DNA of 60,251 bases, the filler included, from Catajapyx aquilonaris (Eukaryota), in assembly GCA_000934665.2 (NCBI GenBank). It is 2 parts of 2 records of this genome, joined end to end, with 100 filler letters (N's around TTAATTAATTAA, not from the genome) between each part and the next. Parts side by side here need not be neighbours in the genome. Positions count along the whole stretch, not along the records: positions 1 to 30,068 come from JYFJ02004691.1; 1 more part is not named here. One strand, 5' to 3'. The position numbers and the translations under genes were made by a program. The notes under the pieces were generated by a model. It saw only the letters and a program-made list of their open reading frames with translations, had not been told where the DNA came from and made no database searches. Positions 1 to 60,251 of the stretch are shown here, piece after piece (position 1 is the first letter of the stretch; the number at the start of each line of letters is the position of its first letter).

Positions 1-2824
1 TCCACTAACCGAGTTAATAATGAAACGCAATATTTGAGCAGGAATGCAGCCGATCAAAACATTTTGCTCCGCACCGCATAATATTACGGAGTCTATAATT
101 GATGCAGGTAAATTTAGCAAGACTGCAGGTTACATAACATAAGCAATAATTACACTATACAGTGGTCTACTAATGCAAAAAATAACCATTTATTATTGAC
201 ACCTGCGCTAGAGGGAACAAACCGTGACCTGGGAAATATACTACGCAGTATGCAGCAATATGGTTTATGTGTCGTAAAGTACCGGTAGGCAACAAAAATA
301 TGGCTCGCGGGGACAGAATAAATTATAATTTTGCATGATAATTTAAATGGGAACAACCAGTGCGACAGTCACGCCCCTTTATTTTAATAGCGTGCTTTAA
401 AAAAATAATTTGATTTGTTGCAGGAGTACTCTTTACCTGAATTACCTGCTTAATAACATTTGTTCTCGACTGACATACTGTACATTAATATTGCAGAATA
501 TAGGTCATCGATTAATTGCTCCTACGCAGGACAATATTGTGTACACAACCTCTTAATGCACCTGGTTGAGGTACTGATGACAACAATTTTGATACTACAT
601 ACTGTATAATTATACTGCAACAGGATATACTAATAATTCCGCTTGAAGTGTAGGACAGTAGTTCATCTCGGCAGGAAAAAAAAGTCTCTAGCTCATAATT
701 AATTATTGTGTTACTCTGCCTTTGCAGCTTTTATACTCATGAATATGTATTGCTTGATAACTACTGTGTATTACACAACATCATGGTGCACTTGCCCAAG
801 TCCACATTCTAATGAAGGAGGGCCCCATTTATGTATTGTTATTTCCACCCACGAAGTTAAGACACAAGCAACAATTAAGGGAGAGAGTTAATATTGTCGG
901 CATACAAATGGAAGCCAAATAAGTTATGAGAAGATTCAATGCAGTGGTTGACCTTTCACTTGTTTACATACCCGCGTGATGATAACAGAAAATCCTGGCT
1001 TGCTGGCTCATTATGAATCTTTAAGACTAAATGGACTTCACCAGGTGGTAAATCATAAATAATGCTAAGTGGTGGTGTAAATTACTCAACACCGACAAAA
1101 TTGTGTGAATTTCTTTTGCATGCGCACTAATTATGTGCCTGATTGTTTATTACAACTTGTTTACTGCTGAACTTGTACAGCGGTGCATCATTGCACCAAT
1201 TTTTCCCCACGCCTACATGATTTTCAAATATAAAACTGCTCTTTTATGGCAACCTATACCTGTGCTAACGACCATCATTAAATTAGAGCAACCACTCGTG
1301 TAATTTTACGGCAGAGAACCATTTAACACATTATACAGTACACCCCCGAAATAGCCCATGCTAACATGTACTGCATTCAACAAGGATCTATTTATACTGA
1401 ACACGCTCGGACTGTACAGTGTGCATCTTATTTGCATCTAAATTGTAGTCCCTTTTTTTTGGCTCTTCCTAGTAGCCGATGTGGCCAATTTAGTGGCTAT
1501 TCATTGCTCAAAATGTCGGGTGGACTTGGTTTAATTGCAACGTTTCAAATTCCCTCCAGAATTGCTTTTAATTGGCACTAGGGGAAAGAAAAACAAGGGT
1601 TGAGCTACGCAGGATCACTAACCTCTGTCCAAGATTCTGCGGACGCAATTCTTGGGTGGCGTCGCTGGCGTCGCCGGCGTCGCCTCGACGCTGGCTGCTT
1701 GGCTACAACGGCGCTCGACGGAAAGAACCGACACTCTTCGGACTGAACCAGGCGACTCTGACCGGATACCGACAATGTCATTGACACAATTTCTGGTGAA
1801 GTTCTCTTACCTCTTACGAGGACACTATTGCCAATTTTTTGCACACAATTTAGTTTCAGAGAGGTGACCTTCCAGGTGGCAACAAACGCTGATTAGATAT
1901 ACTTGAAAGACTTTGTACGACACTCCCATGCATTATGACGCATGTAGATATTATACACCTCGTTTGTTTGTCAAGTTCAAGGATTGATTGACATTCGGCG
2001 CCAATTTGCCTGAATGTGATCAATGAAATGGACCGACAAAAAGATGCGAATTTGCTATTGCGTATATTGTACGAATGATAAGCTGGCTTAAACATAAAAA
2101 CACAATAAATGTTTGGCCCCGATTTCATTTTTGTGAGAAAGTGAGAGTGCGTACTGTACTATAGCACCCCTCATAAGAAGTGATAATAATTACCTGATCT
2201 GGACATGGCTCTCCTCCGATGCTTCTTTCCCATTCCTCCTCCTCCTCCAGAGCCACTGTGACTGCTGGTTCCGCTTCCGGCCAACATTCTTCTCAGGCAC
2301 TTCTAAAACCTCCGTTCCAAACAAAAAAATTCTAGACTTTTAGATGTGTTTATGTAGGTGCAGTCCAGCCGTCTCCACCTTTTGCTCTTCATCTGTACAG
2401 TACACACTATCCCTCTTTCTCTCTTGGTCTGAGACTAAAATTGGAACTGGCGTTCTTAGTGGGTTGGAAGCACCTGGAGAAGGGCCAGGAAGGGGGCCGA
2501 TGAGTGGGTGGATGCTGTGATGTGATGTGTGAATGTGAAGAGTGAGGATATATTGAGGCTCTTACGACCTGGCTCGTGGGTACTGTACACTTATCATACT
2601 GTTGTATAAAGACACTCAACGGCTTGTTTGGCTCACTCAACTGCACGGAAGAATTACTGAGATTCAAATGGTTCATGGGGGTGAACAATCCATGAACTTT
2701 TGTACTTTAAAAATTCGTGTCTATATAAAATGGTAGTTGCATTGTTGCTCACTGTTCCCTGGTTGGATAAAAAAAATCATTGCAGGGTAAATTGCATAGA
2801 AAAAGAGAGTGGTATGCTCTATAG

Positions 2825-2830
2825 TTTATT
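2825..2830 (-). terminator. Candidate polyadenylation signal of the 202-aa gene
   Basis: AATAAA on the minus strand (tttatt on plus), about 130 nt after the TAG stop. Confidence 0.45.
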
Positions 2831-2961
2831 TCTGCATATAAATAGGGTCATCTATACATCTATAACGCTTTCAAATCCGTGTATCAGTTGAGTTGACAGC
2901 TCAAAAGCGGACAAACTCAATGCATTATCATTCCGAGTATACTCAGTTCTTGCTGTTTGAT

Positions 2962-3732
2962 CTATGCGTCGTGAGCCGCCTGATGGAACATCCAGCTGCA
3001 TTCCTCCGGTTGGCAGAACGTGACATTAGGAGGACAATCAGGGATGAGTCGTCTGTCCCAAAAGAGGAGCCTGAGATGCATGAGGTGGGAGATGATGTCC
3101 TTCAAGACAACCCCGAGGGCCAGCGCGCTTCTGTCGCAACCATTGTTGTCTGCTTTGTGGCGACTGCTGCTGTGGTGCTGGTGACGACGTGGATTGTGTC
3201 TCTGCAAGCACTTTTTGGTGCTTACTACCATGTGGATGGACTTGTTTATGTCTCCTGTTGTTCCCCACTTGTCTGCACTAGGAAGAAGGTCTGATATGGT
3301 CGAATACCACTCCAGTTTTTCAGCAGCGTCTTGGACTCCTTGTAATTGCTAGAATTTGAAAAAAAATGTTCATCATGAAAATGTACCACACACACACACA
3401 ATAAATAATTATTGCAAGCTGATTCTTACCGTTCCTCTGATGATGTCCTTTCCTAACGAATGTGGCAGGGTCAGCAACTGGAACTGGGATAATGAGCAGC
3501 CCGACTCATTAACTAGTATTTGGAGGCTGGGGCATAAGCGTGATAGGTGCTCACTTGCTTCGTGGAACATTGCACATGTCTCCTTATGTCCTACTGCAAT
3601 ATTGCTGAATACTGCCAACAATGTGAGCCAGAATATGAACGTGGCTGAAAAGGTTTAATAGCATTGCAATATATCTTATGGCCAACAATAGTGCTATAGC
3701 CAAAAAATGCGTAGGTCTAACATACCTGTCAT
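2962..3732 (-). CDS. Unrecognised 202-aa secreted protein, candidate long-chain four-helix cytokine (3 coding exons)
   Basis: Exons 3732-3726 (ATG ACA G|gtatgt, context tcaacATG), 3644-3430 (ttttcag|...ACG|gtaaga) and 3348-2962 (ttctag|...TAG). Two 81-nt GT-AG introns, phases 1 and 0, give one uninterrupted frame: MTATFIFWLTLLAVFSNIAVG/HKETCAMFHEASEHLSRLCPSLQILVNESGCSLSQFQLLTLPHSLGKDIIRGTQLQGVQDAAEKLEWYSTISDLLPSADKWGTTGDINKSIHMVVSTKKCLQRHNPRRHQHHSSSRHKADNNGCDRSALALGVVLKDIISHLMHLRLLFWDRRLIPDCPPNVTFCQPEECSWMFHQAAHDA. It has a typical signal peptide, 8 Cys and 3 N-glycosylation sequons (NES, NKS, NVT). TATA/Inr lie upstream and AATAAA downstream. The gene model is well supported; the cytokine identity is inference. 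Confidence 0.8.
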
Positions 3733-3784
3733 GTTGATGTGTTGTCCCTGAATACAGATGGTCACAGACACAAGAATGAAACGC

Positions 3785-3854
3785 GAATGATGTCCAGTGG
3801 TCACTTGCGAGTTTATATATTTTATCCCTTGTTGGATAAGTGATCGGGGATCCC
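3785..3854 (-). promoter_or_regulatory. Core promoter of the 202-aa secreted-protein gene
   Basis: Minus-strand TATATAAA at 3819-3812 and an Inr-like TCATTC at 3790-3785 (about 31 nt spacing). GATA motifs at about 3822-3840 and a kB-like GGGGATCCC at 3846-3854. Confidence 0.65.
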
Positions 3855-6800
3855 GGAGGTGTAACAGGAAGTACATGTTCTTCCCCCCCTGCTTCAACTA
3901 CCGGTCGCTCTTTATTTTTCCTTGCCAAATAATCGCGTCCGATTGGGGGCAGATTGGGGAAGAGGTGGGGGAGGAAAAGGATTGCTAGAGGGTGAGGGGA
4001 GGGGAGAAAAGGAAGGTGCATCACTCTGTCACTGCGGAACTATGTCATTCACTATCCCCTTAGATTCACCCCGTCTCGCTTTATCTCACTCACATGTCCG
4101 TTTCAGCTCCTGCGACTTCCGCTTCGGAATTCTTAATATTTGCGGAATTTTTTGCAATTGGTAAAATTACCCCAGGATGAATCATACTTTGTTGCAAAAA
4201 GGGGGAAATTGATTTTTTTGAAAAAATACTGTATACACAGTGACACATAGATTGCTAAGGTGCAACTATTCCTTATAAACCTTGTAATAACATAATTATA
4301 TGATAAATGCCAAAAAAAATCGGCAGGAATTCATGTTGTAAAACATCAGCACCATTACCGCTCCTCACAACTTGGAATGACTCAATCGACTTTTTCATTT
4401 AATGATATATAATTTTAAACATGTCTTTCAAATATAGCCACTGTCGATAATCGAATGTGCACTTCGACACCTCCTTCTGAGTGTGTCACACAACTAACTT
4501 CCTTGTAGATATATTAGAGGTCACTTTTTTTTGTAACGAGGATAAAAATACAACGAACGTTGTGAATAGCGGATGTGATTTTGGATTTCTTCCGATGATA
4601 TAGGTGCCACTCCCATATTCATTATCCTTGCATACTGATATTCTCAAGGGTTGTACTTGAGCTTATCATATAGACGACAATACATAATCGCATGCCGACA
4701 TGTTTTCTCCGTGTATCTATTACTGAACTTGTTATCGCAATGAATGTGTTACTTTTAGAACAGCGGCCTTTATTTTAATCCAGACTCCTGGAGTGCTACT
4801 GTCAACTACGGTACAGTACATTGAACATGCAGATGTGTCATCATCTGTAATGTACTCAAATCATACCGGTACTTAAATAAGAACTCTTTCCCGGATCTGA
4901 GACACTGACTTGGATGCAATCCGGTAATGAATCATTGCATCAAGAACATTGAGTTCATGACCCTATACCAGAGGTTATTCCCGCGTCTCTGCCTCTTGCT
5001 TGCAATTTTTTTTGCCATTAAAATTCGCCATTTCCACAGCCAAATTGCTTCCTTCAAAGGCGATGCTGCATTGTCTTGGTATGTTTTGTTTACTCACATC
5101 ACACAAAACTGGTGACTCATTACAAATCCATATAATGAATTATTAATTTAGTTCTAAAGCAACTTCCAAAACGTTTTTAGGCGGTTGTGTTTTGTCCATT
5201 TATAATACATTTATACATTTGATGTATGGTGTGTTTCCCTCAAAACTGGCACATAGCACGGGGTATTAAAACATATAAAATAAATAAAACGATGCATATT
5301 CTAATAAAATTTTCAAGTAGTTCTATAATGATTAATGTCCGAGCTGTGCTCAGTCTCCGGTTGATGCAATGTTTATCTCTAATTGACGTACATTTCATGC
5401 GTGATTTGTAGAATTACAAAGCAATACAAGGAAGGAAAGTTATTTTTAGCTGAAGAGCAGAGAGATTGCGGTCTGACGTCCTGCTGGAGTTACGTAGTGT
5501 TTATTTGATGACTTATCAATATTATCAGTACACTTGTAACGCAGTTGTTACGGATATAAAATAATGAGATCTGATAATATGTAGTGTATCTCATCCCATT
5601 TTTATGATACAAATATATTGTAGCATAGCATGAGCCGTATGTTGTTATGTAATCATCAGGTGTAAAATCTTACTACAACAATATCTCTGACTTTTTATTA
5701 ACGATATCATTACATGTAATGATCTCATTCGTAAAACACAGTAAATGCTTTTAATATAGTGCTGTGAAATAACATTAATAAGTACAGTACGATACTGCAC
5801 CTTACACGTAATATAAAGAAACACTTAAGCTTAAGCTGTTAAGCGATATCAGGGTATTTTATTTTAATAGAGACCTAAATAGGAACTATTCTACAGGTTA
5901 TACCTATAGGACAATACTATGAAGGTTCTGTCTAATCGTATATAGGACTATATTGATTTCGAGCTTTCTCTTATAAAGAGATAGCTACATTCTTAGGCTA
6001 TATATATAGCTCTCTCCAAATGGGGTTGAACAATTACGTGTGTTTGGAACAGACGCCCTGATTGCGTTTATTTTTTATGTTCGAAATATAGGAAGCAGTA
6101 ATTACTGGAACACCGACCGTTTTCGCCTGACTTATCTTCGTAATTGACCTATTTCTGAACATGGAAGAACTTATATATGACGGCGGGGAGGACAGAAAGA
6201 TCTATCTTCTCATCACAGCAAATGTAACTCGGGTATATAGACCTATAAAAGAGGATGAGGACTTATCACTGTGAATTTCATACGATTTTCTAATAAAATA
6301 ATGTCCCAACCCACGTATACAAGACTCGACAATCGTGACGCAATAGTTTGCAATTTTAAAAAAATTACATTGTGATTATACTCTTTTGCGGTTATCCCTG
6401 TTTCACCATTATTCTGCGGTGCCGCATTACTACATCAGGAAATAATCAGGGCCAGTCGACATATCCGCTTAAGATATATGCAAGAATGTATATGGGAGTT
6501 GCTTAATATCAAACCTTCCGGTATGCAAATCAGTGACAGTCGATGTGAGCTCTTTTTATCCTCGTGTGAAAATATTATGCTATACCCACATCTTCTCTTA
6601 AGTATATTACAAAATCTAGGTATTGCTTACATAAGTGCGAATGGTACTGTACCACGACATTACACCAACATTTTCGGTATATCTGACAAAATAATGACCT
6701 TTGCATTCTTTTATTGATGTAAAGTGTCCCCCACTTGTCCAACTAGCTTATGAAAACTCAACTATAGTTTGTATTAATATATACAGTAGTTACATTTACT

Positions 6801-6919
6801 GGCGAATGTGTATGACTCTGAAAGATACTGCGACACGGTCGCCTGTCAATATATACAGTATAGTTTCTGTACAGCTTGTGCCATCGTATCTCTGCTGTAT
6901 CTCTGCTGTACATGGTGTA

Positions 6920-6999
6920 TAGGTGTAATTTTCTCGACAAGGTCATTATTGCTCAGCTATAGATGAGCAATAATGACCTTGTCGAGAAAATTACACCTA
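6920..6999. repeat. Perfect 36-bp inverted repeat (hairpin, probable tiny MITE)
   Basis: taggtgtaattttctcgacaaggtcattattgctca (6920-6955), an 8-nt loop, then the exact reverse complement (6964-6999). Pairing extends imperfectly to about 6911-7006. Confidence 0.85.
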
Positions 7000-8318
7000 C
7001 ACCATGTCTCTAGGGATCTATAGAAGTACCTAAGAAAAATATCTCCAATCGATTCTGATATTTCTGGATCCATTGCGGAGGTAGACTAATAGCAAGCACT
7101 TGCAGAGAAATATCCTGAGGGTCAATCGACTCTGCACCACCTCTGCACAAACTGTCCTTATGATCATGCAACCCCATCGACATCCTTGCAATTTTATCGC
7201 CGATGATGGAGGTTTTTTTCCGATCCATATTTAAGCTCAAAGAAAAATATTACTGGGGAGAAAGGAGGCGCTTTGCCTTACATTTTTAACCTTTACAGTG
7301 TCTTCGTTGCAACAAGATGTACACCTTCATATGATGATGCCCTCTGCAAACACTATAGTAAAAGAAGCGTCCTGCAGCAGCATCCTCTGGCAGTAAGTCA
7401 ACATTGTGGTGGCAGACCTCAAGAATCTCCTTACACGTCATACACATCATTACGCTCCATACAAAGAGAGCCATCGTGTCCGGCTGTTGGTGTCATTCAA
7501 AGGGCAGCAAGTGAGTACGTATCTCCCTGTTAATTAATGGGTAAGGGTCTGGAGGAGGAGAAAAGTAAAAGAGTGCGGGGGTATCCTGCTGCGGTCTGTT
7601 TGAGGTCACTGCGGAATTGGGATGACTCTTAATTCCCGCGAGTCCCTAAGCGATGATTTCAACCACGCTTATTTATTTACGGCTGCTGCTGTGGGAGGAT
7701 GTTGTGAGGTCTCTCTGTAACACAGACCAACCATCCCAACCAGCCAGCATGCATCAAAAAGGAAACATAATAAAAATAATGACACTTGTGCACTGATGCG
7801 GATTCTTTGGCTCTTTTATTCGGCCACCAGGATGGGCAGCACCCGAAAAAAAGCAGCACATAGCAACATAAAATAACAGTCTAGGCAGCGCAGGTTGGGA
7901 ATATTCAGGAAGGAAAAGGGACGTGTTTTTTTTCTCTCTCTATCTCTCATATTTTTTGGTCATATCTACGAGGTATAAGATCATATTTGTACGGGAGTAC
8001 TATAGGGACAAGAATCGGATGTATAGGAAAAGGGAAGGGCGCCGCAATAAATAGTAACAGTTTACAGAATTGCGCCGACTAACGACGTCACAGCCACTCA
8101 CACTGGGAGGAAAATAGTAATAAGTTAATTAAATATAATGGGGTTTCTTCAGTTCGACGCTCGCACTCGTGGGGGGAAAGTCTACTTAATTACTGTACAA
8201 ATAATTAAATCTAAGAACGGGTGTCTGACACAGAGAAAAATGGCTACGAGGAATAAAGGCACACCGTCCCCTCGGTGTCCAGCGCCGAAACAAATGCGAA
8301 CCACATCGAATGACAATA

Positions 8319-8336
8319 ATAAATAAAGATAAATAA
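8319..8336 (-). promoter_or_regulatory. Tandem AU-rich elements in the upd-like 3' UTR
   Basis: Two TTATTTAT octamers on the minus strand (plus ataaataa at 8319-8326 and 8329-8336), about 180 nt after the stop. Candidate AATAAA signals at 7815-7820 and 7672-7677. Confidence 0.5.
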
Positions 8337-8512
8337 CAAATGTGAAGTGAATGATGAGATGAATTAATATTCTCGCTATGCAATGATGGATGGCTTAGTA
8401 ACTGCTGGTCTCTAATACAGGAGGAGCTGCTTCTGCTTATGTCTTCTTCTCCTTAAACTTCTTCTTCGTCCGTGTTGTATAATAAGCTCTTCGAAGTACT
8501 GGGTTTCGATCC

Positions 8513-11500
8513 TCAGGATTTGACGCCTTCAGCATCAGGCTGTACCTGGATCTGCAGGTAATCGAACACCTGAATTGTGTACTCGAGACCATTCATGTAG
8601 TCTCTGAAGATGAACCAGTCCCTCAAGTTGCGCAGCGACTCGTCGTCGATGTCTCGAGCCTTCTGCTCCATTATATGACGCCCGACGTCGGGCAGAGGCG
8701 CCACATTCTTCTCCATCATGGCCACCTGAAGCTCACATAATACCTGCAAAAAGACAAAGAAACATTGTAACACTCGCCACCTTAGCTCTCAATTAATTCA
8801 AGCTGGTTGTTGAACAGTTTTCCTATACACATGAAATATACCCCAATCCTTTCATTTTTTCAGTCCGTTTAAATACATTTTAATCAAATATCAGCTGCAT
8901 GAGCACGCAAAAGGCATTGGGTGATATTTCATGAGGAATAACCGCTTCAAATTATTTAGAGAAAATTCCAACCGTCACTGATTTGCGTGACATTCATAAT
9001 TACTTTGGAAAAAATTATTGCCAGCAAAATATTGTGGTTGAGAACACGCCAATGAATTCGCCGATATGACAATCATGTAACGGTCGATTTTCTCTAAGGA
9101 GAAACAGCACCATTTTTATGAATCTCTTTCCCCCCAGATGATCCAGGAAGTGATGCATACCGCTTTGAGCTTGTACTCTGCTTCGTCAAAATAGGTGACA
9201 AAGTCACCATCGTAGACACCCTGGTCCATTACGACCTGCTCCAGCCCAACTGCAAACTTCTGCAAGGCCTGGTACGTGTGCTGTAGGCTCGCTACCAGCT
9301 GTCAAGAGAAGAGGATACATATTTAGCATTATTATTATTATTATTATTGACACTTATATGCCCATACAGTACTACACATGATATTGGCATGGCATGCCCC
9401 TTCCTTCCTTTGTTCCCCCCCACCCACCCCTCCATCCCTTCCTCTCCCTGCACACATTAGTTCCTGGAATTCCCCCAATGAAACCACCACTTGGCCGTCT
9501 GACATGGCTCCCGTGACTCAACCTTATTTGACCGCGAGACCCTCTGCAAAAACGGGCGCCAAGGGCGTCCGTCGATCTTGACTTATCGAAGTGAAACATG
9601 CGCTTAACATATGTTTTTTTTTCCAACAAGGGTTGGTGGCAATGTGAGTGATATCATAGCATTCCCAAGCCGGAGTCGTAAAATAATTGTGACACATGAC
9701 AAAATGTCATCAGCTCTTGCGGTTTGAGAGGTTCCGGATTGATAACACCCAACAAACTTTTTCATTTCGGGCTCGAAACTAACTTTGGCGCAGTTAATGC
9801 TTGTGCACCAATTCATCTTTACATATATACAGGACAAAATTTGTTGGTGTTTATGTATATGTCACGGCTACCTAACCCACTTCCGGACTACTGAGAGTCC
9901 TGAAACTTGGAAAAGTCCGAAAATTGGATTTTTTAAAAGTCTAAATGCCCAAAATTTAGATATTTTTTTTTGTCTGGTGTCTTATTTACAGCAATTGTGA
10001 CACAGATTCATTTTTATTTATTTATGCTAGTATTGCATGTACAATATTAAGCAAATTTGCCACCTGCCCAAAACTGGTAGGAAGCACAAGTGTTCGTGCA
10101 TGACTATATAGATGAGGTTAGGTCAAGGGGTGCTGCCTACTGACTCATCATCTCTTAAGATTGGTAGACCCATCCAAAAAAAAAAAGCAACAATAATTTA
10201 GCGCACACACCCGACACATCTACTGACCTGTAGACCTTGGAGCTGCTCAGGCTTCAGCTGCTCTCCCAAATCCTTGGGAATCTCCTCGCGACTCGGCAAC
10301 CAGTCGTACCGAGTCCCGACCCAGTCCTTGTTGTGCTGCTCGAACCCAACTTTGAACGTTTTCTGCACCTGTCAAAGGAGAATAAAACAAAAAAAGTGAT
10401 TAATGTGTGTGGCATACATTTCCTATATAGATATGTGGTAAAAAAAAAAGCTCCCATAAATGCAAAGTCTCTCCCCATAACATACTCTTTATTTGCGTGC
10501 TGAGGGCACTGGACCCCACCCCCGGACTGGACAAAAGAGCCGGATATCACGTCCTCATATTAGAGTATGTCCTCGCACCAAGAACACCCCCCAAAAATGT
10601 CCACTGGGCCGACAACAGGTTTTTAAATCCAATTTTACACATTTTGGGTCGAGAAGGAATTTGTCTCCCCAACTGACCTTCCAGCTGGAAAAAGGGTTTT
10701 GTCACATTTTCGGGTTTGCAAGCAGGTGATGGAATCCGTCCGAGATATATTCTTAAGATCGGGGTCTTTTAAGTGGGGACGCCAGCGTGTCTCAGCATGC
10801 TCGGGATGCAACAAAACGACCTCAGGCCATTTGTGCATCAACAGGTGCAGCATCTACCCTTTTGTGGTTTCAAAAAGTTGCCAGTTTTAAAACCAGTCTA
10901 GCTTGTTTTTGGCAGTCGAAGGACACACTGCAGCGTTTTAATACATGAGACAATAAATGCCAATTTAAAAATCGACCCTTCCGTGCAAAGACACTGCAGC
11001 AAAATTCGCCCCCCCAGCTGGTTGCTAAACCCTTAATTTTGCCGAAACCGCCTGCCATATGCAGTGTTATTTTGTTCTGCCGGAAGACCACTAAATTTAC
11101 AACCGCATCTTAATGTGCTGTGCGCATTCAGGATATGTCCATACAAGCAAAAATGACATAACAACCTCCCGCATGTAAGCCACATTTACGCGAGGTGCTG
11201 CTGGAGTTATTATTTACGCGCATTTTTACTTATTTAGGACCTCGAGTAACTGGCTTTTCCCCTCCTCATATTCAGTGGCCATGACCCTGCAAAATATCGC
11301 TTCCGGAAATCTAAGCTGCTTTACTACGTATAACCCTTCTATCGTGCCACTACCGGTCAAGTTCGCCAAACGGTTGCTAGCGACCATTACATAACTATAA
11401 AAAAAAGGAAAATTGATTTCGATAGTTGGCCGAACCCAGTATTGCACGATGAACGTATTCGCTACGCATGCGTCGGCTTCCCAGCAGCAACGTGCGCGTC

Positions 11501-12053
11501 GAATTGAATAACACACAATACGGATCTCCAAGAATTCCCCCCCTCCCCTCCCAAATGTCCTCACTCTTTTCCGCCCCCGCCCCGTGCCAATCTCCAAATA
11601 ATGCCCCGCCATGGGAAAAGCCCACATCTTCCCTGTTTGACTCAGATAGAGACAGCCCGACTATAGTGCAACAAACAAAACGCGAGACCCTGAAGGCCGG
11701 AGTTCGACCCCACCCACCCACGCACAGGTGACTCAAGAGCCGGGGGGGTATTCCCCTACCTCTCTCTCTAGGTATGTATGTATTTATGTTCTATCATTTA
11801 GATTATTATTAAACAGATAAAAGCGACGCCCCGACCTTGGCTTGTCACTGACGTCAAGTACACGGTACGGAACTTTCAGGCTACTGAAGGAAGAATGATT
11901 TTTTGGAGCATTGCTTGGATGATGATGATGACGAAAAAAAAATGGTGATTCCGCCCCGATGCACACGGGGGCGCCAAGGCCCTCAAAAAAGTGGTGTCGG
12001 GTGGCATCAAAAGTTGAGTCACCAAACATCCACCCCCACCTGCTGCCTTCGTT

Positions 12054-12088
<35 letters not shown>

Positions 12089-13823
12089 CATAACTCCACC
12101 CCCCTTACCCATCCCGGAGGCTACCTGAATGCTGACTAACAACAAACACACACCTGCTGATTGCCTGCCTTTGCCTGCCCTCCGACCTCTCTGGCAGGTC
12201 TGCAAAAGACGCCCTTCGGCTGTCGTCGGACAGTCACGCCACAAGAATCACAAGGCAGGACCGCTCGGTATCCATCTGCTGCCATGCACACCCGATGTGC
12301 CAAAATATTGGTTGACATAAACAGGGTGAAAGGCACACCAAATATTTTTTTTTTGAAAGGTCCTAAGAGATGACAAGCTGCCCGGATCCGCCGGGGGCCA
12401 CTTGTTTCAAAACCCATCGTCATAAACCCCCTGGAGGGCTGCCTCACCCTGTAGCCAAAGAAGCACGCAAGGTTCCGCCTTTGCAAGCCGCCAATTTCAG
12501 TTTTCTGTCTTCTTTTTGAGGCACCCAACCCTTTTTCTCGGGCCGTAAAGCACTAAGCCATAAACCCACGGTTGACCATCATTTTTTTAAGAAAACCCTT
12601 TCCCCCTCGGGCTTGATTGGACACAGGTTAATTAGGAACCGAGCCGAATAGTTCCTGATACTTACATACTCGTCCCTGAACCTCTGGGCGTGGTAAAGGG
12701 CATTTTTGGCTTGCTGGACCACCTGCCGGATGAGCTCTGTGTCGTCCAGCATCGGCAGGCCGTCTTCTGTGTTGACCTCCAGGGCGGCCCCGGAGTCGAT
12801 TCCGCACGGGTTGACCCATAGCGGCTTGCCTCCTCTCCTCGGAGGTGACGAAGTGTCTGTACGGTCCATTGGCGCTGACCAACACGGATGAGGTAATCGG
12901 AACACGCTGAGGGTGAGGATGCTGATGGCCACGTACCTTCGTAGACCTATCAAGAAAAAAAACATTTAAAGTTACTCTCCGAATTAAATAGGCATATAAA
13001 AAAAACATGGCCTCGGCCGCATTTACAATAGAAAGTCGGTTTGGAAAAACCCAAAACCCTGGCCAGGTCCGGTGCAAAGGAGTTTATCATAAGGCCAGGT
13101 GCGAAAATCCCCCCACCAAGCAAAACCGTTCCCGGATTTATGTTATTTCCACCTTTTTTTGTCCGCGAACCCATGAATGTTTGCGTGATATGTCACGTAT
13201 GAAACAGGTTCGAGCATTGTCACATTTTTTTTGACACCCTCATAAAAAAAACGCCGGAAGGAAGCTCCCCAATATCGATGATAAACAAGCAATGGCATTT
13301 GGCGATATGCGATTGAATCCTGCGCAAGTTCAGGGCCGGTCTTAGCCGTCCGATGACCCACTTATAATGTCCCCATGGATACATGTTGGAAAAGGTGATG
13401 ATGTCGCAGGGATTTTTCTAACATTTGGCGTGGCATGGATCACGCATACACAATTTATATAAAATACACCTGCATAGAGCCTCCCTTCCCTTTCCTCTCA
13501 CAGGATACACGTTACTTTGCTTTTACACCATCAGTTTCCCATCAACTTCCAGAGCAACCATCATGTTCAAACCCGTCCCGTCATATTCACTGATGAGTAA
13601 TAGCAAAAGCACCGCATATATTTAAAAAAAAAAACAGTGTATCACGAATCGTTCGGCATAAGCCTCGTTAAATAAAAATAAAATCACTGGACTCACCTTT
13701 AAATAACTGTGCGTATGAAATTGTAGGAATGAGCCGTCTCCTTTGCCTGAACCTAAGTGCAGGCACCACCGGTACGACACTCATATCGTCGTATGTAAGT
13801 CTCGACTCGCCCATATCGCACAT
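8513..13823 (-). CDS. upd: Unpaired (Upd)-like JAK/STAT cytokine, 305 aa, 5 coding exons
   Basis: Exons 13823-13697 (MCDMGES...QLFK G|gtgagt), 12946-12666 (...YVAISILTLSVFRLPHPCWSAP...PLWVNPCG...RFRDEY|gtaagt), 10368-10228 (VQKTF...YDWLP...LQGLQ|gtcagt), 9298-9161 (LVASLQHTYQALQKFAVGLEQVVMDQ...KLKA|gtatgc) and 8743-8513 (VLCELQVAM...RNLRDWFIFRDYMNGLEY...KS*). All introns are GT-AG, phases 1,0,0,0. The motifs WxNPCG, LQxxAVGLEQ, LCE and RxxRDWxxxRDYxxxLEY match arthropod Upd-like cytokines as I recall them. Confidence 0.88.
9461..9520. promoter_or_regulatory. Overlapping STAT and NF-kB consensus sites plus AP-1, in upd-like intron 3
   Basis: TTCCTGGAA (9461-9469, TTCN3GAA) overlaps GGAATTCCCC (9466-9475, reverse GGGGAATTCC). 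TGACTCA at 9514-9520. Confidence 0.45.
12058..12086. repeat. (CT)n microsatellite
   Basis: Dinucleotide run read directly. Confidence 0.9.
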
Positions 13824-13940
13824 GTGTCCCACACTCACTCACAAAATATTCACTTTTTGGCAGTGGTTTATAACGTGTATAAAAAAATGGGAGAGGGTGG
13901 GGGGGGGTTTTGTTCACACCTGTGTCCACCACTCTCTGAT

Positions 13941-14403
13941 GACTGTCTGACTCTCTCTGAGACCTACCAGGTCCTATATATCCCCCTTACATGTCTGGTC
14001 TCCCCCCCTTCAACTATAACCCTCCCCCTTTCCCCCCCTTTAGCAAAAAGGAAAAGAAAAAAAGTCACCTCCCCTCGGACTGGATCCTCTTCTTTTTTCC
14101 CGCCGGTCCGAACCACGTGGTATTTCGACGCCTCACGACGCTTCCGGCGCCCCAATACGAGTAGGCCCTAACCTACTATTGGTCAGGATTCAACGTGTCG
14201 TCACTATCGGAGGGCGGGGAATGGTGACGTCAGCCAGTTCATTCACAAAGTCTGTTCCGTGTAATGTACTACTGAGTGACGTCATACGCTGTTTTTTTTT
14301 TGTCGGCCTTTTTTTTTTTATTAACACTACCCGGTGTTTAGAAAAACAGGGTTGCCAAGTTGTTTAAAATATGCGGCATGTGCGTAAATGTTACGGGATT
14401 TCC
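13941..14403 (-). promoter_or_regulatory. Putative promoter of the upd-like gene
   Basis: TATATA at 13980-13975 with Inr-like TCAGACAGTC at 13950-13941. Full CRE palindromes TGACGTCA at 14225-14232 and 14277-14284. kB-like GGGATTTCC at 14395-14403. Confidence 0.55.
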
Positions 14404-17400
14404 GTCGCGACGTTTCCGTTTCGGACTAATCAGAGTAAATGGAATTGGTTGGGTGTGTATATGTATAAACCTGTGTGAATCTTTGGTGCGTTACCTTCTT
14501 TTCTCGTGAACTCTAGGAGGAAGAGATCAGATTTTTTTTGTTATTGTTGTTGTTTCCTTATTATGCAGACGGCCCATCGTTGTACAGTACGTCACTCGAA
14601 AAAATTTATTTTAGATGCAGGTGATTTCCCCAAGCCGATAAGGGAATGAACCGGTCATAAATTAACATTCCGGAAAGCATGACTATGCCAATCGGGAACT
14701 ATTTGTCGATATACGTACGGGTATGAAAAAAAACAAAACGGAAATCGTGTATGTACACGGTGCGATAATTGCTGCAATGTTATACCACCACTATAACCCC
14801 CCAAGATAAGGAAGTATTTCCGGGAGATGATTTTTATTTTAACGTGGTGCATCCGACAGATAATAGATATTCTCGTAGCGATGACTGACAAATAACACAC
14901 AAAGATTATCGCAAGTTCAAGTTGACGTTTTTGCTTCAGACAACATTCCAAACAGAGCGATAACATCAGCACTCATTGCGTACAAGTTCTAACTGTAATG
15001 TTGTAGCGCGCTTAAATTATTACATAATATTACGTCAGACTGGTCCATGCAGTTGGCGCGTGTACGTTACTTTTAAAAACCGGTTCTATGTACCAGGTGT
15101 CTCTAACCAGGTGTCACTGACATACCTCCGATTTGACGCTCCTTCTTCAATATCTGATGTAACGGTGGTGGTGCAACTCTGGTCGACTGTAAAGTGTCAC
15201 TGCTGACTCAGCCATCAACTTTTTTGTTCTTAACATTTTATATAGTATATACGACAGCACCTTTTTATTCTCATAATTTCCCTCCTGTTGAAACACGCGC
15301 AATTCAATACATGGAAAGAATGAGAGAGAAGAAAAAAAAAATGTCGGCGACCCCAAGCTATAGGGGGAAATTTGAGTCGGAAACTCTCCGAAACGAAGCC
15401 CGGTTTCCTTTTATCTACAGGCGGTCTTTTTGCCTGTGACGCAATAACCAGGAGGCTCAATTTTGGTCGGCTCTTTTTCCTTTCCACCGGGTGGTGCACT
15501 AGCCATGTTCAAACGCAACCGATTGTCGACCCCAGCAAGTAGTTAGTTCGGACAGTCGATTGACTCTAATTCGTGTTACACTGACCTGGCCAATTTCAGT
15601 CTGCGGAATTAGTATACATTGCTAGGGACGAATAATTTCTTTTAAATGTTTCGCGCTTGTTAAACACCCTGTACCTGGGCCGTCCTCCTCCCCCGCCTAT
15701 ACCACCCATGCGTTTCCCGCCAAAAACTGTCGGCCCAACCCCTTCGACTTGAAGAAGACCTTTTTCGGTGGGGTGGCCCTCCCAGGTAGCCGAACAAGCG
15801 GAAATTCCTTCTCCGTCCTTGAGTAGGGCTGCGGCTGCTGCCCAAAGGACGAACCGCCACAGGGATGTAATCACACGGCGGTAGAAACAAACACACACTA
15901 GATGAGACGGTTTTTCAAAGACCGATGGCATTCATGGTTACAATGGCCCTAAGAAGCCAGGTGGGATGGGAAATCCCAATGGGGGATCTTTGGTGGAGAA
16001 TGTCCAGTATGAAATTGCACATTTCTCAACATTTCCGGCCCCCAGCAGCAGTACAACAAACAGGTCAACTTTGCCATTATGTCACCCAAAGATTGTCAAC
16101 CTACAAGTGAAATGAAGCCGGATGACGCACGTATAGAAAACAGGCTTATTAACCCCCCACAATTCGGCAACTATGTTTGGCACGCCAGGTATGTGTACCA
16201 CCTGAACCTCCAGCAAGATTTGATTTTCTTTGCGTAATATAAGAAGCAACAACTCTCCAGCATTGCGACTTTTGCATCCCGGTCGCTGACTCAACCCTCA
16301 TCCTTCCCTTTTAATTAAAATATTGGTCATGACCTAGAGAATGTATGTTGCACCACAGCAACCTGTTGGGAAGGCTCAGTGGCTGGTAAAAGCAAAAAGT
16401 TTCTCTTTGCGATATCGCCCAGCCACCAGGATGTTGCTGGCGTGACAATTAATTATCGTGTGCGATACAACATGTCCAAAGCACGAAATCCTCAAAAATA
16501 AATCGCTTATTAGGGGGGGTACAAACTTTATCCATTCACCAGTCCATCAAATATGGGACGCATCAATAGCTTCCGTTTCATGACACACTCGTATAGTAAA
16601 CAAAACGTCATGTGAATATGAGACGAAACCAGGACATTGTTTGGATTGAGACACACTCTTGAAAAATCCGAGCATAAAATCGGGAAAAGGGCGTGCAGGA
16701 AAAGTCATGTTTATAAGGGAGGGGCCTTTTTCCTCGCGTATGAGAGAGTCCGGGCCCAATTGACGTCAATACACACCTCCCTATATCTCTTTCTCCTATT
16801 TACCCACAAGCTTGTAGTTTTGTGGGCCGCATCCTGCCTTATACCAGCTGGCGGAAAAATTCTGGCAGGGGAAGCCCCCTACTTAACACGCGTCATACAT
16901 GTCAAGTAGTTGCACTGGAGAAAGTAATCCCTCCCCTTTCTACTTGTAACAAACACTCAACTGTATGTATATGAACCCGAACCTTGGATAACAAAAATCC
17001 GCTGGTTATGCCATTCACGATTATCCAAAGGCCAAGCCAATCGATTTATAGTTGCTGTACCCATTCATTAAAATCGGGTCTGATTACGCACCTTCCGAAT
17101 TCACCGGGAACTCCGGTCCCATTCATCATGTGGTCTTTCCGATCTGACATTGACCCATTTTCGTATCGCTTGCATCATCATTTTGTAAGGAAGGGCGTTC
17201 GCTCGCGGCACGCGACAAAACTGTCCAACAAGGAAAACTCGAAGAACTTCCATATAAGATGGCCAATGGCACCGAGAGAAAGAGGCAATGACAAGGATAT
17301 TGCGCGAGGTTGAGCAAAAGCGTGTTTCTAGTTCAACAGAAACTTTCTCGAGTTCAGGTTCAGACACTTTGCTATATTTACAATATTTGCATTGTTTTTT

Positions 17401-19285
17401 TATGCAGAGTACGGTACGTTTGAAATTAGGTAAATTTAGCCCGGGTATTTTTCTGTGGGCATCACTGTCAAGGACGTCAAGGTATAAACCTTCTGTGGGT
17501 TGTGACGTGAAGAAGAGTTTGCTGGAATCACCGAATTAGAAGTTCCACCCTCTCAGTGCAGGTCCCGAGAACAGGTGTAACGTATACGCACTGTTAATTT
17601 TACGCCTTTTTACTGGGTAATAAGAAAAATTATCATTCCCTAGTAAATTGAATTCCTGAAGTGCTCTTGGAAGGGGACCCCCATAGAATCGATTCAGCTC
17701 AAGTAAATTATTTACAATCGTTTTCTAATGAATTTGGAGGCGCTTTTGGATCTTTCATTTCAAATGTACCACTCACTCCTTTCGAGTCTCAACTTTTGTC
17801 AAAAGTATACAGATAATTTATCAAAAATGCTGGGGGAGAAATAAATTTGATTGATTGAATATCAAAATTCCAAAATCAGAAAATATTCCATTAAATATTT
17901 TGCGACGATGCAAGTCTGGTCCGAAATTCAGTCGATGCCTCTGTTTCGTAAATCTAAGTAAAATTTTAATAACATTGACGGAGCAATTACTTCGGTAATT
18001 GCACTATTGATTCTTGTTTCAGGAGAAACGTGCAAGTAGTGCACTGTACGCTATTTCAAGTGGAGAAGAAGACGTTCATGAGCTGAGACGACAAATGTTC
18101 CAGCTCCAGTGTCATACGGGTTCAATAAAAATTCATAATAAATTATTTTTTTCTGAAGCCATCTCGTAGCAGTCACATAAATACTTCTTGATTGGTGTAA
18201 TTCTGCTGGATCCGTGTAAATATGTTTATTTATATATTTTATTTTATTTAAGTTACCCAGTGATAAGGCTGAGCCTTTATCCGTGTAAATATTATCAGGC
18301 CTATTATGCTCGAGGTGCGAATTATTATCAACTTATACAACGCGTTAGTCTTCCCCTTACTTATTCTTATACGTGATGGGAATAAATTTCCAAGGCCGTG
18401 TCAGAAGCTATTTTTAAAACACCGCAACATAGTGTCGCTCGGCATAATTGCAATACCGGTAATTGATGATAAGGCAAAGTGGTCGAAGAATTAGTGCCAT
18501 CGGAAAAACACAAACTCATTCTAGCGACAAACACAGTGCCATAATCACAGTGAGGAAGTCAGGAAGTACCAATTTCGTTGCGATGACAATGTCAAAGGCG
18601 GAAAAAAAAAGTTGGATGTGACTCATAATTGCACCGTTTTTGAGAAAAGGAAGCCGCATTCCAAGAAATTCATATCGCGCTGAGTGTATTACTACTGTGA
18701 TACCCAAGTCCAATTTCAAACGTTTGTTAGACATATTTTTATTTTTACACCCCAGCATTTTTTTCTTCCGGTCTCCATATATTTTCATCGTGCGTCATCG
18801 TCCAGCATTCGGGCTTTGTGCATGCTTTTCTAGCTTATCCAGATGAATGATCTGAGGTCGAGAGAAAAATAGCGCATAGGAAACAGAGTGCGTGCAACAC
18901 CCGCCCTTCCTCCCATAATCCTCCCCATCCCCCCATCACCTGCATCCCTCATCTACATCTACACACCTCTAACTAAAAACCCACAAATAGTCCATCCTTC
19001 CTTCTAGCCAACAAAGGTCCATTTTTAATCGAGTCCATGTCTCTCGTACGTCATGTTTTTCCTTGCTGGATTTGTTTCCTGTCCAACTGACGTCTTTTCC
19101 AACGTGGGTGCCAACAATGGTTGTCAGCGAAGCAAGTCACATCAACTCTGCAATTTTGTACGCCATCGGAGGCGCAACTCTGATCACCAAGTCACGCTAA
19201 CATCTCCGCCGACGTCAAAAATTGAAATCGTGCATTCCTATCCAGATTATGACAGATTGTAATGCAAAGTAAAAATGTCCAAACT

Positions 19286-19619
19286 ACCGAAGCAGTAGTG
19301 GTGTAGTGGTATGGTGTCCGACTGCTAATCGGGAGGTCCTGGGTTCGAATCCCGGAGGCCGGCGACCCTGATCATGGTTTTCTGTGGTTTCCCATGGTCA
19401 CCGCAGGATAATTCCGGGGTCGTTACCGTAAATATAGGCCACAGCCGCTCCCTTCCTTACCTATCCTTGCCTCAATTCCGATGAAAAGTATAGTAAAAAT
19501 GGAAAGAGTTCCAGACAAAAAAAAATTGGGAGAAATCCCCCCCTAATAAAGCCTAAAGGGCTGATAATGGGGTATCAATTATTAAAAAAAATATTTAAAA
19601 AAATATTTTAAAAAAATAT
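19286..19619 (+). mobile_element. tRNA-derived SINE, family A
   Basis: A-box-like GTGGTGTAGTGG, B-box GGTTCGAATCC, non-tRNA body and A-rich tail. 16-bp TSD taaaaatgtccaaact (19270-19285 and 19620-19635). A second copy lies at 57834-58588. Confidence 0.9.
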
Positions 19620-20488
19620 TAAAAATGTCCAAACTGCTTCAAATCGCGAAAAAAATTGCAGGGCGTGCTCATTGTTTTTTTTTTCGAAGGGGTTAATCCA
19701 ACTAGTTCCAATATCCTATTGGCCAGGTCCGGTTTGAAGGATCAATTCTCCTTCTGATTCACTGGGCACAGAACTATTGACCTGGTCATTCAAGCAGCTC
19801 ATTTCCTGCTGGTGCTGATTATAAGAACGCTTTATTTTATTTTTAAATGAGTCACCTGTTTACTTGGCGCATATCAATAATTTAATATCATGTCACACTG
19901 TCACATACTAAAGCTTATGGTATGTGAATACCTATAGATGTTGATACCAATTAGACGTGTGTTCGTTTGTAACTTTTTTTTGTGTGTGCGCTGGGGGATC
20001 TATAGCTCAGCGTAAGAGTTTCATCAGACCTATAAGCCGGTATATGCCTAATTGATGATTCCGGCTTGACATCGCCTGCTTGTCAATCACAAATCCCCGC
20101 AGCAATTATCCTAATTTCCGACACTTCTTCCAGTGACGTCCCATCGATCCAGGATATTGCAAATAATGGATTGTTGAAATAATCCTTGCCCGTCCCCCCA
20201 TATCTCTTGATTGTTTACCATCGCGAAAACAATCGACAGCTCTTTTCCGTGGAACCAAATTTTGCGTCATTATCCGCAGTATAAATCAATGGACCAATAT
20301 CATTTTGTAAGCAGCTTTCAATAGGCTTCAGCAGCGTGGTCATAGGATAGGCTCGCAAAGCAACAAGCTTCGTTCGAGCAACATTGCGAGTCTATACGTC
20401 GCGTTCGTGTGGCTGCCAGCTTGTTGGTGGGAATAAAACAGGCGTACGAAAGCGTTGTCGAGTTGTCGACGTGACTTGAAAAAAAAAA

Positions 20489-20585
20489 ATGCCGGGCTTT
20501 GCTGGAGGACTTCGAGGGATTTCCAGCCTCATTTCGCCAGATCTACTGCACGCTCTGGCTTCTATGGGTCACGCCGACGAAATTG
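20489..20585 (+). CDS. FUOM: Fucose mutarotase (FUOM/FucU family), first coding exon only
   Basis: aaaaATG...MPGFAGGLRGISSLISPDLLHALASMGHADEI G|gtgagt. This matches the FucU/RbsD N-terminal signature LKGIxxxLSPELLxALxxMGHGDEIV, with a strong phase-1 donor. Downstream exons were not found in the visible sequence. Confidence 0.8.
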
Positions 20586-23500
20586 GTGAGTTTTTTGGTG
20601 ATTGAGAGCTGGCGGAGTGGGGGAAATCATATGACCTGGTGGAGGACAACACTTGTTTACAAGGACCCCGTATACGTTCACTCGTTAGTTGCTATTGGCG
20701 TATACACGTATACACTGAGGATCCCATAAAAAATGGGTCATGTTATAGGGGCAAAGGAAAAGGACCTACGTTTTTCTCCTCAAGGACGAAAAAGGTCAGA
20801 TAAGTCCAGATAACTCCAGATTGTGGATAAGCCAGGTGGAATACACGACCCTTATCAGCCAGCGTTTGGTCGGGTGGAAATCGCCGAGTTGGAAGGATAC
20901 ATGCCGGGTGTAACTCAATTACGGCTTAATTGGGTATGTTGGCGTCGTGACAAAAGGTGCGTGTGGTACTGGGTGTCCAGAAGTTAGCGCGCGTCTATAC
21001 GGTTCGTGTTGGGAGGGGAGCGATGCTGTAATCACCCAATATTTTATAGGTGCACCCTGTACCGGGATATAAAATATTGGTAGTTTTTTTAAGGGTCATG
21101 AACCCGCCGGTCTCATTAATATCGCTTCAATAGACTGCACTGGGGGGTTCTCAACCCTGTCTGGTTGACTGTCAACAACGTCACATGTCACCAGAGCATG
21201 CAGCAGGTCACAATAACAAGTCTTATTCGTGAATATGATGAAGAATATACGTGGCCTTCTGCGCTGTACAGGTGCTTTCTATAACATTTGGCGTGCTGTA
21301 TATTTACTTCTAGGGTCCGATGCCCCTCCAGTGCTTAGTGCTTAGTACGTCTCGGTGAACAAAATAAATGCAGAAAAATTAGTCAGCTGTATAGGATACA
21401 TCTGAAGGTCATCACTATATATTCGTAATGCCAATGTGGATGCTCGACATGCCTGTTTCGCGAAATATGTGTGTCACGAGGGTTAGCTAACCTGTCCAGA
21501 TTTTTTGACCGTCACGGTGACTTGGACTCTATATACTGTATAGTTGTAGCCTTTCAAAGGAATATTACTTGGAATTCGACCCATTTATACATTTAAACAG
21601 ACGAGGTTATTGAAACAACAAGTATGTATACATCGCGTGGATATGTTTTGACTTTTCTTGTTGCAGCATCAGGCAGGTGCGGCCTAGATATAAGTAACTG
21701 AAGTGTGACCACACCTGCACTTTCCTGGCACCAACATAATGCTATGGTGACGTACAATAACAACAAGCAGTGCCCTACACAACCATTGTCATTCCATCCG
21801 TGAGCCGTTAATCAGCAGACGGCAGGATCACTCATTACACGTTGGCACTATATAAGGTAATATGAAGAATAGCGGATCCAAAATAACAAGGACCTAAGGT
21901 AATAAAATTATGATCAAAATGCGTATTTGGCATCATAAAATTATAGAATACTCGATAAATAAACTAAAGTTCGTCCTCAAACATATTGATATTTTTTCAT
22001 CCTCACCATTTCTCGTACCTTGCTGGACTTCTGCCCTTCTTCCTGTCCACGTAATTATATAACAGCAAAGTGACTCATATGTTGCTCTTGAGCGATGCCG
22101 CAATTTAAAATTAAATCCTAAATAAGATTTGTTGCCCATCCCTAAAATAAGTGTATCCATGGCAATCAAAGCTCGTCTTGATTATCACACCTCATTTATC
22201 ACGCATTCCTCCATTTAATTCCGAATGATCCGAGACGGACCTTCAGATTTGCAATCCGGCCTTATCGTATGCATAAATTTAAAAAAGGCGCTATTCTTAG
22301 CGCCTACTTAATAGTTCGCACTCTGACGAATGCAATACTTGAAAAATATCGTCACCAAATTATCTCGACCGCCAAATTGCACAAAAAGATTTGACGGAAC
22401 CTATAAAGATTGGGGGGTGCGGTACGTGGGCGTCACGTCTAGTCACCGAGTCTTTGACTCCTCTCATTGGAAGGGACCTGAGATTTCAAAGTGAGACCGT
22501 AAGGGTGGGCGTACGTATACAAGAACGTTTAAAAAAAATCCGGCTGTGATTCAGCCAAAGGCGACGACAGGTCGGGCGTCTCGTACGGCAGACTATACCG
22601 TCATCAACTTCCGCAGCATGAAACGGAGCAGCATCAGGCTCCCAATGGACCCCCATGAGTTTGTCGGATGGAAATTCCCATTACCAGGATGTATATGATA
22701 AAAACAAACAGATCAACTATATTTTAAAAAAAATCATGCCAAGTTGCAGCCAAGTTTCACTGTGCCAGCTCTCTCTTTTTCTCACCTGGAGGACACGTCA
22801 GAGGCCAGGAACGCCCTAGAACTGACCCCTAGAAGAACGACCTGGCTGCTGACAAGCGCCTAAAATGCCACTTTAAAAAAAATGTTCAGGTGGAAAGGTA
22901 TTTCCTGCGTGCCGAATTCCATCTCAGCATCCCCCGTGCGTACATTACCAATGCTGTGTATGAGAGATGCCCTAGGATATTCCCACGATCTGTGCCCTTA
23001 TTGTTCAGAGGCTGGGCAGCATCACCCTTGTTTCAAAACTTGAAGCGTTATTAGCCTACTCCTTGGCAAGTTCCTTAGTAGCCCGGAGGCTCCTGCATGG
23101 GGAGCAGTATGGGGGCAGAGGAATGGGTGGATCCGGATTTTCTCACGGGGCTGCCCTGTGTATACTAATCAGATCAGATTCCTTAAGGCCAGCAAAGGTA
23201 TGGGAGACAGCCTCTGGTACTGAATCTGGAGGCTGCTGGAATGTTGCCTTCCAGTAAAATAGTCTCATCACATTATGAAAATTAGTTCTCAAATTAATTT
23301 TTTAATCACATCGAATAATACGATCCAATGGATGGGAAAATATCTACGTGGCAAGTTTCAGTCTATAGTATATAGTCACGGCTACATAACCCACTTTCAG
23401 ACTACTGAGAGTAACTGAAACTTGGGCACCCCGATGTTTCCCTTGCAAATAATTACTGCATCATAATTGATAGAAGTAATACTGTACAGTAGGTTATTAG

Positions 23501-26500
23501 ATCCCATTTTTTCCCCCGTGTGACAAGCCGCTAATTGGAGCGCTAACGGCCCCGTACGTGCATCGAACCGTACATGCAAATTGTCCAGTCTCATCACGTT
23601 TATATCACGTTGCTACTAGTCTGGGCAAAACAACAAAGAGGTGAACGTGAGGAGTCAAGGGCAAGGTCGGGCAGGTGTTTAGGTTATGAGAAGCAGGCGC
23701 AGGTGTAGGCGTTAAGGGGACAGCAGATTGCACATCTGATTAGAGACAAACCGCCACCAACACTACTTGGTTGGTGCACCTAGTCAAATGGGCCAAGGTC
23801 GAAGCCCGGTTCAATCCGGACCAGTATCGGGAAGGTCTTTTTTTCCCTAGTCATGGAATCCTTAACATGCAATCTCTCTCTTTTTTTCGGGCGACAGTAT
23901 GCCATGTACACAGTTGTGGTATTGACGTCAGCACTTTCCGGATGTCATCTCCGCGCGTCACATGTGTATGCTGCATGCTCTGACATCGCGAGTTATGATA
24001 TATTATGCTGATGGTTTGGTTTACCAGCTTGACATGCTGAACCAGGCGAGACCGACAGCTGCACAGGACCACACGTATATGAAAGGTGAAGAAATCCGCC
24101 CCCGCACCTTCCCCAACCGGACTTAGCTAGACTTTCACTCAAATGGTGCATCCTGATCGCAAAACCTGATGAAATTGCCCCTATGCCAATTGCAGCTTTC
24201 ACCTTACATCCTGCATAACGGTCCGTTTATTTCGCATGCGTGGAGTTGTTGGGGAGAGAGAGAGAGAAAAAAAAGAAGGTACATCTCTCCAAAGTTTAAT
24301 AAATTACCTGTTGATTCTGCAGGGAATGCTGAATTCCCACGTGGCAAGTATGGATCTGGATTCTTACCCCTTCTTCTTTCGGAACTGGAAAAAAAATCTA
24401 GCATTGCCTTCAGGCTACTGTGGGTCAGCCCACTACCAATTTTCGAAACAGTATATCAAACAGCGTGAGAAAACCGCGTGAGTAATGCGGATTCCTTTCC
24501 TGTGGGTGACCTTGCTTTATTGAGCACTTCCAAATTGAATCTTCGAAATGTACGCCGGATGTACCAAGTTCGTTACGCTATTACAACAGGGTGGTACGTT
24601 GCTGCTACAAGTCCTCCCAAAGTTATTAACCCCCGGTTTCCTTCAAATATGTGGACTATATATAGGGATCCGATCCACCCTGTAGTTCGACGCACGTTTT
24701 GCGGTTATGCCTGGAAATACCGGCAGCTCGGCGGCGTCTTCCAGATGAAACGTGACACCTCCAGCCAAAACTTTCCCAACTACATTATTATTACCAGGAC
24801 CGGTAGTGGAATTCCCCAAAGAGGCACGCTTTGTGTTTGGTGAAATAACGGAACCGACTGACTCCTACGTACATGTGTGTGTGTGTGTCCAAAGTGTTGC
24901 AATAATTGTTACAACCATCAAGGACTGTACGTTCTTTGAATTCCTTCATGCAACAGGCTGCGGGATGTCTATGCGCTTACTCATTTTTGCCCACCTAACC
25001 TACTTTTTTTTTTACATGTGGGCAATATCTTTAAACCGTTTTGCTATGGAGTCTGGATGTGCTGCCAGAGAATGCGTCATTTACACCTGGGCTTGTCCTG
25101 ATTTTTTTGAAAGTGTGCGCATGATGACCACTTTCAGTTGCGCCAATATTGGCTCGCGTGTCTCTCCTTTTCTTTCGGGTCAGACCTTGAAATGCACAAA
25201 ACATTTTTCGTTATACGACAGCATGAGTACGCATGTGGGACTGGCGCTTGCTAATTTTGATCTCGATTGTTTATTTTTCTTTTATATACGACAGCCAATT
25301 TTTCTATGTCTCTCGCGAACGACGTTACATGATTGTGTGCGACGTATTTTTCCGGAAGTCGGAGTGAGATGGTGCGCGATAAAAAATATATATACACTGT
25401 CCACAGTAATTGGATCAGTATTATGTCATAAAAAGAACACAATATGTTGGTCCAGTCTAGTAAATTAATGGCAAAATACTGTACTTAAATATATTGTTGC
25501 ACTCAATACGCACTTGTAAGACGAGTCACGAAACAGACTCAATTGGGGGGGGGGGGGGNGGGGGGGTCAATATTTGGCTAAAGAGTCATATGCAAACAAT
25601 GTTGTTTCCAAACCATATAATTTCCTGCATTCTGCGACCGAATGCAGGAAATTATGATTGGAAAATAAATATCTGGCATTACCATATACTCAATTTGGCA
25701 CTTTAGCAAATATTGTGCAGCCGAGAAGAAATCCTCGTGCGATTTTGTCACACGACAATTACTTTTCCCGGGGACGGTCTTCACCGACCTGTTGTACTCC
25801 TATTAAGGTCATGACAAACGCCCAGTCCGATCGAGTGTAATTGAGTGCGGGACGAACCAAAGAAGCCAATTAGTGTCTCTCTTATTTTTGACCTAGTAAG
25901 TGTTGCTGGGCGCTGAAAGGTTCAGCGTTCTCCGCGACACCTTATTTTATATCGCATGTACAACTGTATATTTTGGGAAGAGATTGACTTCAAACCGCCT
26001 TAAACTTGACCCAGTTACTAAAACATTTCCTGACCACATCATGACGTATGAACAGCCTTCAGCAAAATGTCTCGAGACTGCTGATTATTCTATATTTTTC
26101 AGTTTTCTCGAGACAGGGACTGTACTTGAGGAGAATGACATAATCCGGGTGAGTCAGACGATCTTTGGCTTGTATCGGTTTTTTTTTTCTATAAGAGGAA
26201 GTGCAGCTCCATCTAATTAGAGGGGGGCAAAGAGAGGTGAGGCGCCAGTATATATCCGCATAATGATTAACACGAGAGAGGGCCATGCATCATGCTTGCA
26301 TTTTAGGAGAGCTTTGGGCTTGTCAGTGTGGGCCAAGCCAGGCAAAGATTGCATGCCGAAGAGTTTAGTAGGCGTCCAGGGCGTCGGGATGGGAGATCGT
26401 GTTGGCGCCAATTGCTGGTTGGCCAATCCTTCCGGAGAATCGCTCTTTGGGTGGCGGCCCTTTTCCTACCCATTTTTTACTCTCTTTTTGTACGTATTAC

Positions 26501-26760
26501 GGACCCTCTTTTTTTTTGAGGGCTTGATCCCACGCTTACTGTATACACCTCATGGGAGAGGGTATGGCGCAATCACATCCGGTGCCACGCCCGGAATCTC
26601 TCCCGGAATCTGATATATACTGTAGGCGCCGTGTCTGCACGATTTTTTGACCCACTCCGTCTGTTTCAGATCGACAATTAGAAGCTGTCGAAAAAAAATC
26701 ACCGTTTTAGTTGAGTAAAAAGGATTCAATCAGAACGTGGATTAATATGTCTGCACTATT

Positions 26761-26834
26761 AGCGTGTCTGGACGATTTTTTGACCTCTCCGTCTGAAACA
26801 GACGGGAGAGGTCAAAAAAACGTCCAGACACGTT
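26761..26834. repeat. Short imperfect palindrome within a partly duplicated repeat (26630-26920)
   Basis: cgtgtctggacgattttttgacctctccgtctg-aaa-cagacgggagaggtcaaaaaaacgtccagacacg. The left arm recurs at about 26630-26665. Confidence 0.7.
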
Positions 26835-29800
26835 ATCCAATTTTTTCCTCTAAGCAGTTGTCAAAAAAATCGCCCTTTTGCTGTAGTTGAGCCGAAGGAT
26901 TCAGTCAGGACGTCGAATTTAAGTAAATTTCTGAGCCTATATAGCTAATTGAGAAAAAGCGAGTCTGTCCAAAAACTTAATGCGTCAGTGGCTGGGTGGC
27001 TTAATTGGCATGGGGGGGTACTTGGCCCCAATTCGCAAAAAAATTGTATCCAAATGGCCACTTGGGAACGTAGCCTACCACTAAAAAGAAACCTCTGTGT
27101 TTGGATGACCCGTTGTGTGTGAAGCTCAAGTGCTGAAGCACGGACGCAAAATACCACTTCAAAGGGCGATTGACGCGATGTTTGCATACACACCTTCAAG
27201 ATGTTTGAAAAAAAAATGGATACAGACTCGTACGTAAATGCAATAATTGACGTAATGTATAGTGACCTATGTGTGTAATGTTAAGTTTTTCAGGTAGCCC
27301 AACGACAATTTTTCTTTCATTTCTTTTCAAGTCAGGGTAAGAACTGGTTTACTTGGTGTTGTCGTATATTTTCAGCCAGCCAAGGTGACACGGACAGACG
27401 CAATGCCGCGGAGGTAAGAGCTGGTTATGTTGTAACCCACGTAATTCCGGTCCTTGAACCGATGGCTTCAGAATGGGTTGTCAGCGATCACACAACGTAA
27501 TTCGAGTTTTAAAATGTTCTAATTGTTATTTGTACGATGCATTAGCTCTTACATTATGTACATTGCAATATCTACTGTACCGCCAATGAACGTGAAATGT
27601 TCTTCTATCGACAAAGTGTGCGGTCTTGGCCATTTCAAACCAAAGCTATTCAGAGAGTCTGTATAGTGTATATTTTCACACTTCCTTTTGGCATGGCACG
27701 AGCCATCTGCTAGCAATCAAGATATAGGAAAGGATACACTGGAATCTTGGATACTCGCGCATCCACCAGTCTACGACGAGAGAAAGCGATGACATCGTAT
27801 TTTTTTGCGAATTTTATTCATGGAAACAACTAAATAACTGCACCGACTTTAAAAATAAATGACATGCCCAAAAAGAAAGTAGTGCAGCAGAGACATCTTT
27901 TAATATAAAATTATTGCAAGTATTGCAGTGCATGATGACTGGGGTTTGGCTAACATTACTTGCTTGATGATATTCCCCTAACTATATAATATGCCTTTTG
28001 CATTCCTCGAGTCTCACGACATTTCTGCTGGGTCTTTCCATATGAGCACAATAATTATGGTAATTGTTACCTAAGCGGGTATTTCACCTGTTGGTGATTA
28101 CGGGACAGGTTATGTAGGTCAATGTTACTCGAAGTTTCTACGGAAGTGTGACTCATCGCACGTGCTTCAGATTTTGCGTTTTTTTATCGTCAGATCTTTT
28201 TAATTCTCATGGTGTGCAGTTAAGCTGCAAAGCTTAAAATCAATATTTAATAACGTGCCACCGCATGTCATTCTATATATACAGGAAGCCAGGGGGTTAT
28301 GACTCAAAGGTCGCGATGTTAATGCTCCTTGACTCTCTGTACAGTACAGTACAGGTAAAGCCAACCTTGACGCACACACACTAACACTGACCTTATCTTG
28401 GATTAGCTCATGAATGTTGTGCATTTAGTTTACAATCATATTCCCAACATATTTGCAGAGTATATACGAAAACAAACATTGGTTTGTATCAGACGCATGC
28501 GTTATAGTAGAATACAGTAGCCTATACACATTAAAAAATATGCTTATCTATAGAAGTTATTACCGGTAATTAATATTCGTAGGTATATTTTGATATGCAT
28601 ATTATTTATTCTGTATATAGTATGTGTGTACATGTTATTAGTTGGCTTACTAGTGTATATGCTTAGTAATATTAGCATAATTGCAAATTTTGTATTACAT
28701 TTTTCTGTAGGAATATTATGGTATGTCAAAGAACCGAATGGAAATCACGGAATTATAAAATCAAATGCATAAAATAATTTACATAATATGGATGGTAATA
28801 GTTTATTACAGAAAATAACTTTAAATCTTAGACAAATCAATGTTTATTTTTATATGAAGCCTACTATATGTAGGCTATATCAGATCTGTAAAGGTTGAAT
28901 ATTTATTGCAAGTGTACAGACGCACCCAATTTAATACGTTTCTCTGGAATAAATGCTGAGATTGTGTTGGTCAAAGAACCCGAGTGATTCCGAGCACATG
29001 TTTACAAATGAGATGGTCAAGTATACTTGGTAAAGAGAGACCAAGCTGACTGGCCAGTGCGAGTGTTCTGGGAACCTTTTTGGTTATGGGCACTTGAACA
29101 AACAGGTGCGGCTTCTTGCTGTGGTGTGTCTGACTTATATCTCCCAGGTCACAAGTTTGCCCCCTCAGGGGTCGCCTCCTCATACGATATCTCAACCATA
29201 TAAGCACAGCAGATAACAATCTCAACTTGTATGCCAACCAGTCTCTCTCTAGCTGCACACAGTTCTGAGTAGAAGACTTCTCACTTTCTGAATATTCGGC
29301 CCTCGGGCAACAAGAAAACGGGATCCCGAATGAATGGACTACGTGCCACTTACCACGTTCTGGATATACACATACTCAATATTCACAGACGTATTTTGCT
29401 GCAAGTGAATGCAGGAGCAATAACTCGCAGGAAGCTAGCTCAATTACAGAGATCCAAGGTTACGACAAGGTGATTTACGTAACCGCCATCCAAGTATATA
29501 CTGTACAACAACAAAAAAAATAATTGCATTCGATCAAAACAAATCGTCACTCGAAGGTACAGAGCGTCATGTACAAATAACTCGGACAAACATGTGCTGT
29601 CTAGGTCATTGATCCTCGGCATAACTGTGACGACAAGGCCCGCAGTGTTGCCTCTATTTCCTAACCTTGGCATTGGAGCTCAATAGTGTATCTAGGCCAA
29701 CTAAAAAAAAAAAGTTAAAGTTTGAGAGACACTCGGCGATGTCTTTTTTAGTCCATAGTTCTGCCAACGGGGAAAGCCTTGGCAAACTTCCAACGTTACA

Positions 29801-30068
29801 ATGTCGACGTCATTTATTTCGCCCGATTCGGTGCTCAAGGGCGAACTTTAATTATTTATACCTCGTGAACTTCGTCGTGAACTGTGCCTGCTTGTAATCA
29901 AGAATACATGAATCTGCAGTGATTAGTCCCCAAATCAATAAATTATTGGCTATACAACTATATCATAAAAATTTGGCAACGTCCACTAATTACCGGATGG
30001 AAAAATCTGCGAGGTGTAACACGGTATTGCTCGCAAAAAAAAAGAGTGGAAGCGGAAGGGCACCAAAA

Positions 30069-30168
30069 NNNNNNNNNNNNNNNNNNNNNNNNNNNNNNNN
30101 NNNNNNNNNNNNTTAATTAATTAANNNNNNNNNNNNNNNNNNNNNNNNNNNNNNNNNNNNNNNNNNNN
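30069..30168. other. Artificial contig-join spacer
   Basis: Exactly 44 N + TTAATTAATTAA + 44 N = 100 nt. TTAATTAATTAA places stop codons in all six frames and is a known contig-concatenation linker. Confidence 0.85.
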
Positions 30169-30336
30169 CCGCGCCTGCCCCCTCCGTCCCTTTCCCCCTG
30201 ACCTCCCAGTCCCCTAACCGCCCAGAACACCCTTTCCCCCCTCCCTTCTCGTACTTCCTGATACCTGTCCACAGACGGACGGACGGACACAGCCGTGCTA
30301 TAAGACTTTTTTCGATGGATGAGAAAATGTATAAAA

Positions 30337-30718
30337 CAGCGGTTCCCAACCTTTTCGACATGAAGCCCCCCTTTTCGTTTTCACCAAGCACTCACGCCCC
30401 CCGGTCCCAATAAATTTCAGCAAGAGTATCTTGACCGATATTTTTATAACTGAGGAATTCAAACATGTTGAAATAGGGGAAACGACAGAAGAAATTTTGG
30501 GGGTTCAAGGTCACACAAGTTTAGGTGAATGTAGCTGACAAAGTACAGTGGAATCTTCCTATACTGTATAAGCACAGAAAAGTCGGTCCCTTCATATTTC
30601 CAGCAGCGCCAAGCGGAAACATGTTACATTATTTACTTATTGCTCATGACCTCACGCCCCCCCCCCCCTGAAATCCTCTCACGCCCCCNCCCCCCCCCCC
30701 CCCGGTTGGGAACCACTG
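30337..30718. mobile_element. hAT-type MITE
   Basis: TIRs CAGCGGTTCCCAACC...GGTTGGGAACCACTG. 8-bp TSD gtataaaa (30329-30336 and 30719-30726). Confidence 0.9.
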
Positions 30719-32235
30719 GTATAAAAGATAGGTTTGCTAGATACATTTTTAAAGGGGAAAGGGACGGTCAGGGGGTAGGAGGAGGGAGGGGGGAAAGGGT
30801 AAGTTCCGTGACGGACGTTGGCGACAATAGCAGTAAACATGAAAAAGTCTACTCTAATCACGCCCCCGTGATTTGCCAATCTTGTTTTACCTTAATATGA
30901 AATTCCACTGCATTACAAGAATTTCATCCCCATTTCCTCCAATCCCCTAAGCAGATTTGGACGCCCCGCCACACCCAACAATGCTCTCAGACCCCAATTT
31001 CCACCCGAGAGCAACAATCCCGCACAAATCCTAGCACCCCCTCATACATCCTCCCTTAAACCCTCCCCTTTTCCCTCCCTGTTCCGCTCTCTAATTAAGA
31101 CTCACCACCGTGAAAGACCCGCTCAATAATTCAAGTCGCCTGCCTCAAACGTCCATCTCAGTTAAGAGGACCAAGAAAGTCCTATCTCCCTCCCATTCGA
31201 TCTACACCCAAAATAGAGATCCTCCAACAAGGGATTGCTGACCTGGCAAGTGCACATATATATATACGCCCCCGCTTTGCCCCCCCCCCCCCCCCNNNNN
31301 NNNNNNNNNNNNNNNNNNNNNNNNNNNNNNNNNNNNNNNNNNNNNNNNNNNNNNNNNNNNNNNNNNNNNNNNNNNNNNNNNNNNNNNNNNNNNNNNNNNN
31401 NNNNNNNNNNNNNNNNNNNNNNNNNNNNNNNNNNNNNNNNNNNNNNNNNNNNNNNNNNNNNNNNNNNNNNNNNNNNNNNNNNNNNNNNNNNNNNNNNNNN
31501 NNNNNNNNNNNNNNNNNNNNNNNNNNNNNNNNNNNNNNNNNNNNNNNNNNNNNNNNNNNNNNNNNNNNNNNNNNNNNNNNNNNNNNNNNNNNNNNNNNNN
31601 NNNNNNNNNNNNNNNNNNNNNNNNNNNNNNNNNNNNNNNNNNNNAATCGATTATCTGAGTAAAGTTTATCCGGTTCGGGTTTGGATAGAGGGATAAAAGG
31701 GTTAACTGTGAACAGGGACTGTGTTGGGTATTAAAAAGGGAGCTGTTTCTGAGGTGGATGGGTTGCCACTTGGGGGTCAAATGTCGTTCTAGATTTTTAT
31801 GTGGATGGTACAGTATGCCTGATTTTTTTGGGGGGGGGCGGAGGGGGAGAAGAGTGCAGGTTAACTGAGGGGAGGGATGTCCAACAAGAACGTCGTCAAG
31901 GTCGCTTCTACAAAAATGGACACTATCTGCTACTAGAAATGTATGGTTCGAGTCAGGATGACATCTTTCCTCAAGTATGCACCTTAGTTAATTTTTATTT
32001 GCATTGTTTTGTTACGAGTTTTGAGAGTGACATCACAGTACGGTTTGTCCCTCTACTTACCCAAAAATTGCGAAAAAAAATTAATTCTGGCGCTACACAA
32101 CGATTTCAATTTTAAAGGTAATACCAGTATTTTCTGTTATAACTTTCACCTAAAGTTATTATATCATCAGGGTAAGTTTGGCTAATACTGTATTTTTTGA
32201 CATTATTACAGTATAATAAACACCTCGCATGCTGT

Positions 32236-32550
32236 CAGTGGCGGATTTAGGGGGGGCACGGGGGCCCGCCCGCCCCCCCCCCCCCCCCGNNNNNNNNNNN
32301 NNNNNNNNNNNNNNNNNNNNNNNNNNNNNNNNNNNNNNNNNNNNNNNNNNNNNNNNNNNNNNNNNNNNNNNNNNNNNNNNNNNNNNNNNNNNNNNNNNNN
32401 NNNNNNNNNNNNNNNNNNNNNNNNNNNNNNNNNNNNNNNNNNNNNNNNNNNNNNNNNNNNNNNNNNNNNNNNNNNNNNNNNNNNNNNNNNCCCCCCAGAG
32501 AAGTACCCTTGTGCCCCCCCCCCCATCAAAAATTTCTGGATCCGCCACTG
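32236..32550. mobile_element. hAT-type MITE spanning an N gap
   Basis: TIRs CAGTGGCGGAT...ATCCGCCACTG. 8-bp TSD catgctgt (32228-32235 and 32551-32558). Confidence 0.9.
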
Positions 32551-35277
32551 CATGCTGTGCTTCTTGAAGGATGGTGGTAGTGACTTACGTTGTCTTGCCT
32601 TCCCATAAAGTATCCAAGAAAAGGCTATGGGAAATCGAAATATGTGCGACGTGATGAGGAATGTTCAGGATTCAGACTTGAAGGGCCTTCTCTTAAAATA
32701 CAAACAAAATGCTTCTGCTCATTCCTGGGAACTGTTATTTCAAACTTCTCTGCTACTTACTCCTATATTTACGTTTTCAGCAAGTTGGTAGACTAATTAT
32801 GCAGGGTATTCATGAAGCACCTGATTTATTCAAAAGGTGGTAACAACCCCTGCGAATCCAAAGCCTTTTATTGCTCTATCTAAACTTGATAAATGACTGT
32901 CATCCGTAGGTACCTCACTCTGCATTTCTTTTGCATTAATTTTCACTAATAGGTAGATATGGCCCCGTGCCAAAATGAGAAGCCAGAATCACTCACACTA
33001 ATACCCTGCACTCAGCAATCTCAAATGATGCGAACATTTTTCGGCGCAAAACAATTTCAAGAATATGGGAGGATAATAAATGATTCAAAGATCCCAGTAG
33101 AATTCGAGGCCGTAAATTATCGAGCGCTCTTCCGTTTCCTAATGTTCCAAAAGTTAGTTGTTGACTACAAAAAAAACACTTTTTTTTTTGGACCAGAGTT
33201 ACCAAATGGGCAAAGTCACTTCTTTTGAGCTTGGTCCAGAAAAAAAGGAGCAGAATTGCCTTGCAAATTGAATCCCGGCGGACTACACTCAACAAGTGTC
33301 CTGGGTGGGTGGAGGAGGGAGGTGTTGGAAGTACAAACCATTTATTCAAAAATCTACATCAGAATTGTGACAAGCTCAAAGGAAACACACCAACCGGTAC
33401 AGAGCGAGTCAAAATCTCTAGAGTTCAAATATTTGCATGTTTCATACAGATTTTTCCGATTATCTGAATCACCCTGTAGGCGACACCGTTCGTTCGTTGT
33501 TGTAGCTGCTGGCGTGAAAAGGAAGATCTACAGAGGCATGGAGAGATTGAAAAGGTGACGAGGAGAGGTTGAAGCCAGCCGAGGCTGAGGATCTTATTGG
33601 GAGAGGCAGCCAAAGGAATGGTGGGGGCGAGAAAATCTCGTTTCCTGTCATGGCGCCGCTGTCAAACCAGACACTTTTTGCTCACTCCTTTTTTGCTAAA
33701 GATACCGCGCAAAATTGCAGGACTTGGAAGGCATGCGATGAGGAAATATATATTGGCGCCCTCTTGTTGACGTCAATGCTCATTTGCCATTTCTGACTAC
33801 TAGCGCCCTAAGCGGAAGATTCGAGCGTAATTCCAGGTTAATTGAGTCCCATAGCTCGCACGTGTGAACTTGTAGGTGCTTCAAAAGCTGATCCAATAAG
33901 TCTGATGACGTCCATCACTTGAATCCTCCAAGGTGCTTTCGGACCGAAATACTCAGGTGTCACACAGGTTTTTCGTCAATTTTGCTAACAATTAAGGTGC
34001 ACTCTGGTAATTATATATCCGTTGAGGTAAGCATCCTTCCAGGCACTTCCCCGGAAAACCTTTCATCCGAGTGTGCCCCCTACCCCCCACCCAGCAGGCA
34101 AAGTCCATTATCCGGAGCCGTTACGCCAAGCTCCATTGTGTTTCCGGACGTTTAATTGGAGCAAAGTAGACGAAGAAAGACCTATGCTCACTATTTGGTG
34201 GGTTGGAGTATAGTGGCAGTTAGTTTCGAATATATCCAGACAAACTAATTGAAACTTGGAGCGTCTAGCATGCATATTATATAGGACTGCTCTCTCTTTA
34301 ATAGTCGCTGGTCGGCTCTTTTCCAAGTCGATTAATCCGACGATTTAATTCGATTAGGAGAGAGCGCTAATTGTGTCGAAGAAAGGGGAGAAAATCTTTG
34401 CTGAGGAAGACGTCTTAAATCCTGTTCATTACTCTACGGAGTTAACGTGGTGTCGGTGCGGTTGCCACAGGGTGTGCTCAGGGCCTCAGTTCATTTTGCC
34501 AACGGAAATCATGGGTCTGAAATGTTGGGCTTGAATATTGCCAACAGGGTATGGCTGCTGTCATGGTGAACAGAGAAATCCGGCACATACAGTATTTTGG
34601 ACCTTGGGATAGGGCAGGTGCTGAAGGGGTTAAATTGACCCTTGAGTCCAGAGAACGACGCTTTTAAAAAGGTGAGTTTGGAAATAAATTCAATTTTCTT
34701 GCAGGCACGTGTAAATCCCGAATTGCCAACTTCGCTCTTTTGTTCGTGATCGTTAAAAGTTCACTTTCAGACCATTCTACTGGCTAAACTTATCCAGTTG
34801 CCTTCCGCCCTCTTCCCCCTCCCATCCACTTCCCCAACATCACTGACTACAAACTAGAAAATTTTCCGATATCGACTGGTGGTAATACACCTCGTAAATA
34901 TAATTACGTAATCTAGTTTCTGAAGGCGACATAAAATTTAGCAACACAGCATTCTACCGAGAAAGAATTGAATTCAGGCAGGGAAACATCGGCGCAGAAT
35001 TCATTTGCCAGACTATATTTATAATTACGTTTACAATGACGTAAATTGCAACTCTATGACAAATATTCTACTCTTCGCTCACTGTGGCGAAACAAATTGA
35101 AGACGTGCAAAACAATGCTAGTCACATTTACGTTGAAAGTTAGGTAGTGTGTGACATGATTCTTGACACGAACTGTAGACTACGTTTCTGCTTGATCTAC
35201 ATTACAGATCCGCCGAGAAATGCTTGCAAAATATCAAGAGCTAATGTACCAACTCGCCAAAATTAGGCAAAAGTACG

Positions 35278-35282
<5 letters not shown>

Positions 35283-35310
<28 letters not shown>
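35283..35310. repeat. (GA)n microsatellite
   Basis: Dinucleotide run read directly. Confidence 0.9.
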
Positions 35311-35313
<3 letters not shown>

Positions 35314-37199
35314 AGGCAGCGACATCTGACGGTGGAATGCAGAAGAGACTCAGGTGGTGGCGCCCGACGGCGGAAATGGGAATACCGTGGAAGTGACGGA
35401 ATCGGCCTTTTTTTATTCGCGTTTCACAAAGTCCCTGGGCACTTTTCCAAAAAAAACAAAGGTCTATTGCAAATACAGAAAACGCGGGCAAAATTTCGAG
35501 ACAACTCTCATTGCTGTAGGCCGTACAGTGCGGGAGGAGTTGCCATGACAGTCGGCTTATTCAAATTTTCAACCGCATATCTTCATATCATTCCTGTGTT
35601 ACTATGTTTTTTTGCATTTTCATACGTTTATTTTAGCCTTTTAACCTACAGTTAAGAGTAACTGCAATGAATTTGTTGATATGGCACGTAATATAGGTCT
35701 ACTATTAGTCTTAATAGCGAACTTGGGCAGAGGAACACCCTATATGATCAAAACTGCTACAAAAAACGACCAACACATAACCTCGAATTAAATGATAGAT
35801 AAATGTAGGCAGATGTTTCATCTAATAAAATATGAGGATGAGAGGATGACAAAGGAGAGAGGAGGAGGAGGAGGGGAGGGTTTAGACAGATTCTCAATGA
35901 ATCACAGGTCCGACCTTGGCACCCCTCGGAGCAATTGAACCCAATTAATAGACAACTCCGATAATGATATTCTCTTTGCATATGCTGTATTGTATAATTA
36001 GTGAGCACCCTCCCCCTTTTCTCCCTCGAGAAGACACCTCCCTCACCCACTTTCTCCACCCCCTTTTTTGCAAGTCCAATGGGACAAATATTTCCTGCAG
36101 CCTCAGACGTGGCTGCCATTCGATATGAGCGAGTCTAAAGGAATTATAGTACAAGTTGCGGAATAATTCTCTGCCGCGAAATGAGGTTGGCGTGCAGAAT
36201 TCGAGGGGGGGGGGGGATTTTTTTTCCATGCAAATTGGAGTTACCAAGTTAAGTTACTAACAGAACCGTGCAAAAAATTTCAACGCTACAAGTGCCAATC
36301 CTGTACCTGAAGTTTACTATTGATTATTTTTGGTGCCTTATTGGTATTTGATCTTAAGCCAATTTCATTTCATAACCGACGGCCTTCCATTCCCCAAAAA
36401 CCGGTTCCAACTTTTCCACCCGCTTTTTACTCCAACCGCTCAAGTGATTCGATTAGAAGCGGTGTAAAATGCCCAGGTGCAAACTACCGACGAATAAAAA
36501 AAGTTGTCAGGAGAAAACGAAATTATCGCGCAGTGATAACAGAATTGCCCATCGATTTATCGCCAACCTGAATGTTTTTTTTCTTCTTTTTCTGCGATGT
36601 CCCACTTTTCTCGTGGTTCTTTTCTTTCCAAGAGTCAAACACTAAAATTCAACGCAAAACGAAAAAGCGAGCTGGGGAAAAAAAAAATCGTTACGGAAAC
36701 CACACAAGTTGTCAAAAACAATTGCGCACATGTTCTTTGGATAATGAAACTTTTGTGTGCGAAATTGCTGCATTCTTCAGATTTCCACACGCTCTATAAA
36801 TTTAATTGTGGCTTTTTTTCCTCCTTTTAAACGTACCTCTGACTTGGAAACTCCTTTGATTGTGCAGCTCCCTTTGTAACGAGCTTGTCAGTTGATTCTT
36901 TCCCAGTTTTCATATAAAGGGTGTTTCATAATGATTCTGAGTCACTCTGTCGCCCGTGGAGATGAGCCCCTTGCCTCCATTGCGTAATATACTGTTCAAT
37001 GTTGCTTCTCCGACACCGTTATCAAGACTGAATGTATGTCTTTATTACCCAAAGTAAAATGATGCGTATGTGTGCTAAATGTGACTGTCAAATGCACACC
37101 ATAATTATTTAGAGCATTACTATTTCAATATTTTCATACGTCCTCGGTTCTCCTATACTTCGTACTATGGTCTTAGACTACTAAGGTCTGGTCATTCTC

Positions 37200-37503
37200 T
37201 CTTATCGCCTGCCGGGGCGTTTTGCATGGGATGCTCACTTGAGAGCGCCATGAGACAGTTTTCACTGCTATATTATGTGGCGACCCTACCGGACCGCGCT
37301 GAACTTAGGTAGAAGGGAAGCCGCTACATGCGGGCCCAACATGGACGCTGGCGACCATGTTGGGTCCCCCAATGTAGCGCTTCCCTTTTGTACCTATAAA
37401 GTTCAGCGCGGTCCGGTAGGGTCGCCACATAATGTCGCAGTGAAAGGTCTCATGGCGGTCTCAAGTGAGCACCTCAAGCAAAACGCCCCGGCAGGCGATA
37501 AGA
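37200..37503. mobile_element. Foldback (palindromic) MITE-like element
   Basis: Imperfect palindrome of about 300 bp, tcttatcgcctgccggggcgttttgc...gcaaaacgccccggcaggcgataaga, pairing almost to the centre. TSD not resolved. Confidence 0.75.
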
Positions 37504-37553
37504 TAAGATTGTAGGAGTAGTGTCCGGGGGGCTGCTTCGTACCATGCTTCGTA

Positions 37554-37838
37554 CAGTGTTGGAAATTAATCGCGTCAAACTGCTAGCGACACATTCAGCT
37601 GGAGCAGACGTGCAAATCGAAGTGATAGAGTGCGAGCTGTGCGAGAAAGAAATGGTAGGCCTTGGGTGACGTCACCGGCAGGGGACAAGCCTTTTCTCCA
37701 TTGCCCTCCAGCCGGTGACGTCACCCAAGGCCTACCTCTTCTGATTCGGACGGCTCGCACTCTATATCACTTCGATTTGCATGTCTTCCGCATCGAAAAA
37801 TGTCGCTATCAGTACGACGTGATTAATGTCCAACACTG
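37554..37838. mobile_element. Tc1/mariner-type palindromic MITE
   Basis: TA|CAGTGTTGGA...TCCAACACTG|TA with internal self-complementarity. Same termini as 50717-50878. Confidence 0.85.
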
Positions 37839-38820
37839 TACCGAGAAAGCACTTTTTCAAAGCTATATTTTACACCTAACTTATAGAAGTGATGCTGTAT
37901 ATACACGACTCCTCCAATCTATACGCTATCCAATCACATCAATGAAAAACCAGCAGCGATCCCTTTGAGGACACGACACTTTGACACCCGTACATCCTTA
38001 TCTGACATATTGGCCCTCAACATCAGGTGGCACCACACAATCAATTTCAGAGAACCCCCTCCATCACTCTAAGCAGGCGTCAGTCAAGAAGTTTATACTA
38101 CACACCGTCTACACCCTTGGAAGATATGTCGCAGTGTACCCCTTATCGGAAGCAATTACTTTCGGAGCAATTGACTCCTGAGCAAAGGCTGTGATCTCTC
38201 CCACCCTCCTCATTCAATCCTCTTTAATAACTATGCTTAATAACTCGCAGGCATCCGAGCCTCCAACCTTAGACAAGCCAGCCGACTTCCTACTAAAACA
38301 CCCTCTTTTCTGTGAATTGGAGGATCATTGCGGCTTCAGAGAAGTGGGGCAGGGATATGGAGGGGCAGGGGGGGCGTCGAGCGTGACGTTTTGGGAGTTT
38401 GGGCACGACCTGATATATGCCGCCCGGTATTATAATAGTTGGGGGCTCCGGGACACGACAAATTGGTGGTGACGCCCGCGAGGGTTGGGACTGTGCCCAA
38501 AAGTTCAGGTGGACTTTGACAACGAGGCGTGATCAAAAAAAATGTTTAGTGGCACTGATGGGCCATGGTAGGCCCCGTCGTTAAAATTGACGTTGATTAA
38601 GGACCAGATGTCGGGTTCCCTCCTAAAGGGGGGCTATAATCGCTCTAAAATTCGACAGTAATTTTTACTGCTAGCTAGCACTAATGGTAACTGAACAGTA
38701 GGCTAAATGAGGCTAAAAACCGACCAAAAGGCAATCAGATGTGCAATAAAATTTTTGTTTTCTGTAAAAAAAATAAATCAGGACAGAAAAATTATAAAAA
38801 GGAAAGTTTGTATGTTTGTT

Positions 38821-38915
38821 CCCAAGTAGCACGAATCGACATGGAAAATCCCATGGATATCCACTGGATATTTGGATATCCATGGGATTTTCCAGGGCGA
38901 TTCGTGCTACTTGGG
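38821..38915. mobile_element. Small palindromic MITE with CCC...GGG termini
   Basis: cccaagtagcacgaatcg...cgattcgtgctacttggg, flanked by TT on both sides (possible 2-bp TSD, as in animal CMC/EnSpm elements). Confidence 0.75.
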
Positions 38916-39027
38916 TTTGTCCAGGATTGGTTGCCATAGCAACCGGTTACCATGGCAACCTGGCAAATATTGGCAATGGCCTACTATAGTTGATGATTGA
39001 ACCTCACCGTTACTTATTCTCTTTTAG

Positions 39028-41420
39028 GAAATGCAGTCCTCTGCTACCACTGCGTGTGGACCAGCCCCGGATCTGCTCAGGCGGCTGGTCCGGACTCTTG
39101 CAGGCCCGGATTCTTCAATAAGGACCTGAACAAGGTTGAGAACTGCCACCACGGATGCAAAGTCATTGCCATGTATGAAAAAGGTGAGAATGCCTCAGAT
39201 GAGGTCAGCTCCACTCTTGGGCGCCATTTTGGTTGGGCGAGTCAGCCAACATGGCGGACGTTGATTCATGCTCTACTTTCCCAACCGGCTCGCCACCCAC
39301 TTTCTCAATCTGGCAGAACCTCATTACGCTTCTTACAAAGCCCTATTCTTTCTGTGGCCCGCTCCATATCTTCTCGCAGATTCATGGACGCCAGAAGAAA
39401 CCTTGTCAAATGGGCCATGTGCAAAACTTTCCTGGTAACCCGTTAATGGTATGAAGCAAAAGAAAAAAGAGGGGGGGGGGGGAGGGGGGAATGACAAATG
39501 GCAGCACATTTGCAATTTAGGCCAATATATAAAAAAATCACGTAAGAGGAGTAAGATCAATGCGGAAGAATTTATCTGGAAGCGTCTTATGTAAAGATGC
39601 GAAATAGTCAAATATTTGAGGTCGAAGGCGTCTTCACTCTCAGGATAGGATCGCAGTAGGTTTCCATAAATTATCATATCGACGGCGGAAAAATTGGTAT
39701 GGAAATAAGAAAAGCGGGAAAACGGATTTATTTTCCATCCTTATCGGCGACAAGTGAATATCGGGAAAGATATTATTGAGCGATCCATGAAATTTTTGCT
39801 CGCACGATTTCCGATTGAACAACCAACCGCAGAAAATGAGGGAAATTGAATTAGTCCATAATATGCGACATATGCTGTGTTAAAGTGTGGGTCACATATG
39901 GTGTGTCATGGTAGTTCTACCCACTTTAAACATCCCAGAACATTTCTATGAAAAAAAATCTGGCCCTTCAGAAGTAAGCACACTTTCGCGGTGAAATGAA
40001 ACCTGCGCAAGGGTGACCTCAACAAACCTCCAGCATAATTAGAAACATAACACCTCCCAGTATAAAATTCATTACGACAGTTACATGATTACATTTCAGT
40101 CTCTCTTTTGAAATGTGAACCCCCGCTTAATTGTATTAGGCATGAACCATAATGGACTCCATAAAACCTAAGGGGGTGGAGCAGGAGGGGGGACGCATCC
40201 AATTAAATCCGACTTTGTTATCCAACGAGTTTGGAAGCAGCAAATCAGGATGAGAGAAGGGGGATTCCTTATCCGCTTGATTTTCCTTCTTTTCCAGAAC
40301 CTTTTGTCAGCAAGTGATGGAATCTTATTACCCGGATCTCCATTATTTTCGCATCCAGTGTCCCTTTCGCTGCCATAGCCGTGTAATTATGCAGGAGTCT
40401 GAAATTGCGGGGGGGGGGGGGGGGGGNAAGAGGATATGTCCGAAAGAAAAGTAGGACACTCTTCACAAAGGTGCTGGAAGAGTGGAAGATTTTAATTGCG
40501 ATGGGTCTCAACTTTTAGCGTCTTGGTGCTTTTTTTTTTTTTGTTTGAGTTTACGGAGGGTGTTTTTCTTCAGCCTTTCGTGTGAGAGCAGAACAAGGCA
40601 ATCAAGATAAATAAAGAAGAGAGGTACAAGAGATGAGATTTTCGCGAGATAACTGACATGTATAATGAAGCAGTCATCCCTTGGAAGGAACTGTGAAAGA
40701 AAAATCAATAGAAGGAGGGTCAGGGGAGAGGTTGAAGAGGAGCAAAACCCTTTACAGTATATAAGTGCAATTTTGTATATCAGCACTGAAACTGTTACAC
40801 AATCAAATAAATGCTGCGGTATGCCTTCCATAATAAGCTGAAATGACTTGCACAAACCTACTGTATGTGTACAATAATGGTCGAGTGTGGCCTAAAATAA
40901 TGACCCGATTGCATTGCATTGCACACATTTTTGCATGGTCGCAGCATCAACTGTGAAAGGAATGGGGGACACATATCAGAATAATTTTGTTATTTGTGAA
41001 CATAAATTAAATTCCGAGCACGATTATGCGGGCATTTGTTTTATTAGTGTGTTTATATAAGAGTACTTTATGGAGTGTGCTGCCAAATAGGGCCGGACAC
41101 AGCTGATTTTGACACCGAACGAATAATAGAGTTTCACTGTAATAACACTATTCCATAATTTTCTGACAGGTCCTCACATCAAGATAAATGACACCGGTGA
41201 CTCCAGAGGCGTGATGGCCTTCTTCTCCCGTGTGTGTGCTTCCCGGCACAGCACCAAGGAGGACTGTCGAGTCAACGAGGTCGTGGGTATTCGCCAAGAG
41301 GACTGCTTCTGCAATTCAGACTACTGCAACTCATCACCCAGAGCCACTAGCCTCTCCATTCTCACCTTCTTTGCCGTCCTCACACTCTGTGCATATGCGA
41401 TCAAGACATGTGCTGAGTGA
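39028..41420 (+). CDS. GPI-anchored Ly6/uPAR (three-finger; quiver/sleepless-like) protein, last two coding exons
   Basis: Exon 39028-39183 (cttttag|G NAVLCYHCVWTSPGSAQAAGPDSCRPGFFNKDLNKVENCHHGCKVIAMYEK G|gtgaga) and exon 41170-41420 (gacag|PHIKINDTGDSRGVMAFFSRVCASRHSTKEDCRVNEVVGIRQEDCFCNSDYCNSSPRATSLSILTFFAVLTLCAYAIKTCAE*). Ten LU-domain Cys with LxCxxC start and CxCxxxxCN end, a hydrophobic GPI-signal tail, and phase-1 introns. The signal-peptide exon is not confidently located. Confidence 0.9.
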
Positions 41421-41802
41421 TGGACCATTGTATACTCTTTCATTGTGTTGTTTTCTTGACCCATCCTTGTCCCACCAACACCCTCCAGCCACACACACAA
41501 AAAAAGAGGACCAGTTTTCAAGACATAGTGCGCTTTTTCCCGTAGTTTCTGCACATTGTTAACAAAAGATAAGTGTGTTCAAGTCCAAAAATTTAAGCAT
41601 GTATTGTGGGTTGGGGTAGTTGTGACTTTGAGATAATATCATCTCAGGCAGGTGTTTTCTAGTTTGAAATATTGTCACACAACTGCCTTCAATATTGATA
41701 CATTCATGGTGTAACGAGGATACAGGATGGAGATACTCTGCTATCAACAAAACAGCTGTATTGAGCATTTGCTGATAGTGATAATGTAGTAATAGTTGTA
41801 GT

Positions 41803-41803
<1 letters not shown>

Positions 41804-41886
<83 letters not shown>
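41804..41886. repeat. (AAT)n microsatellite, probably in the Ly6 3' UTR
   Basis: Uninterrupted trinucleotide run read directly. Confidence 0.95.
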
Positions 41887-41887
<1 letters not shown>

Positions 41888-42996
41888 GGGAGTGCACTGT
41901 TCCAGTTGGGGCACCTGGCACGTAACCATTCATGTTTTAAAGTGTACATCATTTAGTGATCGTAGTTATTTTTATGTAAGATGTTTCACTGTTGAAGCAG
42001 TTGTGCTATTAAAAGATGTTATCTGTGAAATCAATCAGAACAAGAGCATTGCTACCTTCAGAAACTTATTTGTGGCTGTAAATGTATCATGCAGTCTCTT
42101 AGAAATGACAAGTACGATGACATGCTTAATACGCTGTTGTGTTGATAGCAGTGTAACTGAGGCGTTGTTTCATCTATTCTTGTGCACTGCACATGCAGCT
42201 TCATGGCACAAGACAATACCCTGTAGCACCATTTTGTCAGAAAATGTCCGTTAGCCTCCTTTCAAAATAGAAAGCATATACCACATTCTCCTCCATTTTA
42301 CAGCATAATTCGCTTCTGGCAAGTGAGTCCTAGAATGGACAGCAAATACCAGTAAGCTTATATTGTACTTGTATATTCCAACAGTGTACTATGTTAATAA
42401 TTACAGAATGTCATCAGTTTGTTCCAGGTTCTGTTGTGACAGGTGTGGACAATTATATGCGAAAAATCGGCCACATTGATCATAATTATATCATGGTAAT
42501 AACTACCCCAACCCACTTCATTATTTTGTTTTTTGCACCTCAATCACGAAATAAAGTGGTATTTGGAAAAGTCCATGCCAATGAGAGGCAAACCGCTCAA
42601 TTTCTTGGTTTATTTATCTACAGAGTCTAATACACTGTTACTGTGGACTGAAAAAAAAAATGTCACCATTAAGTTCTTCAGTGGTGTAGGTTTTTAAATA
42701 AAATCAGATCTAATAAAGCCACAGGTGTGATTGTAAAGGACAACTTACAGCGACAATTTTGTCATTTCACTATTACAAAAAGTAGTGGAAAATCATTCTA
42801 CTACCCTTGACCTTATACACCAACATTAGTCACTCAGATATCGATGGCTAAATTAAAACCAACTCATTTTAAAATGCAGCAGCAGTGGTCAGGAAAGTAT
42901 TATCCTATGTTACGAGTAAAGTACTCGTAGTCTCTTCCCATAAAATGGGGGAGGGGTTCTTGAGTGACCCTGAGCTCTTATAAAGTTACCCTGTGA

Positions 42997-43343
42997 GGGG
43001 AAGGCGCGGTGGCCGAGATGGTAACGTCTTGCCTTGCTGAGCGGAAGGTCCCGGGTTCGATCCCCGCCCGGGATTTCCCTTCCGCCTGCGTCAGTGGGTC
43101 TCTCTGCCCACGCCGAAGAAGGCGTCTTGACAACATAGATAGCCTTCTGTGGGACTGCACATGACCCATTTACAACATTGCACTTGCACCTGTGTCCCAT
43201 CCCCAAAAATCCCTATCTTACCCCATGTCCTTTCTTCCTTGCACCGGAGTTAGAAAAAAAATTCAGAAAATTGAAGGAAAAATGGTGGTATTCCATCCCC
43301 TAATAAGGGCCTCTGGCCCTATCACTGGGTAACGTAAAAAAAA
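42997..43343 (+). mobile_element. tRNA-derived SINE, family B
   Basis: GGTGGCCGAGATGG A-box, GGTTCGATCCCC B-box and poly-A tail. 15-bp TSD aaagttaccctgtga (42982-42996 and 43344-43358). Confidence 0.92.
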
Positions 43344-44419
43344 AAAGTTACCCTGTGATTTTCCAGTTTTTGAGTGAAACTAAATATCTACTTTGAGAAA
43401 AACCATATAACCTGATCACCTTCTACATATACATGGACTGATGGGGTTTTATGGTGCAAAAGCTCCATCAGAACAAGATAGTGTTTTAAAATGAAAACAC
43501 TCTGAAAAGTCCCTGAATTAATTAGCATCGTAGTACATAATATGGTCCAATTGAAATGCTCACAATATATTGTAATCAATCCTTGTTAGGAAATCCCTTT
43601 TTAATTTCTGGCGCTATTAAGTCACACTTAGTGATGATAGCTTTTGATGACAGGATGAAAAGGGAAAACTCAGAAAGAGCCCGATGAAACTCTTTTCACA
43701 TGAGAAAACCCTTTCTCTGACTCACAGATTGAATGCAGGACCTCAGAGGGGAAGGTTGGGTCACTACACCATGCTGCCCTCACTCGCTGTAAAACTGATG
43801 CACATAAAACTTGTAGCTATTAATGGTTAGAATAATAATTGGGTGTAGTGCCATACCTCTATAGAGGTTTGGGCACCGACCTTTATTTTTGTCAAGATGG
43901 TACGGTACATTATTTTGACAGTGCAGAAATGGCCCTCGCCTCGGTCCAAGGGCAGGGTGGCAGGAGGGGATGTGCAAAGTGCGGTGCAATGTCGGTGCTG
44001 TGGCCATTTTGTGAACCCCCCCCCCCCCCCCCCNCCGGGTGGTTTGTCTTAACAGAGATACCACCCAAGACGAAGCCAGAGACGACCTCTAATTAACTCT
44101 GCATGAGATGAAGGGGGGAACCCCGGGCGGGATTTGAGCGCCACTTCGCCTCCCTATCTCTTAATGGTTAAAAGGGTTTAACACATTCAAATGCCCCATT
44201 TTGAATGTTGGGGCTCATGAGAAGATCATGTGTGGTCTTGAAAGCTGATAACACTGAATTATATAGCCAGCTAGAAGAGAAGTGGCCAATCAGCAACCAT
44301 TGCACTTCAAATTGCTTTCCAGGTATAAACTATTATTCCACATACTGGTGTGCTTACTGAGAGGGAACTCTTTTCTGAGCATTGAAACAAAAACCAGGTG
44401 AAAACATGCAGCACATTAT

Positions 44420-45355
44420 GGCTAATTGCTTCGAAGTTGCCAATGTACGGGGGCGACTCTTGCGAAGCCTCTTTTTCATCCTCTTCCATACCATTTCAAT
44501 TGGATTCATGTCGGGGCGGGCTGTTTGGGGGCCATGGCAACACCTCAACTTCATTATCCTGCAGCCATTTCTTGGTAGTTTTGGCCATATGTGGTGTGGC
44601 ATTGTCTTGTTGGAAAATGGCATCACCCAACGGCCCCAGTTTTGGGATGGACGGCAGGAGATTCGTCTGCAAGATATCTTGATAAGCTTTGGCGTCAATT
44701 TTACCATCGACAAAATGTAGCTTTCCAAGTCCATTCATGCCCATGCAACCCCATATCATCCCACTTGACGCATGTTTCACTGTTCAGGTCAGGCAATCTG
44801 GGTTGAAGGCCTCCTCCTTTGTGCGTAGTACACGCCGATTAGAGACACCAGGATCTACACAGAAGGTGGATTCGTCGCTGAATATCACTGTTGACCAAAT
44901 CCTCTTGCTCCAGTTCCGCCTTTCCTTTGCCCAACAAAGTCTGGTCTGTTTATGCTTCGCTCTCAAGAGAGGTTTCTTCTTCGACTAAAATGTAAACAGT
45001 CATAAAAATGTTGCATATTTGCATGTTTTTAAAATGAACTTACCGTGTAGAAGCTGAGGCCCAGGTCATGTATTCGACGGTGGCAGGTTTCTCTCGACAC
45101 GTGTGAGCCTCAGCTGTTCCTCTTCACCAGTTTTCGGAGGCAGCGGTCGTCCCTCATTGTCGTTTCCCTCTGTCTCCCAGAGGGCCACTTAGGTTTGACC
45201 GTGCCCCTGTGCTTACATTTTCTAGTGATGTCGGATAGAGTGCTCTGTCGCAGTCCAAGTTGTCTGGAGATTGCCCTGCCTGACTTTATTCCATCCTCGT
45301 GGGCCTTCAGAATTACCTCGCGGAGGTCCGTAGATGTGGAACGTCCACGTCCCAT
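44420..45355 (-). pseudogene. Degenerate Tc1-family (DD34E, Minos-like) transposase with a 59-nt intron
   Basis: MGRGRSTSTDLREVIL...GRQRETTMRDDR...GLSFYT|intron 45043-44985 (gtaagt...ttttag)|SKKKPLL...VIFSDES...IWGCM...FQQDNATPH...WPPNSP/DMNPIE. 34 residues separate the second D and the E. Two in-frame TGA stops (about 45110 and 44784), a frameshift near 44515 and a decayed C-terminus. TIRs not identified. Confidence 0.92.
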
Positions 45356-47225
45356 GGTATGGGCAATGCCAACACTGGCCGCACAGCCCTTATATACGTG
45401 CAGATAACATTGTCGCACTGGTTTCTGGGAGTAAAATAGCCATAAGATGTATGGGCCATATCCTCCTGACCGATTGATATTGTGTCAGTGCGCACTGTGA
45501 ACGAATATTTCCGTGTCTGGTAGAGCATGTTCAGGAGGGCATCTTATTTACGGTAATTGTCCGATAGTCATCATTTCTAGTCCCAGTGGTAGACCAGAGA
45601 CACCTCTGTACAGTGCTAAAGTCACAACATCCTACCACGCATCGTTCCGACGGTATGACACATTTCCCATCTCCATCCAAGCAGATTCGCTGGTGAACGT
45701 ACCATTATGATTTTGGGCAAGGAGAACATGACAACGGTGAGCAATCTTTCATGAAATTCCATTATCCAGTCCAGATGGTTGGTAAAGAATGCGTTGGGAT
45801 TGAAACACAGCAATTGTAATGTTAGGAATGTATTTAATCATAACTTATTACACTTATTTTTCATACCTTTGCCACACAACACTATCTTCTCTCTCTCCAC
45901 CCTTCAAGGGACATCACTCAGCCTTTCACACTAAGAAATTCGATAGGTTACTTCCAAATATCCTAAATATAAAGTCAGATTATTTACAAGACCATTAAGT
46001 AAAAATGCACGGCTGCCTTTGCTATCGATATATTTCCTTGCAATACGTAACAATACATTTGAAATGAAACAGTCAATTACTGGCTCACAAGCTACAGTAA
46101 AACCTGCGTGTAACAGTCCCTGAAATAAGTGAGACCTTGTGTCCAAAATCGAATTTTTGCTTGGTCCCTGTGGAGAATTTTCGATATACTTTCGTCGTTG
46201 TCATAATTTATGCTGCCAAGTGGCAACAATATTTTTTTTTGTAGGGAGTACATGTTGGCCTCTGATGGGGTGTACAGGATGGTGTACAAGGTAGTGCAGC
46301 TGAGCTAGATGGGGCAAGGAGTCTTGGCTGGAGTGGAACAGGGCTGACATGTACTCCCTCTGTGCTTGCTGAATGAAGGTCATTGTTCAAGTGAGTGAGT
46401 GGATGGCAAAAGTGGAATGCATGCACACTGGAGAAGGTAGGGGTGGTTTTTCTTGCAGCAATTGAGACACCCCACCTGTTTGAGGGTGCACATCATGGAT
46501 TCCTCACTTTTGCCTGCTACTAGCTCACATGAAGTACCTTAAAGCTGGTAATTTGGGAAATGCTGTCTCTGCTGGAGAACCTGAACCCCTGAGACGATGT
46601 ACATCACACTATAATTATAACAGACACCCGTTCAGTACAGAAATTTTTTCATGGAATGAAGCAATTCTCGACAGGTTTTACTGCATCCATGCTATTAACT
46701 ACCACAATAAAATGACATTTGCAATAACCTAACGACTAGAAAACTGAAAATGAGAGCAAAGGTAACCTAACAGTTTTGGGAAATTGTAACAGCCACAACA
46801 ATAAACACTTCCTTTCACCACATAGGTCTATGTGACACCAGATTGAGGTTAAATGTAGAGCACCATTGAGACATAAGAACAGCTTGATTGCATTGGAATA
46901 GCAAAAAATTGAGTAGCCTACTCAGTTGCCACAACTAATTATCCAAATTCGTTAAGCGTTGAGAGGACTAGTTTAAAACATGCTATGTTAAAATCTCTGA
47001 GGAATTATTTCGTTGGATGACATATAATATTGCCTATACTACATTCGTAATACCCTGCTAATCACTGAGCAAAAAATTAACTTGAGGCAAGCAATGCCGA
47101 TATGTCTAGCGATTTAAGTAGGCAGATTTTGGCACATGACCTCTGCTCCAAAAATACCTTTTTGTTGCCTCTTTATATGTGTGATATTTATTTTGTATGG
47201 ATGGAAAATATGTGTGTGTGCTGGT

Positions 47226-50200
47226 TTATTGTGAAGCACCAGGGGCTGAACCTAGGACCTCCTGCCGCACCGTCTCGTCATCCAGCAGGTCAAGTGAGGA
47301 GGCCACATTGTTCCCCTTTGCTCGGATCACATCTTCTGCCCGCTGCCAGATCACTCTGTTGCGATGTACTGCCTCCAAGGGCTCAGAACCTCTTTTAAAC
47401 AGGCCAGCTACCATTCTGGAAAGGCAAGAAAAGATGCTAAAGGTGGTATCAAGGAACGAAGGGATAAAATACACTTAGGGCCTGAGGAGCTCTGGAGGGG
47501 CCCACGCTTTATGCAGCTCACTTCGATCGCTAATTTTAAAATATAGAACCTCAATTATCCGACTCCTTCTTATATCCGACTGTCCCACTCCAGCAATAAT
47601 TCTGTTTTCTCTTCAAATACTGTACTGCAGGTCTACTAAACATTAGTTTTGTATTCATTTAGCTAAATTTATTGTAAATAGAGTACAGAAGAGCATTTAT
47701 CGTCGGCATTAAGGAGAAAGGGCAAATATACCATTTTAGAACTTTTACAGGAAAGGCAAAAATAGGTTGAAAGTACGAGGGCCAGTCAAAAGAAATTGAG
47801 ACTGATTTTTTATGTGATAAAGTGAATTACTTCATGACTAGCGGTGAATGGCATCATGTCCAGTATTGATTGAAGTATTAGAACACAAATTCTTGTTTGA
47901 ATTGAGGAAGTATAGACCTAGGTTCACATTAGCCTCCACTCTGCCAGAGATCAGCTGCGAGGACCAAAATTCAGCGTTGAGGTTTTGCTTCCGTTTGAAT
48001 AAAACAGCCAAAGAGGTGTACGACATGCTAAGATTGTGAACAGCAGATACTTTTTATTTTTATTTTTTATTTTACTTACCCCATTGGGAGAATATCAGCG
48101 CTCCTTTAGGGGGGTGGAATACCACCATTTTTTCATGTCAATTTTTCGGAAATTTTTCTTCTAACACCGTGCAGTGGAGAAAGGGAAATGGGGAGGGGAA
48201 TTGGGATTTTTGGTGAGGGGACACAGGTGCAAGTGCAATGTCTGAAAAGAGTCATGTGCAGTCCCCCAGGGGCTAGGTTGCCAAGACGCCTCCTTAGGCG
48301 CGGGTCAGAGACCCACTGACGCAGGCGGAAGGAACTCCCGGGCGGGGATCGAACCCGGGACCTTCCGCACAGCAAGCCGAGACGTTACCATCTCGGCCAC
48401 CACGCCTCTCCCAACAGCAGATACTGGTTACCATGTGAGGCCACAATATGTTGCAACTCTTTGCAAACCTCCAACAGGATGTGCTTCTACTCTGGAGTCA
48501 ACAGCTCACATCAGGTGCACACTCACTGCATGTGCAAATGGTCAATGCAAAATCGTGTGGGCACTACCACTGGAGGTACTAATCATTCTGGCAAGGTCAT
48601 TGATGGTCATGCGGCTATCTACCCGGACACTTACTGCACATGTGGTGTTAATGATCTCCTCTGTAAGAACTCTGAGAGTCTGCACACCTGTCTCTTTGAG
48701 AGCCAACTACGGACCCTTGCTGAGTGCCTTGTACCATCAGAATGCTATGGGACTCATCTTCAGTTCTTCACTATATCTTAGCATGTCATACTCCTCCATC
48801 ACTGTTGTCTTCAAATGGAAGCAAAACCGCCGACCAGGTAGTACCTGTTTTACGCCGGTAATTGGTTCCAGCAAAATGCGGCGTAAAGTGAGAAGGCGGA
48901 AAACGAGACAAAATTATAATGGAAGTAAATGAGCTAGGTTCCAAGATTTCCAACTATTTTACTCACAAGGGACATTCCAAGTGGCTAGAGGTGACTAATA
49001 TCATGACAAATATCCAACTCATGTGCACTAGTAGTTTTCCAGAACCACTACAATAGTGAAAGTTTAAAATAGTAGGAATGGATTCCAGGTGATACAACTC
49101 GATTCCACTTTACCAACCTCCGTGAATTATGGGGAAAGACCACACCTTCAGCGGTGCACCATAATCACGAGCATAGAGTTTATCACCTGGCACAGAGCAA
49201 TCTCCATCTCCCCTACTAATTTGGCAATATATTATTTTGCTCTCCCACTTTTTAAATTCCCAGCAATTAAGTTTTAGTGGCATCACTTCACAATCTACAA
49301 ACAGGCAGGTTGCATTCATGTGTACTATTTGACAAATTTTAGTAAGAATAAAATTGTTTCTATCCCGCATTGTTTTCCTATTATTTTATTCACTTCAAAA
49401 ACATGAAATGTACTCACTCAAAAACAGGTATGACTATGTCATCCAGAAACTGAATCTGTAGTGATGGTACAAATGCCTTCTCCCTGTCCATCATCTCATT
49501 TGGACTGTTCCCCATGGCTTTCTCCAGGTCACCCTGAGAGAAGAACTCTTGATAGACCAAGTCCTGCAAAGAGCAAATAAATCAGGAGAAACATCGAAAA
49601 TAGGCTTCACCACATGAAGACTTGAAATGCAGAATGATCAGACTCATTTGACTGATTTTGAGACACTGTATGTGGGTTTAAAGTTGAAAGATTACATTAT
49701 CCCTTATTGGATGATCCTATTTTTATTTTTCCAAAAATTTCTCCATCAATATTCTGACTTCAACATCATAAAGTACCTTTCAATGACACTGTTAAACACC
49801 TAACTCAATTTAGACCAAACTGTTACTATGATTGTTCAGCATTTCCTGTCTTGACATGTTATATAGCATTTTCACATCCCAAAAGGTGAGACAACATTTT
49901 CTCATACAAGCTTTGAAAATCAGCATCTTGTTCTGCTTCTAGAATTCAATTGAAGCACCCATTATGGAAACACCCCAACTCCAATGGTCTGCGCCTGGAG
50001 TTGGGGTGTTTCCATAATGGGTGCTTCAATTACAAATCTCAAACTCAGGTTTCTGGGTAATGAGGCAAAGGTGTCAAAAGCAGCACAACTGTTTCTTTCC
50101 CAAATTTCGAAGCAATTACTAACTGCAATTTTCCTGGTACTGGTCCAGTCCTTTGTCTGGTCCGAAATATCACAAGCAGTCATGAGCAGGCAGAGAAGAA

Positions 50201-53200
50201 GGTTGTGGTGGGCAGCATCATTCTTGTCGTACCCATTTTCCACCATGGCGCGCAGATCTCCAAGTATACGCAAATGATGAGCCAAATCAGTGGCTGATAA
50301 TTTTAAAATAAGGATGCCATTAAAATACAGGTTTCAAAGAGTGGTCCAAGGGCTGTCTTTACAATTGTAATTACTGGGGTACGGTATTTACACATGCACA
50401 ACATAATTTCTATCAGATTCTCTATAATTCCCCAGTACATTTCATTTGAAGCACACAAGTACGTACAAAGCATCTGATAGCAAATGGAAACGATAAACTA
50501 ATAACTAACCTAAAATAACGTCCCTCATCAGATCCAGGCAGCGGGTGTAAGCCTTTTCAGAGAAACGCTCAAGTATATTGCAGCCATCTGTGTTCAGCAC
50601 GCACATGGTCTGGGAGAAGTGATGTCTCTGTTTACACACCCCAAGGGGGCAAGGAAAAAAGCGTCATGAAAGAGAAGTAAATATGTAACAGTTTGCTGCT
50701 AGTGAGTCACTCTGTACAGTGTTGGACATAAATCGAGGCATACTGGTAGCGACATTTTCCGTAGCAGCAGAAGAAGGAATCAAAGATATGCATTCTGCAA
50801 GCTGGGCGAGCATGATTCCTTCTTCTGCCGCTTCAGAAAATGTCGCTAGCAGTATGCCTCGATTTATGTCCAACACTGTACCATGTCAGAAGAATAATAT
50901 TGTTTTGGTTCCATTTCTCACAATACAATCTTGGAAAGACTGCTTATACTACCCATGATACTGTACATGCTATTACTATTTACTGCAATTATTTGGGTAG
51001 GTTGTTCTGTGGAATATTTAATACCACTGCATAATTTTTTACTATCTGGCACGCAATCATCCATTGAGTTTTGGAGTAAGACTGACAGTAACGACATAAA
51101 TAATTACATACAACATGCATGACTCACTAAACACCAAAGAATTTTTCAATGTTGTGTTATGTGAAAGTTGGCACATAACTCTTAAGGCCTGTTTCCACCG
51201 GCATAATTTTTAGCTCAAAAAGTAATGCACAAAAATCAAAAATCAAACAGTTTCGAATTATTCCGAAGTACAAAATTTTGAACTTTTCACAAAATAATTG
51301 TGCCCGGCACAAAATGGAAATACAAGATGGCCAACCGTGGTGGACTTATAGGAATTATTTTGCAATAATTCAAGCACAATTGATGGTTAAATTAAGCTAA
51401 ACGATTTTCGGACGGGGGTTCAGTTTAAATAAAATACATTTGGAACTTTGGGTGCTCCCTTCTGAGCGCTCAGTCAGGGAGCATATACTACATAAGAGGC
51501 GCAAACATTCGATTTTTACGTCTCTTTGTTTATAGGGCGTTGCCAAGGCTGGCGGCCATCTTGAAGTGTGTGGTGCGCCAACGAGGTATAAATAGGGTAC
51601 AGACAGGCCGTCAAGGTCCGCGGGGGTCCGCCATCTTTGATGGTTTTGGCTGCCATGGCAATACATGGCAATAACAATTTACTTACCCATTCCAATATCG
51701 AATTCAAATTCGCGCGTGTTCTTGGCGTGTAGTTGCCATGGCCGCCAAAATCATCAAAGATGGCGGACCCTATTTTTGCCTGTACCCTATTCATACCTCG
51801 TTGGCGCACCACACACTTCAAGATGGCCGCCAGCCTTGGCAATGCCCTATAAACAGAGAGACGCGAACATCAAAGGCGCCGACAGAAGTTTGCGCCTCTT
51901 ATGTAGTATATGCTCCCTGTCTCAGTTTTGTTTCTTTTTGTGAAAATAACAAAAATTGTCCAGGTTGGAACAAGTGTTTATTTGTGCTGCACCAAAATTG
52001 CCAGGGAAACAAAATTTATGCTATAATAATTTTGTTTCCCTGGCAATTTTTGTGCAGCACAAATAAACACTTGTTCCAACCTGGACAATTTTTGTTCTTT
52101 TCACAAAAAGAAACAAAACTGAGCGCTCAGAAGGGAGCACCCAAAGTTCCAAATGTATTCTATTTAAACTGAACCCCCGTCCGAAAATTGTTTAGCTTAA
52201 TTTAACCATCAATTGTGCTTGAATTATTGCAAAATAATTCCTATAAGTCCACCACGGTTGGCCATCTTGCATTTCCATTTTGTGCCGGGTACAATTATTT
52301 TGTGAAAGTTCAAAATTTTGTACTTTGGAATAATTCCAAAGTGTTTAATTTTGTGCTCCATTTTTGTGCGTTTCATTTTGTGCTCAAAAATTATGCCAGT
52401 GGAAACAGGACTTAAGTCTCCGACAACATCTCCCTAAAAAAAGCATCAACAACACTCACCAAGACTCACCTCCATGACAGAGCCCTCTGATGAGTAAAGA
52501 GCAGCTAGGACGGAGTTGGAGGCTAGCTGGAAGGAATTGGTGGTCCCACGGTGGTCTAGGTCATGACATAGGCAGGCAACAAACAGGGTCAATGCTTCCA
52601 GCTCACTGAAAACAGTAGGGTAGAAATATCAGTGTCCTCATTTTATGTTATCTCTAGAGCAGTTACAAGTGGCAGAATTGGTGGCAGACATGATACTCAT
52701 GAAGTGGGAGGTGTGCGGAAAAAAAAATCCTCATAGCCTTCTTGTATGTCAGAGAGAATCTAAAGCCACTAAGAGAGGGGCTTTACTGTCCTCATGACAA
52801 AAATGTCAAACCTGCTTGCAAGGTAATAATTCATGTAGGTAGGATAGTCAGAGAGGTAGGCCAGATGAGATGAGAAGGTTGTTACAGAACTGTTCCCAAT
52901 GACAAGGTAAAACTTTAAAAATTATCGCCTCCTCTAATTCTCCACCACATTTATGGCAGAAGCATTACTTTAACCTTGAACTGAGAGAGTTAAATATTTA
53001 TGCACGAGATCTTTGATGAAATTTGTTGTATGGGGTCAGGCATTATCATGGCATTCTCGCACACAAGGATTATGTAAATAGTTGTTGTACTGTATTGTTT
53101 AGGGAATAGTCTCAAGAAAAGAAGTCTGTACATGTTCAGTACAGAAGCAACTATGGCATGCCTAACTACATAGTACAACAAGTGCTGGAAAGAGACTGAG

Positions 53201-56200
53201 GATCTGTGAAATGGTTACAGGCTGCAGCAGGGTATGCTTAGACATAACTTCATTCACATGGATTCAGTATATTGCTAGGCGCAAGTTCTTTGTAAGGGAG
53301 GTGTTAGCCTTCAATTAATAACTCAACGTGATGGATTTTTGGAGAGCTTTTTTGCTATAGGAAATTGAATATATCAAGGGCTAGCTCTAACATTCTTTTC
53401 AGCAGCCATATTTAAGCTATTTTTTGGCAGACAATATTGCTTTAAAAATTTGATAATAGTTGCACTTTAACAAAATACTGTTGAGTTTTGAAATCAGGAT
53501 TTAAAAATAGCAGAATTCCCTAACTAAGTGACACTCACGTAAGGTACCCCTCTTCAAGAAGTTTAAAATTCTTAATCATGATGTAGCAGAAGTGAGCAAC
53601 AGAGAAGGCATGCATCCAGTTGTGGTATGGTGGATCACGGTACCCCTTCTTGATCATCAATACAAAACGAGACAGGGTGTGTTTGTCTATCTCCAGCTGG
53701 CCTGTGGTCTTTCCTCCCCCACCACCACCACCACTAATCCTCACCACACCCAAGTCAGACAGCATGCTGAGAACCAATGGAGGTGTCTCCCTGTCAGGAA
53801 CACTGCGGGGCAGGAAGGTAAAGGAGACGAAGCCTGGATGAGACTCCCAGCAGGGCATTATGAGGTGAGTTGACAGGGCATGTACCTCCTCATGAAACAC
53901 CTGCAAGAAAGTAGGAATGTCCTCAACAGTTTCCCAAAATGAAACTGTGTATTCATGCTACAATGACACTGAAGGGGGCCAAAATACATTACATTGCGCA
54001 ACATGTTAAAGATAGGTTTTGCTGGTATCTTTGTCATACTTTACTCCTTGGTGGTTTAAAAAAATTGCCTAAAAACTTTGCAGGCAAGAATTTCTCATTA
54101 AAGCTAGATGTCCAAACTAGGTGATGTGACCATGGCATCAGGCTGTAAGGTTACAGCAACAGGTTTTCCAGCAGTCAGTGGTTATAACTGGTGACAACGA
54201 TAAACAGAAATGGATGGCATATCACTTAGTTTGTACCTGACCTAATATAACTCTATCTTGTATCATGTTGGTAACTACAGAGAACCCAATACTGACTTTC
54301 AGCATTCGATTATTAGGCCTAGCTTTGACTTCCTGATGATAGAAATCAATTATGTCACTGGAGTCAGCCCTGGAACATAGGCAGTTGCCTAGGGCTGCAG
54401 ATTTCAAGAGGCGGCAAATTTAGGCATACAAAAAAGTAAACGAAAATTTAATCATAAATAATTATGCGACTGGAAGCAGCACCGGATTTAACATTAGGCA
54501 CAGTAGGCAATTGCCTAGGGGCGGCTGTGAGTTGCAATAAACATTTTTCAAATAGGCTACAATAATAGGAAAGAAAGGCGAAATCATTTAAAAATTCAAA
54601 GTTTTGAGCGCCGCCGGATTTACCACTAGGCATAAAACCTTCATATAAGGGCGGCCGCGCTCCGGGGGTGGGTAGGTGGGCGGCCATAAGTTGCAACATA
54701 AATTTTTAAAAATAAAATGAAATGAAATGGAGGGAACTCAGAACAATTGAATTATTAAGCGGCATTGGGGGGNGCGGCCAGGTGGGTAAATCAGGCACTG
54801 ACTGGAGTCACTTCATAAAACTAAAACGGGGGAGGTGTGGTGGCCAAGATGGTAACGTCTCGGCTTGCTGAGTGAAAGGCCCCAGGTTCGATCCCCGCCT
54901 GGGGAACTTCCTTTCACCTGCGTCGGGAGGGTCTCTGACCTGCACCAAGGAGGTGTCTGGCAACCTAACCTCCTGGGGGACTGCACATGGCCCAAAAGGC
55001 TAGGACAATGCACCTGCACAAGTGTCCCCTCCCCAACAATCCCTTTCCATACCCTATATCCCGAACCAGTCCTTGCACGGAGTTTGAAGTAAAAAACAGA
55101 AAACTGATGGTGGTATGCCACCCCCCTATAGCTCCCGTAAGGGACATCACGGGGTAATTAAAAAATAAAACAAAGATAAAAAAAATAAAACTAAAACGAA
55201 TCAAGGGAATATGTTGACTGTTAGAAGTGATCCACAAGCATGAAAAATTACGTCTTATAATCTGAATAACCCTTGGATGGTGACATGGGCACTTTTTGTG
55301 ACCAACGCCACATTTTTGGTATAACATGGAAAATATAGAACATTTGAGCTTCACCTTTGAGAACATCTTTGGTTGATTCCTTCTGCGATAAATGGCATTG
55401 CTTTTTTTGTTTTTTTAAAGGAAATAGCATGATCAGGAAAAAATAAATTGGACACCAATGTGTAGTTGGGGCCAAATCCACATTTCAAAAGTGATTCACT
55501 TCCTGCTTTCCGGTGGGGAACCTGAGCTTATAGGTAGTGATTCATGAACAGTTACTCTAAAATTAAGCCAGCCTTCCCACAACTTCAAAAAAATACACAA
55601 AATAACCCATGACTTGATCTGAATGCGGGTTCCAAACGCAGGCATATTTTGGCTCCAACAACACATCGTTGCATATTTTTTCTTCTTTCTAATCATACTA
55701 TTTGCTCAAAAAATGTAAACTAAATGCACTTAATAGCAGAAGGAATCAACCCGAGATTGTCTTAAAGATAAAGCCCAAATATGCTCGATTTCCCATGTAA
55801 TAACAAAAAATGTGAATTGGTCACCACAAGTGCCCACATCACCGGAGGGAAAACTATGTGTATGTCACCATCACAGAGATAAGTAAACCTACTTGACAGA
55901 TTGTCACTAGTCCACTACTTTGCATCAGAACTCAACAAATTCACAAATTACTTGTTTTTTGACAGTCCAATTCAGTGATGTGCCATTGCAAGTCTACTTC
56001 CCACTCCCTATGCACATGCATCAGCAACCTTTTAGGCTGGTTGTACGAAGTCTGGCTCCCAACAAACTGAGGATTTCCCACCAGATGCGGATCTTTACGG
56101 GTTTTTCATGAAGTGCCTGATACAAGTAGGTGGTTTGAGGGATTTTTGGCCAACTCAGACAGCAGACAAAAAAATTGAAGGTAGTAGTTTTCTGAACATT

Positions 56201-59200
56201 TATCAGCAAATTTAGTCACAGTTTATAAGTGACATATAATGTTACCTGCCTAAAATTGAGTTGTGCTCACTGAATGTTACCTAGCTAGAGGCACGACAAT
56301 TGGCACAACAATCTATAATATTAAAATGCTTGCGTTGTGTGTATAAGACCTCTGATTGGTCCGCCCCCATACTGTTGCTGCCACTTCTTCCTATTGGCCC
56401 CCGTTCATTGTTATTGCGACGTATTCAAGACGTATTGTTACCATGACGCCTCCGACTGGCCCCCATGCACAATGGGGGTGGGACCCGTTCAGTTGTCCGC
56501 GGGTGAAGGTCGCTTTTTTTCGTCTCTCCCGCCGTCATCGTCACCCAGACCTTTCCCCTTTCTCCACCCACCCTACCTGTCCCCCCATGTGGCCCCCCTT
56601 CGCCGCGGGTCGTTGGTTATTGAAAAATGGCCGTATGCACTGGTGGAGAAATGTAAGATTGAAATTCGAACATTACCACTACTGATTGGACTGCTTTGGA
56701 ACTGCCGGCGTTGGCCTACCCATGCTGTTCTTTCACAGATGGGAAGTACAGTACACTGTCTTCGAGGCACTTCTTTCGGTGTAGTGTCAGAAATGGACAA
56801 CCGTCGAATACGTAGAATCGAACATAAAAAGGTGGTTGCAAATCTCCCGCGTTCGAATCAGCAAAATGTCCTGGAATGTATATTGTTGGTTTTCCAGTTG
56901 TGCCAACTGGCAGGTTGTTTACAGTCAGTCTGCAGTCAGTAACAATACAATCCAATTACACTGTAATCCCGATTATCCAGGTGCGGATTATCTGTGCATC
57001 ACCATAGTATAAACATTTAAGTCCGAAAAAATGTGTCGAATATTTGTCCCATTGCTAGATAGTGTATACTGCTAACTTAGCAGTACCAGTGCCAACACGG
57101 GTCCTGCAAAGTTAGCAGTGGTACAAAAATTCCACCCAATATCAATATCAATGTCTCGTCAACGAAAAAATATAACTTACCATACTTTTTCTAGAAGGCA
57201 AAGTAAAAATCTATGGTAAGTTTTATTTTTTGGATTAACCAAGCAGCATGCTCTTCGTACAGTAGTACATCAACAACCTGTGAACAGCTCCCTTTCCAGG
57301 ACCATTTTCCGATTATCCGTGTTTCCCAATTATCTGGCAACACTTGTGCAGTCATTAGCTTGGATAATAATCGGGAGTACAGTGTACCTATATGTACAGA
57401 CTGTAGGTTTTCCATGTATTGTTGCACAAACATTGGGTAGTTTCAGTTTGCCACCTTGAATCACAGCCATCATTGGAACCACAGATGGGAACTGTATTTT
57501 CAAATTGCGCACCCGTAACCCTTTGATGCTTGGTTAGGACCCTTAACCCTTTGACAAGTTTTTGGCAGGTTTTTGGGCCGTTTCTTTCCTTCTTTTTGTT
57601 CAAAATTCGATGTAGGAGTGATATTAATGAATAACAACTTTGTGCCAAAATTAATCATTTAAATTCGTGGTGGTCCTTTTGATTGTAAAATGCCAGGAAA
57701 AAATTCATATACAGGATGTCGTGGAAATAAACTTTTTAGAATTGTCCGGCTCTCGGAAAGTCGATAGACCTAACAAGTTTACTTAGTCACTTCTATACAT
57801 TGTTCTTATGGCTACATAATATTACCACAACACACCGAAGCAGCAGTAGGTGAGGGGATATGGTATCCGGCTACCGGCTGCTAATCGGGAGGTCCGGGCA
57901 GGGAGCATATACTACATAAGAGGCGCAAACTTCTGTCGGCGCCTTTGTTGTTCGCGTCTCTCTGTTTATAGGGCGTTGCCAAGGCCGGCGGCCATCTTGA
58001 CGTGTGTGGTATGCCAACGAGGTATAAATAGGGTACAGGCAAAAATAAGGTCCGCCATCTTTGATGGTTTTGGCTGCCACGGCAATAACACGCGCGAATT
58101 TGAATTCGATATTGGAAAATGGGTAAGTAAATTGTTATTGCCGTGTATTGCCATGACAGCCCAAACCATCAAAGATGGCGGACCCCGCGGACCATGACGG
58201 CCTGCCTGTACCCTATTTATACCTCGTTGACATACCATACACTTCAAGATGGCCGCCAGCCTTGCCAACGCCATAAACAGAGAGACGAAAAAAATCGAAT
58301 GTTTGCGCCTCTTATGTAGTATATGCTCCCTGGTCCGGGGATCAAATCCCGGGACCGGCAACTCTGACCGCGGTTTTCTGTGGTTTCCCACGGTCCCTCC
58401 AGGAAAATTCCGGAGTTGTTTCCGTAATTAACAGGCCACAGCCACTTCCTTCCATCCCTATCCCTTCCCAAAAAGCGAAGCAAAAAGTAAAAAAGCAAAG
58501 AGTTCCTGACAAAAAAATTGGGATGAACTCCCCCCCTAAGGGAGCCAATGGCTCTATCACGGGGTAAATTATTATTATATTATTATATTAATATTACTAC
58601 AACACCGTACTATGATCAACTCCCAAGGGTCCACACTTTATGGGCACCCTCTACTGAGGGAACATGTTAACATAAACGATCACGTGGGAGCAACGTGACC
58701 TTGGTATATACGACTCAACTTGGCGGGAATGGGGGAGGGGGGGGGGGGGAATCNGAGTTGCTATGGTAGTTGAGTCACCATCCAAGAGATGGCAGGAGCA
58801 TATTGAACCGGGATCCTCGCGCGCCAAATTCAAAAACCCTCAGGACATCATAATTATTATGATGTACTTAGCCGTCAAAGGGTTAATATAAGGAGGGGGG
58901 CAGGCGGGAGGGAGGTCGGGGGGAGGGGAGTATGATGCGGATAATTGTTGGATGAACATGGCGTACACCGCAGGCCTAGAAAAGAGCGAGCGAGGCGAGC
59001 GGTTTTCTAGGCCAGCGCCCTAGGAAAATGTGAGCGGAGCGTGGGTTTTCCAAGTAGAAGATTTAATAGTTTTCTTGAGAGAAGGATTTTTTTGTCCTTT
59101 CCAATAGATATTCTGCAAATAGTTTTCTTGATTTTGTAAATTTAACTAAATTGAACGAAATTATCTAGAAACTCAGTTCAAGCGAGTTTCAAAGACAAGC

Positions 59201-60069
59201 CAGCCAGTATTGGGTACTATTGGTATGCCCACATTGTCATGCACATCCATTGGAACAAGTGCATTCACCATGCAGTTGATTAGTCAAGCCACACCGTTAT
59301 ACAGGGTGAAGGGAAACTTGCAGACAATCGCCAGGTAGACTATAGTAGTCCTAAAACTAATATGCATGTGCTAATGCTAATGTGCAATTAGTTTTGAGCG
59401 CTGTTGCCTAGTTAATGCGTATGGCGACATCAAAGTTTCATGACGTCACGTCCGTTCCGCCAGCTTCAAAGAAGCAAAATTCAGCTCGAGGGCCTCTGAA
59501 CAATCCAGCCTCGGTCCCCTAATTCATCGCCCATGTGCAATAGGTGATCAAATCCTGTCAGAGTAAAAATCTGGGTACGACATCCGTGCACTCAGATGTT
59601 TTTACCTCATATTTTACCATCCAGCCCTCTACACTTTAAAGGTGCCGTACGCATCAACTATGCAACACAGCCAAAAACTAATTGCACATCCCTATATTAG
59701 TTTTCTGAGTACTATTAGTCTATCTGGCGTTTTTTCCCTTCACCCTATTTGTACTACTTTGGTATTTTTTAAACAACAGGAGTAGTCGCGCATTCAATAA
59801 AATTGCATTTAGCAAAATTTTCATGTCACTTTCTTTTTCTTACTTGCATGTGATACATCATGAGCTCATTGGACAACTTGCTTCTATACTGGGCATCTCG
59901 GACTTTCCTGAACATGAGCCCATGCATAATGCTGAGCCCACAATAAATGCTGAATGCCATAGCTATTTCCTCATCAAACTTTCCAAAGCACAGACCCCCA
60001 ACTTTGTTGCACAGCTCCGCAACTCCAATCAAACCCTTGTCGTCATTTATTGGGAAGCACAAGATGTTC
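47226..60069 (-). CDS. PDE2A: cGMP-stimulated 3',5'-cyclic nucleotide phosphodiesterase (PDE2A-like): GAF-B end plus catalytic domain, last 7 coding exons; 5' part outside the window
   Basis: Exons 60069-59844 (NILCFPI...GVAELCNK...[17 protein letters not shown]...[15 protein letters not shown]), 53900-53539 (...[20 protein letters not shown]...), 52605-52470 (...[14 protein letters not shown]...YSSEGSVME), 50627-50510 (RHHFSQ...), 50293-50124 (ATDLAHH...[13 protein letters not shown]...), 49563-49418 (...[13 protein letters not shown]...MMDREKA...) and 47415-47226 (to TAA). All GT-AG with consistent phases. The motifs are PDE2-diagnostic. Confidence 0.95.
47776..48038 (+). mobile_element. 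Mariner relic (5' end)
   Basis: TA|CGAGGG-type terminus followed by [24 protein letters not shown], resembling the mariner N-terminal HTH. Confidence 0.65.
48052..48412 (-). mobile_element. tRNA-derived SINE, family B
   Basis: Reverse-complement copy of 42997-43343. 13-bp TSD aacagcagatact (48039-48051 and 48413-48425). Confidence 0.92.
48430..48835 (-). mobile_element. Decayed mariner transposase fragment
   Basis: The minus strand reads [17 protein letters not shown]...[25 protein letters not shown]...LLTPE with stops and frameshifts, a mariner DNA-binding-domain pattern. Confidence 0.6.
49948..50031. repeat. Perfect 36-bp inverted repeat in a PDE2 intron
   Basis: aattgaagcacccattatggaaacaccccaactcca, a 12-nt loop, then the exact reverse complement. 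The outer AATT may be a 4-bp TSD. Confidence 0.9.
50717..50878. mobile_element. Tc1/mariner-type palindromic MITE
   Basis: TA|CAGTGTTGGACATAAATCGAGGCATACT...AGTATGCCTCGATTTATGTCCAACACTG|TA. Confidence 0.9.
51186..52411. mobile_element. Long foldback MITE (TTAA-flanked; Kolobok- or Harbinger-type) carrying a nested insertion
   Basis: TTAA|GGCCTGTTTCCACCGGCATAATTTT...AAAATTATGCCAGTGGAAACAGGAC|TTAA. Self-complementary along nearly its whole length once 51475-51919 is removed, with the centre near 52020. Confidence 0.88.
51475..51919. mobile_element. Non-autonomous DNA element with 32-bp perfect TIRs and a 7-bp TSD (P/Galileo-like)
   Basis: CAGGGAGCATATACTACATAAGAGGCGCAAAC...GTTTGCGCCTCTTATGTAGTATATGCTCCCTG. 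Flanks gctcagt/tctcagt. A second copy in inverted orientation lies at 57899-58332. Confidence 0.88.
54365..54800. mobile_element. hAT-type non-autonomous element
   Basis: CAG...CACTG termini and an 8-bp TSD actggagt (54357-54364 and 54801-54808). Internal repeated ttgcctaggg and ccggattta motifs. Confidence 0.7.
54829..55184 (+). mobile_element. tRNA-derived SINE, family B
   Basis: Homologous to 42997-43343. 14-bp TSD ataaaactaaaacg (54815-54828 and 55185-55198). Confidence 0.9.
55270..55849. mobile_element. Old MITE with degenerate TIRs of about 60 bp and CCC...GGG termini
   Basis: ccct..ggtgacatgggcactt..gtgaccaa..cacatttt..acatgg pairs with the reverse complement of about 55790-55849. 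AA on both flanks. Confidence 0.55.
56959..57384. mobile_element. pogo/Tigger-like MITE
   Basis: TA|CACTGTAATCCCGATTAT...ATAATCGGGAGTACAGTG|TA with repeated GATTATCC subterminal motifs. Confidence 0.7.
57834..58588 (+). mobile_element. tRNA-derived SINE, family A, interrupted by a DNA element
   Basis: Homologous to 19286-19619. 17-bp TSD taatattac(c/t)acaacac (57817-57833 and 58589-58605). Confidence 0.88.
57899..58332. mobile_element. Second copy of the 7-bp-TSD DNA element
   Basis: Same 32-bp TIRs as 51475-51919. Perfect 7-bp TSD gtccggg (57892-57898 and 58333-58339). Confidence 0.9.
59302..59747. mobile_element. Tc1/mariner-type MITE with long degenerate TIRs
   Basis: TA|CAGGGTGAAGGGAAA...TTTCCCTTCACCCT, with more than 100 bp of imperfect pairing (atgtgcaattagttt/aaactaattgcacat; atgcgtatggc/gccgtacgcat). 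Confidence 0.7.
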
Positions 60070-60251
60070 CTGCGAAGAAAAATATTATTGTCATAGCAGA
60101 AGAAATAATAATTAAGACAGCATCAACTTGCAAAAAGAAGGAAAATGTGCCTGTTATATCCTCCTGAGACCTGGTGTCGACATATGTCGACATCAGCAAA
60201 AGATTTTTTTGGCGCCAACCAGTGATGCCAACAGAACTGTAATAGGCTGGT

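Follow-up and report, generated by a model that had tools for sequence, protein, structure and literature searches.

The question raised by this locus is whether DNA that carries no gene annotation encodes a secreted protein and, if it does, to what kind of protein it gives rise. A preliminary description had proposed a three-exon gene whose 202-aa product looked like a divergent long-chain four-helix cytokine of a family that was not recognised. We therefore ask whether the exons form a gene at all, and whether the product belongs with the cytokines. Judged from its sequence, the candidate is best explained as a real, unannotated, taxonomically restricted arthropod gene for a secreted glycoprotein, a reading to which we assign a probability of roughly two in three.

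The window, by which we mean the whole stretch of 60,251 nucleotides that was analysed, is eukaryotic DNA with a GC content of 43%, microsatellites and assembly gaps. The gaps, located at about 30.6–32.6 kb and at 40.4 kb (644 N in all), are flanked by runs of Gly or Pro codons (G or C homopolymers), which produce long artificial open frames in ORF lists. Elsewhere in the window, the minus strand contains exons of a 3'5'-cyclic nucleotide phosphodiesterase at 49962–50333 and 53535–53957 (PF00233 at E 1.2e-10 and, just under the cut-off, at 4.1e-05) as well as the remnant of a Tc1/Sleeping-Beauty-type transposase at 44354–45484 (HTH_SB at E 2.4e-10, slightly below the cut-off, and a weak DDE_3), the frame of which is broken between two pieces. 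The elements of the candidate gene all fall within 3817–2825 of the minus strand:

3812..3817, minus strand: TATA box (TATAAA) at about −29 relative to the initiator A, part of the single TATAAA-N17-25-TCAKTY match
3785..3790, minus strand: initiator-like TCATTC, with A 3788 as the predicted transcription start
3726..3788, minus strand: exon 1, a predicted 56-nt 5'UTR followed by the first 7 coding nt
3732, minus strand: start codon ATG in the context ATCAAC-ATG (CAAC-ATG)
3732–3726, minus strand: first coding exon, 7 nt, ATGACAG, from reading of the sequence
3645..3725, minus strand: intron 1, 81 nt, phase 1, CAG/GTATGT ... CCTTTTCAG/CC (GTATGT...TTTTCAG), GC 0.35
3430..3644, minus strand: exon 2, 215 nt, with the remainder of the signal peptide (to 3589), Cys26, Cys40, Cys52 and the sequon N48, GC 0.47
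3349..3429, minus strand: intron 2, 81 nt, phase 0, ACG/GTAAGA ... AAATTCTAG/CA (GTAAGA...TTCTAG), GC 0.28
2962..3348, minus strand: coding part of exon 3, 128 codons and TAG (at 2964–2962), GC 0.52
2825..2830, minus strand: polyadenylation signal AATAAA, 131 nt past the stop codon

Spliced at its two introns, both canonical GT-AG and 81 nt each, the coding sequence amounts to 609 nt and yields a single open frame of 202 aa. The 7-nt first coding exon, the two canonical introns and the one open frame that had been proposed could thus be reconstructed from the sequence, and the TATA/Inr pair, the CAAC-ATG context and the AATAAA were each read at their place on the minus strand. Counting in the 202-aa product likewise returned the eight Cys (residues 26, 40, 52, 121, 145, 179, 186 and 191) and the three N-glycosylation sequons (N48, N109 and N182) of the preliminary description. 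There is no ATG upstream of the start in the predicted 56-nt 5'UTR, and intron 2 holds a (GT)n run together with in-frame stops. The N-terminus, MTATFIFWLTLLAVFSNIAVG, is hydrophobic and agrees with the 21-aa signal peptide assumed before, the predicted cut falling after Gly21 (A at −3, G at −1) and ahead of His22; both the signal peptide and its cleavage site were called from hydrophobicity and by eye. In exon 3, three helices are predicted; this exon also encodes a loop rich in His and Arg and a C-terminal tail rich in Cys, and contributes Cys121, 145, 179, 186 and 191 and the sequons N109 and N182. The splice junctions and the start are predictions from these signals, and the choice of start codon depends on the 7-nt exon.

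Might such a structure arise without any gene, from two chance open frames that happen to be joinable by GT-AG sites behind promoter-like motifs? Several observations agree with this explanation. A homologue was not found in any collection searched, the folding confidence of exon 3 is low, and a 128-aa frame is in itself unremarkable because stop-to-stop frames of 110 aa or more number 58 in the window, with several N-run artefacts among them. To weigh the spliced structure as a whole, we used a model finder that assembles models from an ATG start and up to two GT-AG introns of 50–300 nt (up to three exons), with splice donor and acceptor thresholds equal to the strength of the candidate's own sites and set after the candidate had been seen. 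Models of 200 aa or more whose N-terminus was signal-like were obtained at one locus of the real window, namely the candidate. Order-3 Markov simulations of the window contained a comparable locus in one of 40 cases, which leaves room for chance in a scan that covered very many windows. The reversed window, in contrast, yielded no signal-like model of at least 200 aa and not even one model, of any kind, as long as 150 aa.

Further evidence against a chance origin comes from independent signals that coincide at the locus: splice sites in phase, a signal-like start, an AATAAA, a 5'UTR free of ATG and a contrast in GC content, which is higher in the exons (0.47 and 0.52) than in the introns (0.35 and 0.28) and the 3'UTR (0.36). 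In addition, the sole TATA and Inr pair of the window is at the right place and on the right strand, TATAAA-N17-25-TCAKTY matching once in the 60 kb, at the candidate's 5' end, with 0.74 matches expected on both strands. The codon-position GC of the candidate (0.51/0.41/0.58) and that of the neighbouring conserved gene (0.60/0.35/0.69) both follow the order GC3 > GC1 > GC2. The candidate DNA is single-copy within the window and therefore not a repeat, and a tblastn search of the window for paralogues recovered only the candidate locus itself; a weak match at 44481–44666 (E 0.003), inside the transposase remnant, was taken as compositional. From this sequence evidence, we regard the candidate as probably a real protein-coding gene, and do not rate the chance any higher because the thresholds were chosen post hoc and very many windows were scanned overall. 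Joinable frames without a gene are, by the same assessment, rather unlikely.

That the family had not been recognised earlier was borne out by every search for relatives. Neither exon 3 (P0001, 128 aa) nor exon 2 (P0002, 71 aa) matched a Pfam family at E up to 10, nothing scored in a word-indexed search of 5.8 billion proteins, and an exhaustive HMMER search with exon 3 against 1.84 billion representatives gave no match at E up to 0.001. The sequences of the PDB contained nothing under E 0.1, and none of the 101 pattern matches from a metagenome scan with exon 3 was a relative. The collections searched do include arthropod proteomes, as the last exon of the neighbouring gene retrieved 62 proteins from them, mostly from named insects. 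Given such collections and yet no match, the candidate should be confined to a narrow lineage, evolve very fast or be unannotated elsewhere. Close relatives of the source species are probably absent from the searched collections, neither gene's own product being there. At present, the protein predicted from this sequence fits no family.

For the secreted glycoprotein that we favour, the predicted elements suggest the following course of expression. RNA polymerase II would start at the TATA/Inr core promoter near 3788, the two 81-nt introns would be spliced out, and translation would begin at ATG 3732, the first one. Directed into the ER by its hydrophobic N-terminus, the 202-aa product would be cut after approximately Gly21, leaving a chain of 181 residues that may be N-glycosylated at up to three sites and whose eight Cys could form up to four disulfides. 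The protein released in this way would be partly alpha-helical, have a loop rich in His and Arg and a Cys-rich tail at its C-terminus, and be expected to act as a soluble extracellular factor. By its position and make-up, the candidate would most plausibly be a fast-evolving signalling or immune protein.

The position is of interest on account of the adjoining gene. On the same strand, 4.8 kb upstream of the candidate and within a shared neighbourhood of 11 kb, lies a gene with the following exons:

ending at 13697, minus strand: first coding exon, from exon reading
12947–12666, minus strand: exon with WVNPCG (W-V-NPCG), from the all-frame motif scan
10368–10228, minus strand: exon, from exon reading
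9298–9161, minus strand: exon, from exon reading
8743–8513, minus strand: last exon, with LCE and RDWFIFRDY (RDWFIFRDYMNGLEY), from the all-frame motif scan

The last exon matches its 62 proteins at 49–67% identity. The family is conserved in Hymenoptera (bees, wasps, sawflies and ants), mayflies and Orthoptera (a katydid), and members also occur in unnamed assemblies; in the named species, they are mostly annotated as "uncharacterized" or "hypothetical", and they include LOC108623612 of Ceratina calcarata, LOC107992404 of Apis cerana and B566_EDAN008517 of Ephemera danica. W-x-NPCG, LCE and RDWxIFRDYMNGLEY are invariant columns of the family. When one member, P0014, was modelled by AlphaFold from an alignment (pLDDT 89, pTM 0.87), it showed four long helices (36–66, 109–137, 142–165 and 190–223) with long AB and CD loops, and the best Foldseek matches of this model are IL-11, IL-6, OSM, IL-27, G-CSF, LIF, prolactin and CNTF (E from 0.01 upward, TM normalised to the target 0.6–0.8). 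The language-model features of P0014 place it at 0.90–0.95 to the clusters of cardiotrophin-1/CNTF, LIF/OSM, G-CSF/IL-6/IL-11 and IL-12a. The Pfam family Unpaired (PF15972) matched one of 27 family members below threshold (22.9 bits, the cut-off being 27), and no match to it came from single exons of the neighbour itself. By its motifs and by the predicted fold of this member, the neighbour is a genuine IL-6-class, Unpaired-type four-helix cytokine gene. Unpaired-type relatives are also present on two metagenome contigs, L001 (1290 nt, at 632–958) and L002 (3233 nt, at 2786–3233), with 54% and 44% identity to P0014, respectively. These contigs presumably represent arthropod DNA in environmental samples, and in the metagenome scan with the neighbour family they offered no usable downstream flank for an analysis of synteny.

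With such a neighbour, the candidate itself might be a highly divergent long-chain four-helix cytokine of the IL-6/Upd class, although we consider this unlikely. It would then be a second ligand, originating next to an Upd-type gene and activating JAK/STAT by way of a Domeless-type receptor, a sequence of events that we regard as doubtful. The idea takes its force from the location of the candidate: an IL-6-class cytokine gene lies 4.8 kb upstream of it on the same strand. Helical cytokine genes are often clustered in tandem, as in the Drosophila upd1-3 cluster, and this habit adds to the case. Size, signal peptide and helices of exon 3 near the predicted places are all compatible with a cytokine, the candidate with its 202 aa and a signal called by hydrophobicity fitting a secreted protein of about 150–250 aa, and both genes have a phase-0 intron just ahead of the putative helix B.

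The predicted structure adds little to this. Folded alone and without an alignment (AF2, 128 of the 202 residues), exon 3 is helical at a pLDDT of 51, and the modelled helices at exon residues 2–13, 31–51 and 65–91 correspond roughly to the segments B, C and D of the preliminary description. At this pLDDT, the packing of the model is not informative, and a value this low would also be expected of a non-protein. Structural matches to the exon-3 model were generic helical bundles, with no cytokine chain among the 50 matches listed. A two-chain fold of mature exon 2 with exon 3, run without controls, scored 0.01 against a mark of 0.34 and speaks neither for nor against a cytokine. The preliminary description had further taken the amphipathic nature of the four segments as a sign of a cytokine, and this argument did not hold up: hydrophobic moments were 0.15–0.36 for the four proposed helices and 0.15–0.31 for those of the true cytokine, both within about 1 sd of shuffled sequences. 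Amphipathicity does not discriminate here, since the helices of the true cytokine score no better and both sets lie near the shuffled values.

Direct comparison with the neighbour lends no support to kinship. The language-model features of exon 3, which makes up 63% of the chain, reached at best 0.81, at noise level and to unrelated clusters, whereas the same tool puts P0014 at 0.90–0.95 to the CT-1, LIF, G-CSF and IL-6 clusters; set against this positive control and with 63% of the chain covered, the result may be read as a modest negative. Alignment to the neighbour family by hhalign gave probabilities of 0.13% for exon 3 and 0.04% for the full length, and in a Smith-Waterman alignment of the two mature chains (z = −0.5) the real score was equalled or exceeded by 347 of 500 shuffles. 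The invariant motifs of the neighbour family are all absent from the candidate. That the candidate lacks the Upd motifs (WxNPCG, LCE and RDWxxxRDY) had been noticed before and was confirmed by the all-frame motif scan, which located them in the window only at 12.9 kb and at 8.5–8.8 kb, that is, in the neighbouring gene, 5–10 kb upstream of the candidate. The architecture differs as well. Putative helix A (residues 26–49) runs into Cys-Pro after about 15 residues, the candidate contains eight Cys and ends in a Cys-rich tail whereas the neighbour family conserves two Cys, and apart from the shared introns the exon plans diverge, with three coding exons against five.

Some apparent links at the locus did not withstand scrutiny. 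The hexapeptide QLQG[LV]Q, shared by the two genes at the intron that precedes helix B, was dismissed as a coincidence: the two genes encode it with different codons, its residues are unconserved across the family, and the alignment as a whole does not exceed chance. A kappaB-like and GATA pair upstream of the TATA box was rejected, the GATA failing WGATAR and the locus not being among the four pairs found. STAT sites of the form TTCNNNGAA occur 13 times in the window with 20 expected; exon 2 contains one of them, and the promoter has none. The case for a cytokine draws on position, size and weakly predicted helices, and on these we would give it a small chance. A second helical cytokine that has diverged beyond recognition, and that forms a private ligand axis invisible to homology searches, accordingly appears to us a long shot.

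Two further frames would leave the gene real and change its product. An in-frame ATG at 3876 on the minus strand would give 250 aa if transcription began further upstream, the frame being open from 3897 through 3876 to the exon-1 donor; the hydrophobic stretch would then be internal and make the product a signal-anchor or membrane protein. On the plus strand, the frame 2866–3294 is open for 142 codons (142 aa); its codons are in register with those of exon 3 on the other strand, and it encodes a hydrophobic segment where exon 3 encodes the His-rich loop. Even taken together, these versions are very improbable, as the ATG at 3876 sits upstream of the TATA/Inr pair, the plus-strand frame met only noise in Pfam (DUF6480 at E 0.24), the model search gave no plus-strand model as long as 150 aa at the locus, and GC3 > GC1 fits the minus strand.

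What the locus means depends on which of these readings is right. Should the candidate prove no more than an orphan secreted protein, it would be one more of a common class, and its value would lie mainly in the correction of the annotation. If it were truly a helical cytokine, the cytokine families of arthropods would be larger than sequence searches suggest. A gene-dense spot with a clear Unpaired-type ligand and an adjoining unannotated secreted protein is a sensible place to seek further ligands. Upd1-3 are the Drosophila ligands (PMC9195186; bioRxiv 10.64898/2026.10.26.761873), and the abstract of one of these sources (PMC9195186) describes the activators of JAK/STAT in arthropods outside Drosophila as largely unknown.

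The secreted glycoprotein that we favour can be set beside four known systems. The first is the family of the neighbouring gene, with which the candidate shares secretion, a mature form of about 200 aa and predicted helices, and, at the level of the gene, two introns, one of phase 1 near the start of the leader and one of phase 0 ahead of putative helix B. Unlike that family, however, the candidate has no detectable sequence or profile similarity to it and no W-x-NPCG, LCE or RDWxIFRDYMNGLEY, and while the neighbour's last exon has 62 related proteins, none was found for the candidate. The vertebrate cytokines IL-6, IL-11, LIF, G-CSF, leptin and GH/prolactin resemble the candidate in length, signal peptide, glycosylation and few disulfides, and vertebrate long-chain cytokines have similarly long loops between the putative helices. 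The C-x6-C pair near the C-terminus of the candidate may recall the small C-terminal loop of GH/prolactin. In contrast to these vertebrate proteins, the candidate shows no match to Pfam IL6, LIF_OSM, CNTF or Hormone_1 at E up to 10. Pfam PF15972 "Unpaired", which represents Drosophila Upd1-3, is comparable in that it describes a secreted arthropod protein and is touched by the adjoining gene's family, whereas no match to it at E up to 10 came from the exons of the candidate; this counts as a weak negative, given that single exons of the neighbour failed to match the model too. Lastly, the arthropod "orphan" small secreted proteins form a descriptive class rather than a family, in which membership is silent on mechanism; the candidate is like them in being short, with few exons, a signal peptide, no homologues, a fold that would be stabilised by Cys and a compact promoter.
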